From positions 384,001 to 448,000 of the forward strand of contig CAVZJB010000011.1 of NCBI GenBank assembly GCA_963775425.1: 64,000 nt of DNA, in the 5' to 3' direction. The position numbers and the translations under genes were made by a program. The notes beneath the pieces were generated by a model. It was not told where the DNA came from. It worked only from the letters and a program-made list of their open reading frames with translations, and made no database searches. The stretch is from an uncultured delta proteobacterium (GTDB taxonomy: Bacteria > Myxococcota > UBA727 > VGSZ01). Below, one piece after another: positions 1-64,000 of the stretch. Position 1 is the stretch's first letter, and every line of letters begins with the position of its first letter.

Positions 1-1
1 A

Positions 2-1717
2 GCGCCGTCGACGCGGCCCACGTCCCGCGCGCCCGCCGTCGCCCCGCCCGAGACGCACATCTTCGCGAGGCTCGACGAGCCCAAGGCCGCACGCATCCTG
101 TGGACCGCCAGCGTGCAGGGGTACGTCGAGCCCTGCGGCTGCACGGGCGATCCCCTCGGCGGCGTCGCCCGCCTCGCCGCCGCCGTGAAGGACGCCAAGC
201 GCGCGACGGATGGTCGCGTGCTCCTCCTCGACGCCGGCGACCTCCTCTTCGAGCACGAGAGCGACAACGCGCCGCTCGACGCATGCCAGGCCGGCGCCCG
301 CGACGACCTCCTCGTCGACACCTACGGCAAGCTCGGCCTCGCGGCCACGGTGCTCGGCCCCCTCGACGACGTGCGCGGCGCCGAATTCCGCGACGCGCGG
401 CTCCACAAGGCCGGCATCGTCACCGTCGGCGTCGACACGCCGCGCGCGCTCGTCGCCGGCGCCGCGCGCGCCGTGAGCGTCGTGCGCGTGCTCGGCGACG
501 TCGGCGTCGGCGTCACCGCGTTTCGCGTCGACGCGCCCGGGGGCGCCTCCGACGGGACGACCGCCGTCGTGCAGCGCGCGCACGACGCGCTCGCCGCCGA
601 GGTGCGACGCCTCGCGACGCAAGCGGGCACCAGCGCCGCGCGACACCTCGACGTCATCGTGGTGCTCGCGCAGGCGCCGCGCGCGATCACCAAGCGCGTG
701 GTCGCGGGCATCCCGGGCATCGACATCGTCATCCAGGGCAGGGCCCCCGGCGAGGTGCCGCTGCCACCGGAGGCGCTGGGAGGCGGCGCCGTGCTCGTCG
801 CGGCGGGGATGCAGGCGCAATACGTCGGCGTCCTCGAGCTCCACCTCGCGGGGCGCACGGCGGGCGCGCCGCTCGCCCTCGACGACGCCGAGGCCAAGGC
901 CGACGCCGACAAGAAGGTGCTCCGCGTGCGCATCAAGGAGCTGAAGAGGCAGGTCGACGACGCCGACGGCGCGCGCAAGGAGTTCCTCGCCGGGCGCCTC
1001 GCGACGGCCGAGGAGCAGATGAAGGCGCTCGACGCAAACGGGCCGTCGACAACGGGGCCACGGGTGAAGGTGCGGGCGCTGCCCCTGGCGCGCGGCTTCC
1101 CCGAAGATCCCGGCGTGAAGGCCGCCCTCGACGCCTACACCGCGCGCATCCCGTCGCTGGTGACGTCGTGCGAAGCCGGGGCCACGTGCGTGCCCGCGCC
1201 GAAGGACGCGGCGACGTGGGTGGGGGCCAAGGCGTGCAAGGGCTGCCACGAAGAGCAGTACGCGTTCTGGAAGAAGCAGCTCGTGAAGCTGCCGGGGAAG
1301 GACGACAACGGCCGCCCCATCACGCGCACCGAGGGCCACGTCCACGCGTGGGACACGCTCGTCGCCGACGGCAAGCAGAAGGACCGCAGTTGCGTCGGCT
1401 GTCACAGCGTCGGCTTCGACGCGCCGGGCGGCCCCTGTAAGACCGGCGACGTCGTCGCCCGCGGCCTCGCCGCCGTACAATGCGAGAGCTGCCACGGCCC
1501 CGGCAGCTTTCACGTGGAGAGCAGCGCGCCCGAGGACATCGTCGGCAAGCCCGACGAAGCCCGCTGCCGCACCTGCCACCGCGTCCCGCACATCCCCACC
1601 ACGGAGAGCTTCGTGATGACAGACCGCTTGAAGCTCATCCTCGGCCCGGGGCACGGCGAGAAGCGCTTCCGTGCGCTCGAGGCGGCCACCGCCGGCGGCG
1701 CGGAGGGCACGCGATGA
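2..1717 (+). CDS. UshA/5'-nucleotidase-like N-terminal domain fused to a tetraheme cytochrome c (c554-like); 5'-truncated by the window edge
   Basis: Frame is open from position 2. GYVEPCGC...GGVARLA and LLLDAGDLLF are metallophosphoesterase-like. Four CxxCH motifs: CKGCH, CVGCH, CESCH, CRTCH. Confidence 0.8.
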   Translation, partial: APSTRPTSRAPAVAPPETHIFARLDEPKAARILWTASVQGYVEPCGCTGDPLGGVARLAAAVKDAKRATDGRVLLLDAGDLLFEHESDNAPLDACQAGARDDLLVDTYGKLGLAATVLGPLDDVRGAEFRDARLHKAGIVTVGVDTPRALVAGAARAVSVVRVLGDVGVGVTAFRVDAPGGASDGTTAVVQRAHDALAAEVRRLATQAGTSAARHLDVIVVLAQAPRAITKRVVAGIPGIDIVIQGRAPGEVPLPPEALGGGAVLVAAGMQAQYVGVLELHLAGRTAGAPLALDDAEAKADADKKVLRVRIKELKRQVDDADGARKEFLAGRLATAEEQMKALDANGPSTTGPRVKVRALPLARGFPEDPGVKAALDAYTARIPSLVTSCEAGATCVPAPKDAATWVGAKACKGCHEEQYAFWKKQLVKLPGKDDNGRPITRTEGHVHAWDTLVADGKQKDRSCVGCHSVGFDAPGGPCKTGDVVARGLAAVQCESCHGPGSFHVESSAPEDIVGKPDEARCRTCHRVPHIPTTESFVMTDRLKLILGPGHGEKRFRALEAATAGGAEGTR

Positions 1718-2985
1718 CCGAGACCCTGCTGTCCGTCGACGAGGCGCGCGCGCGCATCCTCGCCGCGCTGTCCCCGCTGTCGCAGGAGACCGTGCCCGTC
1801 GCCGACGCCGGCGGCCGCGTGCTCGCGGAGGCGTTGCACAGCCGGCGCGACCTGCCCGCGTTCGACAACTCCGCCATGGACGGCGTCGGCGTTCGCGTCG
1901 CCGACGTCGCGAGCGCGTCGCCGTCGTCGCCGGTGCGCCTCGCGCTGTCCGGGTCGTCGCTGGCGGGCGCGGCGCCGCCCGGGGAAGGAGCGGGCGGGCT
2001 CGCGGCGGGGAGCGCCGCGCGCATCATGACGGGCGCCCCGGTCCCCGCCGGCGTCGAGGCGGTGGTGATGCGCGAGCAGACCTCGGAGGCGGAGGTCGCC
2101 GCCGGGTTCGTCTCGGTGCTCGCGCCGGCGGCGCCGGGCCAGAACGTGCGGCGCCGCGGCGAGGACGTGAGGGCCGGCGACGTCGTCGGCCGCCCCGGCG
2201 ACGTCGTCACGCCGGCGCGGCTGAACCTGCTCCTCGCGGCGGGCCTCACGAGCGCGCGCGCGGTGCGCCGCCCGTCCGTCGCGGTGCTCGCGTCCGGTGA
2301 CGAGCTCGTCGAGGTCGGTGAGCCCCTCGGCCCCGGCGACGTCGTCAACAGCAACGCGCACGCCGTCGCCGCCGCCGCGCGCACGGCGGGCTGCGACGCG
2401 CACCTGCTCGGGATCGCGCGCGACACGCTCGAAGACCACGTGCGCATGCTCGAGGGCGCGTCGCGCTTCGACGTCGTGTTGACCATCGGCGGCGTCTCCA
2501 TGGGCACGCACGACTTCGTGCGCCCCGCGCTCGAGAGGCTCGGCGTCACGCTCGACCTGTGGCGCGTGGCGATGAAGCCGGGCAAGCCCGTGGCGTTCGG
2601 CGCGTTCCCCGACGGCCGCGTGGTCTTCGGGCTGCCGGGCAACCCGGTGAGCGCCATGGTGAGCTTCGAGCTCTTCGTGCGTCCTGCGCTCGCGCGCCTG
2701 CAGGGGAGGGCCGCCACGGTGCGGCCGTTGTGGCCCGCGATCCTCGTCGACAGCGACGTGAAGAAGAGGCCCGGCCTCGAGCATTGGGCCCGCGGCAGCG
2801 CCCGTCTCGTCGACGGCAAGCTCCACGTGCGCGTCCTCGAGGGGCAGGGCTCGCATCGAATCTCGGTGCTCGCCCGCGCCAACGCCCTGGTGCGTTTCCC
2901 CAGGGACGGCGCCGGCGGTGTCGCCGGCGACGCCGTCGACGTGCTCCTCCTCGACGACCCGCTCACCGCTGCGGACCTGACGTAG
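1714..2985 (+). CDS. moeA: Molybdopterin molybdotransferase
   Basis: PAFDNSAMDG, RIMTGAPVP, SGDEL, GGVSMG, MKPGKP and GLPGNPVSA motifs; ATGA overlap with the upstream gene. Confidence 0.95.
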   Translation: MTETLLSVDEARARILAALSPLSQETVPVADAGGRVLAEALHSRRDLPAFDNSAMDGVGVRVADVASASPSSPVRLALSGSSLAGAAPPGEGAGGLAAGSAARIMTGAPVPAGVEAVVMREQTSEAEVAAGFVSVLAPAAPGQNVRRRGEDVRAGDVVGRPGDVVTPARLNLLLAAGLTSARAVRRPSVAVLASGDELVEVGEPLGPGDVVNSNAHAVAAAARTAGCDAHLLGIARDTLEDHVRMLEGASRFDVVLTIGGVSMGTHDFVRPALERLGVTLDLWRVAMKPGKPVAFGAFPDGRVVFGLPGNPVSAMVSFELFVRPALARLQGRAATVRPLWPAILVDSDVKKRPGLEHWARGSARLVDGKLHVRVLEGQGSHRISVLARANALVRFPRDGAGGVAGDAVDVLLLDDPLTAADLT

Positions 2986-3029
2986 GGCGGCGGCTTGTCC
3001 GCCGCGTCGCCGGGAGCCGGGCGCCCCCG

Positions 3030-3566
3030 TCACCCGAGGGCGCGGCGGTAGCGGAGCTCCACGAGGCCGGCGGCGGCGCTGTCGGCGGACACCACGCGCG
3101 ACGCGCCGTCCACGCTCCAGCCGTGGGACTCGTAGAACCGCCGCGCGCGCGGGTTTTCGTCGAGGACCCACAGCGCCGCCTCGGAGAAGCCGAGCGCCGC
3201 GAGGGCGCGCTCGGCCTCGACGAGGAGCGCGTGGCCGGCGCCCGCGCCCCACTGCGACGCGGCGACGTAGATGGCGTAGAGCTCGCCGGCGCCGGCCATG
3301 TCGCCGTCGCGGCTGTTGCCCACCGAGGCGAACCCCATGATGGCGCTCTCGGCGCTCTCGGCGCTCTCGGCGACGAGGACGCGGCCGTCGCTCCGGGCGA
3401 GCGCGCGCTCCCACATCGCGCGGCGCTGCGCTACGTCGAGCGCGGCGAGCGCCTCGTCGGCGACCACGCCCCGGTACGCGTCGCGCCACGCCTGCACGTG
3501 GACCGCCGCGAGCGCGGCGGCGTCGTCGACGCGCGCCGGTCGGATGTGAAAGGGCCTCTCGCTCAC
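3030..3566 (-). CDS. GNAT family N-acetyltransferase
   Basis: IRPARVDDA start, ELYAIYV...WGAGAGHALL, LWVLDENPRARRFYESHGW; GTG start at 3566. Confidence 0.9.
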   Translation of the reverse strand: MSERPFHIRPARVDDAAALAAVHVQAWRDAYRGVVADEALAALDVAQRRAMWERALARSDGRVLVAESAESAESAIMGFASVGNSRDGDMAGAGELYAIYVAASQWGAGAGHALLVEAERALAALGFSEAALWVLDENPRARRFYESHGWSVDGASRVVSADSAAAGLVELRYRRALG

Positions 3567-3613
3567 GCGCCCATCCTCCCTCGGGCGCTCCGGCCGGCAA
3601 CCGGGCTCGGGCC

Positions 3614-6133
3614 TTACGCGACGCGCGGCGCGGCCCGGCGCGCGACGGCGCGGGCCAGGGCGCGCGTGACCAGGGCGAGGCCGAGGAGCGCCGCGGTGTC
3701 GACGACGGCGTCGCTGCCGCGGGGCCAACGCGTGTGCGCGCGTTCGAGCCAGGCGCGCGCGCGCTCGGGCAACACGTGCGCCGCGATGGAGCGCGGGGGC
3801 GCGCCGCGCGCGGCGGCGGCGAAGTCGGGGGCGGGGCAGTCGCGGCCAAAGTCGCCGGCGAACGGGACCCACGCGCCCTCGCGGACGTAGCGGTCGTAGT
3901 AGACGTCGGCGCGCTCCGGCTCGCGATCGATCAGGTACGACGTCGCCGCGCACAACGTCGCGGCGAACGCCTGCGATCGCGGCGGCAGCTCGTCGGCGGC
4001 CGCGCCCGCGAGCGCGGCGGCCACCGCCCGGTAGTGAAAGCGGACGAGCGGGTGCACCGCCGTCGCCGCCACGCGGAGCTCCTCGTCGTAGCTCGCGAAC
4101 GGCGGCCGCGGCGCCATCACGTCGAGGCGCTCCGGCAACGCCCGCGCCGTCGCGCCCCTTGCCGTCGTGGCCGCGCCGCCGCTCGCGTCGTCGTCGTCGC
4201 TGCGGCGCCACGGTTGGACGTCGCCGCTGAGCGTGGAGGCGCCGAGGTCGAAGGTGCCGCCGTACACGGCCCAGTCGGGGTCGAGCTCGGTCCCGCTGAT
4301 CTCCATGCCGCGCTTGCGCAGGAGCGTCGCCGCCTCGAAGCGCGCCTGCGCCTCGCCGATCCGCGGCGCGCCTGCGGACGCGTCGTCGGCGGGCGCGCCC
4401 ACGATGGTCGCGCGCACGATCGCGCCCGCATCGCCGCGGGCGAGCGCGCGGCCGTAGCGGGCGGCGTCGGCGCGCAGCGCGTGGTCGTCGAAGTACGCGA
4501 GCGCGTCGTCGACGCGGCCCTCCCGCACCAGGCGCCGCGCCAACAGCGCGCGCAGCCGCTCGAACGGCTTGGGCGCGTCGTCGCCCCAGGGGTTGTGCAG
4601 GGGCTCGAGCGCGCGAGGGGCGTGGACGTGGACGAAGCGCACGAGCTCGTCCGTGGTCATCACGCGCTCGGCGACGTACGCCGCGTCGAGCCAGTAGTCC
4701 TCGCCGCCGGAGAGCAAGAGCGAGAGCGCCTCCGCGTACTCGCGGCGATCGAGGGCGAGCACCGCGCGCTCGCTGTCGACGCGCGCGCGGGGCGCCAGCT
4801 CCTCGTAGCCCCAGTCGTCGGCGTGCCAGACCTCGCCCCAGCGCCGGGCCTCGGGGAACGCCGCCGCCGCCGCCGCGAGCAGCCGCCGCGCCGCTTCGTC
4901 GTCGCCGTCGCGGAGCGCGAGCTTGGCCTCGATCCACCTCGCCAGCGCGCTGCGGGGGCCGGCCAGGCGGGCGAAGCCCTTGGCGTACTCGTACTCGCCG
5001 GCGCCGTACGCGACCGCCGCGAGCCGGTCCGCCGCCTCCATGCGCACGAGGCCGCGCTTGTCGACGAGGCGGATGAGCCGTCCGAGCCGCGCCGGCTCCA
5101 CCGCGGTGTGGGCCGTGAAGAGGGCGGCGGCGACGAGCCGCTGCACCACCGGGTCCCCGATGTTCCTCTCGAGCGCCGCGTCGTCGCGCAGCAACCGCCG
5201 CGCGAGGAACGAGAGCGACGCGCGCCCGCTCACCGAGCCGAGCGCGGCTTGCTCCGCATACAGGTGCACCGCGCGGGCGATCGCGCTGTCTCCGCCCGCC
5301 GTCCCCGCGGCCGCCCGGGCCCGTCGCGCGGCGCCGACGCCCGCGGCACTGTCGCTGCGCTCGCGCGCGCTCCCGTCGTCGACGCGCTCGTCGTCGGCGC
5401 GCTCGTCGTCGGCGCGCGCGGGCGCGGAGGGCGCGAGGTCCTCGAGGCCCCAACGCCACGCCGCGGAGGGGAGCACGTCGCGGGCCTCCTCGCCGAGGCT
5501 GAACGCGGCGAGGCCGAGGGTGTCGGCGAAGCCCGCGCGGGCGAGCGCGCGGGTGCGGCGGAGCCAGGTGACGTCGCCGGTGGCTTGTCCGATCATGAAC
5601 GCAGCCCACGTCGAGCGCGCCTGTCGCTCCTGCGCCGGGAGCGCGAGCAACGCGCGCCACGACTTCACCGCGGCGCCGGTGTCGCCCTGGTGAAACGCGC
5701 GCGCGCCCGCGTCGTACAGCGCGCGCTCGCGCTCGCCGCCGCCGTCGCGCGCGTGCGGCGGCTCGGCGCCCTCGACGACGACGTACGGGAACGACGGCGT
5801 CACGAGGTGCGCCGCCTCCCACGCGAAGTTGCCCTCGACGAGCTCGCTCATCGTCGTCTTGCAATCGAGCAGCAAGCGGTGCGGGAACTCCGGCCCGCAC
5901 GCGCGCGCCCGCCCGCTCGCGAGCGCACCGACGACGACGACGACGACGACGACGACGATCCCGGCGCCCGCCCCGCGCACGCGGCGCGGGCCCCGCGCCG
6001 GCAGTCCTTGCGGCGGCTCGCGCCCGCGGGGCAAGCCCGCGCCCGACGGCGCGCGCGCCTGCGTCGTGAAGCGCGCCGGCTCGGTCATGGGGTGGGCCGC
6101 TGTGGCGCGCGTGTCGCTCGCGTCATCGCGCAT
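3614..6133 (-). CDS. Large exported alpha-helical/TPR-like hypothetical protein, partner of the DUF3142 gene
   Basis: AGGAGG RBS before ATG 6133, overlapping the upstream stop. Hydrophobic leader then ACGPEFP, YWLDAAYVAERV, RFHYR, and a C-terminal TM segment. Confidence 0.7.
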   Translation of the reverse strand: MRDDASDTRATAAHPMTEPARFTTQARAPSGAGLPRGREPPQGLPARGPRRVRGAGAGIVVVVVVVVVGALASGRARACGPEFPHRLLLDCKTTMSELVEGNFAWEAAHLVTPSFPYVVVEGAEPPHARDGGGERERALYDAGARAFHQGDTGAAVKSWRALLALPAQERQARSTWAAFMIGQATGDVTWLRRTRALARAGFADTLGLAAFSLGEEARDVLPSAAWRWGLEDLAPSAPARADDERADDERVDDGSARERSDSAAGVGAARRARAAAGTAGGDSAIARAVHLYAEQAALGSVSGRASLSFLARRLLRDDAALERNIGDPVVQRLVAAALFTAHTAVEPARLGRLIRLVDKRGLVRMEAADRLAAVAYGAGEYEYAKGFARLAGPRSALARWIEAKLALRDGDDEAARRLLAAAAAAFPEARRWGEVWHADDWGYEELAPRARVDSERAVLALDRREYAEALSLLLSGGEDYWLDAAYVAERVMTTDELVRFVHVHAPRALEPLHNPWGDDAPKPFERLRALLARRLVREGRVDDALAYFDDHALRADAARYGRALARGDAGAIVRATIVGAPADDASAGAPRIGEAQARFEAATLLRKRGMEISGTELDPDWAVYGGTFDLGASTLSGDVQPWRRSDDDDASGGAATTARGATARALPERLDVMAPRPPFASYDEELRVAATAVHPLVRFHYRAVAAALAGAAADELPPRSQAFAATLCAATSYLIDREPERADVYYDRYVREGAWVPFAGDFGRDCPAPDFAAAARGAPPRSIAAHVLPERARAWLERAHTRWPRGSDAVVDTAALLGLALVTRALARAVARRAAPRVA

Positions 6134-7457
6134 CTGTCCCTCCTGTGGTGGCGACGGCGTCGCGCGCCGGCGCACTCGATGTCATCGGGCGCACCCAGCC
6201 GACGGCCCTCCTTTCGCCGACGCGCAGCCGCGGCGGCGACGGCGAGACGAACGCCGCACCGCCGGCGGACGGCTCGAACGCGTAGCCGGAGACGCCGTCG
6301 CCGACGAGCGCGCCGTCCCCCGTCGCGCCGCCCCCCGTCGCGCCGTCGCCCGTCGCGCCGTCCCCCGTCGCGCCGAGCTCCACGCGCGGCGGCGCGGTGA
6401 CGTCGACGTTGCCCGTGTTCCTCACGAAGACGTCGACGCCGTCGCGCTCGACGGCCACCGCGGGGTGCACCTCGCCGGCGCGGACGGCTTGAAGCGTCTG
6501 GAAGCTCCACGCGCGCACGTCGCCGCCGACGGGCAAGCGGAACCACACCACGCCAGCCAGCGGCGCCGGCGGGTCCTCCTTGAGCGAGGACAGGAGCGCC
6601 GCGACGTCGGCGGGTTCCGCCCACGCCGCGCGCACCCGCGCCGGCAGCGTCCGCGGCGCTTCGCTCTCCACCGCGACGACGCGGCCGGCGTCGTCGAGGC
6701 CGAGCGCGGAGCCGTACGCGGGCAGCGCCACGAAGAGCCGGCGCTTCCCCGAGGCGAGCGCGCTGTGCCTGGCGAAGGCGTCGATGGCCGCGCGCGCCCG
6801 CCGCGCGGAGAAGAGCCCGTCGGTGGGCGCGTCGACGGAGTGGACCTGGAGCACGACGGCGTCGGCGGCGCCGATCAAGCGGTCGAGCGCGGGCGACGGC
6901 GCCCACGAGGGCAGCGCCGTGATCGACACCGGCAGCGGCGCCACCGCCGCCTTCACCGCGGCGACGACGCCGGCGTAGGCGCGCAGCCGCGCGGCGGCGC
7001 AGTCATGGTCGAGCTCGACGCCGCGCACGTCCGCCCCGGCGCGGCGAAAGCGCGCCACCGCGTCCTTTGCCTCGGCCACGACGACGCGGGCGTCGGCGAC
7101 GCGCGACCCGTCGACCCGCACCACGGGGATCACCGGCTTGCCCTTCAGCACCGAGAGCGCCGCCGCCGGCGACGGCAGCCGCACCGCCGCCTGCGGGACG
7201 GCGGCGTCGGGCGGGATCTCCGACGCGAGCACCCGCAGGCCGTCGAACGCGCGCCCGCGCTCGCGCACGGCCGCGACGACGCGCGGGGTCCAGGCCCGCT
7301 GCCACACGTAGGCGTCCTCGCTCAGCCGCGCCGGGGCCTCCTCGCTGCTGCAGGCCGCGACGACGACGACGGCGATGACGACGGCGGCGAAGGCGACGCC
7401 GGCGCGGACGCGCGTGGGCGGGGAAGAGCAAGACGCACAGGAGCGAAAGCGCACCAA
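6123..7457 (-). CDS. DUF3142 family lipoprotein (GH18-like barrel); start uncertain
   Basis: AYVWQRAW, GVELDHDC, SITALPSW, VLQVHSV, VALPAYG and WFRLP motifs; lipobox-like VVAAC. Confidence 0.75.
   Translation of the reverse strand: MVRFRSCASCSSPPTRVRAGVAFAAVVIAVVVVAACSSEEAPARLSEDAYVWQRAWTPRVVAAVRERGRAFDGLRVLASEIPPDAAVPQAAVRLPSPAAALSVLKGKPVIPVVRVDGSRVADARVVVAEAKDAVARFRRAGADVRGVELDHDCAAARLRAYAGVVAAVKAAVAPLPVSITALPSWAPSPALDRLIGAADAVVLQVHSVDAPTDGLFSARRARAAIDAFARHSALASGKRRLFVALPAYGSALGLDDAGRVVAVESEAPRTLPARVRAAWAEPADVAALLSSLKEDPPAPLAGVVWFRLPVGGDVRAWSFQTLQAVRAGEVHPAVAVERDGVDVFVRNTGNVDVTAPPRVELGATGDGATGDGATGGGATGDGALVGDGVSGYAFEPSAGGAAFVSPSPPRLRVGERRAVGWVRPMTSSAPARDAVATTGGTDAR
6309..6375. repeat. 15-bp in-frame tandem repeat (~4 copies) encoding GATGD/GATGG
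   Basis: gtcccccgtcgcgcc units are directly visible. Confidence 0.8.
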
Positions 7458-7586
7458 AGCGGAAGGAGGGCTCGACGCCCGATATTCCGGATCGCCCCCG
7501 CTTTCCTCGCTTCCATCGCGGGCCGCCGTTGTCGTCGACGTTGGCTCGGCGAGGCCCGAGGGCGCGCCGGCGTGTTAGCTTCGCGC

Positions 7587-8212
7587 ATGGCCCTGCCGGT
7601 TCTCGTGCTCGCGCTGCAGGCGCTCGTCGGCGCCGGACCCGCCACCGTGGACGAGCGCATCGATCGCGCCCAGGCTGCCCTCGCGGCCCTCGAATACAAC
7701 GAGGCGGCGGACGACCTCCTCCTCGTGCTCGCGGATCCCGCGGCCACCGACGCACAGAAGCTCCGCGCGAACATGATCGCGGGCATCGCCAACCGCGTCA
7801 TCGGCCGTGACGTCGATGCCCGCATCAACTTCCGCTCCGTGCTGGAGCACGACCGCGACGCCAGGCTGCCCGACGGCACCGCGCCCAAGGTGGCCGCGTT
7901 CTTCGAGATGGTGCGCCAGGAGCTCGAGGCCGACCGCGCAGCCGTACCGGCCGCACCCCCGACGCCGTCGGCGCCGCCGGCGGCCGACAAAGCCGCGGCG
8001 ATCCCGTTCGCGGGGCTGACCGCCGGCGCGGGCGTCGTCGCCGTCGCCGCCGGCGTGTCGGGGGTCGTCGCGGCGGAGCTCACCGCCGCCGACCCCACGG
8101 CGCTCGGCGCCGATCGCGAGGCCGCCATCGAGGGCGGCCGGGTCTTCGTCGCCCTCACCGCCGTCGGCGTCGCTGCCGCCGCGGTGGGCGGTGTGTGGTG
8201 GGCGCTGTCCCC

Positions 8213-8216
<4 letters not shown>
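7587..8216 (+). CDS. Exported TPR-like protein with a C-terminal hydrophobic hairpin
   Basis: Signal peptide MALPVLVLALQAL; helical ALEYNEAA...APKVAAFFEMVR; two C-terminal hydrophobic segments; ATGA overlap with the next gene. Confidence 0.7.
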
Positions 8217-9718
<1,502 letters not shown>

Positions 9719-9725
9719 GCCTCGA

Positions 9726-10832
9726 TCAGCGGGGGAGGCGAAGCATCAAGCGGGCGGTGCCGAGCTGAAGCACGGCGTGACCCTGGGGGACGAGGCGCTC
9801 CCCGAGCTCCACGATCTGCACCGGCTCCTTCGCCACATGGAACGAGAGCGTGGTCTTGCTCCCGCTCGCGTCGCCGCCGACCTGGTAGGGCATCGGGCGA
9901 TCGCTCTCGATCACGACGTCCTTCACCAGGAAGTCGTGCAGATGCGGGTGCCGGAAGGAGCCCTTCCACACGCGCGGCCAGAGGTTCGCGAGGATCACGG
10001 GGATCGGGATGGAGCCGACCCGGAGCTGGACATAGCCGGGCTTGCGGTCCGCGAAGGGGAACATCGTGAAGCCGTAGCCGAAGTAGGGGATGGCGCCGAC
10101 GGAGGCGATGGGCGCCTGGCCTTCGAACAGCACCTCGCCGGCGGGGATGACCTGCTCGACGTCACCCTCGGGCGTCGACACCATCTTCACCGCGGGGCTC
10201 TTCGACGTCACGCGGATGCGCGGGAGGTCCGCCTTGAGCTCGTTCGGCACCGTCTTGAAGAGCATGGCGCCGAGGTAGCCCCACACGCTCTCGACCAGCC
10301 GCCGGCCGAGCGGCGACCTGGCGAGCCGCTTCTTGAGCCACATGTAGTCGTTGAGCACGGCGCCGTCGTACCCCATGCCCGCGAACGGGGTGAGCACGCC
10401 GTCCTCGGTCTCGAGGAGCTGCACCGCCCTGTCGGCCATGGGGCCCTTGTTGACGATGTGGTTGGCGTCGATCACCGCGCCCTGGGCGCCGACGCAGCGG
10501 GCCATGGCGTTGCCGGTGCCGAGCTTGAGCACGCCCACCGCCGGCATCTCCAGCGACTCCTTCGAGCACACCGCGCGCAGCATCTCGAGCGAGGTCACGA
10601 GCGTGCCGTCGCCGCCGCCGAGGAAGACGCGGCCGTAGCCGCGGCGCGCGATGGTGCGCGTGAAGACCTCGGCGTCTTCGAGAGTGCGGGAGAGGAAGAG
10701 GTCGCCCGCGGGGACGATCTCGGCGAGCGCCTCGATGAGCCTGTCGTTCACCGCGCGCGCATTGGCGTTCAAGAGAAACGCCGAGCGGCGGGCGAAGGGG
10801 CGGTCCAGGGCGGCGGAGACGGGGAAACCCAT
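9726..10832 (-). CDS. Diacylglycerol kinase family lipid kinase
   Basis: LLNANAR, GGGDGT, LKLGTGNA and FAGMGYDG motifs. Confidence 0.85.
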   Translation of the reverse strand: MGFPVSAALDRPFARRSAFLLNANARAVNDRLIEALAEIVPAGDLFLSRTLEDAEVFTRTIARRGYGRVFLGGGDGTLVTSLEMLRAVCSKESLEMPAVGVLKLGTGNAMARCVGAQGAVIDANHIVNKGPMADRAVQLLETEDGVLTPFAGMGYDGAVLNDYMWLKKRLARSPLGRRLVESVWGYLGAMLFKTVPNELKADLPRIRVTSKSPAVKMVSTPEGDVEQVIPAGEVLFEGQAPIASVGAIPYFGYGFTMFPFADRKPGYVQLRVGSIPIPVILANLWPRVWKGSFRHPHLHDFLVKDVVIESDRPMPYQVGGDASGSKTTLSFHVAKEPVQIVELGERLVPQGHAVLQLGTARLMLRLPR

Positions 10833-10898
10833 ATGGCCGGAAGTACAGCAAGATGGGGGCCCACGCGCTTGCCTGGCCCCCGGTTTCCCCTGAAACAC

Positions 10899-10917
10899 CT
10901 TTTATATCAGGATGTTA
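10899..10917 (+). promoter_or_regulatory. Putative IHF binding site
   Basis: TATCAGGATGTTA (10905-10917) fits WATCAR-N4-TTR, preceded by a T-tract; a rare AT-rich patch in a divergent intergenic region. Confidence 0.5.
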
Positions 10918-11100
10918 TCTGGTGCGACCTCACCCGACACGAGCGGGCGGCGGAGGGCTCCGGTTGGCACCCGCGGGTACCAACCATGCGCACGCCGTTA
11001 CGCAGTGCGTCCTCGCGCCCCCGCGGCGGGCGCTCCTCGGTTGACACATCGCGCATGGCGAGGTCCGGTGGCGTTCCGTTTTTCGAAGGATCCGAAGGAC

Positions 11101-11352
11101 ATGGTCACCATCCGCCTCGCCCGCGCCGGCGCCAAGAAGAAGCCGTTTTACAAGGTCGTCGTCGCCGATCAGCGCTTCCCCCGGGACGGCCGCTTCATCG
11201 AGCAGGTCGGCACCTATGATCCCCGCGAGAGCGAGCACGGCGTGAAGCTGCAGCTCGACCGCATCGAGCACTGGGTCGGCAAGGGCGCGCGCCCGTCGGA
11301 CACGGTGCGCGACATCGTCGCCGTCGCCAAGTCCGCGCTGCCGAAGGCCTGA
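11101..11352 (+). CDS. rpsP: 30S ribosomal protein S16
   Basis: [41 protein letters not shown]. Confidence 0.98.
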
Positions 11353-11705
11353 TGAAGGGCCTCGTCGAGGTTCTGGCCAAGGCGCTGGTGGACAACCCCG
11401 CGCCCGTGGAGGTCTTCGAGGCGGGCACGCCCGAGGACGCCGTCTATCGTTTGAAGGTCGCCCGCGATGACCTCGGCAAGGTGATCGGCAAGAAGGGCCG
11501 CACCGCCAAGGCGTTCCGCACGCTGCTCGCCGCGGCGGGCGCCAAGCAGAACGTCCGCGTCACGCTCGAGATCCTCGAGCCGGAGGGCGCGCAGCCGCTC
11601 GCCGCGACGGCGGCGCCCGGCGAAGCCAACCCCGACGCGCCCGCCGAGGACCCCGGCGGCGACGACGGTGGTGAGCCCGGCGGCGCCCGGCGCGACGACG
11701 AGTAG
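11352..11705 (+). CDS. khpA: KH domain RNA-binding protein
   Basis: LVDNP...DDLGKVIGKKGRTAKAFRTLL; located between rpsP and rimM. Confidence 0.92.
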   Translation: MKGLVEVLAKALVDNPAPVEVFEAGTPEDAVYRLKVARDDLGKVIGKKGRTAKAFRTLLAAAGAKQNVRVTLEILEPEGAQPLAATAAPGEANPDAPAEDPGGDDGGEPGGARRDDE

Positions 11706-11711
11706 AGATCC

Positions 11712-12254
11712 ATGGCGGCGCGCATCGTCCCCACCGCCGGCGTCACGCCCGACGGCTGGGTGTCGCTGGGCGTGGTCGCCCGTGCGCACGGAATCCGTGG
11801 CGCGTTGAAGTTGCACCTGTGGCACGAGCAGAGCGCGGTCCTGCGCGGCGGACTCGAGGTGCGCATCGGCGACGTCGTCAGGCGCGTCGCCACCTACGCG
11901 GCGGGCATCCTGGCCGTCGACGGCGTGCCGGATCGCACGTCCGCGGAGGCGCTCCAGGGACAGGAGGTCTTCGTGCTGCGCGCCGACTTCCCCCTCGACG
12001 AGGGCAGCGTCTACCTCGTCGACCTCGTCGGCGCCGAGGTCGTCGACACGCAGGGCAAGAAGCTCGGCACCGTCGCCGGCTTCTCCGACAACGGCGCGCA
12101 GCCGCTCCTCCTCGTCCACGGCCACGGCAAGGAGGTCATGGTGCCGTTCGTCGACGCCATCGTGGAGTCGGCGGACAAGGAGCGCGTGGTGTTGAAGCCG
12201 CCGGCGGGCATGTTCGAAGACGCCGACAATCTCGACGACGAGACGCGCGCGTGA
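11712..12254 (+). CDS. rimM: Ribosome maturation factor RimM
   Basis: GVVARAHGIRGALK, DRTSAEALQG, YLVDLVG, MVPFV; synteny. Confidence 0.92.
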   Translation: MAARIVPTAGVTPDGWVSLGVVARAHGIRGALKLHLWHEQSAVLRGGLEVRIGDVVRRVATYAAGILAVDGVPDRTSAEALQGQEVFVLRADFPLDEGSVYLVDLVGAEVVDTQGKKLGTVAGFSDNGAQPLLLVHGHGKEVMVPFVDAIVESADKERVVLKPPAGMFEDADNLDDETRA

Positions 12255-13015
12255 CACTCAAGATCACCGTCCTCACGCTCTTTCCCGAGAGCCTGAGCTC
12301 CATCCTCGAGGCGAGCATCCTCGGCCGCGCGCGCAAGGACGGCCACGTCGTCGTCGACACCGTCGACATGCGCGACTTCTCGACCAACAAGCACCGCACC
12401 GTCGACGACACCCCCTCCGGCGGCGGCGCCGGCATGATCCTGCGCGTCGACGTCGTGAAGGGCGCGCTCGATCACGTGACCGCCGCCCAGGGTGCGCGCC
12501 GCCGCACCGTCCTCGTCGACGCGCGCGGCGCCCCCTTCGACCAACGCGCCGCTCGCCGCTACGCCGCGCTCGACGAGCTGGTCATCGTGTGCGGGCGCTA
12601 CGAGGGCGTCGACGCGCGCGCCGAGGCGTACGTGGACGAGGTCGTCTCCGCCGGCGACTTCGTGCTCACGGGCGGCGAGCTCGCGGCGCTCCTGATCATC
12701 GACGCCGCCGCGCGCCTGTTGCCCGGCGTCCTCGGGAACGAGGCGTCGAGCGCGCACGAGAGCCACGGCGAGGAGGGGCTCCTCGAGCACCGGCAGTACA
12801 CGCGCCCCGTGACCTTCGACGGCCGCTCCATCCCGCCCGTGCTCATGTCGGGCAACCACAAGCTCATCGACGCGGCCCGCAGGAAGGACGCCCTCCTCGT
12901 CACGCGCCGCCGCCGGCCCGAGCTGCTCGTGCGCGCGCGGCTCACCGCCGGCGACGACGCGCTCCTCGGCGACGATGACGTCGAGGGGCTCGCGCCGGGG
13001 GAGGCGTCGGCGTGA
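12251..13015 (+). CDS. trmD: tRNA (guanine37-N1)-methyltransferase
   Basis: TLFPE, VDDTPSGGGAGM, CGRYEGVD, GDFVLTGGE, QYTRP, SGNH. Confidence 0.97.
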   Translation: MTLKITVLTLFPESLSSILEASILGRARKDGHVVVDTVDMRDFSTNKHRTVDDTPSGGGAGMILRVDVVKGALDHVTAAQGARRRTVLVDARGAPFDQRAARRYAALDELVIVCGRYEGVDARAEAYVDEVVSAGDFVLTGGELAALLIIDAAARLLPGVLGNEASSAHESHGEEGLLEHRQYTRPVTFDGRSIPPVLMSGNHKLIDAARRKDALLVTRRRRPELLVRARLTAGDDALLGDDDVEGLAPGEASA

Positions 13016-13593
13016 CCGGGCGCGTCGCGGTTGCCCTGGTGCATCACCCGTGTCTCGACAAGCACGGCGAGATCTACACCACGTCCATCACCAACCTCGA
13101 CGTGCACGACATCGCGCGCGGCGCCACCACCTACGGCGTCGACGCGTTCTACGTCGTCACCCCCGTGAGCGCCCAGCAGAAGATGGCGCGGGCCATCGCC
13201 GCGTATTGGGAAGAGGGAGCGGGCCGGAAGCGAAACCCGGATCGCACCACCGCCATGCGCATCGTGCACGTGGTGGCGTCGGTGGAGGACGCGCGCGCCG
13301 CGGAGACCGCCGCGCTCGACGGCGCCGCGCCCCTCGTGGTGGCGACGTCGGCGAAGGAGCAGGGCGCGACTCCTTGCGCGTCGTTGCGCGCGCGCCTCGA
13401 AGCGGAAGACGGGAGCGCGCCCGCGGGGGCGCTCTTTCTGTTCGGGACCGGCCACGGCCTCGCGCACTCCCTCGTCGACGGCGCGGACGTCGTGCTCGAG
13501 CCCTTGCGGGGGCGCCCCGAGAAAAACGGCGGCTACAACCACCTGAGCGTGCGCTCGGCGGTGGCCATCTTCCTCGACCGCCTCCTCGGCTGA
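13012..13593 (+). CDS. SPOUT-type RNA methyltransferase of the family found downstream of trmD
   Basis: ALVHHP, TTSITNLDVHDIAR, FGTGHGL, YNHLSVRSAVAIFLDRLLG. Confidence 0.9.
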   Translation: MTGRVAVALVHHPCLDKHGEIYTTSITNLDVHDIARGATTYGVDAFYVVTPVSAQQKMARAIAAYWEEGAGRKRNPDRTTAMRIVHVVASVEDARAAETAALDGAAPLVVATSAKEQGATPCASLRARLEAEDGSAPAGALFLFGTGHGLAHSLVDGADVVLEPLRGRPEKNGGYNHLSVRSAVAIFLDRLLG

Positions 13594-13929
13594 GGCTGAC
13601 GAAAAACAAGGCTCGTAGCAGCACTCGGCGAAGCCGCCCACAAGGTGGCTCGCCGCGCGGAGTACGTGGCGAGGCACGTCGGCGCGCAAGAACCGCTGCA
13701 GGTTGTGAGGAAACGGCGGGTCCGAGCGGTGTTGTGATCCCGCTATCAGCGCACGTGGCGGGTTCGTGCGGGTCGTGTGCGCGCCGAGGTGCCTCGATGC
13801 GACGTCGGCTGCCGAAGGCTGGACAACGTCGCCACCGCCGGAGCGGAAAGGAGCGGAGAGCTCGGCGCCCCGGCGCTCAACTCGGCGCGCGTCTTCGTCG
13901 CCGAGCTCGCAGCTCCTTTCCGCTCCGCC
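13594..13929. mobile_element. Dispersed structured non-coding element, copy 1 (IS-end remnant or MITE-like)
   Basis: Near-identical to 48930-49352. Begins GGCTGACGAAAAA immediately after a stop codon. Inverted repeats at 13670-13688/13778-13796 and 13839-13854/13912-13927. The repeat itself is certain; the mobile origin is inferred. Confidence 0.65.
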
Positions 13930-13976
13930 ATCGGGCCAGCCCTCGTCGCCACTCGCGGCGCGAGCCGGCGCGGATC

Positions 13977-15371
<1,395 letters not shown>

Positions 15372-15499
15372 GCGACGAGCTTAGCACCGTGCGAGACCTG
15401 GCCGCTCGTCGGCGTCCGCGGTGTCCGCGGTGTCGGTGCGGCCGGTCGTGAACGGCGGGGCACAGCGAGCTGCGACGAGCCAATGGACCTCGTCCGCTC

Positions 15500-16522
15500 T
15501 CAGCGGATGCGCGTCCAAGCCGACAGCGATCCCGTGGGGCCGTCGACGCCGACGTCGTAGTCCGCGCGGCGGTTCTTCTGCTCGTCGGTCTCGTCGGGCG
15601 TGTCCACCTTCAAGAGATCCTCGCCGAAGCCGCGCGCGTAGATGGCGACCTTCACGCCCTTGTTGGCGAACCAACGCGCGATGGCCTCCGCGCGCCGCTC
15701 GGAAAGCGCGTGGTTCGACGACGACGAGCCCACGGTGTCGGTGAAGCCGGAGACGAACAGCTTGATGGAAGCGCCCGTCACCTTCACCGCCGTGGAGTAG
15801 CGCTTGATGGCGGTCTCGAGCTCCGGCAAGGCCTTGTTGAGCTTGGGCTCCTCGCTCGCGCGAACGTCGGCCTTGCCGGTCTCGAACTCCACCTCCTCGT
15901 GCGGGATGGAGATGTTGTAGGGGAACGAGTCCGACGACTGCGTCGCCGTGCTCGTGTCGGTGATGACCGTGTGGATGCGCAGCACCGGTCCGTCGGCGAG
16001 AGGCGTCCACGACACCGTCAGCGGCGTCCCCGCCTTGGCGCCGCCGAAGTCCTGCGAGGTGGTGGCGATCTCTTTTCCGTCGTCGCCGTACACCGCGACG
16101 TCGATCTTCTGCGTGTCGTGCTCGCTGGTGAAGGTGATGGAGCGCTCTTCGAGCTTCACCTCCTTCACGGCGAAGCGGAAGCCGGAGAGCACCTCGGTGG
16201 CGAACGCGAGCGGCATGGAGCCCGATGTGCCGTCATCGAAGACCACCGACAGAGAGCCCTTCCACGAGGCTTTGCCCGCCCTCTTCTGCGGAAGCGTGAA
16301 CACCAGCTCGCCGCCGCGCTCCTTGGGCCCGAGCCGCTGGTGCGCGCGCCCGGCGACGCTCCGCACGTCGAGCGTGCACGACCTCAAGTCCTTCTTCACC
16401 TTCACCGTCACCGTCGGCTGCTTGCCCACGGGGACGCTCGGGCTCAGCTCGAGCTCGACGTCGTTCGCCCGCGCACCGAGAGCGACACCGAAGACGAGCG
16501 CGGCTACACACACGTTGCGCAT
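15500..16522 (-). CDS. OmpA family peptidoglycan-binding protein
   Basis: Signal peptide MRNVCVAALVFG; FETGKA, GFTDTVG, NHALSERRAEAI, GFGE, NRR. Confidence 0.88.
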   Translation of the reverse strand: MRNVCVAALVFGVALGARANDVELELSPSVPVGKQPTVTVKVKKDLRSCTLDVRSVAGRAHQRLGPKERGGELVFTLPQKRAGKASWKGSLSVVFDDGTSGSMPLAFATEVLSGFRFAVKEVKLEERSITFTSEHDTQKIDVAVYGDDGKEIATTSQDFGGAKAGTPLTVSWTPLADGPVLRIHTVITDTSTATQSSDSFPYNISIPHEEVEFETGKADVRASEEPKLNKALPELETAIKRYSTAVKVTGASIKLFVSGFTDTVGSSSSNHALSERRAEAIARWFANKGVKVAIYARGFGEDLLKVDTPDETDEQKNRRADYDVGVDGPTGSLSAWTRIR

Positions 16523-16569
16523 GGCGTCGTCATACCACGAAGGCTGCACGTCGACGACGGCGGCACGGG

Positions 16570-17901
16570 TCAGCGAATGGTCACGGCGATCTCGTAGGGG
16601 AGGGCGCCCGTGAAGCCGGAGCTGCCCTTGGCCACGGCGACGAAGAACCGTCGCGCCGCCGTGCCGTTGTTCCTCAGGGACGCGTCGCGCGGCGACGAGC
16701 CGGTGCCGTCGACGAACGCGCACGCGCCGTAGGCCGACGCGCGGCTCGCCACTTCGCCGCTCGCGTCGAGGATGGCGATGCGCGTGTTGAACGCGTCGCA
16801 GTCGGTGGCGTCGCTCGTGGGGATGACCTCGACGCGCGCGCCGCGGCCGGGGGCGACGTCGAGGCCGTACACGTCGACGTCGTCGACGCTGTCGATGGAT
16901 CCCGACATGAACACGTCGCGTCCGTCGGCGGCCGCGAGCTCGGCGGTGGCGGTGGTGCCGTTGGGCTCCACCTCGCGCCCGCGATCCTCGAGGACGGCGA
17001 GCTGCTCGTGGAAGCCGGGGATACGGTCGGTGCGATCGAACTGGGTGACGGCGACCCAATAGGTGCCTGCCGGCAGGCTCTCGGTCATCACCGCGCAGCT
17101 CCCGATCCCGTTGAACGCCGCCTCCCGCAGGAGCGCGGCGTCGGGGTTGTTCGCGTTCACGCTGTCGCTGAACAGGCCGAAGAGGCTCGCGGGCGCGCCG
17201 GTGATGCAGTCGTCGGCGCCGCCGGCGTCGAACATCTCGATGCGCACGACGGACGGCCGGGCGAGCGCCAGCCAATAGGCGTCGTCCTCGGACCAGTCGG
17301 GGCCTCCGGTGGGATCGCGGCGCAGGTCGATGCTGCCCTTGAGGCTGAATTGGGTGTCCGACAGGTGCAGCGCGTTCGGGTCGGGGAAGTCGTTGAGGTT
17401 GCGCTCGTTGACGGCGCGGTCGAGGTGGCAGGTGGAGGAGCAGCCGTCGCCGCTCACGCGGTTTCCGTCGTCGCAGGCCTCGAGCGGATCGACCGCGCCG
17501 TTGCCGCAGAGGGACGGCAGCACGGGATCCACCGCCGGCTCGCCCTCGCCCTCTCCCTCGCCTTCTCCTTCTCCCTCTCCCTCTCCCTCTCCCTCTCCTT
17601 CACCTTCACCTTCGCCCTCGCCGACGAGGAAGCCGGTGGTGTCGTCGCCTTCGCCCTCGCCTTCGCCTTCGCCGCTGTCGCGCGGGATCAGCTGCTCGCC
17701 CTCGCCCTCGCCGGCGCCTGCGTCGTTCGCGCCGGGACGCGCGGGGGAGGCGGGGCGGCAGATGCCGGCGCCGTCGTCGCACACCTCGCTGCCCGGGCAG
17801 GCCTCGCCGTGCTGGCACGGGGTGATGCCGAGGAACACCTCGCACCCGCCGCTGAGGGCGGCGGCGGCGGCGACAAGGAGGGCGAGGGAGCTCGGGCGCA
17901 T
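16570..17901 (-). CDS. Lipoprotein with (GE)n linkers, myxobacterial Cys-rich repeat and PPC-like domains
   Basis: Lipobox SGGC; CGNGAVDPLEACDDGNRVSGDGCSSTC; EVEPNGT...DDVDVY. Confidence 0.8.
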   Translation of the reverse strand: MRPSSLALLVAAAAALSGGCEVFLGITPCQHGEACPGSEVCDDGAGICRPASPARPGANDAGAGEGEGEQLIPRDSGEGEGEGEGDDTTGFLVGEGEGEGEGEGEGEGEGEGEGEGEGEGEPAVDPVLPSLCGNGAVDPLEACDDGNRVSGDGCSSTCHLDRAVNERNLNDFPDPNALHLSDTQFSLKGSIDLRRDPTGGPDWSEDDAYWLALARPSVVRIEMFDAGGADDCITGAPASLFGLFSDSVNANNPDAALLREAAFNGIGSCAVMTESLPAGTYWVAVTQFDRTDRIPGFHEQLAVLEDRGREVEPNGTTATAELAAADGRDVFMSGSIDSVDDVDVYGLDVAPGRGARVEVIPTSDATDCDAFNTRIAILDASGEVASRASAYGACAFVDGTGSSPRDASLRNNGTAARRFFVAVAKGSSGFTGALPYEIAVTIR

Positions 17902-18152
17902 CCCGATGATCTTCGGAGCCCTCGACCCGATCGTGCCTGAGCGTGTCGACCGACGCGAGCGCGCCCTACACCGTCCCCGCTGTCGTCGTCAGCGCGCCGC
18001 CGAGACGCAGGGGGGTGGCACGGCAGGGCGGGGGTCGGCGACGGACCAACGGAGATCGACCCCGTGTGCGGCAATGTGTGACCCCCCACGCACCGGCTGG
18101 CCGCGGGGAGGCCCGTGGTAGCGTGCGCGCGCATGCGCGAGGGAAGCGTTTG

Positions 18153-18635
18153 ATGTCGACGTGGTTCTTCGCCGTCGCGCTGGTCGTCGCCGTGGGAGGG
18201 GCGGCCGCGGTGGTGGCCTTCGAGAGCCCCACCCGCAGCGCCGCCGGCCTCATCACGCTGGTGGTCGGGGTGGCGGCGGCGGCGGGCGCCGCGGGCGCGC
18301 CGCTGGTGCCCGGCTTCGTCCTGTGGGTCGGCGGCGGCGGGATCGGGGTGCTCCTGCTCGGCGCGGTGCTGTTGTTGAACCTCGGCGAAGACGAGCGCGG
18401 GCGGCGGCGCTTCCGCCTGCGCGCGGGCCTCGCGCTGCCGCTGCTGGCCATCCTGTGGGCCGCGTTGGCGGCGCCGCTCGTGAGCGCGGTGCCGGACGCG
18501 GCGCCGGCGACGTTGACGTCGGGGCAGGTGGCGCAGGTCGTGTTGAACGACCTCGCGCTGCCGTTCACCGTGGGGCTCGTCGCGCTCGCAGTGGCGCTCG
18601 TCGTCGCCGTAGCCCTCGTCAGGCGGCGCACATGA
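18153..18635 (+). CDS. nuoJ: Divergent NADH-quinone oxidoreductase subunit J-like protein
   Basis: Five hydrophobic segments; SPTRSA and VGGGGIGVLLLGAVLLLNL resemble VYAGAIxVLFxFVxMLLNL; operon order. Confidence 0.65.
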   Translation: MSTWFFAVALVVAVGGAAAVVAFESPTRSAAGLITLVVGVAAAAGAAGAPLVPGFVLWVGGGGIGVLLLGAVLLLNLGEDERGRRRFRLRAGLALPLLAILWAALAAPLVSAVPDAAPATLTSGQVAQVVLNDLALPFTVGLVALAVALVVAVALVRRRT

Positions 18636-18949
18636 CGCCGCTCGAGCACATCCTCTTCACGGTCGGGGTCGGGGCGGGCGTCGCGCTCGTCGTCATCGGC
18701 TTCGGCGGGATCCTGCTGCGCCGCTCGGTGCTCGTCGTCGTGATGAGCGGCGCGGTGTCGATGCTCGGCGCGGCGCTGACGCTGGTGCTGCTCTCGGCGT
18801 CGCGCGGCGATGCCCGGGGCGTCGCCGTGTCGATGTTCATCGTCCTGCTCGCGGCGGTCTGGTCGCTGGCCGGCGCGGCGGTCGCGCTCGCCACGTATCG
18901 CCGCCGCGGCACCGAGAACCTCGACGAGCTCCGGGAGCTCCGAGGATGA
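18632..18949 (+). CDS. nuoK: Divergent NuoK-like protein
   Basis: MTPLEH...GILLRRS...YRRRGTENLDELRELRG; 105 aa, three TM segments. Confidence 0.8.
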   Translation: MTPLEHILFTVGVGAGVALVVIGFGGILLRRSVLVVVMSGAVSMLGAALTLVLLSASRGDARGVAVSMFIVLLAAVWSLAGAAVALATYRRRGTENLDELRELRG

Positions 18950-19011
18950 CGCGCGCTACGACGACGTGCCCGCGCGCGACGACGACGGCGCCGGCGACGA
19001 GGGCGACGTGA
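18946..19011 (+). CDS. Possible 21-aa translational-coupling mini-ORF
   Basis: ATG overlaps the nuoK stop (ATGA); TGA overlaps the nuoL GTG (GTGA). Confidence 0.35.
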   Translation: MTRATTTCPRATTTAPATRAT

Positions 19012-21017
19012 TCGGCTTTCACGACGACCGGCTCGCGCTCGTGTTCTACGCGCCGTTGCTCGCGGCGCTCGTGGTGTTCGCGTTCGCGCGGGCGCCGTGG
19101 CTGTGGGCGCGCATCGTCGTCGCGTTCGCCGGCCAGGCCGTCGCGCTCATCGTCGCGCTGGCGTCGGCGCAGAAGATCCTCGTGCGCGGGGGCTTCGCCC
19201 TCGTCGACATCGACGGCTGGTCCGGCGCGCGCATCGACGGCGTGGACCCGCTCGGCCTCGTGCCCGCCATGCTCACGCCCGGCACCGCCCCGCTGCTCGT
19301 CGGCGTCGCGGTCGCCGGCCTGCTCGCGTTCTGGTTGCTCGTGCCCGCGGCGCTCGAGGCGCGCTCCTCGGCCCCCCTCGCCGCGGTGCTCTCGGCCACG
19401 GCGTTCACGGCGATGCTCGTGGTCGCGCGCCGCATCGAAGGCGTGTGCGCCGCGTTCGCCCTCGCGGGCCTCGCGGGCTTCGCGCTCCTGGTCTCCTTCC
19501 GCCCGGCGCGCACCGACGTCGAGGGCGCGCTCCGCGCGTTCCTCCTGCAGCGCGCCGGCGACGCGCTCCTCCTCGGCGCCGTCTTCATCGTCGGGGCCGG
19601 CGCCGGCGGGCTCGACCTCGAGAAGCTCCCCGAGAGCGCGCCCCTCATCGACCCGTGGACGCGCGCGGCCAGCGGCCCGCTGCAGGGCTTCCCCGCGAGC
19701 GACATCTGGCTCCTCGTCGCCGGCCTCGTCGTCGCTGCGGCGGCGACGCGGCTCGCGTTCGGCCCGCTCCTGCCCCTCGTGCGCGACGCCGTCGGCGTCC
19801 CGGGCCCCGCCGTCGGCCTCGCCCACGGCGCCTGCTTCGTCGGCGCGGGCCTCATCCTGCTCGTGCGCACGACGCCCATCCTCTGGCTCGCGCCCGGCGC
19901 GCTCGCCGCCCTCGGCTGGATCGCGGCGGCGTCCACCGTCGTCGCCGGCCTCGTCGCGCTCGCCGGCCGGGACCTGGTGCGCATCGACGTGCACCTGCTG
20001 TGCGGCTTCGGCGCGCTGGCCGCGTTCGCGCTCGGCTGCGCCGACCTCGGCACCGCCGGGCTCGCGGTCACCGCGCTGCTCGTCGCAGCGGTGCCGCTCT
20101 GCGCCACCACGGGCGTCGTCGTCGACGCCACCGGCCGCGCCGACCCCCACGGGCTCGGCGGCCTCGAGAAGTCGTTGCCGCGCACGCACACCGCGCGCCT
20201 GCTCACCACCGGCGGGCTCTTCGGGGCGCTGCCGCTGTTCGCAGGCGGCGCGATCGTCGCGCAGTCTTTGGCGCGCGCGCTCTTTTCGCCGTGGCTCGGG
20301 CCGTGGGCCGGCGGGCTCGTCGTCGCCGGCGCCGCCGTCCTCGCGCTCGCGGCGTTCCGTCCGCTGCACCTGGTGTTCACCGGCTCCGGCGAACGCGAGC
20401 CGCTGTCGCGGACGGCCGTGGAGCCCCGCTTGCTGCGAACGCTGCCGCCGCTCCTCGTGGCGCTGCCGCTGCTCGGCGCAGGCTTCCTCCACATCCCCGA
20501 CGGCGTGCTCGCGATGCTGCCCGTGCGCGTCAGCTACATCTCGCCGGCGGGGTCCCTGTGGCTGCCCGAGCGGGCCGTGCTCCACCCGCTGCGCGAGCAC
20601 GTCCTCGCCGCGTGGCGGCCGCCGCACACGGGGCCCGTCACCGTCGCGCTCGTCGCCTTCGCCGCCTTGACCGCCGCGTGGCTCGTGTCGGTGGCGCTCT
20701 ACAAAAACGGCCCGCGCAAAGCCCACGGCAAGCTCTTCGGCGGCGCGCGCAGGCAGAGGGTCGTCGCCCTCCTCGCCAACCTCGCCGGCCGCGAGAGCCA
20801 GGTGGCCAAGGGGGTCGGCGAGAGCGCGGCGCGGCTGTCGCGCCTGATCGCCACCAACCTCGCCCCGGGCGTGCTCGACACGTTCCTGCGCCGCATCCCC
20901 GCGTTGCTCGGCGTGGTCGCCGGCGCCGTCGTCCGCTTCGTGGCCAACGGCAGCGCCCAGCGCGGCGTCGTCGTCGCGCTGCTCGTGCTCGCGGTGCTCC
21001 TGTGGGTGCTGCGATGA
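19008..21017 (+). CDS. nuoL: Divergent NuoL-like antiporter-type subunit
   Basis: GALRAFLLQRAGDALLL, RDAVGVPGPAVGLAHGA, LGGL, FRPLHLVFTG; many TM segments. Confidence 0.75.
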   Translation: MIGFHDDRLALVFYAPLLAALVVFAFARAPWLWARIVVAFAGQAVALIVALASAQKILVRGGFALVDIDGWSGARIDGVDPLGLVPAMLTPGTAPLLVGVAVAGLLAFWLLVPAALEARSSAPLAAVLSATAFTAMLVVARRIEGVCAAFALAGLAGFALLVSFRPARTDVEGALRAFLLQRAGDALLLGAVFIVGAGAGGLDLEKLPESAPLIDPWTRAASGPLQGFPASDIWLLVAGLVVAAAATRLAFGPLLPLVRDAVGVPGPAVGLAHGACFVGAGLILLVRTTPILWLAPGALAALGWIAAASTVVAGLVALAGRDLVRIDVHLLCGFGALAAFALGCADLGTAGLAVTALLVAAVPLCATTGVVVDATGRADPHGLGGLEKSLPRTHTARLLTTGGLFGALPLFAGGAIVAQSLARALFSPWLGPWAGGLVVAGAAVLALAAFRPLHLVFTGSGEREPLSRTAVEPRLLRTLPPLLVALPLLGAGFLHIPDGVLAMLPVRVSYISPAGSLWLPERAVLHPLREHVLAAWRPPHTGPVTVALVAFAALTAAWLVSVALYKNGPRKAHGKLFGGARRQRVVALLANLAGRESQVAKGVGESAARLSRLIATNLAPGVLDTFLRRIPALLGVVAGAVVRFVANGSAQRGVVVALLVLAVLLWVLR

Positions 21018-21166
21018 GCGGCGCCGCCCCCGGGTCCGCGACCCGCCCCGTCGACGCGCGCGCCGTGGCTCGCGCGGTATCTCCCGCCGTGCCTCCGGCC
21101 GTGTCTCCCGCCGTGCCTCCGGCCGTGTCTCCCGCCGTGCCTCCGGCCGGAGGGCCGCCCTCGTGA
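21014..21166 (+). CDS. Possible 50-aa translational-coupling mini-ORF containing a 3 x 24-bp repeat
   Basis: ATGA overlap with the nuoL stop and GTGA overlap with the nuoM start; encodes (VSPAVPPA)3. Confidence 0.4.
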   Translation: MSGAAPGSATRPVDARAVARAVSPAVPPAVSPAVPPAVSPAVPPAGGPPS

Positions 21167-22785
21167 TCCCCGGCCTCCCCGATCCCTGGATGCTGCTCGT
21201 CGTCGCGGCGCTCCCCGTGGCGGGCGCGCTGTTCGCGCTCGTGATGCCCGGGGGCGACCGGCTCGCGCTGCGCTACGCGGGCATGGGCACGTCCGTCGCC
21301 GCGGGCATCGCGGGGCTGCGCGCCGCGTTCCTCGCCGTCAGCGCGCCCGTCGCCCTCGACGTCGGCGGCGTCCGCCTCTCTCTCGACGGCCTCTCCGCGC
21401 CGCTGTTGCTCTCGCTCGTGGTCGCCGCGCCCATCGCGCTGCGCTCGGGCGCGCCGCGCATCTTCGAGCGCACGCAGTTCTACGTCGTCACCGTGCTGTT
21501 CGCCGAGGGGCTCCTCGCCGCGGCCATCGTCGTCGACGCGCCGCTTTTGCGCCTCGCCGCGGCCAGCATCGCGGCGGTGCCGCTGTTCGCGCTCGTGGCG
21601 TTGTTCGGCGGGCCGCAGCGGGGGAGCACCACGCTGTCGGCGGCGATGATCTGGCTCTTCGTCGACATCGTGGCGCTCGCGGTGGTGGCGTGGCTGGCGG
21701 CGCGCGCCGGCGTCGACGCGTCGCGCGCGAGCGTCACCGACCTCGCCACGGCGGCGCGCGCGCTCCCGCACTGGCTGTCGCCCTGGATCTTCCTCGCGCT
21801 GGTGGCGCCGGGGCTCGTGCGGCTCGCGGCGGGGCCGTTCTCCGTGTGGCTCGCGTCGTTCCTCGACGAGGCGCCGGTGAGCGCGGCGGTGCTCGCGGCG
21901 TGCGGCGCGGCGCCGCTGGGCGTGCAGATCACGCTGCGCATCGCGGTGCCCACGTGTCCGCAGGGGCTGCTGGCGGTGCTCCCGTGGATCGCGGGCATCG
22001 GCGCGCTCTCGGTGGTGCTGTCGGGGATCATCGCGCTCGGCGAGCGCGACCTGCGACGCTTGCTCGCGCAGCTCCTGCAGGCGGCGGGGGCGACGTCGGC
22101 GGTGGCGCTCCTGAGCCTGGGCGACGACGCCGTCGCCGCGGGCGCGGTGCACGTCGTCGTCACCGGCGCCGCGGCCACGCTCGCGCTGACGTCGGTGGAG
22201 GCCGCCGAGCGGCGCTTCGAGACGCGTGACGTCGTCGAGCTCGCGGGGCTCGGCGGCGCGACGCAGCTCCTCGCCGCGTTCTTGATGCTCGGCCTCGTGA
22301 TGCTCGTGGGCCTGCCGGCCGTGGGCGCGGGGACGACGCTGTGGGCGGTGGCGTCGTCGGTGACGCGCGCGCCCGGGCTTTCGGCGTCGGGCGTGCAGCC
22401 GCTCTCGTCGGCGTGGCTGGCGGCGGCGCTCGCCGGCGGCACCGTGCTCGGCGCCGCGGGTGTCGCGGCCGCGGCCCGTCGCATCCTCGCCCCGCCGCCG
22501 CGCCGGTCGCGCCGCGCGCGTCCCCTCGAGCGGCTCACGGCGGGGCAGTCGGCGCGCCTCTTCGTCCCGGCGATCGTCGCCGTCGCAGCGGGCCTCGCCG
22601 CCGGCGTCCTCCTCGACGGCGCCCGTGGCAGCGCCGCCGCGCTCGCCGCCGAGGCGCGCGCGGGCGCCGGCGTCCACGTCGTCGACACCCCCCCGTTCGC
22701 GCCCCCCTCGAGCGCGCCCGCGGACGCGTCATCGGGATCGTCGTCGGACGCGTCGTCGGGATCGTCGCCGGGGGCCGCGCGATGA
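21163..22785 (+). CDS. nuoM: Divergent NuoM-like subunit
   Basis: LSLDGLSAPLLL, VPLFALVALFGGPQR, PFSVWL...EAP, DLRRLLA, GLP. Confidence 0.75.
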   Translation: MIPGLPDPWMLLVVAALPVAGALFALVMPGGDRLALRYAGMGTSVAAGIAGLRAAFLAVSAPVALDVGGVRLSLDGLSAPLLLSLVVAAPIALRSGAPRIFERTQFYVVTVLFAEGLLAAAIVVDAPLLRLAAASIAAVPLFALVALFGGPQRGSTTLSAAMIWLFVDIVALAVVAWLAARAGVDASRASVTDLATAARALPHWLSPWIFLALVAPGLVRLAAGPFSVWLASFLDEAPVSAAVLAACGAAPLGVQITLRIAVPTCPQGLLAVLPWIAGIGALSVVLSGIIALGERDLRRLLAQLLQAAGATSAVALLSLGDDAVAAGAVHVVVTGAAATLALTSVEAAERRFETRDVVELAGLGGATQLLAAFLMLGLVMLVGLPAVGAGTTLWAVASSVTRAPGLSASGVQPLSSAWLAAALAGGTVLGAAGVAAAARRILAPPPRRSRRARPLERLTAGQSARLFVPAIVAVAAGLAAGVLLDGARGSAAALAAEARAGAGVHVVDTPPFAPPSSAPADASSGSSSDASSGSSPGAAR

Positions 22786-24251
22786 CGCCGACGACGCTCC
22801 AGGCGATCTTCGCGCCGGCGATGTGGCTCGGCGCCGCGCTCCTGTGCCTGCTGTTCGAGGCCGCGGGGACCCCCGTGGGGGCGCGCAAGCGCGGGGCGCG
22901 CACGCACCTCGCGTGGATCATCGGCCTCACCGGGGGCGTCATCGTCGTCCACGCGCTCACCAGCTGGGCCGCGGCGGCCACGCCCGCGTCGAGCGCCACC
23001 GGGCTCATTCACGACCGCGGCGGCCTCCTCGCCTCCGCGGGGATCGCGCTCCTCGTGATCGCCGCGCACACCGCGGCGGTCCCCGGTCTGCGCGGGATGG
23101 GCGAGGAGCGCGGCGAGATGAGCGCCGCCTTCGCCGCCGTCGGCGCCGGCTTCAGCCTCGTGGTCATCTCCGCAAACCTCCTGTCCTTCGCAGCCGGGCT
23201 CGTCCTCGTCGTCGCCGCCGTCTCTTTGGTGGCCGCGCCCGATCGCGACGGTCCCCACGGGATCGAGGCGGCCACCAAGGCCGTCGTCGGCGCCGGCCTC
23301 ACCTTCGCGCTCTTGTCGCTCGCGCTCGTCTTCGTCTTCACCGCCGCCGGCGACGCGAGCCCCGCGGGCCTCGGCCGCGCCTTGCAGACCGACGCGTCGC
23401 TCGCGCTGCCCGCCGTGGTCCTCGTCGTCGTCGTGTTCGCCCTCATGCTCGGCACGGTGCCGCTGCACCAGAAGTTCGTCGACGTCGCCCACGGCGCCTC
23501 CGCGGCGTCCTCCGGCCTCCTCGCCGGCGGCGCGCTCCTCGCCGGCGGCTGCGCCGCGCTCCGCTTCGTCGACGGCATCGCGCTCGCGGGCCCGCGCCCC
23601 GAGCTCGCCCAGGGCTTCGCCGTCCTCGCCGCGCTCACGCTCATCGGCGCGCCCATCGCGTCCCTCGACCAGACGCGCATCGCCCGCGTGGTCGCCTACG
23701 TCGTCGTCGTGCCCGGCGGCCTCGTGCTCGCGGCGGCGGCGGCGCAGACGGCGGACCCGTCGGGCGCGGTGGCGGCGTGGCGCGCGGGGACCGCCGCCGC
23801 GCTCACGGGCGCGCTCGGCGCCTCGGCCGCGCTCCTCGGGATCCTCGTGCCGCAGCTCGACCCCTCGTCGACGTGGGAGGACTGGGCGGGCTTCGGCCGT
23901 CGCCGCCCGGTGATGGCCGCGCTCCTCGTCTACGCCGTGGCCACCGCCGCCGGCGTCCCCGGCACCGCGGGCTTCGTCGCCCGCCTCGAGGTCGCCCGCG
24001 CGTGCGTCGACGCCCACCTCGACGCCCTCGCGCTCATCGCGGTGGCGAGCGCCGCCATCGGCGCCGCGCCCCTCGTGCGCCTCGCGCTCTTCCTGTTCGC
24101 CAAGCACCAGCCGCCGGCGAAGAAGAAGGAGCCGCCGCGCATCCGCCGGCCGCTCTTGATGGTGTCGTTCACGCTGCTGGTGGTGCTCGCCGCGGTGATC
24201 GCCATCGCGCCTTGGCTGCTCGACGGCGTGCTCGAGGCCGCGCGCCGCTGA
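22782..24251 (+). CDS. nuoN: Divergent NuoN-like subunit
   Basis: RGE, GIEAATK, VPLHQKFVDVAHGA, RVVAY, AGVPGTAGFVAR. Confidence 0.75.
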   Translation: MTPTTLQAIFAPAMWLGAALLCLLFEAAGTPVGARKRGARTHLAWIIGLTGGVIVVHALTSWAAAATPASSATGLIHDRGGLLASAGIALLVIAAHTAAVPGLRGMGEERGEMSAAFAAVGAGFSLVVISANLLSFAAGLVLVVAAVSLVAAPDRDGPHGIEAATKAVVGAGLTFALLSLALVFVFTAAGDASPAGLGRALQTDASLALPAVVLVVVVFALMLGTVPLHQKFVDVAHGASAASSGLLAGGALLAGGCAALRFVDGIALAGPRPELAQGFAVLAALTLIGAPIASLDQTRIARVVAYVVVVPGGLVLAAAAAQTADPSGAVAAWRAGTAAALTGALGASAALLGILVPQLDPSSTWEDWAGFGRRRPVMAALLVYAVATAAGVPGTAGFVARLEVARACVDAHLDALALIAVASAAIGAAPLVRLALFLFAKHQPPAKKKEPPRIRRPLLMVSFTLLVVLAAVIAIAPWLLDGVLEAARR

Positions 24252-24281
24252 CCAGCGCCCGGAGGGAGCGGCCGCGCTCGA

Positions 24282-24662
24282 TCACGCGCACAGGCGGGAG
24301 ACGGCGTCGACGACCGCGCCCGCGCCGGCGCCCTTGCCGAGGACGCAGGCGCAGCCGACGTCGACGGCGAGCACGTTGAGCTCGTCGCCCGGGTGCTCGG
24401 TGTAGATGACGACGGGGATGCGCTGCGTCTGCGGGTCGGACTTGAGGCGGGCGGCGGCGGCGAGGCCGTCGAGGCGGGGCATCGCGAGGTCCATGATGAT
24501 GACGTCGGGGTGGCGCTCGAGCGCGGCCTTCACGCCGGCGGCGCCGTCGAGCGCCACGGTCACGGCGAAGCCGGCGTCGGCGAGCGCCGCGAACAAGCCG
24601 TCCACGGACTCCGGGAAGTCGTCGACGACGAGCACGAGCTTGACCGTGGACCCGCCCTGCAT
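24282..24662 (-). CDS. Single-domain response regulator (CheY-like)
   Basis: VLVVDD, PDVIIMDLAMPRLDG, IPVVIYT, LGK. Confidence 0.88.
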   Translation of the reverse strand: MQGGSTVKLVLVVDDFPESVDGLFAALADAGFAVTVALDGAAGVKAALERHPDVIIMDLAMPRLDGLAAAARLKSDPQTQRIPVVIYTEHPGDELNVLAVDVGCACVLGKGAGAGAVVDAVSRLCA

Positions 24663-24752
24663 CCCCCGAGGGTAGGGGGGCCGCAGGGGGAGATCGAGGT
24701 TGCCCCGGCGAGTGGCTCGGACTAGACCAAGACCGATTTTCCGAGGTTCTCC

Positions 24753-25016
24753 ATGGCCCGTGTCACCGTCGAAGACTGCCTTACCGAGCTCGACAACCGC
24801 TTCGCGCTCGTGCTCCTCGCCACCGGCCGCACCCGGCAGCTCATGAAGGGCAGCCGCTCGCTGGTGGAGAACCAGAAGAACAAGGAGCCGGTGGTGGCCC
24901 TCCGCGAGATCGCCGCGGGCAAGGTGCGCTTCGATCGCCCCGTGAGGAGCGTGCTCGCCAAGCGCCTGAGCGAGCTGCAGGCCGAGTACGAGGCCGCGCA
25001 CGGGATGCCCATCTAA
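24753..25016 (+). CDS. rpoZ: RNA polymerase omega subunit
   Basis: [10 protein letters not shown]...NRFALV...RTRQL...VALREIAAG. Confidence 0.97.
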
Positions 25017-25019
25017 GCG

Positions 25020-25829
25020 TTGCACCCGAAGCAGCAGCTCGAGGGCACCGGGATCCGGCCGAAGAAGTCCTTCGGCCAGAACTTCCTCGCCGACGACGTC
25101 CACCTCCAAAAGATCGCCCGGCTCGCCGTCGCCCGCGCGAAGGACGACGCGCGCACCATCGTCGAGATGGGCGCGGGCCTGGGCGCGCTGACGGCGCACC
25201 TGTTGGCGTTGGGCGCCACGGTGCACGCCGTGGAGCGAGACCGCGAGCTCGTGCCCCTGCTGCGGGCCCGCTTCGACGGCGCCGCGGGCCTGACGGTCCA
25301 CGAGGACAACGCCCTCACGTTCCCGCTCGAGGTCATCGCCGGCGGCGGCGCGCTCGCGGGGAACCTGCCGTACCACCACGCCGCGCAGCTCGCCGGGCGC
25401 GCGCTGTCGGCGTGGCCGCGCATCGGGGGCGCGTGCTTCCTGGTGCAGCTCGAGGTCGGCGAACGGATGGCGGCGTCGCCGGGGACCAAAGAGTACGGCT
25501 CGCTGACGGTGGCGCTGCAGTCGCGCTTCGACGTCTCGCTCGCGCACACCGTGCCGAAGGGTGCCTTCTGGCCGGTGCCCGACGTCGACGGCGGCGTCGT
25601 CGTCATGGACGCGCTCGCGTCGCCTCGCGGGGCGCCGCATGAGCTGGCCCGCCTCGAGGAGCTCGTGCGCGCGGCGTTTCAGCAGCGGCGAAAGACGGTG
25701 CGCAACGGCCTGAAAGGCGTCTTCGGGGCGGGCGTCGACGACGCTCTCGCCGCCGCGGGCATCGCGCCGCAGGCGCGCCCCGAGGACATCGATGTGGCTT
25801 CCTGGGGCCGGCTCGCGGCGCTGCCCTGA
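25020..25829 (+). CDS. rsmA: 16S rRNA dimethyladenosine transferase
   Basis: PKKSFGQNFL, EMGAGLGALT, GNLPY, FWPVPDVD, AFQQRRKT. Confidence 0.95.
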   Translation: MHPKQQLEGTGIRPKKSFGQNFLADDVHLQKIARLAVARAKDDARTIVEMGAGLGALTAHLLALGATVHAVERDRELVPLLRARFDGAAGLTVHEDNALTFPLEVIAGGGALAGNLPYHHAAQLAGRALSAWPRIGGACFLVQLEVGERMAASPGTKEYGSLTVALQSRFDVSLAHTVPKGAFWPVPDVDGGVVVMDALASPRGAPHELARLEELVRAAFQQRRKTVRNGLKGVFGAGVDDALAAAGIAPQARPEDIDVASWGRLAALP

Positions 25830-25865
25830 GGCGGGTCGCAGCCTCAGGGAATGCTACATGGGGGG

Positions 25866-26699
25866 ATGCCCGAGGGCCCCGAGGTCGAGACCGTCCGAAG
25901 CACGCTCGCCCCGCTGCTGGTCGGCCGCACCCTGGGCCGCGCCGTCGTCGGCCGCCGGGCGCTGCGCACGCCCGTGACCAGCCGCGTGCTCGGCAGGCTC
26001 CGCGGAAGGCGCGTCATCGACGTCGACAGGCACGGCAAGGCGCTGTTCATCGTGCTCGACCAGGGCGGCCTCCTGGTGCGCCTTGGCATGACGGGCAGGC
26101 TCCTCGTCGTCGACGACGGCGCCGCGCTCCACCCGCACACCCACGTTCGCATCGCCCTCGATCCGGGCGAGCTCCGCTACGTCGACGTCCGTCGCTTCGG
26201 CGAGGTGGTCCCCTACAAGGACGCCGCCGCCCGCGCGGCCCTCACCGCGGGCATGGGCCCCGACGCCCTCAGCCTCGACGCCGGCGGCCGCGCCCGCGTG
26301 CGCGCCGGCCTCCGGAAGACCACCAGGGCCCTCAAGGACGCGCTGCTCGACCAGGGGCTCCTCGCCGGCGTCGGCAACATCTACGCGGCCGAGATCCTCT
26401 GGACGGCGCGCCTGTCCCCGTGGCGGGCCGCGCACACCCTCGACGACGGCGAGGCGGCCCGGCTGCTCGACGCCACAACGGGCGTCCTCGCCCAGGCGGT
26501 GAAGCGGCGCGGGACGAGCTTCTCCGACTACGTCGACGCCACCGGCGCCCCCGGCGACAACGCCGCCCACCTCGCGGTCTTCCAGCGCGAGGGGGAGCCG
26601 TGCCCCGCCTGTGGCCGGCCCGTCAAGCGGGCGGTACAGGGGGCCCGGAGCACGTTCTATTGCGCGGCGTGTCAGCGTGCCCGCCCGCGTCGTTGTTGA
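25866..26699 (+). CDS. mutM: Formamidopyrimidine-DNA glycosylase
   Basis: MPEGPEVE start, LGMTG, LLDQ..AGVGNIYA, CPAC...CAACQ zinc finger. Confidence 0.95.
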   Translation: MPEGPEVETVRSTLAPLLVGRTLGRAVVGRRALRTPVTSRVLGRLRGRRVIDVDRHGKALFIVLDQGGLLVRLGMTGRLLVVDDGAALHPHTHVRIALDPGELRYVDVRRFGEVVPYKDAAARAALTAGMGPDALSLDAGGRARVRAGLRKTTRALKDALLDQGLLAGVGNIYAAEILWTARLSPWRAAHTLDDGEAARLLDATTGVLAQAVKRRGTSFSDYVDATGAPGDNAAHLAVFQREGEPCPACGRPVKRAVQGARSTFYCAACQRARPRRC

Positions 26700-26718
26700 G
26701 CTAACCTGCGACCCTTCG

Positions 26719-29700
26719 ATGAGCTTGGTGTTCGGCAAATACGAGAAGATTCGGCGCATCGCCCAGGGCGGCATGGGGGAGGTCTTCCTCGCGCGCCAGA
26801 CCGGCGTGCTCGACCGCCTCGCCATCCTCAAGAGCCTGCGCGCGGACCTGGCGCAGGAGCACGAGTTCGTCGAGCAGTTCCTCGACGAGGCGCGGGTGGC
26901 GGCCACGCTCAACCACCCGAACATCGTCAGCATCTACGACGTCGGCGAGACCGGCGGCACCTACTACATCGCCATGGAGTACGTGCCCGGCGAGGACCTC
27001 TCCAAGCTGTGGTACGCGGCGGCCAAGGCGGGCGTGGGCCTGCCGTTCCAGGTGTCGGTGCGGGTCTGCTTCGAGGCCGCGCTCGGGCTCGACCACGCGC
27101 ACAAGGCCAAGGACGTCCGCGGAAACCCGCTCAACATCGTCCACCGCGACGTGAGCCCGCAGAACATCATGGTCCGCGGCGACGGCGTGGTGAAGCTCGT
27201 GGACTTCGGCATCGCCAAGGCCGCCAACAAGTCCTCGCGCACGCAGACGGGGATGGTGAAGGGCAAGCTGCAGTACATGTCGCCGGAGCAGGTGCGCGGC
27301 GAGGCCCTCGACGGGCGCAGCGATCGAATTCTCGCTCGGCGTCGTGCTGTGGGAGATGTGCACGGGGCGCCGGCTGTTCAAGGCCGACACCGAGATCAAC
27401 ACGCTGCAGAAGATCCTGCAGTCGCCCATCCCCAAGCCGTCGGAGCACGTGCCCGGCTTCCCGCCGGAGCTCGAGGCCACCATCCTGCGTATGCTCCAGC
27501 GCGACGTCGACAAGCGCTTCAAGAACCTCGGCGAGGTCGCCGCGGACCTCAAGGGCTACCTCGACCGCGCGTCGCTGTCGTCGGGGGAGACCACCGTCGC
27601 GGGCTTCGTGCAGCAGATCCTCGGGCCCGAGCTCGAGGAGCGCATCCGCGACCTCACGCCCATGGAGCCCACCGAGCACGCGGCGCCCTACCCGCAGCCC
27701 AACGAGCGCACGGGCAAGCAGAAGGCGCAGACGTCGCCGGCGATGCAGGCGCAGGTGGCGCCCAACGACGGCCCCACCGCCATCGTCGCCGAGGACGACC
27801 TCGGGCGCATGTCCAAGGGGCCGCAGGGCGAGTGGGCGGTGCGCAAGGTGGACGGCAAGGTGATGCACTTCACCGAGATGTCCACGCTGCACCAGTGGAT
27901 CCTCGACGGTCACGTCGCCGGCGACGACTCGTTCTCCACCGACGGCAAGACGTGGCGCAAGGTGTCCACGGCCGCGCAGTTCCAGAAGTTCCTCGAGATC
28001 GCCGTCGCCGCCAAGCAGGTGGCGCAGAAGACGGGCTCGCGCCCCGCTGCCGACGTCGACAACCCCTCCACGCTGCCGCTCGTGATCCCGCCCGCGGGCG
28101 CGGGGGACCCGGTCACCGAGTACTCGCTCGGCGAGCTGCCGGCGTCAAAGACCGGGACCTGGGGCGCGCCGGAGATCGCGCTCGTCGTGGCGCAGGCGCG
28201 GGAGCGCGAGGCGCAGGCGGCGGAGAAGGCGGAGAAGGCGGCGCCGCCTCCCGACGGGCTCACGCCCACCACGCGCGCCGGCAACGACGCCGCCGCGGCC
28301 GTCGTGCTCGAGCGCCCGACGGCGCCGCCGCGCGCCGCGCGCGTGCCCACCATCGTGTGGATGCTCGGCGGCATCGTGGTGGCCCTCGCGCTCGTCGTCG
28401 GCGGGCTCGCCGCGTTCGATCCGGGCTTGCTCGTGGCGCTCGTCGGCAACACGCCCGACGACGGCGAGGTCAGACAGGCGCTCACCGCCGCCCGCACCGA
28501 CGACCCGCAGGCGCTCGACGCGCTCTTGAAGCGCGCCGACACCGCGGTGAAGGCGGCGTCGCCGTCGGCGGACACGCTCGCCGCCGCGGCCATCCTGCAT
28601 GTCGCGCGCGCGCGCACCGACGACGACACCGTTCGCATCGCCGCGATGCTCACGGCGCTCAAGGACGATGGCCCGCCCGTGTCCACCAAGAGCCCCGACG
28701 CGCACCTCGAAGCCGCCTACAAGCTCGCGACCAACGCGCTCGCGCCCGCCGACGGCGAGAAGGGCACCGCGGGCGCACAGCTCGCGATGGCGAAGTACCA
28801 CGCGGAGAAGGGCGCGCTCACGGAGCTGAACGCCGACGCCGACGCCGCGCTCGCCGCCGCCAAGGGAAAGCCGTTGGAGCCCGTCGTCACCGCGGAGCTC
28901 GCCGTCATCCGCGCGCTGCTCGACGGCCGCACCGCGCTCGCCTCCACCGACGCCGCCGCCGTGCGCGCCGCGGCGGTGAAGGTCGGCGCGCTCAACGAGC
29001 CGCGCGCGCGCGTGCTCACGGCCATGCTCCACGCCCGCGCCGCCGCCGTCGCCGACGACGATCAGGCCAAGGCGGACCTCGCCGCCGTGCAGAGCGAGGC
29101 GCAGCTCCTCACCGAGAGCGCCGCGGGCGATCCGCGGCCGGCGCTGCTCGCGCGCCTGGCCAAGCGGCTCGACAAGGTCCTCGCCGACAAGGCGAAGGAC
29201 AAGACCGACAAGACGGACAAGACGGACAAGACGGGCAAGACCGACAAGACGGACAAGACGGACAAGACGGACAAGACGGGCAAGACCGACAAGACGGACA
29301 AGACCGACAAGACCGACAAGAAGGCCGACGTCGCCGCCGCCGTCGACGCGGGGCCGCCGCCGCCGCCGCCGCCGGAGACGTTCGAGAGCGCGATGGAGAA
29401 GGCCAAGCACGCGCAGCGGCGCGGCTCCCCCAAGTCGGCCGCGTATTGGGCCAAGAAGGCGCTCGAGCTCAAGCCCGGCGCCGTCGAGGCCGAGATCGTC
29501 ATCGGTTACTCGTACATCGACGGCGGCGTCCCCGGCAGCGCGCGCGACGTCTTCAAGAAGATCCTCGCCAAGGACCCGAGGAACTGCGCGGCGAGCTTCG
29601 GCGTCGCCAAGGCCGACGAGGACGACGGCAAGACCACCGACGCGCGCAACGGCTATCTCAACTTCGTGGAGCTCTGTCCCGACGACAAAGACGCCGGTCT

Positions 29701-29731
29701 CGCCAAGGCCGAGGCCGCCAGGCTGGAGTGA
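26719..29731 (+). pseudogene. Membrane Ser/Thr kinase (kinase, GYF-like, TM, TPR) with a +1 frameshift near 27325; real lesion or sequencing error
   Basis: GGMGEV, HRDVSPQN, DFG and YMSPEQ lie in one frame. After DGRSD the expected FSLGVVLWEM continues in the next frame (gat cgaa ttc tcg ctc). Confidence 0.8.
29198..29320 (+). repeat. 9-bp tandem repeat encoding (DKT)n, ~14 units
   Basis: gacaagacs units with a GKT variant every fifth unit. Confidence 0.9.
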
Positions 29732-29732
29732 C

Positions 29733-31094
29733 ATGCACGCAATCCTCGCGGCCGCGCTGATCCTCTCGGCGAGAACGCACGACAAGCCTCCCGTGGAAGG
29801 ACCGCCGAGCGATCTCGTGCGTGAGGTGGTGAAGAGCCTCGAGGCGTCGTCGGTCGAGCGCGTGTCCCTCGAGAAGTACGCGCGCTTCGGCCTCGACGCG
29901 CTCGCGCGCCACGACCCGTGCCTCAAGCGCGTCCCGGGCGGGGACAGCATCGCGCTCGTGTGCGGCGCCGAGAAGCTGTCGGCCCCGTGGCCGCCGCCCA
30001 ACAGCGACGCCGTGGCCATCCTGTTGTCGAACGCCATCCGGCTCGTCGACGAGGACCACGCCGTGCGCAGCGATCGCGAGCGCGCAGTGGCGCGCGGCCT
30101 CTCCCGCGCCGTCGACGATCCGTTCACCGCGTACCTGCCGCCGGAGATGGTGGCGGCGGTGACGTCGCACCAGACGGCGATGTTCGGCGCCACGCCCGGC
30201 GTCGAGGTCTGGCCGCGCGACCCCACCAAGGTGCGCGAGGTGCGCCGCGACTCCGACGCCGCGCGCGTCGGCATCGAGGCCGGCGACGTCATCCTCGCCA
30301 TCGACGACGCCAGCGCCTCCGACCTGACCTTCCCGGAGATCGCGGCCAAGCTTCAGGGCGCCAACGAGAGCGTCGTGCGCATCACCATGAAGACGGCCCA
30401 CGGCACCAGGCCGTTCACGGTGGCGCGCACCATGCTGCCCGAGAGCGACGTCGTCACGCGCCAGCTCGACAACGGCGTCCTCTACATCATGTTGCCCGTG
30501 TTCAAGCAGGGCATCGCCAAGAAGATCAAGCAGGTGCTTTGGGACGTGCGGCCGCGTGGCGTCATCCTCGACCTGCGGCACAACGGCGGCGGCCTCGTCC
30601 CCGAGGCCACGCAGCTCGCCGATCTCTTCATGAAGGACGGCGTCATCGCCGGCACGCGCGCGGGGCCGGGGCGCCCCACCGAGGACTACGTCGCGCATAG
30701 AGACGAAAACGACGTCGACAGCCCGCTCGTCGTGCTGATCGACGGCGGCACCGCGTCGGCGTCGGAGCTGTTCGCGATGGCGATGAAGGAGCGCAAGCGC
30801 GCCGTGGTGCTCGGCACGCAGACCGCGGGCAAGGGCAGCTTCCAGCGCCAGATCCACATGCCCGACGGCGGCGTCCTGCGCGTGACCGCCGGCTACTACG
30901 TCGGGCCGCTCGGGCACCGCCTCGACGACCACGGCGTCACCCCCGACCGCTTCCTGGCCCCCGCGCGCTCGAAGACCGTGTTCGAGGGCGGGGACGCGGC
31001 GAGCGACTCGTGGATCCTCAGCGCCCTCGACGCCCTCCAGGGCCAACGGCCCCCGCAGGGCATCATGGTCTCGGGCGCGGGCCCCGCCCCGTAG
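29733..31094 (+). CDS. S41 family C-terminal processing peptidase with PDZ domain
   Basis: DPFTAY, GIEAGDVILAID, LDLRHNGGG, GTASASE, TAGKG. Confidence 0.92.
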   Translation: MHAILAAALILSARTHDKPPVEGPPSDLVREVVKSLEASSVERVSLEKYARFGLDALARHDPCLKRVPGGDSIALVCGAEKLSAPWPPPNSDAVAILLSNAIRLVDEDHAVRSDRERAVARGLSRAVDDPFTAYLPPEMVAAVTSHQTAMFGATPGVEVWPRDPTKVREVRRDSDAARVGIEAGDVILAIDDASASDLTFPEIAAKLQGANESVVRITMKTAHGTRPFTVARTMLPESDVVTRQLDNGVLYIMLPVFKQGIAKKIKQVLWDVRPRGVILDLRHNGGGLVPEATQLADLFMKDGVIAGTRAGPGRPTEDYVAHRDENDVDSPLVVLIDGGTASASELFAMAMKERKRAVVLGTQTAGKGSFQRQIHMPDGGVLRVTAGYYVGPLGHRLDDHGVTPDRFLAPARSKTVFEGGDAASDSWILSALDALQGQRPPQGIMVSGAGPAP

Positions 31095-31222
31095 TCGCGA
31101 CGTCGCTGAGGTCGAGCGTCGCGCCGCACGGGTGCGCCGTCGTGCAGGTGCGCCCCGTCGCACGCTGACCGCTCGTTCCGCCGGGTGCGCCGGCATCGGT
31201 ACGCTTCCTCGAGGAGGTCGCC

Positions 31223-31696
31223 GTGTCCGCACGTCGCTGGCGGTGGGTGCACGTCATGTTCGTGGTCGGTGTCGTCGGCAAAGGCGTCGACGGCGTGCTC
31301 GAGGTCGTCGGCGGGGCGCTGCTCGCGTTCGCGACCTCCGCGCAGATCCAGCGGGTGGTGCACGTGCTGACGGGGCCCGAGCTGAGCGAAGACCCCACGG
31401 ACCTCCTCTCGCACGCGCTCCGTCGCGCGGCGGCGCACATCGACGTCGACATGAGGACGTTCGGTGCCATCTATCTGGTGAGCCACGGGGTGATCAAGAT
31501 CGGCCTCGTCGCCGCGCTCTTGAAGAAGCGCCGCTGGGCGTACCCCGGGGCGATGGCCGCGTTCGGGCTGTTCGTCGCGTATCAGCTCTACCGCTGGTCG
31601 CTGACGCACGGGGCGTGGCTGCTCGTGCTCAGCGCCCTCGACCTCGTCGTCATCGCGCTCACGTGGCTCGAGTACCGCCGGCTGCGCGACACGTGA
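31223..31696 (+). CDS. DUF2127-like membrane protein
   Basis: KGVDGVLEVVGG, ELSEDP, YLVSHGVIK, WAYP. Confidence 0.8.
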   Translation: MSARRWRWVHVMFVVGVVGKGVDGVLEVVGGALLAFATSAQIQRVVHVLTGPELSEDPTDLLSHALRRAAAHIDVDMRTFGAIYLVSHGVIKIGLVAALLKKRRWAYPGAMAAFGLFVAYQLYRWSLTHGAWLLVLSALDLVVIALTWLEYRRLRDT

Positions 31697-32770
31697 TCAC
31701 GGAAGCCACGAGCGGGCGCCCGCGCCCCACGCGAGGATCGCGCGCTCGAGCGGACCGGTCCTTTTGTGCAGCGCGCCGAGCATCGTCGACGATGTCGCCG
31801 ACAGCGCGTCCGCCCACGCGGTCCTCCCGGTGATGCGCGTGGCGGCGATGGCGAGCGCGGAGGCGCCGCTGCCCCAGCCGCCGACGATGGGGCCGCTGAC
31901 GGCGTCGGCCTTGCGCTTCACGCCGCGCGGCCACTCGCGGCACGCGGCCATGCCGAGGGAGAGCCCCACGGGCGAGGGATCGCCGCACATGTCGTCGACG
32001 AGGGTCTGCGCGAAGCGGCCGGCCTCGGGGAGCCCGGCGAGCCCCAGGAAGCCGGCGGTCCACGCGAGCACGGTGCCCCGCTGCGTGGCCTCGACGACGC
32101 GCCCCCGGGCGTCGACGCGCGCGGGGAAGCCGTGGGGCCCCGCGCGCAAGGCGTCGATGCGCGCCGCGAGCGCGCGGCCCGCCGCCGCGCTCCCGCCGTC
32201 GTCGTGGGGCGCGCCGCGGTGGCCCGCGCGCAACGCGCCGTGCAACACGAGGCCGGACGCGGCGAGGGCGTGGTCGCAGGGCCAGGTGCCGCCGCGGAAG
32301 GACTCGAGCCAGCCGCTCTTCGACGCGGCGAGGTCCTCGACGAGGGAGCCCGCCAGCGCGTCGAAGAGCTGCGCGCGCGGGGGCGTGAGCCCGTCGACGC
32401 GCGCGAGGCCAGCGAGCATCGCCAACAGGTAGCCGCGGTAGAGCACGCTGCGAGGCACCGAGCGCGCGTCGCCCGCGCCTGCGCCGAGCGCGCGCTCCCC
32501 CGTGTCTCGAAACGGCCGGCGGGCGCGGGGCGAGAGGATGTCGTCGACGAGCGCGTGCAGCGCGGCGACGCGGGGGGCGCGCGCCTCGCCGGCGAGCACC
32601 TCGTCGACGAGCACGAAGCTCGCGTAGGCGTCGCAGGCGGCCTGGGCTTCGATGAACGGGTGCTTCCGGTCGTCGAGCAGCCGGGGGGCGCAGCCGGCCT
32701 CGACGTCGTGGGCGAGCGCCAGCCCGGGGGCCGCGGCTAAGGCGAGGAGCGCGACGAGCAGCATCCTCAT
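31697..32770 (-). CDS. Secreted linalool dehydratase/isomerase-like alpha-helical protein
   Basis: Signal peptide; LYRGYL, WLESFRGGTWPCD, REWPRG, DAVSGP motifs recalled from this family. Confidence 0.55.
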   Translation of the reverse strand: MRMLLVALLALAAAPGLALAHDVEAGCAPRLLDDRKHPFIEAQAACDAYASFVLVDEVLAGEARAPRVAALHALVDDILSPRARRPFRDTGERALGAGAGDARSVPRSVLYRGYLLAMLAGLARVDGLTPPRAQLFDALAGSLVEDLAASKSGWLESFRGGTWPCDHALAASGLVLHGALRAGHRGAPHDDGGSAAAGRALAARIDALRAGPHGFPARVDARGRVVEATQRGTVLAWTAGFLGLAGLPEAGRFAQTLVDDMCGDPSPVGLSLGMAACREWPRGVKRKADAVSGPIVGGWGSGASALAIAATRITGRTAWADALSATSSTMLGALHKRTGPLERAILAWGAGARSWLP

Positions 32771-32909
32771 GCAACAGCCGGCGGCGGTGACGCAGTCCCG
32801 GCGTCGGGCGCCCGGGGGCGCGTCCGCCGCCGGGAGCGAGCCGAATCCGGCCTCGGATCAGGCACTTGGGGGTTGCGGACGTCGTCCGCGGGGGCGAACC
32901 TTCCTGCAT

Positions 32910-34874
32910 ATGACGCTTCCCCGTCTGCGCCTCGGGATCGCGGCCGCCATCGCCTTCGCCGCCGCCGCCGGATGCAATTCGTGCTGCTACGACCCCGTGA
33001 GCCCGACGGGCAAGCCGCCCGCCTGCAGCCCCGACAAGACCTGCGACGACGGCGACGCATTCCGCTTCGGCGCCTGCGTCCCCGGCGGCTGCGAGACCGA
33101 CGCCGACTGCTGCCCGGGATCGCGCTGTCGCGCGGACATCAACAGTTGCTTCCCCGTGCTCCTCGACCCCGAGTTCGCCTGCGACCAGAACAGCGACTGC
33201 GACGATCCCGCGCAGCGCTGCATCCCCACCGTCATCGGCGACCGCGACCCCTTGCCCACCTGCGTCTACGAGCTGTGCAACGGCGACGCCGACTGCGGCT
33301 TCGGCCGCGCCTGCTACGAGGGCCGCTGCGTGCAGGACGCGCCCTGCGAGGGCAACTGCCCCGACGGCACCGCGTGCGACGTCATCACCGGCAAGTGCGC
33401 CCCGTTCCCGAGCGGCTCCGACGGCTGTGACAAGACGTGCGCCGACGGGCAGCTCAAGGTGTTCAGCGATCCCGCGTCCATGTCCGGCGAGACCTGCTGC
33501 GCGCTGTCGTGTCGTTGCGACGGCCTGCCGCCCATCGTGCCCACGCGCTTCGGCCGCTACAGCCGCGTGGTGTTCGCGTCCGATCAGGTGCTGGTGTCGG
33601 CGTACGACGCGCAGTTCGGCGATCTCGTGCTCGCCCACTTCAAGCCCGACGGCAGCTTCGCGCGGCTCGACTACCTCGATGGCGTGCCCGGCGGCGCCGC
33701 CGTCACCGCCGACCCCGCCGGCCCCCGCGGCGGCGTCAGTGAGCCCGGCCAAAACGTCGGCACGCACACGTCCATCGCCGCCGACGCCCAGGGCAAGGTG
33801 CGCATCGCGTACCATGACGAGGACGGCAAGAGCTTGAAGGTCGCCATCCAGCAGGACGACGGCAGCTTCAAGACCTACTTCCTCGACGGCGGCGACGCCG
33901 ACGCCAACTTCGGACAGTTCACGGACATCGCCGTCGCCTCCGACGGCACCATCTACGTGAGCTACCTCGCGCACAACGCCGAGCTCGCCGGCTTCACCGG
34001 GCGGAGCACGGGCGTGAAGCTCGCCAGGAGCAACAACGCCAACCCGCAGTCGGCGGTGGACTGGACGTTCTCCGTCGTCGACGCGCGCCCCATGTTCGAC
34101 CCGTGCAACGGCGCGTGCAACGCCGACCAGGCCTGCGTGCTCAACGGCGGCGCCGGCCAGTGCCTCGCCACCGCCGCCGGGTGCAACCCCTCGTGCAGCT
34201 CCACGCAGACGTGCGTCGACACCGGCGCCGGCGTGCAGTGCCTGGCCCCGGTGCTGCCTCCCGAGAGCCCCGACGTCCCCCGCGCTCGCGGTCTGTACAC
34301 GTCGGTCGCGCTCGACGGAGACACGCCCATCGTCGCCTACTACGACGCCATCGACGGCGACCTGCGCGTCGCCCCCGGCGGCACGAGCCCCGTGGTGCTC
34401 GACGGCGACGGCCAGGGCGGCCACAGAAGCGGCGACGTCGGCCGCTTCCCGACGGTGGCGCGCATCGGCCAGAACCTCACGGTGGTCTACGAGGACTTCG
34501 GCCGCCACGAGGTGCGCGCGTGGCAGGGGTCGGCGGCGGAGCTCGGCAGCGGCGGCACGTACACGCTGGTCGACCGCGGCCAAACCCCGGGGCAGTCGGG
34601 CAAGCAGTTCGTCGGCGCCGGCGCCCGCCTCGCCAAAGGCGTGAGCACCCCCGTCGTCGTCTACCAGGACGCCTCCAACCTCGACCTCAAGCTCGCCGAC
34701 TTCGACGGCACCGCCTGGGTGCCGAGCACGCTCCTCACAGACGGCGCCCACGGCTTCTACAGCGACATCGCCGTGCAGAGCGGCAAGGCGTACATCGTCA
34801 GCGTCGAGGCGCAGCTCGACGAGCGCGGCGTCGAGGCGTCGCGGCTCGGCCTCACCGTGCAAAACGCCCCGTGA
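32910..34874 (+). CDS. Cys-rich lipoprotein with a C-terminal beta-propeller-like region
   Basis: Lipobox AAGC; many CxxDxDC modules; repeated G-x-Y/H-T-S-I...Y-D...DL blades. Confidence 0.75.
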   Translation: MTLPRLRLGIAAAIAFAAAAGCNSCCYDPVSPTGKPPACSPDKTCDDGDAFRFGACVPGGCETDADCCPGSRCRADINSCFPVLLDPEFACDQNSDCDDPAQRCIPTVIGDRDPLPTCVYELCNGDADCGFGRACYEGRCVQDAPCEGNCPDGTACDVITGKCAPFPSGSDGCDKTCADGQLKVFSDPASMSGETCCALSCRCDGLPPIVPTRFGRYSRVVFASDQVLVSAYDAQFGDLVLAHFKPDGSFARLDYLDGVPGGAAVTADPAGPRGGVSEPGQNVGTHTSIAADAQGKVRIAYHDEDGKSLKVAIQQDDGSFKTYFLDGGDADANFGQFTDIAVASDGTIYVSYLAHNAELAGFTGRSTGVKLARSNNANPQSAVDWTFSVVDARPMFDPCNGACNADQACVLNGGAGQCLATAAGCNPSCSSTQTCVDTGAGVQCLAPVLPPESPDVPRARGLYTSVALDGDTPIVAYYDAIDGDLRVAPGGTSPVVLDGDGQGGHRSGDVGRFPTVARIGQNLTVVYEDFGRHEVRAWQGSAAELGSGGTYTLVDRGQTPGQSGKQFVGAGARLAKGVSTPVVVYQDASNLDLKLADFDGTAWVPSTLLTDGAHGFYSDIAVQSGKAYIVSVEAQLDERGVEASRLGLTVQNAP

Positions 34875-34883
34875 CGTGAGCGC

Positions 34884-35585
34884 GTGACGAGCAAGAACAC
34901 GCGCGCTCAGCTCCTCTTGCCGCTGCGCAACCGCGCCGCCTTCCTCGATGCGCACTTCGATCGGGGCGACGGTGGGCTGTTCGTCCCCGGCGAGGTCGAC
35001 GTGGAGCTCGGCGACGACGTCGACGTCGAGCTGCACTTCACCGAGGAGCAGGTGCGCTTCCACATCCGTGCGCGCGTGAAGTGGAAGCGGTCGCAGGCGG
35101 GCCGGCGCTCCATCCCGCCCGGCGTCGGCATCGAGTTCCTGCCGTCGGAGCAGCGCACGGCGGCGCAGATCCTCCGCTTCGCCGAGGGCAAGGAGAGCGT
35201 CGCCCACAGGGAGCGCGACCGGCGCTACACACTCCACGTCGACGTCCGCATGGATCACCGGGGGCAGGAGCTCACCGGCGTCACCGACGACATCAGCGAG
35301 GGCGGCTGCTTCGTGATCACCGACGTGAACCTCGAGGTGGGGACCGAAGTGGAGCTGCGGCTGCGCGCGCCCGGCTCGCTGTTCGGTTGGCTGACGCTCC
35401 CCGCGTTCGTGACGTGGCGGCGGCAGCAGTCGGGGCGCGACGGCATGGGCCTCGAGTTCCGCTTCACCACCGATCGGCAGCGGGCCAAGGTGAAGCGGAT
35501 CGTGCACGTGCTCAAAGAGCGGATGTTGCGGGACGTCCGCGTCAAAGTGCCGCGGTTGCCGTCGACGCCGCCGACCTCCACGTAG
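34884..35585 (+). CDS. Tandem PilZ domain protein
   Basis: GGLFV...VKW...GVGIEF domain, then RERDR (RxxxR) and DISEGG (DxSxxG), GMGLEF. Confidence 0.85.
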   Translation: MTSKNTRAQLLLPLRNRAAFLDAHFDRGDGGLFVPGEVDVELGDDVDVELHFTEEQVRFHIRARVKWKRSQAGRRSIPPGVGIEFLPSEQRTAAQILRFAEGKESVAHRERDRRYTLHVDVRMDHRGQELTGVTDDISEGGCFVITDVNLEVGTEVELRLRAPGSLFGWLTLPAFVTWRRQQSGRDGMGLEFRFTTDRQRAKVKRIVHVLKERMLRDVRVKVPRLPSTPPTST

Positions 35586-35646
35586 CGGCGCCGCCGACTT
35601 CGCTGGACAGCTTGGGTGCGCCGCGTTATGCCGCCGGCAGCCACCA

Positions 35647-35668
35647 TGGTTGACATTCGAGTCAATCA
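35647..35668. promoter_or_regulatory. Palindromic operator TTGAC-N6-GTCAA upstream of etfB
   Basis: tggTTGACattcgaGTCAAtca; core 35650-35665; includes a TTGACA hexamer. Confidence 0.55.
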
Positions 35669-35696
35669 CGAGGTCCACGGAACGGACGGAGCGCGT

Positions 35697-36443
35697 ATGA
35701 AGTTCCTCGTCACCTGCAAGCGAGTCACCGACTTCGAGGCCAAGATCAAGCTCAAGGCGGACAAGAGCGGCATCGAGACCAGCGGCGTCAACATGATCAT
35801 GAACCCCTTCGACGAGATCGGCGTCGAGGAGGCCCTGCGGCAGAAGGAGAAGCACCAGGGCGAGGTCGTGGTGCTCACCATCGGCACGTCCGACGCCATG
35901 ACGCAGATCCGCAGCGCGCTCGCCATGGGCGCCGATCGCGGGATTCTGGTCAAGAGCGACGACGCGCTCGACTCCTTCGCCGTCGCGCGCGTGCTGCAGA
36001 AGGTGGTGGAGAAGGAGAAGCCCGACGTCGTCATCATGGGCAAGCAGGCCATCGACGACGACAGCAACCAGGCCACGCAGATCCTCGCCGAGCTGCTCGG
36101 CTGGGGCCAGGCCACCTTCGCCAACACCGTCACCATCGACGGCGGCGCCGCCACCGTGGTCCGCGAGGCAGACGGCGGGCTCGAGACCGTCAAGTGCGAG
36201 CTCCCGTGCGTCATCAGCACCGACCTGCGCTTGAACGAGCCGCGCTACGCGTCGCTGCCCGGCATCATGAAGGCCAAGAAGAAGCCGGTGGAGGAGCTCG
36301 ACGCCAAGTCCCTCGGCGTCGACATCGCCCCCCGCGTGGTCGTGAAGGCCTTCGAGGAGCCCGCGCAGAAGACGGCCGGCCAGAAGGTCCCGGACGTCGC
36401 CACTCTCGTCGAGAAGCTCAAGACCGAAGCGAAGGTGATCTGA
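35697..36443 (+). CDS. etfB: Electron transfer flavoprotein beta subunit
   Basis: MNPFDEIGVEEAL, ALAMGAD, GKQAIDDD, LNEPRYASLPGIMKAKKK. Confidence 0.97.
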   Translation: MKFLVTCKRVTDFEAKIKLKADKSGIETSGVNMIMNPFDEIGVEEALRQKEKHQGEVVVLTIGTSDAMTQIRSALAMGADRGILVKSDDALDSFAVARVLQKVVEKEKPDVVIMGKQAIDDDSNQATQILAELLGWGQATFANTVTIDGGAATVVREADGGLETVKCELPCVISTDLRLNEPRYASLPGIMKAKKKPVEELDAKSLGVDIAPRVVVKAFEEPAQKTAGQKVPDVATLVEKLKTEAKVI

Positions 36444-36444
36444 C

Positions 36445-37395
36445 ATGGCAACCAATCTCGTCGTCGTCGAGCATCAAAACGGAAAGCTCGCCAAGGCCAC
36501 GCTGTCGGCCGTCGCGGCCGCCGGCAAGGTCGGCGGAGACGTCCACGCCCTCGTCCTCGGCAAGGGTGTCGGCGACGTCGCCGCCGCCGTCGCGCCCTAC
36601 GCCAAGACCGTGCACGTCGCGGAGCACGCGGACCTCGAGCACCGCACCGCGCAGTCGTGGGCCAAGGTCACCGCGGACGTCGCCAAGGCCGTCGGCGCCA
36701 CCCACGTGTGGGCGGCGGCCACGGGCGCGGGCAAGGACTTCATGCCGCGCGTGGCCGCCCGCCTCGACGCGGCCATGGCTTCGGACATCTCCGCCGTCGT
36801 CGACGAAAAGACGTTCAAGCGCGCCATGTGGGCGGGCAACGTCATCGGCACCGTCGAGCTCACCACGGCCACCAAGGTGATCACCGTGCGGCCCACCGAG
36901 TTCGCTCCCGCCGCCGCCGGCGCCGCGGGCGCGGTGCAGCCGGTGGCGTCCGTGGACCCGGGCGCGTCCAAGATGAGCTTCGTGAAGTTCGACGCGGTCG
37001 AGAGCGACCGCCCGGCGCTGACCGACGCGCGCGTCGTCGTCAGCGGCGGCCGCGGCGTCAAGGGCCCCGAGGGCTTCAAGAACGTCATCGAGCCGCTGGC
37101 CGACGTGCTCGGCGCCGCCATCGGCGCGTCGCGCGCGGTGTGCGACGCCGGTTGGGTGCCGAACGATTGGCAGGTCGGGCAGACCGGCAAGGTCGTCGCG
37201 CCCGAGCTCTACATCGCCGTCGGCATCTCCGGCGCCATCCAGCACGTCGCCGGCATGAAGGGCAGCAAGTGCATCGTGGCGATCAACAAGGACGCCGAAG
37301 CGCCAATCTTCCAGATCGCCGACTACGGCCTCGTCGCCGACCTCTTCAAGGCGGCGCCGGAGCTCACCGAGGCCTTGAAGAAAGCCAAGGGTTGA
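36445..37395 (+). CDS. etfA: Electron transfer flavoprotein alpha subunit
   Basis: [35 protein letters not shown]. Confidence 0.97.
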
Positions 37396-37451
37396 GCGTC
37401 GTGGTGCGGGGGCTTGTCCCCCGCGCGCGCGCGGCGCGATAGATTCGGCCA

Positions 37452-37775
37452 ATGACCGACGGCTTCGAAAGACGCGACTCCCTCCGGCGCTACGCCCCGG
37501 TGAAGCTCTCGCCGCCCGACGGCGGAGCGCTCGTCGAGACGCGCGGCATCGTGTCCTTGCGCGGCGTGTTCCTCGAGGGGGCGCAGGCGCTGCCGTCGGC
37601 GTGGGGCAACGCCCTCATCGGCGTGGAGGCCGACCTCGGCGGCCCGGCGCTGCTGAAGGCCGTGTGCCTTGTGGCGCCGCCCGAGGCCGGGCGCGGAGGC
37701 TTCCTGCTCACCTGGAAGACGCTCGACTTTGAAAACGAGCGCGAGCTCGCCCGCTACCTCGACGAGACGCGCTGA
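37452..37775 (+). CDS. Small PilZ-like hypothetical protein
   Basis: ERRDSLR start, SLRGVFL, C-terminal ERELARYLD helix. Confidence 0.55.
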   Translation: MTDGFERRDSLRRYAPVKLSPPDGGALVETRGIVSLRGVFLEGAQALPSAWGNALIGVEADLGGPALLKAVCLVAPPEAGRGGFLLTWKTLDFENERELARYLDETR

Positions 37776-37894
37776 CGAGCCTGGCGGCGTGACGACATCC
37801 ACGGCGGAACCACGTTGTCGCTGACGACGACGATGTGCCCCGCCGCGAATGTCTACGCCGCGCGCCTTCGGCGCCTCTCTCGCATCGCCGGCCG

Positions 37895-38554
37895 TCATGC
37901 CTCTCGCGTCGCGACGGATGCGCGCTCTCCCTCGGGCGCAGCGGCGAGCGCCGCCAAGGACTCCGCGAGCGCGACGGGTCCCTGGGCGACGAGCCACGCG
38001 GGCTGCTCGCCTTCGACGTCGACGACGAGGAAGCGCGAGCCCTCCGCGTGCATGCCCTCGATGCGCGCGAACGGAACGCTCCAGCAAGACAACTGCACGT
38101 TGAAGCGATGCGGGCAGAAGGCGAGCCGGCGCGTGGTGACGACGGCGCGTCCGCCGCGCGCTTCGCCGCGCAGGAAGTGATTCGCCGGTTGGGACGACAG
38201 GATCTCCTCGCCCCGCTCGAGCGCGAGCTCCGGCTTCGCGGCGAACGCGCGCACGGTGAAGAAGATCGGCCCGACGACGAGGACGGCGACGCCGAGGCCG
38301 AGGAACGCGGCGAAGGGGATGACGGCGGCCACCGGCATGGGCGCGCGCCCCGGGGCGTGGGTGGTCAGGAGGATCCACGCCCACCCCGCCGCGCCCGCGG
38401 TCCCGGCGACGACGACGGGCCAGCGCGACACGAGGAAGAAGAGCGTGCCGACGGCGACCTTGGGCGCGAGCCGCCCCGCGGCCTGGCGCATGAGCACGCC
38501 GAGCCCGATGAGGAGGCCGACGAGCTGCAGCAGGTGGATCTGGGCCGGCGTCAT
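37895..38554 (-). CDS. Membrane protein with a C-terminal PH/GRAM-like domain
   Basis: Hydrophobic N-terminal half; PANHF..GEARGG..VVTTRRLAF. Confidence 0.6.
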   Translation of the reverse strand: MTPAQIHLLQLVGLLIGLGVLMRQAAGRLAPKVAVGTLFFLVSRWPVVVAGTAGAAGWAWILLTTHAPGRAPMPVAAVIPFAAFLGLGVAVLVVGPIFFTVRAFAAKPELALERGEEILSSQPANHFLRGEARGGRAVVTTRRLAFCPHRFNVQLSCWSVPFARIEGMHAEGSRFLVVDVEGEQPAWLVAQGPVALAESLAALAAAPEGERASVATREA

Positions 38555-38572
38555 CGCTCCCACATCCCGCGC

Positions 38573-39013
38573 TCACCGCGGCGGCGCAACGACGTCAGCG
38601 GCCGGCTTGCGCCAGGCAGCCTTGTCCTCGTCGTAGACGAGGCCGGGATCAGGGGGCTCGAGGTGGCGGTGCCAGCCCTCGCGGAAGCAGGTGCGCCCGT
38701 GGTGCGGATGTGGGCCGAAGAACGCCCACGTCTTTCGTGTGTCGACGTAGCCCTGCGGCGTCTTCACGAACGCGTCGGCGGGTGAGGGTGGGTACTCGTG
38801 CGCGTGCGGCTGCGCGACCTCGCAAACGTCGCCGCCGTAAGCAAGCGGTCTTCCATGCGGCCCGGCGTAGGTCCACGTCGGTGGACCGCTGGGAACGCCG
38901 CCGTGATGAACAGGAGCGATGCCACAAGCCGTAAGCGTGGCGACGACGACGAGCAGGGCGATGCCACACACAAAATTGTCTCGGGTGTGCGGGATGATTG
39001 AAGACTCGACCAC
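38573..39013 (-). CDS. Small His/Cys-rich lipoprotein; start uncertain
   Basis: Lipobox LTAC; two GPH...C...HxH repeats. Confidence 0.6.
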   Translation of the reverse strand: MVESSIIPHTRDNFVCGIALLVVVATLTACGIAPVHHGGVPSGPPTWTYAGPHGRPLAYGGDVCEVAQPHAHEYPPSPADAFVKTPQGYVDTRKTWAFFGPHPHHGRTCFREGWHRHLEPPDPGLVYDEDKAAWRKPAADVVAPPR

Positions 39014-39022
39014 CGTTCTGGC

Positions 39023-40246
39023 ATGACGGTGTTCAGCGCACGGCGCAACCCCGCGTGCCCCGGAGTCTGGATGCCTGTTCCCGTCGTCGTCGCCGCCCTC
39101 CTCATCAGCGGCGCTCCTTCTCTGCGGTCAGAGCGCCGCGAGGATCCCGCGGATGTACGGGCGACAAGATCGCCCCTGACCTTCGATGCCGCCGAGCCGC
39201 GCTGGTCCGCGGTGATCGATCACGCAGCGGCGCCGGCCCGCGTGCGCGATTGCCTCGAGCTCTTCAAGGCGCGGGTCACCGTCGACGACGCGCTCTACCC
39301 CGAGGCGCGCGTGCTCGCGTGGGCGGCGGGCACCACCCGCGATGCGCCCCACAGCGAGGGCCTCGTCGCCCCCATCCAGGGCGTGCGCGCGCTGAACGCA
39401 TTCGTGTCGGCGCCACGTGAGTCGCGCGAGCTCGTCGAGAGCCTGCTGCGCGCCGCGCGCTCCGACGGCGAGCGCGCGGTGATCTTGAAGGCGTTGGCGG
39501 CGCGGGAGATGGCGCTCGGCTCGCCCCGGTTCGCGCCCGAGATGCGCACCGTGGCGCAGCAGATTCGGGGGCGACCGCTGCCGTGGCTGCTCGAGGAGAC
39601 CACGGGCTACGGCGCTTCCTTCGGCGACGGCGTCCGCCAGAGCTTCAAGGACTCGTGCATGCCCGCCATCAAGCTCGTCGCAGAGGCCGAGCTTGATCCG
39701 CTCGCGGCGCTGCGCGTGCACGTCGCCGGCTACAGCACGCTCGTCGAGCGTCAGGACCTGGAGTCGTCGGGGGGTGTCGCCGTGCCGCGCGGCGATCCGC
39801 GCTTCGGGCGCGGCACAGCGGACCACGGGCTGCTGCTGAAGCTCGGCGCGGACCTCGACGCCAAGACCGAGATCATCGCGGGTGCGTTGCGCGAGGACGA
39901 CCTCGACCACATGGAGAAGCTCCTGCGCGAGGGCATCGATCTCCCGCTGCGCATCGCCACCCGCGACGACACCGTCGCCCACTCGGTCATCGCCGTCGAC
40001 GCAAAGCGGGAAGCCGGTCGCCGGCTGTTCCGCGTGCACGATCCATGGACGGGCAAGTCGTCCTGGCTCACCGACGACGCCGTCCTCGGCTTCGGCCTCG
40101 TCCCCACCGATCGCGGCGAGCCACGCCACGTCACCCACGCGTACCTCTACGAACCGTGGACCCCGGGGATGCAACCCGACACATCGCCGGCGTTGGCGTC
40201 CTCGTCGCCGCCTGCGAGCGAGCAACGCGCCTCGGGCTCGCCGTAA
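39023..40246 (+). CDS. Hypothetical protein with a C-terminal papain-fold (C39-like) cysteine peptidase signature
   Basis: QSFKDSC ... AHSVIAV ... VHDPWTG gives Q/C/H/D in the expected order. Confidence 0.55.
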   Translation: MTVFSARRNPACPGVWMPVPVVVAALLISGAPSLRSERREDPADVRATRSPLTFDAAEPRWSAVIDHAAAPARVRDCLELFKARVTVDDALYPEARVLAWAAGTTRDAPHSEGLVAPIQGVRALNAFVSAPRESRELVESLLRAARSDGERAVILKALAAREMALGSPRFAPEMRTVAQQIRGRPLPWLLEETTGYGASFGDGVRQSFKDSCMPAIKLVAEAELDPLAALRVHVAGYSTLVERQDLESSGGVAVPRGDPRFGRGTADHGLLLKLGADLDAKTEIIAGALREDDLDHMEKLLREGIDLPLRIATRDDTVAHSVIAVDAKREAGRRLFRVHDPWTGKSSWLTDDAVLGFGLVPTDRGEPRHVTHAYLYEPWTPGMQPDTSPALASSSPPASEQRASGSP

Positions 40247-40276
40247 TTGTTCGGTCGCCTGTCGGCGACCGAACAA
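40247..40276. terminator. 13-bp perfect stem-loop, likely a terminator
   Basis: ttgttcggtcgcc-tgtc-ggcgaccgaacaa immediately after the TAA at 40246. Confidence 0.65.
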
Positions 40277-40367
40277 ATACAGCCAATTTTTTGCGTTCGT
40301 GGCGCTCGGCCCGCACCATGGAGCCACTTGTCGCCGGCCGGCACCGGTCGACAGCGGAGGTCGCCTC

Positions 40368-43541
<3,174 letters not shown>

Positions 43542-43619
43542 CGAATCGAACGCGCGCCGCGCATGCGCGTGAGGAAATGCACTTGCGGCGACCCCGGGGG
43601 GCGGGTGACGGTGCCGTCG

Positions 43620-44342
43620 ATGCTCAGCTTCGTCGTCCTCCTCGCCGCCGCGTCCCCTGCGCCGCCGCCCTCGGGCGGCGCGCTGCGCGTCGTTGCCTTG
43701 CCGTTGCGCGACGACGGCGCCGGTCCGGGCATCACCAACGCGGCCACCAGCCTCACCGCCGTGGCGCTGTCGAAGGTTCAGGGCTTCAACGTCCTGTCCG
43801 GCGACGACGTCAGGGCCGCGGCCGACGTCGATGCGCAAAAGCAGCTCGTCGGCTGCGACGAGGCGGGCTGTCTCGCGGAGATCGCGGAGGCTCTCGGCGC
43901 GGACCGCATCGTCCACGGGAACGTGGCGCGGCTCGGGGACACCATCGTCGTCACGCTGAGCCTGTTCGACGCGAAGAAGGGCGTCGCCCTCGGGCGTGGG
44001 ACCGTCCAGGCGCGCGACGAAGCCGACCTCCCTGCTGACCTCGACGCCGCCGTCCAGCGGCTCGTCGGCGGCGGCGGCGCCACCGTCAGGTCGTCCGCCG
44101 CGGGCGCCGTCGACTGGCTCCTCGTCGGCGGCCTCGCCGGCGCGGGCGTGGGCGTGCTCATCGCTGGCGCCGGCGCGGGCCTGTCGTGGGCCGACCGCGG
44201 CACGCTCACCGACCCCGCCACCAGCGGAGACGCCAAGGCCTCGGCGCAGGCGAGCCGGCCGACCTGGGGCGTCGTGGCCGTCGCCGGCGCCGTCGTCACC
44301 GTGGCGGGCCTCGCGGCGGCCGCCGTTTCCTTCGTCGAGTAG
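43620..44342 (+). CDS. Exported alpha/beta (CsgG/DUF2380-like) protein with a C-terminal hydrophobic hairpin
   Basis: Signal peptide; VVALPL, GCDEAGCLAEIAEALGADRIVHGNV; two C-terminal hydrophobic segments. Confidence 0.7.
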   Translation: MLSFVVLLAAASPAPPPSGGALRVVALPLRDDGAGPGITNAATSLTAVALSKVQGFNVLSGDDVRAAADVDAQKQLVGCDEAGCLAEIAEALGADRIVHGNVARLGDTIVVTLSLFDAKKGVALGRGTVQARDEADLPADLDAAVQRLVGGGGATVRSSAAGAVDWLLVGGLAGAGVGVLIAGAGAGLSWADRGTLTDPATSGDAKASAQASRPTWGVVAVAGAVVTVAGLAAAAVSFVE

Positions 44343-44350
44343 GAGTCGCC

Positions 44351-45865
44351 GTGCGCCCCGTTGTCCTTCCTCTCGTCCTCACCGCGCTGCTGCCGCTCTC
44401 CGCCTGCTTCCTGTTCGACGATGTCAGCCTCGCGTGCGCCGGCGACGACAACTGCCCCGCGGGCGACACCTGCTCGTCGGGCACCTGCGTCGCCGCCGCC
44501 GGCGACGAGGGCGAGGGGGAGGGCGAAGGGGAAGGCGAAGGAGAGGGAGAGGGCGAAGGAGAGGGCGAAGGAGAGGGCGAAGGAGAGGGCGAAGGCGAGG
44601 GCGAGGGCGAGGGAGAGCTCTGCCCGGACAACACCTGCGGCGACGGCTGCCACGACGTGAGCGAGCAGTGCGACGACGGCGCGGCCAACAGCGACCTGAT
44701 CGCCAACCGCTGCCGCACCGACTGCACGCTGCCGCGCTGTGGCGACGCGGTGGTCGACGCGGGCGAGGCGTGCGACGAGGGCGCCTTCAACACCGACACC
44801 GAGCTCGGCGACGTCTGCCGCACCAACTGCGTCTTCGGCGACGCCTGGTCGAACGCCCCCACCGACGGCGCGCCCGGCGCGCGCACGGGGGCGGCGTCGT
44901 TCCTGAGCGGCAACGGCGTCGTGGTGTGGGGCGGCGACAGCGACAAGGACGGCGCGCGGCTCGACCTCGACACGCTCACGTGGCAGCCCATCGCCGACGG
45001 CCCCACCGAGATCAGCGTCGGCACCACCGCCGTCCTCGGAGACAAGCTCTTCGCGTTCCGCGGCGGCGTCCGCGGCACGGAGCCGGCCGGCGGCATCTAT
45101 GACGCGAGCACCGATACGTGGCACACGCTGCCGTCGACGGGCGCGCCGTCGGACCGCGTGCGGCCGAGCGCGGCGTTCCTCGACGCGAACACCGTCGTGG
45201 TCTTTGGCGGCAGCGCGGGCATCAGCGTGCTGATGCTCAACGACGCCTTCATCTACGACGTCGCCGGCGACCAATGGTTGCCGTTCACGCCCAACGGCAC
45301 GCCGCCGTCGCCGCGCCGCGACGCGGGCGTCGCCGTCGTCGGCGGCGACCTGTTCATCTGGGGCGGCGTCACCGACAGCGACACCTCCGCCACCACCAAC
45401 ACCGGCGCCCGCTTCGACCACACGCAGAACCGCTGGGTCGACATGACGACGACGGGCGCTCCCGCGCCGCGCACCGCGCCCACCCTGGTGCCGCTGAACG
45501 ACGGCCGCGTCGCGGTGCTCGCCGGCAGCATCGGCGACGGCTCCATCGGCGGCCTCGACGCCGCCATCTACGATCCCTCGAGCGACACGTGGTCGCCCAT
45601 CGCCGATCCCGTCCCGTGCCTTGGTTCCCGCAGCCCGGTCGCCCTCGTCGGCGACGAGCTCATCGCGCCGCTGTCGTGCAACGCGACACCGGGCGGCCGC
45701 TACTCACTGTCCGCCCAGACCTGGCGAGACACCGGGACCACCGGCGCGCCTCCCGGTCGGTTCTTCACCAACGCGGTCGTGACCCCCCGCGGCGTGTTCG
45801 TCTTCGGCGGCACCGCCCAGAACTTCTTCACCCAGACCGACGTCGGTGCGTTCTACGAGCCTTGA
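44351..45865 (+). CDS. Lipoprotein with Cys module, (GE)n linker, Cys-rich repeats and Kelch propeller
   Basis: AGGAG RBS plus GTG; lipobox LSAC; EQCDDG, CGD...EACD; repeated VWGG/FGG...YD...W. Confidence 0.82.
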   Translation: MRPVVLPLVLTALLPLSACFLFDDVSLACAGDDNCPAGDTCSSGTCVAAAGDEGEGEGEGEGEGEGEGEGEGEGEGEGEGEGEGEGEGELCPDNTCGDGCHDVSEQCDDGAANSDLIANRCRTDCTLPRCGDAVVDAGEACDEGAFNTDTELGDVCRTNCVFGDAWSNAPTDGAPGARTGAASFLSGNGVVVWGGDSDKDGARLDLDTLTWQPIADGPTEISVGTTAVLGDKLFAFRGGVRGTEPAGGIYDASTDTWHTLPSTGAPSDRVRPSAAFLDANTVVVFGGSAGISVLMLNDAFIYDVAGDQWLPFTPNGTPPSPRRDAGVAVVGGDLFIWGGVTDSDTSATTNTGARFDHTQNRWVDMTTTGAPAPRTAPTLVPLNDGRVAVLAGSIGDGSIGGLDAAIYDPSSDTWSPIADPVPCLGSRSPVALVGDELIAPLSCNATPGGRYSLSAQTWRDTGTTGAPPGRFFTNAVVTPRGVFVFGGTAQNFFTQTDVGAFYEP

Positions 45866-45925
45866 GGCCGTTGTCCCTGCGAAGCGCCGCGGGGCTCCCC
45901 GACGCGTCGCCGCGAGCTCCACGCG

Positions 45926-46438
45926 TCAGCGGTAGTCGCGCGGCTTGTAGGCGTTGGGCCCGTTGGCGGGCAGCACGAACGGGACCACGCCGGAGTACAG
46001 CTCGTTGCCGCGCTCGTCCTTGGCGACGAAGCGCGCGACGTGCTCGCCGGGCAGGAAGTGCGCCTTGGCGAGGCTCCGATAGATGAGGCCGAAGGTCACC
46101 TGCGGCATCTCGACAACGGCGGCGTCGGACGCGGCGCCATGGACGAACGGCAGCCGCACATTCTGCTTGGTGAGCAGCCACGACGTCGCCCTCTTCCACG
46201 GCGCGAGCTTGCGCTTCACGTCGAGCGTCCAGGTGATGGTGTGGCCGACCAAGCTCTTGTCGACGGTGATGCCGTCGACGCGGAACAGATAGGCCTTCTC
46301 CCCGTACCAGTGCGTGTCGGGGTGCGTGCGCGCCTCGAGGAGGCCCACCGAGAGCTTCGCCGGCGGCGGGGCGCCGGCGCGCGCGGCGCCGCCGAGCGAG
46401 AGAGCGACGATTGCGGCGAGGAGGAGGGCGGTGCGCAT
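45926..46438 (-). CDS. Secreted hypothetical protein
   Basis: Signal peptide MRTALLLAAIVALSLGGAARA; GC-biased third codon positions. Confidence 0.65.
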   Translation of the reverse strand: MRTALLLAAIVALSLGGAARAGAPPPAKLSVGLLEARTHPDTHWYGEKAYLFRVDGITVDKSLVGHTITWTLDVKRKLAPWKRATSWLLTKQNVRLPFVHGAASDAAVVEMPQVTFGLIYRSLAKAHFLPGEHVARFVAKDERGNELYSGVVPFVLPANGPNAYKPRDYR

Positions 46439-46520
46439 GGTCCGCGGGTTAGCGAGCGCGTCCGTCGTCCACAATCAGAAAACCGGGGACGCCGCCGAAC
46501 GTCGTGGGCGTCGTCATCGG

Positions 46521-47225
46521 TCAGGCGTCGGTTTCACCGCGGGCGCGAATGAGCTTCGGCGGTGTGCCTCCCCAGATCTCGCGCGCCGGCAGCGTCGACG
46601 CCTTCTTCATGATGGAGCCGGCGGCGAGCACGGCGCCGTCGCCGAGGACGCAGCCGGGCATCACCTTCGCCCCGGTGCCGACCAGCGCGCCCTTGCCGAT
46701 GCGCACGGGGCGCATCTTCATCTTGCCGCCCTCGAGGATGTGGCCCTGAACGACGCAGTCGCCGCCGAGCACGGCGTCGTCCTCGATGGTGACGAGGTCC
46801 CACTCGTAGACGTGGATGGTGTTGATGCTCACGCGCCTCCCGATGTGCGCGCCCATCATGCGCAGGTAGAGGTTGAGAAACGGCGTCCCCTTCCAGTGCT
46901 GAAGGAAGAGCACGTTCGCCCAGTTGGTGAGCGCGCCGGTGGTGCCCCAGCCGACCACGGGCCAGGAGAACAGCGGCCACTCGCCCTCGCGGGGGCGATA
47001 GAAGACGAGCCACTTGTAGGCGACGCACAGGAGCACATAGCTCCAGCCCCACACCCCGTAGAGGAACGGCACCGACGCCACCGCCCACATCGTCGACGTC
47101 CAATACTGGATCCACACGAACGCGAACCAGCAGGGCAGGAGCGCCAGGCCCGAAAAGGCCGCACACAGCGAAAAGACGACGATCCCGCCGGCCCAACGGC
47201 CGAGGTCGATGACGAAGCCGGGCAT
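46521..47225 (-). CDS. Membrane-anchored hexapeptide-repeat (left-handed beta-helix) acyltransferase
   Basis: Two TM segments; GTPFLNLYLRMMGAHIG, VRIGKGALVG, WGGTP. Confidence 0.8.
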   Translation of the reverse strand: MPGFVIDLGRWAGGIVVFSLCAAFSGLALLPCWFAFVWIQYWTSTMWAVASVPFLYGVWGWSYVLLCVAYKWLVFYRPREGEWPLFSWPVVGWGTTGALTNWANVLFLQHWKGTPFLNLYLRMMGAHIGRRVSINTIHVYEWDLVTIEDDAVLGGDCVVQGHILEGGKMKMRPVRIGKGALVGTGAKVMPGCVLGDGAVLAAGSIMKKASTLPAREIWGGTPPKLIRARGETDA

Positions 47226-47286
47226 GTTTCACACCTCCGTGCGCACCGCGCCTCGGGCGAAGCAAGGACTATACTCGCGGCCGACG

Positions 47287-48927
47287 ATGAGCCCCGCCCC
47301 CGCTCACGCGGCGCCCGCCGCCCCCGACGGCGACGACGCGCTGCCTCGCCCGTTCGGTCCCTACTTGCTGCTCGCGCGCCTCGCGCGCGGCGGGATGGGC
47401 GAGGTGTTCCTCGCCAAGCACGGCGGGCTCCAGGGCTTCGAGAAGCACTGCGTGGTGAAGAGCCTGCGCGGCGACCTCGCGTCCCACGGCGAGTACGCGA
47501 ACCGCTTCGCGGAGGAGGCGCGCGTCGTCGTGCATCTGTCCCATCGCAACATCTGCTCGGTGTTCGACGTCGGTCGCGCCCAAGGCCAGCTCTATGTGGC
47601 CATGGAGCACATCGTCGGCGCCGACCTGCGGATGGTGACCTCGCGCGCGCGGATGACGCCGGCGCTCGCCGTGCACGTGATCTCCGAGGTGCTCGAGGCG
47701 CTCGACTACGCCCATCGCTTCGTCGACGCCGAGACCGAGCAGCCGCTCGCGCTCGTGCACCGCGACGTATCGCCGCACAACGTGCTGCTCGGGTGCGAGG
47801 GCGACGTGAAGCTCATCGACTTCGGCATCGCCACCAGCGCGCGGCTCGGCCCGGTCACCGACGACGGCACGGTCCTCGGCAAGCTCACGTACATGTCGCC
47901 GGAGCACGCGCGCGGGGACGCCGTCGACGGCCGCTCCGACGAATACGCCGCGGCGGTCCTGTTGACGGAGCTCCTCACCGGCGCCCCGTTCACCGACGGC
48001 CTGAGCCGCGAAGAGGCCTGGCGCATTTCGGGCCTCGGCGGTCATCGGCCGGAGCAGTTTTCGTCCATCGAAGCCGAGCTGCGCGCGGTCCTCGATCGTG
48101 CGCTCCAGCCGAGCGCGGAGGTGCGCTTCCCGACGTGCTCGGCGTTCGGCGACGCCATCGTGCAGTGGGCGCGCAAGCACGGCCACGTCGCGGACGCCCG
48201 CGACGTGCGTCGCATGATGGCCGGCATCTTCCCCGGCCTCGACGCCGAGACGCGCCACTTCGTGCGCGGCTTCCACGAAGTGCACGCGCCGTCGCTGGAG
48301 ACGGCGGTGAAGACGCCCGGCTTCGAGACCATCGCGACCACCATGATGATGGCGCCCACCACCGTCGGTGAGCACAGCGCGCCGCCGGCGAGCACCCCGG
48401 ACGTCCCCGGGACCCTGCCGGGCACCTCGGTGCTGCCGCCCGCGCGCACCTGGCTCCCGCGCGTGGCCGCCGGCGCCGCCGTCGTCCTCGCCGCCGCCGT
48501 CGGCCTCGCGGCGGGGCTCGCGCTCGATGGTCGCCGCGCGGCCGACGACGGCGAGCGTGTCGTCGCGCTACCCCCGTCGCCGCTGCCGCACGCGCCGCTC
48601 TCCGCGGACGCGGCCGGAGCCGCCGCGGCTGACCCCGACGCTGGCGCCGGCGCCGACGACGCGGTCGACGCCGCCGCGCGCGCCGACGACGACGACGACG
48701 CAGGCAAGGCCAGGGGGGCCCACGCCGGGGTGCGCCCCCGCAAGCGCGGCGCGCGCATCGACGCCGACACGCGCCGAACGCTGACGTACCTCAACGGCTG
48801 CGTGGGCGTCGTGACCTGCGCGCCGGGCGTGCTCGAGTGGAGCCGGCGCCACCTGAGCGGCCCCGAGCGCGATCAGCTCGCCGACGCCGTCGCCGACTGC
48901 GCGCAGAAGTGCCGCCTCAAGCGGTGA
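47287..48927 (+). CDS. Membrane Ser/Thr protein kinase
   Basis: GGMGEV, VVK, HRDVSPHN, DFG, YMSPE; TM segment; Cys-containing C-terminus. Confidence 0.92.
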   Translation: MSPAPAHAAPAAPDGDDALPRPFGPYLLLARLARGGMGEVFLAKHGGLQGFEKHCVVKSLRGDLASHGEYANRFAEEARVVVHLSHRNICSVFDVGRAQGQLYVAMEHIVGADLRMVTSRARMTPALAVHVISEVLEALDYAHRFVDAETEQPLALVHRDVSPHNVLLGCEGDVKLIDFGIATSARLGPVTDDGTVLGKLTYMSPEHARGDAVDGRSDEYAAAVLLTELLTGAPFTDGLSREEAWRISGLGGHRPEQFSSIEAELRAVLDRALQPSAEVRFPTCSAFGDAIVQWARKHGHVADARDVRRMMAGIFPGLDAETRHFVRGFHEVHAPSLETAVKTPGFETIATTMMMAPTTVGEHSAPPASTPDVPGTLPGTSVLPPARTWLPRVAAGAAVVLAAAVGLAAGLALDGRRAADDGERVVALPPSPLPHAPLSADAAGAAAADPDAGAGADDAVDAAARADDDDDAGKARGAHAGVRPRKRGARIDADTRRTLTYLNGCVGVVTCAPGVLEWSRRHLSGPERDQLADAVADCAQKCRLKR

Positions 48928-48929
48928 AA

Positions 48930-49352
48930 GGCTGACGAAGAAATGTTGCTCGTAGCAGCACTCGGCGAAGCCGCCCACAAGGTGGCTCGCCGCGCGGAGT
49001 AGTACGTGGCGAGGCACGTCGGCGCGCAAGAACCGCTGCAGGTTGTGAGGAAACGGCGGGTCCGAGCGGTGTTGTGATCCCGCTATCAGCGCACGTGGCG
49101 GGTTCGTGCGGGTCGTGTGCGCGCCGACGTGCCTCGATGCGACGTCGGCGCGGACTTCAGGCGGTGAGCTTCGCGAGGTTCTGCAGCAGGTTGAAGGCCA
49201 CGGCCTGGGTCTTCAGCTTGGGCGCTCGGAATCAGCGAAGGCTAGACAACGTCGCCACCGCCGGAGCGGAAAGGAGCGGAGAGCTCGGCGCCCCGGCGCT
49301 CAACTCGGCGCGCGTCTTCGTCGCCGAGCTCGGAGCTCCTTTCCGCTCCGCC
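48930..49352. mobile_element. Dispersed structured non-coding element, copy 2, with an ~86-bp extra segment
   Basis: Matches 13594-13929. Perfect 19-bp IR at 49010-49028/49118-49136 and 16-bp IR at 49262-49277/49335-49350. The extra 49150-49235 reads KTQAVAFNLLQNLAKLTA* on the minus strand. Confidence 0.65.
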
Positions 49353-49517
49353 GTGTGGCCGGAGCACCGTCCCCTTCCGGGTGGCTCGGATCAACGGTCC
49401 ATCGGAGCGCAGCCGCCACGAGCCTGGGAGCCGCGAACGATCGGACGCGGCCGCTCCAAAACAGGACACCCCGGACGCGCGCGGGGGCGGCGCCCGGGCA
49501 TCTCGTAGTGTCGCCGC

Positions 49518-50069
49518 GTGCCGAACGTCCGCGGTGTCTTGTTCCTCGATTACGTGCGGATGATCCGCTCGCGCAAGGATCTCGAGTGGTCCTCGTGCAT
49601 CACCGAGGAGGATCGCCCCTACGTCGTCGCGCCCGTCGACCCGGAGACCTGGTACCCGATGGCCGTGTTCGAGCGGCTGGGCAACGCCATCCTCAAGCTG
49701 ATCGCGTACGACGAGATGGAGCTCGTGCGCGCCTGGGGCTACCACTCCGTCGACACGCTCTGTCGCAGCGAGCCGAACCTGCTCGCGCCCGGCGACACCG
49801 TCGAGACGCTCACGCGCTTCCGCGTGCTGCGCTCCACGTTCTTCGACTTCGAGGCCCTGCAGATCCCGCTGCTCCACGTCGACGAGGCCGACATCGTCAT
49901 CGCGTACGGCATGGGCTCACCGGCGGAGGAGGCGGCGTCGTGGCAGACCCTCGGCTTCTTCCAACGCCTGCTCGAGCTCGCCGGTGCCACCGACGTCACC
50001 GCGTCCTTCGATCAGCGCGTGTGGGCGGGCGATCCGCGCACGCTGCTGCGCATCACGTGGACGCCGTAG
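49518..50069 (+). CDS. Myxobacterial DUF2378/V4R-like hypothetical protein
   Basis: NVRGVLF, WYP, GFFQRLLELAGA, C-terminal RITW pattern. Confidence 0.65.
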   Translation: MPNVRGVLFLDYVRMIRSRKDLEWSSCITEEDRPYVVAPVDPETWYPMAVFERLGNAILKLIAYDEMELVRAWGYHSVDTLCRSEPNLLAPGDTVETLTRFRVLRSTFFDFEALQIPLLHVDEADIVIAYGMGSPAEEAASWQTLGFFQRLLELAGATDVTASFDQRVWAGDPRTLLRITWTP

Positions 50070-52236
50070 GCAGCCGCTCGGCCACCAGCTCGGCGATGTC
50101 CTTCACCTTGATCTTCTCTTCCACGTCGAGGGTCTTGGTGCCGTCGACGATCATCGACTTGCAGAAGGGGCACCCGACCGCCACGGTGGTGGCCCCCGTC
50201 GCGATCGCCTGCTTGGTGCGCTCGACGTTCACGCGCTCGCCGATGTGCTCCTCCATGAACAAGCGGCCGCCGCCGGCGCCGCAGCAGAAGCTCGACTTCT
50301 TGCTGCGCTCCATCTCGGTGTTCTTGACGCCGATCTTTACGAGCGCCTCGCGGGGCGCGTCGAACTCGCGGTTGTAGCGCCCGAGGTAGCAGGGGTCATG
50401 GAAGGTGACGTGCTCCTTGAGCGCGCTCTTGGTGTCGAGCGGGATCTTGCCGTCCTTCAAGAGCTCTTCGATGAGCTGCGTGTGGTGCATGACGTCGTAG
50501 TGGACGCCGAGCTCGCCGTACTCGTTCTTGAGCGAGTTCATGCAGTGCGGGCACGTGGTGAAGATCTTCTTGAACTTGTACTGCCCGAGCGTGGCGATGT
50601 TCTCCTGGGCGAGCTGGTTCCACACCGCCTCGTTGCCCATGCGGCGGGCGGGGTCGCCGGTGCACTTCTCCTCGCAGCCGAGGATGGCGAAGTCGACCTT
50701 GGCCGCCTGGAGCACGCGCACCAGCGCCTGCTGCACCTTCTTGGCGTTGTCGTCGGTGGCGCCGGCGCAGCCGACCCAGAACAGGTACTGCACCTCGCGC
50801 TCCGTGCCGACGCTGGCCATGGTGGGGACGTCGAGGCCCTCGGCCCACTCCTCACGCTTGTCCTGGCCCATGCCCCAGGGGTTGCCCTGGCGCTCCATGC
50901 CTTTGAACGCGGCGGTGAGCTCCTTGGGGAAGTCGGACTCCATCATCACCAGGTGCTGGCGGATGCCGATGAGGCTCGCGGGCACGGAGTCGATGAGCAC
51001 CGGGCACGCCTCGAAGCACGCGCCGCAGGTGGTGCAGGCCCAGGCGTCGTCGACGTGGATCTGGCCGTCGATGGTGGTGTAGGTGCCGTCCTCGCGGATG
51101 GCCTCCTTGGGCACCTCCTCCTTGCTGATGAGCGGGAAGAGCTCGAGCGCCTCCTCCGCCTCCTTGTTGCGGGCGATGGCCCGGCCGTAGGAGTCGCGCA
51201 GCGCGTAGAGCTGCGGGCCGTTCTTCTTCAGGAGGTTGATCTTCTCGTCGTGCAGGACCTTCTTGGGCTTGAGCGGCTTGTGCGTGAGGTGCGCGGGGCA
51301 GACGTTGTTGCAGCGCGCGCACTCGGTGCACGCGAACGTGTCGAGCAGGGTCTTCCAGGGGAGCTCGGTGATGCGATCGATGCCGTATTTCTCCGCGGTC
51401 TCGAAGTCGATCGCCGGGGGAACGCCGAGCGGCCGCTCGCCCTTCTTGTGCACGTGCTGCCGCCACCCGTAGCTGCCGGTGCGGAAGAACCAGGTGTTGG
51501 GGCCGGCGAACACGAGGTGCATGTGCTTGGACATCGGGATGTACACGCCGAAGCCGAGGAACACCGCGACGTGCGCGAACCAGAACGTCCAGTAGATGGC
51601 GTCGACGGCGCCGACGGGCAGGTTGGACATCCACATCGCCATCAGCGACGTGAAGGGCTGGGAGCGCGCGAACACGAACGCGTAGCCGGACTCGCGCACG
51701 TGCATAGCGCCCTGAAGCATGAAGAACGTCACGTAGAGGCCGAGGATGAAGTAGAGGATGATCTCGGCGTCGAGCGAGCGCGGCACGAGGCGCTTGGGCG
51801 GAAACAGCAGGCGTCGCGCGATGGCGATGGCGGCGGCGACGAGGACGATGGCCGCCATGGCGTCCTGGCTCACGTGGTAGAGCTTCTCGAGCGGCATCGG
51901 CAACAAGACGCCGTACGAGAAGGGGTGGACGCCCCACGTCTGCAGGAAGTCGGTGAGCCCCTCGAGGACGATCTCGGTGTGCCCGGCGCCGAGGACGAGG
52001 AAGCCGTAGATGAAGCACATGTGCAGGAGGCCGGAGACCGGGTCCTCGAGCGTCTTCCTGTGACCGAGGACGATGGAGCCGACCATCTTCCAGCGCGCCG
52101 CTTTGTGGTCGGTGTGCTTCTCCTCGTGGGCGCCCATGTTGATGAACGCGCTGATGCGGCCGAGCCGCTGGAACATGAAGGCGAAGGCGCAGAGCACCGC
52201 CGCCAGCGTGATGGTCGAGTGAAGGATGAACCACAT
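50053..52236 (-). CDS. Membrane-bound Fe-S oxidoreductase (FadF/HdrD-like: TM module, 2 x 4Fe-4S, CCG domains)
   Basis: CTECARCNNVCP, CTTCGACFEACP, GNPWG, HDPCYLGR, CCGAGGG, GCPFC. Confidence 0.9.
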   Translation of the reverse strand: MWFILHSTITLAAVLCAFAFMFQRLGRISAFINMGAHEEKHTDHKAARWKMVGSIVLGHRKTLEDPVSGLLHMCFIYGFLVLGAGHTEIVLEGLTDFLQTWGVHPFSYGVLLPMPLEKLYHVSQDAMAAIVLVAAAIAIARRLLFPPKRLVPRSLDAEIILYFILGLYVTFFMLQGAMHVRESGYAFVFARSQPFTSLMAMWMSNLPVGAVDAIYWTFWFAHVAVFLGFGVYIPMSKHMHLVFAGPNTWFFRTGSYGWRQHVHKKGERPLGVPPAIDFETAEKYGIDRITELPWKTLLDTFACTECARCNNVCPAHLTHKPLKPKKVLHDEKINLLKKNGPQLYALRDSYGRAIARNKEAEEALELFPLISKEEVPKEAIREDGTYTTIDGQIHVDDAWACTTCGACFEACPVLIDSVPASLIGIRQHLVMMESDFPKELTAAFKGMERQGNPWGMGQDKREEWAEGLDVPTMASVGTEREVQYLFWVGCAGATDDNAKKVQQALVRVLQAAKVDFAILGCEEKCTGDPARRMGNEAVWNQLAQENIATLGQYKFKKIFTTCPHCMNSLKNEYGELGVHYDVMHHTQLIEELLKDGKIPLDTKSALKEHVTFHDPCYLGRYNREFDAPREALVKIGVKNTEMERSKKSSFCCGAGGGRLFMEEHIGERVNVERTKQAIATGATTVAVGCPFCKSMIVDGTKTLDVEEKIKVKDIAELVAERLPTAST

Positions 52237-52257
52237 GGCGCTTCGCGTCATACCCGG

Positions 52258-52806
52258 CTAGCGGGCAACGCGCCACCAGGTCAGCGCGGTGAGGGTGAGC
52301 GCGTTCTGCAGCTCGCCCGTCCGGAGCGCGTCGTCGACGGCGTCCACGGCGAGCGTCTCCACCTCGATGTCCTCGGTCGGGTCGAGGTCCTGCGCGGCGA
52401 CCTTGCGGGCGCCCTCGACAAGCACCGTGGCGCAGCGGTTGTTCATGAAAGCGGGGTTCGGCCAGACGGCGCCGATGATGCGCGCGGGCTTGTCGGGTGC
52501 GGGGGCGTAGCCCGTCTCCTCCTTCAGCTCGCGCAGCCCGGCGGTGAGCGGGTCTTCGTCGCGCTCGACGAGCCCCGCGGGCAATTCGAGGGTGAAGGCG
52601 CGCGCGCCGAAGCGCCACTGGCGCACGAGCACCAGCTCGTTTCCCTCGGTGACGCACACGACGTTCACCCAGTCCGGCGCCACCAGCCGGTCCACCGTGA
52701 CCGGCTTGCCCGACTTGGGGTTTTTGACGACGTCGGAGCGCACGGTGAAGACCCGGCGCCGGTCGGGGACGCCCTCCTCGAGCTCATCCCAGGGCAACAG
52801 CGGCAT
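52258..52806 (-). CDS. NUDIX hydrolase (ADP-ribose pyrophosphatase-like)
   Basis: LELPAGLVERDEDPLTAGLRELKEETG Nudix box. Confidence 0.92.
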   Translation of the reverse strand: MPLLPWDELEEGVPDRRRVFTVRSDVVKNPKSGKPVTVDRLVAPDWVNVVCVTEGNELVLVRQWRFGARAFTLELPAGLVERDEDPLTAGLRELKEETGYAPAPDKPARIIGAVWPNPAFMNNRCATVLVEGARKVAAQDLDPTEDIEVETLAVDAVDDALRTGELQNALTLTALTWWRVAR

Positions 52807-52845
52807 GCGGCGCAACCTCCCACGGATCTGTCCGACAATGTAGGT

Positions 52846-53181
52846 GTGACTCCCACGGAATCGTTCTTCACGAAAGACCTCCCCGCCCTGATCGTCCGGG
52901 AGCTGTCGCGGTTCCGCTCGTCCCGCGGGACCCTGGCGTTCTCCTGCGCCGGCGAGAAGTTCACGCTCTGCCTCGGCGACGCCGCCGCCCCCGTGGTGCC
53001 CGGCTTCCTGCGCAGCGCCGACGTGAAGCTGTGGTTCACGGGAGACGCCTTCGAGCGCTTCCTGGCCGGCGAGATCGTGCCGGGGCAGGTGCGCGTGCAG
53101 GGGGACGCCGAGGTGCTCGAGCGCTTCGGTCGTCTGCTCATGCCCGCCGCCAGCTCGCTCTCCGTTCGCTTCGCCGCCTGA
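52846..53181 (+). CDS. SCP2 sterol/lipid-binding-like small protein
   Basis: ADVKLWF...FERFLAG...GQVRVQGD pattern; GTG at 52846. Confidence 0.6.
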   Translation: MTPTESFFTKDLPALIVRELSRFRSSRGTLAFSCAGEKFTLCLGDAAAPVVPGFLRSADVKLWFTGDAFERFLAGEIVPGQVRVQGDAEVLERFGRLLMPAASSLSVRFAA

Positions 53182-53192
53182 AAGGAACAGCC

Positions 53193-54062
53193 ATGCCCCG
53201 CATCGCCAAGCACGACGTCAACGCCGCCCTCGACCGCATCGCGCAGAACATCCGCGACGCCGCGGGCAAGGACGGCATCACCTCGCGCAAGGACATCAAG
53301 GCCAAGCTGCAGACGATGTCCGGCACCGAGAAGCGCCTGACCGACATGTTCTATCGCTTCGTCGATCACCGCGACGCCAAGCCGGGGGCGCGCATCACCG
53401 GCTCCGACATCGCCCGCGGCTCCGACTACGCCAAGGAGCACCTGGTCGCCAAGTACGACGTCAACCACAATGGGCTCTCGCACGAAGAGATCGAGAGGAT
53501 GTCGGTGACGGGGCAGCTCGCGGTGAAGCTCGCCGCCGAGCTCAAGGGCGTGGAGCTGCCGAAGCCGACGCCGACCTCCGCGCTGGGCAAGCTGATCAAC
53601 GAGGCGGCCAAGGGCGCGGACTACATCAGCGAGAGCGACTCCACGCCCGCGTACGTGGAGACCCCGCTGCCGGCGGGGCAGGCCATCACGGGCGACCTCG
53701 TGATGCAGCGGTTCGCCACGCAGCTCGAGAAGGCCTTCTCGTGGGACGGCAGCCCCGTCGACCTCGCCGACTTCACCACCGAGGTGGCGTCGCCGGCGGA
53801 GTCCGCCAGGTTCTTCGACGACATGGTGGTCCCGTACGACCCCGGCGACCCGTTCATCGTCGACAACAGCAAGGCGTGGGCGAAGCTCAAGAAGGTCTTC
53901 GACGACAACATCACGGACCTCACCGTGGTGCGCGTCGGGCCCCGCGACGAAATGGACCGCACGAAGATGGCGCAGAGCCAGGGCGCCTACGAGTACTACC
54001 TCGTCGGCCGCAGCGCCGACGGCAAGCTCGCCGGCGTCACCTTCGAATCCGTCGAAACCTGA
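53193..54062 (+). CDS. Nuclease A inhibitor (NuiA)-like domain protein with an N-terminal EF-hand-like region
   Basis: YISESD, RFF, LTVVRVG, YLVGR...LAGV...SVET C-terminus; YDVNHNGLS; AAGGAA RBS. Confidence 0.7.
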   Translation: MPRIAKHDVNAALDRIAQNIRDAAGKDGITSRKDIKAKLQTMSGTEKRLTDMFYRFVDHRDAKPGARITGSDIARGSDYAKEHLVAKYDVNHNGLSHEEIERMSVTGQLAVKLAAELKGVELPKPTPTSALGKLINEAAKGADYISESDSTPAYVETPLPAGQAITGDLVMQRFATQLEKAFSWDGSPVDLADFTTEVASPAESARFFDDMVVPYDPGDPFIVDNSKAWAKLKKVFDDNITDLTVVRVGPRDEMDRTKMAQSQGAYEYYLVGRSADGKLAGVTFESVET

Positions 54063-54099
54063 GCGCCGTGGCTCGCTCGTCCGCCGCCGGACAGGCGCG

Positions 54100-54873
54100 T
54101 CAGCGGGGGAGGGTCATGACCTCGGCGCCGTCGTCGGTGACGACGAGGGTGTGCTCGAACTGGGCGGAGAGCTTGTGGTCGCGGGTGACGGCGGTCCAGC
54201 CGTCGTCGAGGACCTCGACCTCGTAGGTGCCGACGTTGATCATGGGCTCGATGGTGAAGACCATGCCCTTGGCGAGACGCTCGCCCTTGCCGCGCCTGCC
54301 GTAGTGCGGGACCTGCGGCGCGGTGTGGAAGACCCGGCCGATGCCGTGCCCGACGAAGTCGCGCACGACCGAGAAGCCCTGGGCCTCCGCGTACTCCTGG
54401 ATGGCCGCGCCGATGTCACCGATGCGCGCCCCGGGACGGACCACGGCGATGCCGCGGCGCAGACACTCCTCGGTGACGTCGACGAGCTTCTTGGCGAGCG
54501 GCGACGGCGTCCCCGCGAAGAAGGTCTTGGACGTGTCGCCGTAGTAGCCGTCGACGATGGGCGTCACGTCGATGTTGATGATGTCGCCGTCCTTGAGCGT
54601 GAGCTTCTTGGTGGGGATGCCGTGGCAGACCACCTCGTTCACGGACGTGCAGATGGACTTGGGGAAGCCGTGGTAGTTGAGCGGGCCGTTCTTGTAGCCC
54701 CGCGCGCGGGTCCACTCGACGGCGGCGTCGTCGAGGTCGAGGGTGGTGACGCCCGGCTTCACCAGCGTGCCCAGGTAGGTCAGCATTTCGGACGCGCCTT
54801 TGCACGCCGTCCGCATGGCCTCGATCTCGGAGGCCGACATCAAGGTGATGGTGTCCCGGTTCTTCGCGTCCAT
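54100..54873 (-). CDS. map: Type I methionine aminopeptidase
   Basis: FPKSICTSVNEVVCHGIP, GDIINIDVT, GHGIG, FTIEPMIN, SAQFEHT. Confidence 0.97.
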   Translation of the reverse strand: MDAKNRDTITLMSASEIEAMRTACKGASEMLTYLGTLVKPGVTTLDLDDAAVEWTRARGYKNGPLNYHGFPKSICTSVNEVVCHGIPTKKLTLKDGDIINIDVTPIVDGYYGDTSKTFFAGTPSPLAKKLVDVTEECLRRGIAVVRPGARIGDIGAAIQEYAEAQGFSVVRDFVGHGIGRVFHTAPQVPHYGRRGKGERLAKGMVFTIEPMINVGTYEVEVLDDGWTAVTRDHKLSAQFEHTLVVTDDGAEVMTLPR

Positions 54874-54933
54874 CCCGCATGTGTACCGTCTCGGAGGCGT
54901 TGCGAAAAGCGCTCCGTGCGGCAGCATCCCGGG

Positions 54934-56562
54934 ATGCGCGCGCGCATCGCTCTCGCCGCCTCCGTGGTGCTCTCTGTCGTCGTGGGCTGTCCGGCTCCGA
55001 AGTCCGTGAAAACGGGCTTCCGCGAGGCCCTGTTTCCCGCGGACTTCGCGTGGGGCACGGCCACCGCGGGCTGGCAGGTGGAGGGCGACAAGGGCGTGAA
55101 CGGCCCCGTCGACTCCAACTGGTCCCGCTGGATGGCCATGGGCAAGGCCAAGGGTGAGCAACAAAACCCCGACGGCAACGGCTTCTTCGACCAGTACGAC
55201 GGCGACGCCCAGCGCGCCGCCGACCTCGGCCTCGACTCGTTCCGGTTGAGCGCGGACTGGTCGCGCCTCGAGCCGCAGCCCGGCGTGTTCGACGACGACG
55301 AGCTCGATCACCTCGTCGACGTCCTCACGTCGCTCCGCTCGCACGGGCTCCGCCCGGTGCTCACGCTGTGGCACTGGACGGTGCCCACGTGGGTGCAGCA
55401 GCCCGACGGCAGCGACCCGGCCGGCAAGGTCGATCGCATGGCCACCGACGACCACACCGTCGTCGACGACTTCGACGCCTTCGTCCGCCACGTCATCCCG
55501 CGCGTGAAGGATCAGGTGGACACGTACACGGTGCTCAACGAGCCGCTCACCATGGTGGTCGTGGGCTACGTCGACGGACAGTTTCCGCCGGGCGCCGGCC
55601 TCGACTTCCACAAGGCCACGCAGTTCGGCGTGAACCTCATGTACATGCACGCCCGCGCCTACGACATCATCCACGAGCTCGACGACGTCGACGCCGACGG
55701 CGACGGCGTCCCCTGCAGCGCCGGCGTGACCATGACCGCCAACGACATCTACCCGGAGAACCCGGACTCCGCGCAGGAGCAGCTCGCCGCGGACAGCATG
55801 AACTACGTCTACAACGACTGGTTCCTGCAAGGGCTCGTCAACGGCGACGTCGACCTCGACCTCAACGGCTTCATCCAGGACAACGACGTCGCGGGCGACC
55901 CGGCGCTCAAGGGGCGGCTCGACTTCATCGGGGTCCAGTACTACGGCCCCGTGAAGGTGAAGGAGGAGCCGTTCCTCGACGACACCGCGCCGCTGTACGG
56001 GCTGCCGCTCACGGACGTGAAGGACTACACCGTGCCGGAGGAGACGCGGCTGCCGCACAACGGCATGGGCCGCGAGATCGCCGCGAGCGACTTCGCCGCC
56101 ACCCTCGACCACTACGCGACGTGGGGCCTCCCGCTCATCGTGACGGAGAACGGCACCACCACGAACCACCGGCCCCCCGACGACTACGCCACGCCCGACG
56201 TCCCCTTCGAGCCCGACGAGGACCAGGCCGCGATGTACCTCGTCACGCACATCTGGGAGGTCGGCCGCGCGCTCCACCGCGGCCTCGACATCCGCGGCTA
56301 TTTCCACTGGACCCTTGCGGACAACTTCGAGTGGGTCGAAGGCCGGCGGCAGCGCTTCGGCGCCTACTCCGTCGACTTCACGGACCCCACGTACCCGCGC
56401 ACCAAGACCAAGATGGGCCAGGCCCTCGAGGACATCGCGAAGGCCGGCGGGGTCACCGAGGACATCTGGAACCGCTACGTCCTCGACCGCTTCCCGACGG
56501 ACACCACGCACAAGGGCGTCGGCGCGACCACGAGCGAGCCCGTCGTCGGCGCCCTGAACTGA
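54934..56562 (+). CDS. Glycoside hydrolase family 1 lipoprotein
   Basis: FPADFAWGTATAGWQVEG, LNEP, VTENG, WTLADNFEW; lipobox VVGC. Confidence 0.92.
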   Translation: MRARIALAASVVLSVVVGCPAPKSVKTGFREALFPADFAWGTATAGWQVEGDKGVNGPVDSNWSRWMAMGKAKGEQQNPDGNGFFDQYDGDAQRAADLGLDSFRLSADWSRLEPQPGVFDDDELDHLVDVLTSLRSHGLRPVLTLWHWTVPTWVQQPDGSDPAGKVDRMATDDHTVVDDFDAFVRHVIPRVKDQVDTYTVLNEPLTMVVVGYVDGQFPPGAGLDFHKATQFGVNLMYMHARAYDIIHELDDVDADGDGVPCSAGVTMTANDIYPENPDSAQEQLAADSMNYVYNDWFLQGLVNGDVDLDLNGFIQDNDVAGDPALKGRLDFIGVQYYGPVKVKEEPFLDDTAPLYGLPLTDVKDYTVPEETRLPHNGMGREIAASDFAATLDHYATWGLPLIVTENGTTTNHRPPDDYATPDVPFEPDEDQAAMYLVTHIWEVGRALHRGLDIRGYFHWTLADNFEWVEGRRQRFGAYSVDFTDPTYPRTKTKMGQALEDIAKAGGVTEDIWNRYVLDRFPTDTTHKGVGATTSEPVVGALN

Positions 56563-56577
56563 ACGGGCTCGGCCGGG

Positions 56578-57279
56578 TCAGTCCTCGAGATACCGCGGCA
56601 GCTCCGCCACCGGCGTCTCCCGGGGGGCCTCGCGGAGGAAGCGGGCGAGGGCGCGCTCGATGGCGTCGAGGCCGTGGCCGTCCTCAACGAGGCCCATGAG
56701 CTCCTCGAGCACGTCGTCGGGCGACGCCGCGCGGCCGGAGGCCAGGAAAGCGTGGGCGAGCTCGGCGATCCCGCGGGTCCCCGGGGCCGCCCGCGGCGCC
56801 GGGGCCGCCCGCGGCGCCGGTGTCGCCCGGGCCCCAGGCGCCGCAGGCGCAGGCGCAGGCGCAGGAGGGAGCGTGCGGGCGCGGGCGTCGGCCCCGCGCG
56901 GCGTCAGGCGGTAGAGGGTGCCCGCGCGGCTGCGATCGACGAGGGCGACGCAGCCCTTGTCCACGAGCCCGGCCAGGGCCTTGCCGAGGCGGAGCTGGCT
57001 CATGCGCACCCGGCGCTCGAGCTCCGCCCGGGACACCCGGCAGCAGTCCAGCTCCGCCGCCGCCGCCAGCCGCCACAGGTGCAGGAACACCGCGAATTCC
57101 TCGGGCTCCAGGCCCAGCGCGAGCCGGTCGAAGACGTCGAGGGGCACGGCGACGAAGTCCCGGTGCACCACCAGGCGCTTCGGGGCCGCCGCGGGCTCCT
57201 TGCGCAGGGCAGCGCTCCCCGGGATGGCCGTGTAGCCTGACCGGTGGGTTTTCACACCCCATGAATACCATGGGGTCAT
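56578..57279 (-). CDS. Winged-HTH protein, replication-initiator/DnaD-like; start uncertain
   Basis: EFAVFLHLWRL...VSRAELERRV...LGKALAGLVDKGCV; Pro/Ala linker; small helical C-terminal domain. Confidence 0.55.
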   Translation of the reverse strand: MTPWYSWGVKTHRSGYTAIPGSAALRKEPAAAPKRLVVHRDFVAVPLDVFDRLALGLEPEEFAVFLHLWRLAAAAELDCCRVSRAELERRVRMSQLRLGKALAGLVDKGCVALVDRSRAGTLYRLTPRGADARARTLPPAPAPAPAAPGARATPAPRAAPAPRAAPGTRGIAELAHAFLASGRAASPDDVLEELMGLVEDGHGLDAIERALARFLREAPRETPVAELPRYLED

Positions 57280-57306
57280 CGGCGCACAAGGCGCCGCGGG
57301 GGCCGC

Positions 57307-58101
57307 TCAGAACGCGAAGTAGTCGCGCTCCTGGACTTCGTACATGTAGACGTTCTCGACGCCGATGAGGAAGGCCTCGGAGAGCGGCCGTTCGATCTCG
57401 CGGATGGCCTTGCCGGCGCCGCCCGCCTTGAGGGCCGCGTACTGGCCCCGGGCGCCCTTGCCGTGAAACCGCGCGGCCGCCTGGTTCAATGCCTGCGGCG
57501 ACGAGCCGTCGGGGGCGCGGACCAGGGCCTCCTGGATGTGGATGTCCGGGTCGACCGCCAGCGCGACCTCGTAGTTGCCGCCCTTGAAGCCCGGGAGCTT
57601 GGTGAACACGACATAGCCGACCTTCTTGTCCGGCTTGAGCTTGTCGCGCTCCTTGGCGTTCCTGGCCGACACGAAGGCGAGGCCTTTGTGTCCCATCTTG
57701 AAGAGGGTGAACACGCGGAGGTCCGCGAGCGCCGACGACGCGATCCTGGCCTGGTCGGTGAGCCGCTTCTGCGCGTTTTCGTCGAGCTTCTCGTCGGAGA
57801 CGAGCACGGTGTCCGCGCCCATCAAGAGGTCCTGGAGGTCCGTGTTCTTCGCCTTCAGCGCCGCCAGCACGTCCCACCGGTCGAGGATGTTGTCCGAGGT
57901 GACGCGCGGGAAGTCGCGCTTGCCGCTTCGGATGAGGGCGACCGCCTCGTCATCGGACACCGCGTTCAGCCAGGCGCCGTCGACGCGCGCCTCGGCGCCG
58001 GCCTTCTCGAGCAGCTTCTGGCCGTGGAGGACGTCGCCGACCAGCGGCTGCTCCTCGGCGACGGGGACGGCGAGGGCGAGGGCGAGGGCGAGCAACATCA
58101 C
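57307..58101 (-). CDS. Exported hypothetical protein (cytochrome-c-like remnant plus FMN-bind-like region)
   Basis: Signal peptide; GDVLHGQKLL...SDDEAVALIRSG...DRWDVLAAL; GYVVF...GFKGGNYEVALAVD. Confidence 0.6.
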   Translation of the reverse strand: MMLLALALALAVPVAEEQPLVGDVLHGQKLLEKAGAEARVDGAWLNAVSDDEAVALIRSGKRDFPRVTSDNILDRWDVLAALKAKNTDLQDLLMGADTVLVSDEKLDENAQKRLTDQARIASSALADLRVFTLFKMGHKGLAFVSARNAKERDKLKPDKKVGYVVFTKLPGFKGGNYEVALAVDPDIHIQEALVRAPDGSSPQALNQAAARFHGKGARGQYAALKAGGAGKAIREIERPLSEAFLIGVENVYMYEVQERDYFAF

Positions 58102-58970
58102 TTCTTCCCCAGGATGCGGCGGCCGCCGTGGGCGGCTTCGGCGTCGGCAGTGTTCTTTTGCTCCTCGTCGAAGTCCGGCGGCGGCCAGACCCCGACGTGC
58201 AGCGGGAAGCTCACGTCGAAGCTCTTGTGCCTGAGCGTGGTCCCCGCGACCGCGATCTCGTACTTGCCGTTGTTCTGCGGCGTCATGTGAAAGCCGTAGC
58301 GCCCGGGCGCGTCGAGCGGGTGGAGCGCGTAGCGGAGCTTTGCCCCACGCCCCGGCGCAGACACCGTGGCCACGAGCCCCTCGATGTCCCGCTGCGGCAT
58401 CAGCTTGCCGTAGCGCGGGTCCGCCACCTCGAGCTTCTCGTTGATGTCGACGCGAACGGCGATCAGGCCGTCCTTGTGGACGGCGCCGGGCTCGATGGCG
58501 AACGACAGCGCCAACGCCCCGGACTCGCGCGTGATCTGGCGGACCTTCTTGGCGGCGGCGAGCTGCTGGTCACGGACCTCGAGGCGGTGGCGCTCCTGGT
58601 CGGCCTTCTTCTGCTCCTTCAGCTTCCTTTCGGACTCCGCCTTCTTCTTCTCCGCCTCCTCGGCGGCCTTCTCGGCCTTGTCCTTGGCCTCGGCGTCCTT
58701 GGCCTGCCGCGCCTTCTCCTCGGGGCTCTCCTCGAGGATGTCGCCGCCGGCGGGCTTCTTTTTGTCCTTCTTGTCGTCCTTCTTCTTGTCGTCCTTCTTC
58801 TTGTCCTCTTTTTTCTTGGCCGCCGGCGCCGGCGCCGTCGACGGAGGCGGGCCGGCGTCGGTGGGCTCGTCGGAGGGAGCGCCGATGATGTGGCGCTGGG
58901 CGAGGGCGGCCGGGGCGACGATGCCGGCGACGACGAGGGCGAAGAGGGCGGCGGAGGCGAGACGTTTCAT
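58098..58970 (-). CDS. Exported protein with a charged coiled coil and a YtkA/Ig-like C-terminal domain
   Basis: Signal peptide; K/E-rich stretch; PGRYGFH...GKYEI; overlaps the next gene. Confidence 0.65.
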   Translation of the reverse strand: MKRLASAALFALVVAGIVAPAALAQRHIIGAPSDEPTDAGPPPSTAPAPAAKKKEDKKKDDKKKDDKKDKKKPAGGDILEESPEEKARQAKDAEAKDKAEKAAEEAEKKKAESERKLKEQKKADQERHRLEVRDQQLAAAKKVRQITRESGALALSFAIEPGAVHKDGLIAVRVDINEKLEVADPRYGKLMPQRDIEGLVATVSAPGRGAKLRYALHPLDAPGRYGFHMTPQNNGKYEIAVAGTTLRHKSFDVSFPLHVGVWPPPDFDEEQKNTADAEAAHGGRRILGKK

Positions 58971-58977
58971 CGGGACC

Positions 58978-59829
58978 TCACTGGCAGGTGGACGACGCAC
59001 GCGCGTCTTCCATCGCGAAGCGCACCGCGAAGCCCTCCGGGGAGCGGGCGAGGAAGTAGGGGCGGCCGTTGACGAAGAGGTAGGGGGTGAACTCGACGCC
59101 GAGGCGCTTGCCCTCGGCCTGGCTCGCGTCGACCTTGTTCACCACGGCGGGGTCCTTCATGTCCTTCATGAAGCGATCGACGTCGAGGCCGAGGGCCTTG
59201 GCGTGGCCCTTCAACAGGTCGTCGGACAGGAGGTCCTGGGTGGCGAAGATGGCGTCGTGCATCTGCCAGAACTTGCCCTGGCGGCCCGCGGCCTCGGCGG
59301 CGATGGCGGCGGTCCGGGCCATGGCGTGGAACGGCAGGGGGTAGTGCTTGTACACGAGCTTCACGTCGGGGTGCTGCTTCACGAGCTCGTCGAGGAGGGG
59401 GGCGGCCGCGCGGCAGTGTTGGCACTCGAAGTCCGCGTACTCGACGACGGTGTACTTGGGGTTGCTCGATCCCTTCCAGGCGTAGCCCTTGGTCTCGATG
59501 CTCTTCTTCTTGCCGGCGAAGCCCCCCGTGAGCTCCCGGGTGACGGACTCCTGGAGCTGGTCCGGCGTGACGCCGTCTTCCAGGTTCCGGACGATCCAGC
59601 GACCGAGGAGGACGGCAGGCTTGCAGTGCGTGCCCTCCTGGAGGCACTGGCCGAAGCTCTTCGGGCAGTCGCAGGGGCAGATCTCGTCGTTGGCGACCTT
59701 GGCGAAGAAGGCCTTGCCGACGGGGTCGAGGCGGCTGGTGTCGACAGCGGGGAAAGAGGTGAGCGAAGAGACGGCCCTTTCGTCCGGGGCCGCCACGGCC
59801 AGTAGCGCGAGGATCACAAGCTTCGACAT
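58978..59829 (-). CDS. DsbA/thioredoxin-fold protein with an N-terminal CPCxC domain
   Basis: EYADFECQHC, YPLPFH, QGKFWQMHD, TP.LFVNGR; ICPCDC...C...C. Confidence 0.88.
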   Translation of the reverse strand: MSKLVILALLAVAAPDERAVSSLTSFPAVDTSRLDPVGKAFFAKVANDEICPCDCPKSFGQCLQEGTHCKPAVLLGRWIVRNLEDGVTPDQLQESVTRELTGGFAGKKKSIETKGYAWKGSSNPKYTVVEYADFECQHCRAAAPLLDELVKQHPDVKLVYKHYPLPFHAMARTAAIAAEAAGRQGKFWQMHDAIFATQDLLSDDLLKGHAKALGLDVDRFMKDMKDPAVVNKVDASQAEGKRLGVEFTPYLFVNGRPYFLARSPEGFAVRFAMEDARASSTCQ

Positions 59830-59930
59830 GTGCGGGGTCCTATCACCCGAAACGTCCGACGGCGAGGCACGTTGCCGGGTCCCTTGCGCCTCGGTGGGAG
59901 TGTTCCGTATCGTCGAAGCCGCTGCGATCC

Positions 59931-60884
59931 ATGGCGAAAAGCGAATTCGGCGATGACTATGAGAAGACCACTGTCCTTGGCGTCAAGGACATTGAGATCT
60001 TCACGCCTGGAAAATCAGGTGCGCGCTCCGCGTACCTGATCGTCATCAACGGAAAATCCGTCGGCAAGATGTTCAAGCTGTCGGCGGACACCGTCGTCAT
60101 CGGCCGCGCGCCCACCAACGAGATCCTCATCGACGACGAGGGCGTGTCCCGCAAGCACGCCTACGTCGAGCGCGCCGCCGCCGGCCTCGTGCTCGTCGAC
60201 GGCGAGATGATGGCGGGCGGGGGCATCAAGCCGTCCACCAACGGCGTCTTCGTCAACGGCGCCCGCGTGGAGCGCCACCTGCTCGCCGACGGCGACAAGG
60301 TGCAGCTCGGCTCGTCCACCATCCTCAAGTTCTCGTTCCAGGACGAGGTCGAGGAGCGGGCCCAGAAGCAGATCTACGAGATGGCCACGCGCGACGGCCT
60401 CACCGCCGCGTACAACAAGAAGTACTTCGCGGACCAGCTCAAGACCGACTTCGCGTTCTACCACCGGCACATCGAGCGCCCGCTCAGCCTCGTGCTGTTC
60501 GACATCGACTTCTTCAAGAAGCTGAACGACGGCTTCGGTCACCAGGCGGGCGACTACGTGCTGAAGAGCCTCGCCGCCATCGTCCAGAAGGCGCTGCGCA
60601 CCGAGGACATCTTCGCCCGCTACGGCGGCGAGGAGTTCGGCATCATCCTGCGCGACACCGACGGCGAGAAGGCCTACATCATCTGCGAGCGCATCCGCCG
60701 CAGCATCGAGAACTTCCAGTTCACCTACGACGGCAAGCGCCTCCCGGTCACCATCTCCATGGGCGTCGCCACCCTCGCGTCGCAGAACTACCAGAACCCC
60801 AAGGCGCTGGTGAAGGCCGCCGACGAGTACCTGTACGCGGCCAAGCACAACGGCCGAAACCGCACCGAGAGCGCCCTCATTTGA
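59931..60884 (+). CDS. FHA-GGDEF diguanylate cyclase
   Basis: IGR, VSRKHA and STNG (FHA); DGLT, DIDFFK, RTED I-site, RYGGEEF. Confidence 0.93.
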   Translation: MAKSEFGDDYEKTTVLGVKDIEIFTPGKSGARSAYLIVINGKSVGKMFKLSADTVVIGRAPTNEILIDDEGVSRKHAYVERAAAGLVLVDGEMMAGGGIKPSTNGVFVNGARVERHLLADGDKVQLGSSTILKFSFQDEVEERAQKQIYEMATRDGLTAAYNKKYFADQLKTDFAFYHRHIERPLSLVLFDIDFFKKLNDGFGHQAGDYVLKSLAAIVQKALRTEDIFARYGGEEFGIILRDTDGEKAYIICERIRRSIENFQFTYDGKRLPVTISMGVATLASQNYQNPKALVKAADEYLYAAKHNGRNRTESALI

Positions 60885-61537
60885 TGCGCGCCGCCGCGGC
60901 GCTGGTCTCCCTCGCGCTGCTCGGGTGCGCGCCCGCGGGCGAAAGGGAGCGCGACGCGGGCGAGGGCGGCGAGGGCGAGGGCGAGGGCGAGGGCGAGGGC
61001 GACGCGCCGACGCCGTGCACCGGCGACCCGGACTGCGGCATCGACGAGCTGTGCTTCGCCGACGCGCGCTGCGGCGGCGCCTGCGTCCCGCTCCTCGACG
61101 AGGGCGCGGCGTGCGACGCCGGCGGCCCGCTGAACGCCACCTGCCAGGTCGTCGCGGGCGCGTGCGCCGCCGGCCTGAGCTGCGTCGCCCTGGACGTCGC
61201 CGACCTCTGCATCGTGCCCGGCGTCGTCGGCGCACCCTGCACCGGCGGCGCCGACTGCGACAGCGGCATCTGCGGCACGAGCGGGCTCGGTGAGCCGCTG
61301 CGCTGCGCTCCGAACGACTGCGCGCACGACGGCGACTGCGTCGACGGCGACGTCTGCATGACGCAGCGCGACTGTGGTCGCACCTGCGTCCCGCCCGCTC
61401 CGTTCGCGGCGCAGTGCAGCTACTTCGTGCAGCCCGAGGACGCGTCGTGCGTCGAGACGCGCGCGTGCGCCGCCGGCCTCGAGTGCGTCACGACCACAGG
61501 CGTCGACTCCGCGATCGGCTCCTGCGCGCTCCCGTAG
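60884..61537 (+). CDS. Cys-rich lipoprotein with a (GE)n linker
   Basis: Lipobox LLGC; GE tract; repeated CxxDxDC modules. Confidence 0.78.
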   Translation: MRAAAALVSLALLGCAPAGERERDAGEGGEGEGEGEGEGDAPTPCTGDPDCGIDELCFADARCGGACVPLLDEGAACDAGGPLNATCQVVAGACAAGLSCVALDVADLCIVPGVVGAPCTGGADCDSGICGTSGLGEPLRCAPNDCAHDGDCVDGDVCMTQRDCGRTCVPPAPFAAQCSYFVQPEDASCVETRACAAGLECVTTTGVDSAIGSCALP

Positions 61538-61538
61538 C

Positions 61539-61614
61539 GAGCGGCCGCGGTCAATTGCGACCGGAGGGAGCGGCCGCGGTCAATTGCGACCGGAGGGAGC
61601 GGCCGCGTTCAATT
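61539..61614. repeat. 29-bp palindromic tandem repeat (~2.6 copies), REP-like
   Basis: gagcggccgcggtcaattgcgaccggagg twice plus a partial copy, between convergent genes; an 18-nt core also occurs at 24259-24276. Confidence 0.85.
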
Positions 61615-63999
61615 CGGGATGCGGTTGCCGTGGCACAGACGGCACGTCGAGGGGTTCGACATGCGGCTCTCCCGGTGCGGGAAGGTCCACTTGGACGTGT
61701 ACGTGGAGCCGGTGGTGACCACCGAGAGGCCCGTGGGCGGGTTGTGGCACTGGTAGCAGTCGACGCCGGCGAAGTGGTTGCCGCAGGCGAAGCCGCCGGG
61801 GCAGTTGTTGCTGTTGACGGTGATGGTGTCGCCGCCCTTGCGGGTCACCAGGCTCGTGATCGTGAAGGGACGGGTGTCGCCTGCGCCGCCGGACGTCGTC
61901 GTCGAGCCGTTCCACACGGTGCCCACGAGGTTGCTGCCGGCTTCGTGGCAGGCCGCGCAGTGGTTGTTCTCGACCGAGCTCGCGTGGTCGTAGCCCTTGG
62001 CCTGCTTGCCCCCCGCCGACGACGCGTGACACGCGGTGCAGGCGTTTGCGCCCGGGTCCGGGTGGGGGAGGTTCGCGACGGCCGCCTCCGTCGTCCCCGC
62101 GCTCGTCGCCGGCGGCGCCGGGACCGTGAAGCCGCCCACGGCGATGAACGCCGGGTAGCCGCCCTCGGCGCCGAGCCAGTTGGGGTTGTTGGCGCTGCCG
62201 GTGCCGGGCCACGAGTGGCAGGCGGAGCAGTCGGTGGAGCCGGACTGGTTGGTGAAGCCGCTGTGGTCGAACGAGAACGACGATCCCGGCTTCACGTTCA
62301 GGTGGCAGTCGCTGCAGCGGGCGGTGGTGCCGTTGGTCAACAGCGGGCTCTGCGCGGTGAAGCTCGTGTGGAACTTCGCCTGCGCCCACTCCTTGCCCTG
62401 GACGCCGCTCACCGTCGAGGGCCCGGACTGCGTGTGGCAGAAGTTGCAGTCGTGCGCGCTGACGTTCAGGTCGGTGTGGATGATCTGGTCCTTGGTGCCG
62501 GCGGCGATGCCCGTGGTGGAGTCGCTCGCCGCCGACGTCGTCGTCGTGGAATTCGTCAGGCCCGTGGGCAGGTTGTTGCGCGTGCCCGCGGTGGCGCCGT
62601 TGCCGTTCTGGGTGCCGTGGCAGACGTTGCACGAGGTGACGTTGGCGGTGACCGCGTGAAACGGCGTGGCCCGGTTGAAGTCGCTCCTGGTGACGTCGGC
62701 GGCGTGACACTGCGCGCAGTCCTTGCCCACCACGAAGCTCGCCCCGTGGTTCATCCATTGCGCGCCGTTGGTGGACGTGCCCCCGAGCGGCAGGGTGTAC
62801 GCCACCGTGCTCTGCGTGGCCGCCGCCGGCGACGAGCCGCTGTGGCAGTCGATGCACGCCGTGGGCTGCGGCGACGCCGACGCGTGGAAGGTCCCTCCCG
62901 ACCAGCGTGACGACGTCAAAGGCGTCTGCGTGGCGCGCCCGAGCGCCGCCGTGTGGCAGGTGCGGCAGTTCTGGAAGGGCATCTGGCCGCTTCTGTGCTT
63001 CATGGCGAACAGCGCGCCGCTCGCCTTGTCCGCGGCGGCGGCGTCGGCCATCAGCGAGTAGTGGCAGGTGGTGCAGTCGGCGGGGACCGCGGCGCCGATG
63101 TTCGCGTGGAATTCGCCGTCCGTCCACGCGCCGCCGGGATCGGTGTGGCACACCGCGCACTCGATCTGCGAGACGTTGTTGACGCTCCTGCCGCCGATGT
63201 TCACCGACGTCGTGAACGTCGCGCTGTGGTCCATGGGCTGGAGCTCACCGGCCGTGCCCTGCACGATGTTCGCCGGGCGCATCTGCGCGTGGCAGTCGAG
63301 GCACGCCGTGGGCTGCGCCAGCGGCGTCACGCCGCTCGTGGGCGTGCTCTGGAAGTTGTCGAACGACGCGTGCAGCAGGCCGTCCGCGAACGACGTCACG
63401 GTGCCGCCGGTGTTCTGGTGGCAGTGGAAGCACTTGGTGGAGTCCGGGTTGGCGGCGGGGCCGGCGTTCAAAGACGAGGGCAGCGCCGCCGACGTGTGCA
63501 GCATGGCGTTCGGCAGCGTCGCCTGCGACGACGACGTCGACGTCACGAAGTTCTTGGCCCCCGAGCGCACCAGGGTGATCTCGTTGAGCGCCACGAACTG
63601 TCCGGGTGACGACACCAGCGTGTCGCCCGGGTACGAGATGCCGCCCTGCCAGTCGCCGCCCGGCAGCGAGCCGGTCGAGGGGCTCAGGAGGTGCCGGTAC
63701 GCGCCCGAGGCCACCGTGGCCGCGTGGCAGCCGATGCAGTCGCCGGTGCCGTCGGTGGCGTGGTCGAAGCCGAGGAGCGCGGCGCTGTTGGCGACGACGC
63801 GGTCGGCGCGCTGCGCGGTGTGGCAGACGATGCACGTCGAGCTCGCCACCGTGCCTGCCGCGTGGGAGAAGTCGCCGCCCGCGAACGTCTGGTTCACGCC
63901 CCACGCCGCGCCGGCGCCGGGCCCGTTGTGGCACAGGACGCAGTCCTGTCCGTCGCCGTGGCCGAGCCCCAGGCTGTTCGTCGTGAAGTCGAACGGCGC
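61609..63999 (-). CDS. Large multiheme cytochrome c (at least 18 CxxCH); 5'-truncated by the window edge
   Basis: 17 CxxCH in the listed ORF plus CVLCH upstream; frame is open to the window end. Confidence 0.92.
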   Translation of the reverse strand, partial: APFDFTTNSLGLGHGDGQDCVLCHNGPGAGAAWGVNQTFAGGDFSHAAGTVASSTCIVCHTAQRADRVVANSAALLGFDHATDGTGDCIGCHAATVASGAYRHLLSPSTGSLPGGDWQGGISYPGDTLVSSPGQFVALNEITLVRSGAKNFVTSTSSSQATLPNAMLHTSAALPSSLNAGPAANPDSTKCFHCHQNTGGTVTSFADGLLHASFDNFQSTPTSGVTPLAQPTACLDCHAQMRPANIVQGTAGELQPMDHSATFTTSVNIGGRSVNNVSQIECAVCHTDPGGAWTDGEFHANIGAAVPADCTTCHYSLMADAAAADKASGALFAMKHRSGQMPFQNCRTCHTAALGRATQTPLTSSRWSGGTFHASASPQPTACIDCHSGSSPAAATQSTVAYTLPLGGTSTNGAQWMNHGASFVVGKDCAQCHAADVTRSDFNRATPFHAVTANVTSCNVCHGTQNGNGATAGTRNNLPTGLTNSTTTTSAASDSTTGIAAGTKDQIIHTDLNVSAHDCNFCHTQSGPSTVSGVQGKEWAQAKFHTSFTAQSPLLTNGTTARCSDCHLNVKPGSSFSFDHSGFTNQSGSTDCSACHSWPGTGSANNPNWLGAEGGYPAFIAVGGFTVPAPPATSAGTTEAAVANLPHPDPGANACTACHASSAGGKQAKGYDHASSVENNHCAACHEAGSNLVGTVWNGSTTTSGGAGDTRPFTITSLVTRKGGDTITVNSNNCPGGFACGNHFAGVDCYQCHNPPTGLSVVTTGSTYTSKWTFPHRESRMSNPSTCRLCHGNRIPN

Positions 64000-64000
64000 G

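Follow-up and report, generated by a model that had tools for sequence, protein, structure and literature searches.

The question raised by this locus is whether a repeated, hairpin-rich sequence lying directly behind two genes is a structured RNA or the remnant of a mobile element. The window, that is, the whole stretch of DNA analysed, comprises 64,000 nucleotides of an uncultured delta proteobacterium (contig CAVZJB010000011.1, positions 384,001 to 448,000), the assembled genome of which amounts to 8.26 Mb in 18 contigs. An earlier note, made from the letters alone, described two near-identical copies and read them as an uncharacterised non-autonomous element or as an IS-end RNA that targets the 3' ends of genes. 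Alignment of 13594-13929 (copy 1) with 48929-49352 (copy 2) confirmed that the two are near-identical over their whole length. They differ by a 3-nt indel in a hairpin loop, where copy 2 has the insertion, by a few substitutions, and by an extra ~83 nt present only in copy 2 and composed of 15 C-terminal transposase codons and the stop, plus short filler. Each copy begins 0-2 nt from the TGA stop in which the ORFs 13012-13593 and 47209-48927 end. The right boundaries required revision, since blastn with an extended query gave true extents of 13593-13961 and 48929-49405.

The gene upstream of copy 1 (13012..13593, forward strand, from the ORF list) encodes a SAM-dependent RNA methyltransferase (Pfam PF09936), and its native TGA stop at 13591-13593 on the same strand is the insertion target. 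The gene-proximal arm of copy 1 (13593..13808, forward strand, element positions 1-216) was delimited by blastn against the longest copy in the genome (C17:334185-335926), by alignment and by folding. The arm opens with the terminal inverted repeat AGGCTGACG, followed by a variable, A-rich linker and then by a non-coding region with multiple hairpins. In the parent IS this region separates the transposase stop codon from the inverted repeat, the transposase being encoded on the minus strand. Next on the forward strand are 13813..13937, from the region upstream of the transposase start (element ~1487-1611; blastn and fold) and containing an 88-nt near-perfect palindrome in the predicted fold at 13839-13927, and 13928..13961, a further fragment of the same upstream region (element ~1650-1683; blastn with the extended query). 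Copy 1 has lost its right inverted repeat, together with any right-hand TGA. Copy 2 follows the TGA stop (48925..48927, forward strand, from the ORF list) of a Ser/Thr protein kinase gene (47209-48927, Pfam Pkinase); this stop, the target of copy 2, passed the in-frame test described below with a GC3 of 0.95 (row C11 432929). The gene-proximal arm (48929..49204, forward strand, element 1-271; blastn and translation) holds the inverted repeat, the non-coding region and the transposase C-terminus, the last 15 codons of which translate on the minus strand at 49157-49204 to AVAFNLLQNLAKLTA followed by the stop. The region upstream of the transposase start follows at 49216..49405 on the forward strand (element ~1467-1656; blastn); it includes the same long hairpin as copy 1 at ~49262-49350, as read by eye, and the right inverted repeat is again deleted. 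The two copies are 369 and 477 bp long and end at element positions 1683 and 1656 of 1742. The presence of the transposase C-terminus in copy 2 identifies the left 216-270 bp as the sequence between the transposase stop and the element end, and the right part as the sequence upstream of the transposase start. The A-rich linker (AAAYRRGG) directly after the inverted repeat, at window positions 13604-13611 and 48940-48948 (element 12-18), differs among copies, mostly by transitions; the next 200 nt are conserved at 95-100% among 26 copies.

A search of the same genome returned 79 matching pieces, and blastn of the whole genome with the longest copy grouped all matches into 81 loci carrying some part of the element, a census that replaces the two copies known before. 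The sole near-full-length locus is that on contig C17 (1742 bp), which holds everything found in the other loci. It contains three collinear ORF pieces on the minus strand, opposite to the window orientation, that match NCBIfam NF033551 (IS1182 family transposase) at positions 26-183, 187-343 and 411-484 of 488 (E = 2e-32, 1e-24 and 7e-13; 112.5, 86.9 and 48.3 bits) and also match Pfam DUF772 and DDE_Tnp_1_6. Each piece scored below the whole-protein cut-off of 270 for NF033551 because the gene is split; intact relatives in two other genomes scored 314.7 (G056) and 369.9 (G089). Members of the IS1182 family range in size from ~1.3 to 2 kb, and the C17 copy is bounded by terminal inverted repeats 1742 bp apart and carries a DDE transposase that matches the family model. 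By these results the element is of a known kind, an IS1182-family insertion sequence, and not a new RNA. They bear out the assignment of the GGCTGACGAAAAA terminus to an IS1182/IS5-type element. The interpretation in the earlier note is partly supported: the copies are non-autonomous, and they match a family, IS1182, that is already described.

The transposase gene of the C17 copy is frameshifted and lacks profile positions 344-410 (~67 codons), so that even this copy is dead. Neither an intact transposase of this exact family nor an intact, potentially active copy was found in the assembly. The remaining loci are nested subsets of the C17 sequence with internal gaps and differing breakpoints. 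The first 50 bases of the element are present at 62 of the 81 loci, and coverage is U-shaped, falling from that number to 1-5 loci in the centre and rising again to 52 at positions 1601-1650. The copies in the window are an IS1182-family IS reduced to its joined non-coding ends and, as deletion derivatives of a C17-type parent, cannot move on their own. The genome therefore holds many copies and a broken parent, not two copies without any transposase-bearing parent, and the view of them as non-autonomous and IS-derived is upheld. The family of 81 loci looks extinct in this assembly.

A reading that we regard as possible, and only tentatively so, is that of the short copies as true MITEs, in which a now-lost transposase would have spread a small number of deleted masters in trans, as opposed to copies that decayed in situ. 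Identical internal junctions do occur at different loci (490>1383 in 4, 285>1086 in 4 and 1518>1582 in 14), so that the shortening need not all have occurred in place, and the gene-proximal inverted repeat is kept in most copies. The 1518>1582 junction is the collapse of the long palindrome. Deletions recurring at the palindrome, or at short repeats common to the copies, could also have produced the common junctions. The majority of junctions are unique, with copy sizes of 38 to 1176 bp, which argues for decay, as does alignment of the last 42 element bases at only 10 of the 81 loci, a count that is too low because BLAST does not align short terminal pieces beyond a deletion. A MITE is a short unit with both inverted repeats and a target duplication, and the far inverted repeat is missing from both window copies. 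Deletion in place is accordingly the reading adopted here for the window copies. An identical sequence was observed 766 bases from three contig ends (C9:766, C17:766 and C11:1143998 of this genome, G000), where a different, unassembled repeat probably breaks the assembly.

The ends of the element were defined from the same set of loci. All 62 left ends consist of TGA, then 0-2 A, then GGCTGACGAA. The left junction reads TGA followed by AAGGCTGACGAA and the right junction ACGCGTCAGCCTC followed by TGA; the true right end obtained with the extended query is ACGTTACGCGTCAGCCTC, after which TGA stands in the best-kept copies. The inverted repeats are 9-10 bp long (AAGGCTGACG on the left and its reverse-complement counterpart GAGGCTGACG on the right), with TGA on both flanks. 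A clean TGA within 6 nt was kept at only 10 of the 25 candidate right ends in this genome, for which reason the duplication of the target has to be judged partly from relatives. An empty site of this species was sought by exact-pattern scans of metagenome and genome contigs and by a protein-based scan, and none was found.

As DNA the element was detected in none of 40 relatives searched by blastn, which gave weak matches inside the transposase gene only; exact patterns run against large collections (two on metagenome contigs, one on genome contigs) returned nothing, and a protein-based scan of genome contigs returned no relative. Of 201 genomes sampled across the phylum, 26 (G000 among them) encode a protein homologue. 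One of these, G089, carries nine copies of a 1.5-kb IS that are 99-100% identical to one another and the transposase N-terminus of which is 42% identical to that of the G000 element. In G089 and two related species (G194/G197), 15 of 15 left ends read TGA followed by GAGAGCGTGAAGG, and all 14 right ends found read CACGGTCCC followed by TGA; ten of the 15 left TGAs terminate, in frame, ORFs that are 196-862 codons long and have a GC3 of 0.95-1.0. In one case an orthologue lacking the IS was available, in G197, and its TGA stop follows the same final residue. Among intact relatives the closest, at 51% identity, is the IS of G056. TGA flanks it on both sides, and it lies ~100 nt beyond a stop, within one arm of a long inverted repeat; when its empty site was rebuilt, the palindrome scored 29 with one TGA, 22 with none and 25 with two. 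The flanks of all five G160 copies read CTCA, which is TGAG on the opposite strand, and two of these copies occupy in-frame stops. CTAG flanks were found on the more distant IS1182-type elements of G174, G105 and G182. Orientation is fixed within each IS and differs between them, the transposase being convergent with the host gene in G000 and G160 and co-directional with it in G089 and G056. Taken together, the intact relatives and the decayed copies suggest that the element of this genome likewise produced a 3-bp duplication of TGA. Two local features of these relatives were recorded. The IS-bearing inverted repeat of G056 (locus L086) is 26 bp long, has GTCAGAA heptads and AAAAGG/CCTTTT flanks, and looks like a two-way terminator. 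In G089, a ~150-nt repeat starting TGAGAGCACGTGAACCCATCC stands directly after the right end of the IS at L075, L076, L077, L081 and L082, adjoining 5 of the 10 G089 IS copies examined, and has a separate copy in L073; its start resembles the inverted repeat of the IS, and it is probably that IS's own MITE, stacked with it on one TGA.

The position of the copies relative to genes is strict. TGA is present at the junction of 62 of 62 left ends. Among the 61 left ends found by motif scan, this TGA is in frame with a GC3-rich ORF (at least 60 codons, GC3 at least 0.85) in 55, or 56 when copy 1 is included, which the scan missed owing to a motif offset and which was added by an eye check; two others lie 5-7 nt past a stop and three elsewhere. 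All insertions at stop codons have the same orientation, with the transposase-3' end toward the host gene. The expectation that the element occurs at gene 3' ends was therefore correct and can be made more exact, since the copies sit on the TGA stop codons of native genes (56/61). It could be argued that the element has instead cut off the ends of its host genes and now supplies their stop, given that TGA is the first triplet at the junction of every copy and that a second TGA 8 nt inside the inverted repeat would soon stop two of the three frames. Random insertion would place the first TGA in frame in one third of cases, against the 55-56 of 61 observed. Moreover, NCBIfam models matched 11 of 28 upstream proteins scanned, and nine of these 11 matches run to the profile end near the C-terminus: YchF (368/368), a TonB C-terminal domain (TonB_C, 75/76), GspN (279/280), NAD kinase (255/257), HemN (449/454), an OmpA-like protein (206/206), DnaK (595/596), an LIC13292 family protein (162/166) and a NodT-type protein (458/460); the other two matches are internal. 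The methyltransferase gene before copy 1 is complete, as PF09936 covers residues 5-193 of 193 and profile positions 2-182 of 182, and for the related IS the IS-free orthologue ends with TGA at the same residue. An origin of the stops from the element is thus barely credible; judged by these comparisons, the upstream genes are not truncated and the TGA is the gene's own. A search of full-text literature found no description of a stop-codon-targeting IS, and the habit of sitting on TGA stops is, as far as we found, undescribed.

We are accordingly highly confident that both repeats in the window are fossils of an IS1182-family IS that inserted at TGA stops and was later internally deleted. The parent, ~1.74 kb as found, would probably have measured ~1.9-2 kb when intact, with inverted repeats of 9-10 bp and a DDE transposase gene between two non-coding ends that are rich in hairpins and unusually long. 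Each copy would have been inserted by DDE transposition at the TGA stop of a host gene, preferentially in the context C-TGA-G, and with the transposase-3' end always toward that gene. Since TGA would have been duplicated on insertion, the host gene would have kept its stop. The transposase gene would then have been lost by later internal deletions, which in the window copies also took away the far inverted repeat, leaving the two non-coding ends joined. The order of these events, insertion before decay, is what we infer from the structure of the copies.

Whether the placement on stop codons reflects a preference of the enzyme, or merely a short motif together with selection against insertions that break genes, was evaluated against the distribution of TGA in the genome, with a crude GC3-based gene call that is rough and over-counts non-genic sites. 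By this call, the 145,829 TGA triplets on both strands comprise 5,067 stop codons (3.5%), 28,024 non-genic sites and 112,738 sites inside genes. The base before TGA is C at 83% of occupied sites compared with 42% of all TGA stops, and the base after it is G at 6 of 10 right flanks compared with 30% of all stops. For CTGAG or GCTGAGC sites, stops make up 0.28-0.33 of the sites at which insertion would not break a gene, and lengthening the motif to GCTGAGC brought no increase in the stop-codon share beyond this range. The probability of at least 55 of 61 insertions on stops is 2e-20 at p = 0.33 and 3e-11 at p = 0.5. Motif plus selection accounts for about a third at most of the stop placement. 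Considering the rough gene call and possible selection against insertions upstream of genes, the case for a real gene-end preference is evenly balanced. The same equal chance is given to the broader proposal that a clade of IS1182 elements in the Myxococcota inserts site- and orientation-specifically at TGA stops, beyond C-TGA-G and selection and with duplication of TGA, and to the membership proposed for it: this element, a sister family B described below, and the ISs of G089/G194/G197, G056 and G160. If true, a preference beyond the motif would need some other way of sensing gene ends, and the transposon would fill a gene-dense, GC-rich genome almost harmlessly, with host genes keeping their stops. 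A hairpin next to the stop was considered as such a cue: the 50 nt 3' of occupied TGAs in G089/G194/G197 folded no better than those of 28 other TGA stops (p = 0.36), a weak comparison because the sample wrongly took in reverse-strand rows. Copies of this one family stand on ~9% of the C-TGA-G stop codons of the genome (55/610), and so the elements may shape 3' ends and termination genome-wide.

The hairpins that gave rise to the RNA hypothesis are real features of the predicted folds, in which the stems named in the earlier note were recovered, including the 19-bp stem (one mismatch in copy 1) and the 16+10-bp nested palindrome. When compared with 100 dinucleotide shuffles, copy 1 folded with z = -4.65 on the forward strand and z = -4.87 on the reverse strand, and no shuffle equalled the native fold on either strand; such symmetry between the strands is expected of palindromic DNA. 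For an IS, the non-coding regions are long: ~270 nt follow the transposase stop and ~290 nt precede the transposase start. The very stable forward fold, these long regions and the strict choice of target and orientation could be taken to mean that the arm encodes a structured IS RNA, comparable with the bridge or seek RNA of IS110/IS1111 or the omega RNA of IS200/IS605, which guides or regulates insertion at gene ends. This is very unlikely. The parent encodes a DDE transposase of the IS1182 family and neither a DEDD nor a Y1/TnpB enzyme, and we know of no RNA guide for IS1182-family DDE enzymes. The reverse strand folds as well as the forward. In Rfam, searched with a permissive E-value over 13400-14100, no model reached its gathering score, the sub-threshold matches being microRNA-like and to the palindrome, and none of 74 predicted pairs covaried among 26 copies, which are too alike to be informative. 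The non-coding ends, compared by blastn (word size 7) with nine related IS loci, matched only in the C-terminal coding part of the transposase, and the relatives in G089 and G056, with the same TGA target, have no sequence similarity in these regions. Finally, the number of loci per 50-nt bin along the arm (62, 60, 46, 38, 32 and 22) declines gradually, with no protected block. The candidate structured RNA is thereby explained away, and the 81 loci are to be masked as IS1182 remnants and not as an RNA gene.

Two known classes of element were also considered and rejected for the parent. IS110/IS1111 with a bridge or seek RNA does not fit a DDE IS1182 transposase accompanied by no Rfam family above threshold and no covariation. 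Elements of IS200/IS605 have no inverted repeats, carry subterminal hairpins and insert 3' of a short motif without duplication; the parent copy has no Y1/TnpB gene, inverted repeats are present, and TGA is duplicated in the relatives.

Selection by the host could in principle explain why so many arms persist, if they had been taken over as terminators or 3'-end stabilisers of the upstream genes and kept for that role. The arm always stands right after the stop codon and is read in the direction of the host transcript, it contains strong stems, insertion separates the gene from its former downstream sequence, and a strong hairpin likewise marks the gene-proximal end of sister family B. A scan for promoters and simple terminators nevertheless found nothing inside the element and predicted no U-tract terminator, and retention drops steadily from the junction, as expected if deletions simply cannot cross into the gene. 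Such a takeover is therefore considered unlikely, although less so than a guide RNA. Our best guess is that the hairpins are the IS's own subterminal structures, which may bind transposase or insulate the element against transcription from the host gene.

Sister family B is represented in the window by one copy (37776..37890, forward strand), recognised by motif scan (row C11 421783) and sequence, which has the hairpin end GCGGCGTGACGAC and runs to GAATGTC. It lies right after the stop TGA at 37773-37775; the motif scan puts the stop 8 nt upstream. The genome contains 54 left ends of family B. An in-frame stop lies no more than 12 nt from 25 of them, and 11 come immediately after the right end of another element, either a second B copy or a copy of the present family (A). 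The gene-proximal end GCGGCGTGACGACATTCACGGCGG is inside a hairpin of ~70 nt, and the right end, GGATCACGTTGCGCGTCACCCTT followed by TGA, is much like that of the present IS1182 family. Several right ends of the 81-locus family run straight into a B copy, and these abutments are read as repeated insertions on the same regenerated TGA. TGAnnTGA was often observed to precede family B copies and could be an excision footprint or part of the family B inverted repeat.

The closest described behaviour is that of IS1272, an IS1182-family element of staphylococci. IS1272 is reported (PMC5678879) to insert into hairpin-forming inverted repeats, two of three new insertions being 15 and 66 bp after genes, and to replace the target hairpin, leaving no duplication. 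The element described here shares with IS1182/IS1272 the type of transposase, short terminal inverted repeats, a length of ~1.5-1.9 kb and a frequent position just downstream of genes; it differs from IS1272 in that the junction is the triplet TGA on a stop codon, with fixed orientation, and is duplicated in intact relatives. Its non-coding ends are also much longer and have no similar sequence in the relatives compared.

Further resemblances are found outside the family. Subgroups of the IS5 family and eukaryotic PIF/Harbinger elements produce 3-bp TNA/TWA duplications. The present element is like them in several respects: its DDE transposase is related to theirs, its target is short and nearly palindromic (C-TGA-G), the duplication, clear in its intact relatives, spans 3 bp, and numerous non-autonomous derivatives have arisen by internal deletion. 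To our knowledge, insertion of those elements occurs in both orientations and has no tie to stop codons, unlike that of the element here, which is found in one orientation and on stop codons. Bacterial MITEs such as MITEAba12 arise from ISs by internal deletion and, like the short copies, are non-coding, non-autonomous, composed of two IS ends, numerous and intergenic, but in the present family the breakpoints vary by copy and many copies, both window copies among them, lack one inverted repeat. IS1397 and ISPpu9/10, which target repeated extragenic palindromes, share with this element site- and orientation-specific insertion beside gene ends and tandem pile-ups with other repeats, and differ from it in the transposase family and in the nature of the target, here a stop codon. 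Exact placement on a stop codon, in one orientation, holds for about 90% of the copies, and recently active relatives in other genera are alike. Should this reflect a true insertion preference, it would constitute a natural DDE transposon with a 'safe harbour' at gene ends, and the target rule is directly testable with the intact relatives.

The output of the repeat finder for the window is dominated by another kind of sequence, 12-nt periodic repeats of GGCGAG/GGCGAA units at 14977-15215, 17492-17658, 44464-44636 and 8365-8487. These repeats fall within several ORFs (Gly/Glu-rich or the reverse), including that at 13977-15371, which is convergent on copy 1.

What the first reader, a model, noticed from the sequence alone, without database searches (positions are those of the whole stretch)
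18153..24251. Intact stand-alone complex I membrane arm (nuoJKLMN-like) lacking the proton-pumping charged residues
Seen: five contiguous hydrophobic ORFs in J-K-L-M-N order with no internal stops. They are flanked by a divergent lipoprotein gene and a convergent response regulator, with no nuoA-I, hydrogenase, mrp or DabA partner nearby. Established: complex I and Mrp subunits need a central axis of charged residues (E. coli NuoK E36/E72; NuoL E144/K229/K342/K399; NuoM E144/K234/K265/E407; NuoN E133/K217/K247/K395; NuoJ Y59). By-eye alignment: both K glutamates are replaced (VMSGAVSM, AAVWSLAG). L has AAFALAG for GWEGVG, ATRLAFGP for GKSAQLP, and lacks HAFFKA and FxSK. M has AAASIAAVP for FWE..VP, VRLA for VKMP, AAPLG for LLK, and GAGTTL for FVGE. 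N has AGLVL for GIEL, ALMLGTVP for FKLSLVPF, GALL for SK, and FVAR for FIGK. Loop motifs are kept (RAGD, EAATK, DLRRL, ELRG). Inference: a selected but non-pumping or re-purposed membrane assembly, such as an uncoupled alternative arm swapped onto complex I, a scaffold, or a transporter with new chemistry.
Basis: partly seen in the sequence, partly recalled or inferred. Interest (0 to 1): 0.85.

Follow-up and report, generated by a model that had tools for sequence, protein, structure and literature searches.

The report
Catalytically dead complex I copy
The five genes are the membrane part of a conserved, lineage-specific copy of respiratory complex I that has lost the residues needed for electron transfer and for proton pumping, yet is kept by selection, so it must now do something else.

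Summary
Window 18153-24251 carries five intact, same-strand genes homologous to NuoJ, K, L, M and N. Profile alignments to solved E. coli, Thermus and plant structures show the proton-transfer residues replaced. Three lysines became arginine, so charge is kept there.

The cluster is not decaying. It keeps gene order and open frames in 13 genomes of three coded families of an uncultured Myxococcota order. dN/dS is 0.16-0.47, like neighbouring housekeeping genes.

The 'stand-alone' reading is only locally true. The same genomes carry, at two other conserved loci, equally degenerate NuoA/B/C/D-like genes and a NuoH-like gene. NuoB has no N2 cysteines. NuoD has Pro at both quinone ligands.

One relative, 96% complete, has no canonical complex I but keeps all three loci. 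This argues against an arm swapped onto complex I.

Best reading: the membrane arm of a redox-dead, pump-dead complex I paralogue. Its new function is unknown; I infer a scaffold or conformational module. I found no description in print.

The parts
15500..16549 (-). OmpA-family lipoprotein (349 aa). It is the conserved divergent neighbour of the J-N cluster.
   Evidence: PF00691 scores 48.9 bits. A homologue of 42-54% identity sits next to the cluster in 6 of 6 close loci, L013-L018. None was found beside the genus g4, G063 or G018 clusters.
16570..17901 (-). Lipoprotein-like gene (443 aa) inserted between the OmpA-like gene and J in this genome only.
   Evidence: The N-terminus ends ...LSGGC. 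Only a weak DUF4215 match, 25 bits against a cut-off of 27. It is not present at this place in the other loci.
18153..18635 (+). NuoJ-like subunit (160 aa), degenerate.
   Evidence: PF00499 scores 41 bits. Against E. coli NuoJ, E55 and Y59 align to L/V and G/L. dN/dS is 0.16-0.42.
18632..18949 (+). NuoK-like subunit (105 aa), degenerate.
   Evidence: PF00420 scores 54 bits. E36->A and E72->W against 3rko_K. The C-terminal RRRGTxNLDELRELRG motif is kept.
19008..21017 (+). NuoL-like subunit (669 aa) with the C-terminal extension of NuoL.
   Evidence: PF00361 scores 34 bits. NF005141 (NuoL) scores 82 bits over profile positions 121-608 of 615. The AF2 model has pLDDT 76.6 and pTM 0.84. Best Foldseek hits are E. 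coli NuoL, TMq 0.70, about 680 aligned columns.
21061..21149 (.). 24-nt tandem repeat (3.7 copies) in the L-M spacer.
   Evidence: TRF score 143. In relatives L and M abut or overlap instead.
21163..22785 (+). NuoM-like subunit (540 aa).
   Evidence: PF00361 scores 41 bits; TIGR01972 scores 85 bits. TM5 E->S, TM7 K->R, TM8 K->P, TM12 E->L.
22782..24251 (+). NuoN-like subunit (489 aa).
   Evidence: PF00361 scores 75 bits; TIGR01770 scores 113 bits. E133V, K217M, K247L, K395R.
24282..24662 (-). Single-domain response regulator, convergent. It is not a conserved neighbour.
   Evidence: PF00072 scores 67 bits. The downstream genes differ in the other loci.

Best explanation
Window 18153-24251 encodes the J-K-L-M-N membrane arm of a lineage-specific paralogue of respiratory complex I. 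Every catalytic element tested in that paralogue has been replaced.

The rest of the proposed assembly is encoded at two other conserved loci of the same genome:
- an A-like/B-like/C-like/D-like operon, followed by an MscS-like gene, a further membrane protein and a Na+/H+-exchanger-family gene (G000 contig C6, 46.3-53.3 kb);
- a NuoH-like gene behind a pair of M16 peptidase genes (contig C16, 1.036 Mb).

Shown:
- homology of each protein to its Nuo counterpart;
- family-wide loss of the NuoB N2 cysteines, the NuoD quinone ligands, the NuoK/J acidic residues and the Glu/Lys chain of L, M and N;
- purifying selection;
- co-distribution of the loci.

Inferred:
- the ten proteins assemble into one L-shaped complex;
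- that complex neither transfers electrons nor pumps protons;
- it is kept for a non-catalytic role. My best guess is a structural or conformational membrane module working with its operon partners (ion channel and exchanger, peptidases, peptidoglycan-binding lipoprotein).

The fixed Arg at L-TM7, M-TM7 and N-TM12, and Pro at M-TM8, look like a locked, non-titratable version of the central charged axis.
For: 1. Subunit identity. Each protein's best curated family is its own Nuo subunit: J, K, L, M, N and D, C, B, H.

2. Membrane-arm residues. Nine family members were compared with three canonical controls: G063, and the own-genome C16 and C13 sets.
- TM5 Glu is absent in L (9 of 9), M (9 of 9; one has Asp) and N (8 of 8).
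- L-TM7 K->R in 9 of 9. M-TM7 K->R in 9 of 9. M-TM8 K->P in 9 of 9. N-TM12 K->R in 8 of 8.
- The G063 control has canonical residues at all 13 positions. The own-genome sets depart at three: C13 NuoL TM5 is Thr, the second C16 NuoM has Leu at the TM7 Lys, and the C13 437-aa protein does not fit the NuoM TM8/TM12 columns.
- In 25 N-like clusters: 0 of 25 Glu/Asp at TM5, 0 of 25 Lys/Arg at TM7, 0 of 25 Lys at TM8, 25 of 25 Arg at TM12.

3. Q module.
- D-like: Thermus Nqo4 H38 and Y87 both align to Pro in 7 of 7 orthologues and in G018.
- B-like: none of the four Cys columns of the own-genome canonical NuoB holds Cys in 6 of 7 members compared. G018 keeps all four.
- H-like: the acidic TM5-6 loop of the own canonical NuoH is degenerate.

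4. Selection. dN/dS (NG86) within genus g3 is J 0.16-0.42, K 0.26-0.47, L 0.26-0.31, M 0.23 and N 0.19. Neighbours give rpsP 0.12-0.19, trmD 0.24-0.27 and rimM 0.38-0.62. No stops occur inside any match.

5. Co-distribution in a sample of 401 phylum genomes.
- L-like at 300 bits or more: 13 genomes, all in families f1, f3 and f4.
- D-like with its N-terminal extension: 14 genomes, the same 13 plus G010, which is 76% complete.
- H-like above 100 bits: 8 of those genomes.
- Gene order at the D-like and H-like loci is conserved across families.

6. G013 keeps all three loci without any canonical complex I match.

7. The D-like proteins form one clade of 34 rows, SH-like support 99, in a FastTree of 105 rows drawn from the 150 best library hits plus 7 own rows.

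8. Complex prediction of H-like with J-, K- and A-like: weak support, score 0.50, best of 3 controls 0.02. The mark was reached by 58 of 80 solved complexes and 2 of 110 mismatches, but at 0.60 or under by only 7 of those 80. Runs agree in at least 86% of contacts and partner pLDDT is at least 64. Complex I is solved, so this pass may reflect likeness only.
Against: - No locus was found in which the three gene sets are contiguous. The metagenome scan returned only 4 short contigs. Physical association is therefore inferred.
- In genus g4 the J-N-like and B/C/D-like genes are present, but no H-like gene was found. A profile search in 4 g4 genomes (G003, G005, G007, G009) hit only the canonical NuoH at 95-104 bits. 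The set may not be obligatory, or H may come from elsewhere.
- The A-like protein matches no Pfam or NCBIfam family. It is called NuoA-like only from position, size and an alignment to the own canonical NuoA.
- No NuoI-like partner was recognised.
- Co-distribution is among kin and could reflect shared ancestry alone.
- Arg at three axis positions means a charged path still exists, so ion transport of some kind is not excluded.
- There are no expression data.
- dS may be biased by 95% GC3.
Confidence: 0.62

Rival explanations
1. The J-N proteins form a truly stand-alone membrane complex, a scaffold or a transporter with new chemistry. The degenerate A-D-like and H-like genes elsewhere belong to something else.
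For: - The three gene sets are never adjacent in the loci seen.
- Genus g4 has no H-like gene.
- The J-N cluster has its own conserved neighbour, the OmpA-like lipoprotein, in 6 of 6 close loci.
- Arg is conserved at three axis positions.
Against: - Matched degeneracy and matched phyletic range of the L-like and D-like genes: 13 against 14 of 401 genomes.
- The same split organisation, [A-B-C-D] and [J-K-L-M-N], occurs in the outlying member G018.
- Canonical complex I genes are also scattered over several loci in this genome, so separation is normal here.
Confidence: 0.2
2. An alternative, uncoupled membrane arm that replaces NuoJ-N on the canonical complex I under some conditions.
For: - The own genome has two canonical sets it could dock to: the C16 operon nuoABCDIHJKLMMN, and a scattered set on C12 and C13.
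- The L-like fold and its C-terminal extension are kept.
Against: - G013 (96% complete, 30 contigs) has the cluster but no canonical NuoH, NuoK, antiporter-like, NuoD or NuoI match.
- The family has its own degenerate Q-module and H-like genes.
Confidence: 0.05
3. The module still moves ions, for example an anion or Na+, along an Arg-lined path. It would be a re-tuned Mrp-like transporter rather than a dead one.
For: - Invariant Arg at L-TM7, M-TM7 and N-TM12.
- The D-like operon includes MscS-like and Na_H_Exchanger-family genes.
Against: - Every TM5 acid, TM8 Lys/His and TM12 Lys/Glu of L and M is replaced by an apolar residue or Pro.
- Both NuoK Glu and the NuoJ E55/Y59 are lost.
- NCBIfam Mrp models score lower than Nuo models.
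Confidence: 0.1
4. Neutral decay: duplicated nuo genes on their way to becoming pseudogenes.
For: Very low scores against curated Nuo models.
Against: - Frames are intact in all loci across three coded families, at 27-66% identity.
- dN/dS is 0.16-0.47, like the neighbours.
- The substitutions are fixed and identical (K->R, K->P) across the family.
Confidence: 0.02

Closest known systems
Respiratory complex I, minimal 11-subunit Nuo type (NuoA-D, H-N)
   Same: There is one-to-one homology of ten subunits. Each best matches its own Nuo family. NuoL keeps its long C-terminal extension. Loop motifs are kept.
   Different: - No N2 cysteines in NuoB, except in G018.
- Pro at both quinone ligands of NuoD.
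- No NuoI recognised.
- Glu/Lys chain replaced.
- All curated cut-offs missed.
Mrp (CPA3) multisubunit cation/proton antiporter
   Same: It is a membrane assembly of NuoL/M/N-, K- and J-like proteins without a redox module in the same operon.
   Different: - Mrp keeps the Lys/Glu chain (recalled).
- Here L, M and N are each closest to NuoL, NuoM and NuoN, not to MrpA/D. Mrp models score 35 bits or less for L and 38 bits or less for N.
- Separate J and L genes are present.
- MrpE/F/G were not searched for.
[quoted passage not shown] 2013
   Same: They are complex I relatives that have lost catalytic ligands. I saw Ehr only as a passage in PMC4758237, which says these group 4 hydrogenase subtypes lack canonical Ni-Fe ligands.
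   Different: - From recall, Ehr has hydrogenase-type subunits and two antiporter-like proteins.
- Here there are three antiporter-like subunits, including a NuoL type, plus J, K and an A-like protein.
- The best models are Nuo models, not hydrogenase models.
- The original paper was not available to me.
Partial second nuo clusters, such as Streptomyces nuo2
   Same: They are extra, incomplete nuo gene sets of unclear function. A passage in PMC9239103 says nuo2 lacks NuoCDEFG and L, and suggests a hybrid with the canonical set.
   Different: No statement in the passage I saw that catalytic residues are lost there. The present family has its own near-complete subunit set and persists without canonical complex I (G013).

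Membership tests
Respiratory complex I (Nuo) | Homologues of the 11 core subunits A, B, C, D, H, I, J, K, L, M, N | tested here: inconclusive
   J, K, L, M and N are in the window. B-, C- and D-like are on C6 and H-like on C16. The A-like protein matches no model. No family-specific NuoI was recognised; in G013 the best hit is 32 bits.
Respiratory complex I (Nuo) | Four Cys ligands of cluster N2 in NuoB (which Cys are the ligands is recalled) | tested here: not met
   None of the four Cys columns of the own canonical NuoB holds Cys in 6 of 7 B-like proteins aligned. All four are kept in G018.
Respiratory complex I (Nuo) | Quinone head-group ligands His38 and Tyr87 of NuoD (Thermus numbering; named in PMC4758237 passages) | tested here: not met
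   Both align to invariant Pro in 7 of 7 orthologues and in G018. 25 of the 34 rows in the family clade are Pro/Pro.
Respiratory complex I (Nuo) | Glu/Lys chain of NuoL/M/N, Glu36/Glu72 of NuoK, and E55/Y59 of NuoJ | tested here: not met
   Only K->R is kept at three sites.
Respiratory complex I (Nuo) | Scores above the curated NCBIfam equivalog cut-offs | tested here: not met
   J 24 against 154; K 43 against 57-101; L 82 against 556; M 85 against 264; N 113 against 333. D 201 against 360; C 96 against 122; B 48 against 116; H 82 against 305.
Mrp antiporter (CPA3) | MrpA/D-type antiporter subunits with a conserved Lys/Glu chain | tested here: not met
   Mrp models score below Nuo models. The chain is lost.
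Mrp antiporter (CPA3) | MrpE, F and G subunits in the operon | not tested
   No additional small membrane ORFs lie between J and N. No family search was done.
DAB (DabA/DabB) CO2 uptake | A DabA (PF10070) partner | tested here: not met
   There is no PF10070 match in the own genome, which is 94.55% complete.
Ehr / group 4 hydrogenase-related | Hydrogenase-type large and small subunits, and an operon with two antiporter-like subunits (recalled) | tested here: not met
   The best models for D/C/B/H are Nuo, followed by Fpo. There are three antiporter-like subunits, each assigned to NuoL, NuoM or NuoN. The definition is recalled, so this test is soft.

The most novel reading that the evidence does not exclude
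A complete ten-subunit complex I has been converted into a non-redox, non-pumping membrane machine. Its L-shaped scaffold and locked Arg axis would serve as a mechanical or conformational platform, for example a sensor or regulator of membrane tension or ion homeostasis. It would act with the co-operonic MscS-like channel and Na+/H+ exchanger, a pair of M16 peptidases and a peptidoglycan-anchored lipoprotein. That would make it a bacterial parallel to the recruitment of catalytic proteins as structural parts of mitochondrial respiratory complexes.
Probability: 0.2. Interest if true: 0.9.

Novelty: new variant of a known kind. Interest (0 to 1): 0.74.

Why it matters
Complex I relatives are normally told apart by which redox module they carry. 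All are thought to use the same Lys/Glu axis to move ions.

A family that keeps the whole architecture under selection, while every redox and proton-transfer element tested is replaced, would be a natural 'all sites mutated' complex I. It would show which residues are needed for folding and assembly rather than for catalysis. The fixed K->R and K->P changes bear on this directly.

It would also be a rare example of a multi-subunit bacterial pseudo-enzyme. And it warns against counting such genes, which are auto-annotated as 'NADH-quinone oxidoreductase subunit N', as respiratory capacity in MAG metabolism predictions.

Tried and rejected
- Neutral decay was rejected on dN/dS and intact frames.
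- The Mrp and DAB readings were rejected.
- An alternative arm for canonical complex I was rejected mainly because of G013.
- The search for related loci with the L alignment failed for lack of a conserved stretch. The N alignment gave only the 7 loci already known from relatives.
- A metagenome scan with the D-like alignment gave 4 short contigs with no useful context.
- The look-up of sequencing runs: none was listed and no RNA holder was listed.
- The promoter and terminator scan found no sigma-70-like site. It found 3 terminator-like sites against 1.2 expected, so it was uninformative.
- Literature searches found no description of a stand-alone or catalytically dead nuoJKLMN or complex I set in Myxococcota (I read listings and abstracts only). 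I read passages of PMC9239103 and PMC4758237.
- Supplements are closed. Supplementary Fig. S2 of PMC4758237, which lists Nuo clusters of deltaproteobacteria, might bear on novelty and was not seen.
- Marreiros et al. 2013 was not in the library and is cited from recall and from the passage.
- Only the L-like protein was modelled. The model gives no coordinates, so burial of the Arg residues could not be measured.
- The tree of D-like proteins is unrooted FastTree only. The fuller treekit run did not finish.
- The phylum tallies include one genome flagged as unpublished (G195).

Full report
**What is in the window.** The region has about 77% G+C. Frame-specific GC patterns and ORF lists give five co-directional genes:
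- J: 18153-18635
- K: 18632-18949
- L: 19008 (or 18966)-21017
- M: 21163-22785
- N: 22782-24251

Pfam assigns them to Oxidored_q3, Oxidored_q2 and three times Proton_antipo_M. All pass the gathering scores, but with low scores of 34-75 bits. NCBIfam gives each protein its own Nuo subunit as best family, always far below the curated cut-off.

Upstream lie two divergent lipoprotein-like genes. One is OmpA-family. Downstream lies a convergent single-domain response regulator. The wider neighbourhood is housekeeping: rpsP, a KH protein, rimM, trmD and an RNA methyltransferase upstream; rpoZ, ksgA and mutM downstream.

**Are the catalytic residues really gone?** I aligned orthologues (A1, A2, A3, A6, A7) and searched the profiles against solved structures. 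This gives residue-level alignments to E. coli NuoN, NuoL, NuoK and NuoJ, and to plant Nad4.
- NuoK: E36->A, E72->W.
- NuoJ: E55 and Y59 align to apolar or Gly residues.
- NuoL: E144->A, K229->R, H334/H338/K342->A/V/A, K399/D400->V/A. D178 is kept.
- NuoM: TM5 Glu->S, TM7 Lys->R, TM8 Lys->P, TM12 Glu->L.
- NuoN: E133->V, K217->M, K247->L, K395->R.

One nuance is that three lysines are replaced by arginine.

I then compared nine family members with three controls. The control from another genome (G063) has canonical residues at every position. The two own-genome sets do so except at three positions: Thr at the TM5 Glu of the C13 NuoL, Leu at the TM7 Lys of the second C16 NuoM, and the C13 437-aa protein, which does not fit the NuoM TM8 and TM12 columns. 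The family shares K->R at L-TM7 and M-TM7, K->P at M-TM8 and K->R at N-TM12 without exception. All 25 N-like clusters in the 5.8-billion-protein collection carry Arg at TM12, and none has an acid at TM5.

**Is it selected?** The same J-K-L-M-N order, with no internal stops, is found in six related genomes at 27-66% identity. A profile of the L-like protein finds 13 genomes at 300 bits or more in a 401-genome phylum sample. All 13 lie in three coded families of one order. The next best hit, at 208 bits, is a canonical NuoL.

Within one genus, dN/dS is 0.16-0.47 for J-N. That is the same range as the adjacent rpsP, trmD, rimM and OmpA-like genes. An AF2 model of the L-like protein (pLDDT 76.6, pTM 0.84) superposes over its full length on E. 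coli NuoL, with TMq 0.70. This is a maintained protein family, not decay.

**Is it stand-alone?** Locally, yes. Genome-wide, no. The own genome (94.55% complete, 18 contigs) holds three sets.
- (a) A contiguous nuoABCDIHJKLMMN operon on C16.
- (b) A scattered canonical set: nuoA-B-C-x-D and nuoG-H on C12, nuoI on C12, and nuoJ-K-L plus one M/N-like gene on C13.
- (c) A third, degenerate set, as follows.

On C6 there is an operon with these genes, in order:
- a 3-TM A-like protein that matches no model;
- a 144-aa NuoB-like protein (21 bits in Pfam, 48 bits in NCBIfam, no cysteine at all);
- a NuoC-like protein (112 bits);
- a NuoD-like protein (113 bits) with a 60-residue acidic N-terminal extension;
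- an MscS-like gene, a further membrane protein and a Na_H_Exchanger-family gene.

On C16 a 312-aa NuoH-like gene (101 bits) follows two M16 peptidase genes.

**The extra genes are degenerate in the same way.** The D-like profile aligns Thermus Nqo4 H38 and Y87, the quinone ligands, to invariant Pro in 7 of 7 orthologues and in G018. None of the four Cys columns of the own canonical NuoB holds Cys in 6 of 7 B-like proteins. The acidic TM5-6 loop of NuoH is degenerate. No family-specific NuoI was found.

**Do the three loci belong together?** Both extra loci keep their gene order in other families. B-C-D-MscS-TM-exchanger is found in G013, G006 and G002. M16-M16-H is found in G013, and M16-H in G006, whose contig ends there.

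D-like genes with the N-terminal extension occur in 14 of 401 phylum genomes. These are the 13 that hold the L-like gene plus one genome that is 76% complete. H-like genes above the canonical level occur in 8 of them.

G013 (96% complete, 30 contigs) is the most telling case. It has no canonical NuoH, NuoK, NuoD or NuoI, and no antiporter-like match outside the cluster. Yet it keeps all three degenerate loci.

A member from a small-genome family (G018) shows the same split into [A-B-C-D] and [J-K-L-M-N] loci. It has the same Pro/Pro D site and the same R/R/P/R pattern, but it still has the four NuoB cysteines. This suggests stepwise loss.

The D-like proteins form one clade of 34 rows (SH-like 99) among 105 rows taken from the 150 best hits of a 1.84-billion-protein library plus own sequences.

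A complex prediction of H-like with J-, K- and A-like proteins gave weak support only. The score was 0.50 against 0.02 for the best of 3 controls. The mark was reached by 58 of 80 solved complexes and 2 of 110 mismatches, but at 0.60 or under by only 7 of those 80. Runs agree in at least 86% of contacts and partner pLDDT is at least 64. Because complex I is solved, this may show likeness only.

**Evidence against the assembled-complex reading.**
- No contig joins the three sets.
- Genus g4 has J-N-like and B-C-D-like genes but no H-like gene.
- The A-like assignment is weak.
- Co-distribution among kin is not independent evidence.
- There are no expression data.

**How it most likely works.**
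- Shown: homology, loss of every catalytic element tested, selection and co-distribution.
- Inferred: the ten proteins build a complex-I-shaped particle that cannot bind N2, cannot reduce quinone at the canonical site and cannot relay protons.
- Also inferred: the invariant Arg and Pro replacements suggest that the buried polar axis is kept as a fixed structural feature.
- A guess: the operon partners (MscS-like channel, exchanger-family proteins, M16 peptidases, OmpA-like lipoprotein) point to an envelope or ion-homeostasis role as a scaffold or conformational module.

**Comparison with what is known.** It works like none of the described relatives. It derives from Nuo-type complex I by subunit-by-subunit best match, but fails every catalytic membership test. 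Mrp, DAB and Ehr were considered and do not fit (the Ehr definition is recalled). My five literature searches found no description. Sources name these proteins 'hypothetical' or, automatically, 'NADH-quinone oxidoreductase subunit N'.

**Verdict.** The finding is better described as the membrane arm of a conserved, catalytically dead complex I paralogue. I rate it a new variant of a known kind, with interest 0.74.

Noticed in passing
G000 contig C13, 31.2-35.3 kb (locus L033:5238-9347): The scattered canonical set has a nuoJ-K-L cluster followed by only one further antiporter-like gene (437 aa). Its NuoL has Thr at the TM5 Glu position. With 9 PF00361 matches in the genome (4 on C16, 2 on C13, 3 in the window), this second complex I seems to have two antiporter-like subunits.
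   Followed up: partly
G000 contig C16, 758-770 kb (locus L032): The contiguous nuo operon lacks nuoEFG. It has two NuoM-like genes and a long (314 aa) NuoI-like gene. The second NuoM has Leu at the TM7 Lys position.
   Followed up: partly
window 21061-21149 and 22721-22771: There are two 24-nt tandem repeats. One (3.7 copies) lies in the L-M spacer. The other (2.1 copies) lies in the 3' end of M and encodes a Ser/Gly-rich tail absent from the orthologues.
   Followed up: no
window 17539-17622: A hexamer-based repeat (CTCTCC and variants, about 10 copies) lies inside the upstream 443-aa lipoprotein-like gene on the - strand.
   Followed up: no
L045:638-2843 and L046:6000-11098 (genome G018, 2.0 Mb): This is an outlying member of the family in a small genome. 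It has the same split loci and the same substitutions in D, K, L, M and N, but its NuoB-like protein keeps all four cysteines. Its L-like ORF is only 419 aa. The genome also has a canonical NuoH/NuoI pair.
   Followed up: partly
L029:5817-12383 (genome G063): A J-K-L-M-N cluster without nuoA-I beside it has fully canonical Glu/Lys residues. It is probably the membrane arm of a scattered normal complex I. This shows that separate JKLMN loci are ordinary in this phylum.
   Followed up: partly
G005 contig C57, 47.4-53.4 kb: This cluster has an antiporter-like gene, a weak NuoH-like gene, a second antiporter-like gene and a NuoD-like gene in a row. It may be a hydrogenase-related (Ehr or Hyf-like) complex and is unrelated to the finding.
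   Followed up: no
G000 contig C6, 46.3-50.5 kb (L039:2290-6459): The MscS-like (539 aa), unassigned membrane (418 aa) and Na_H_Exchanger-family (444 aa) genes directly follow the D-like gene. They are conserved there in G013, and partly in G006 and G002.
   Followed up: partly
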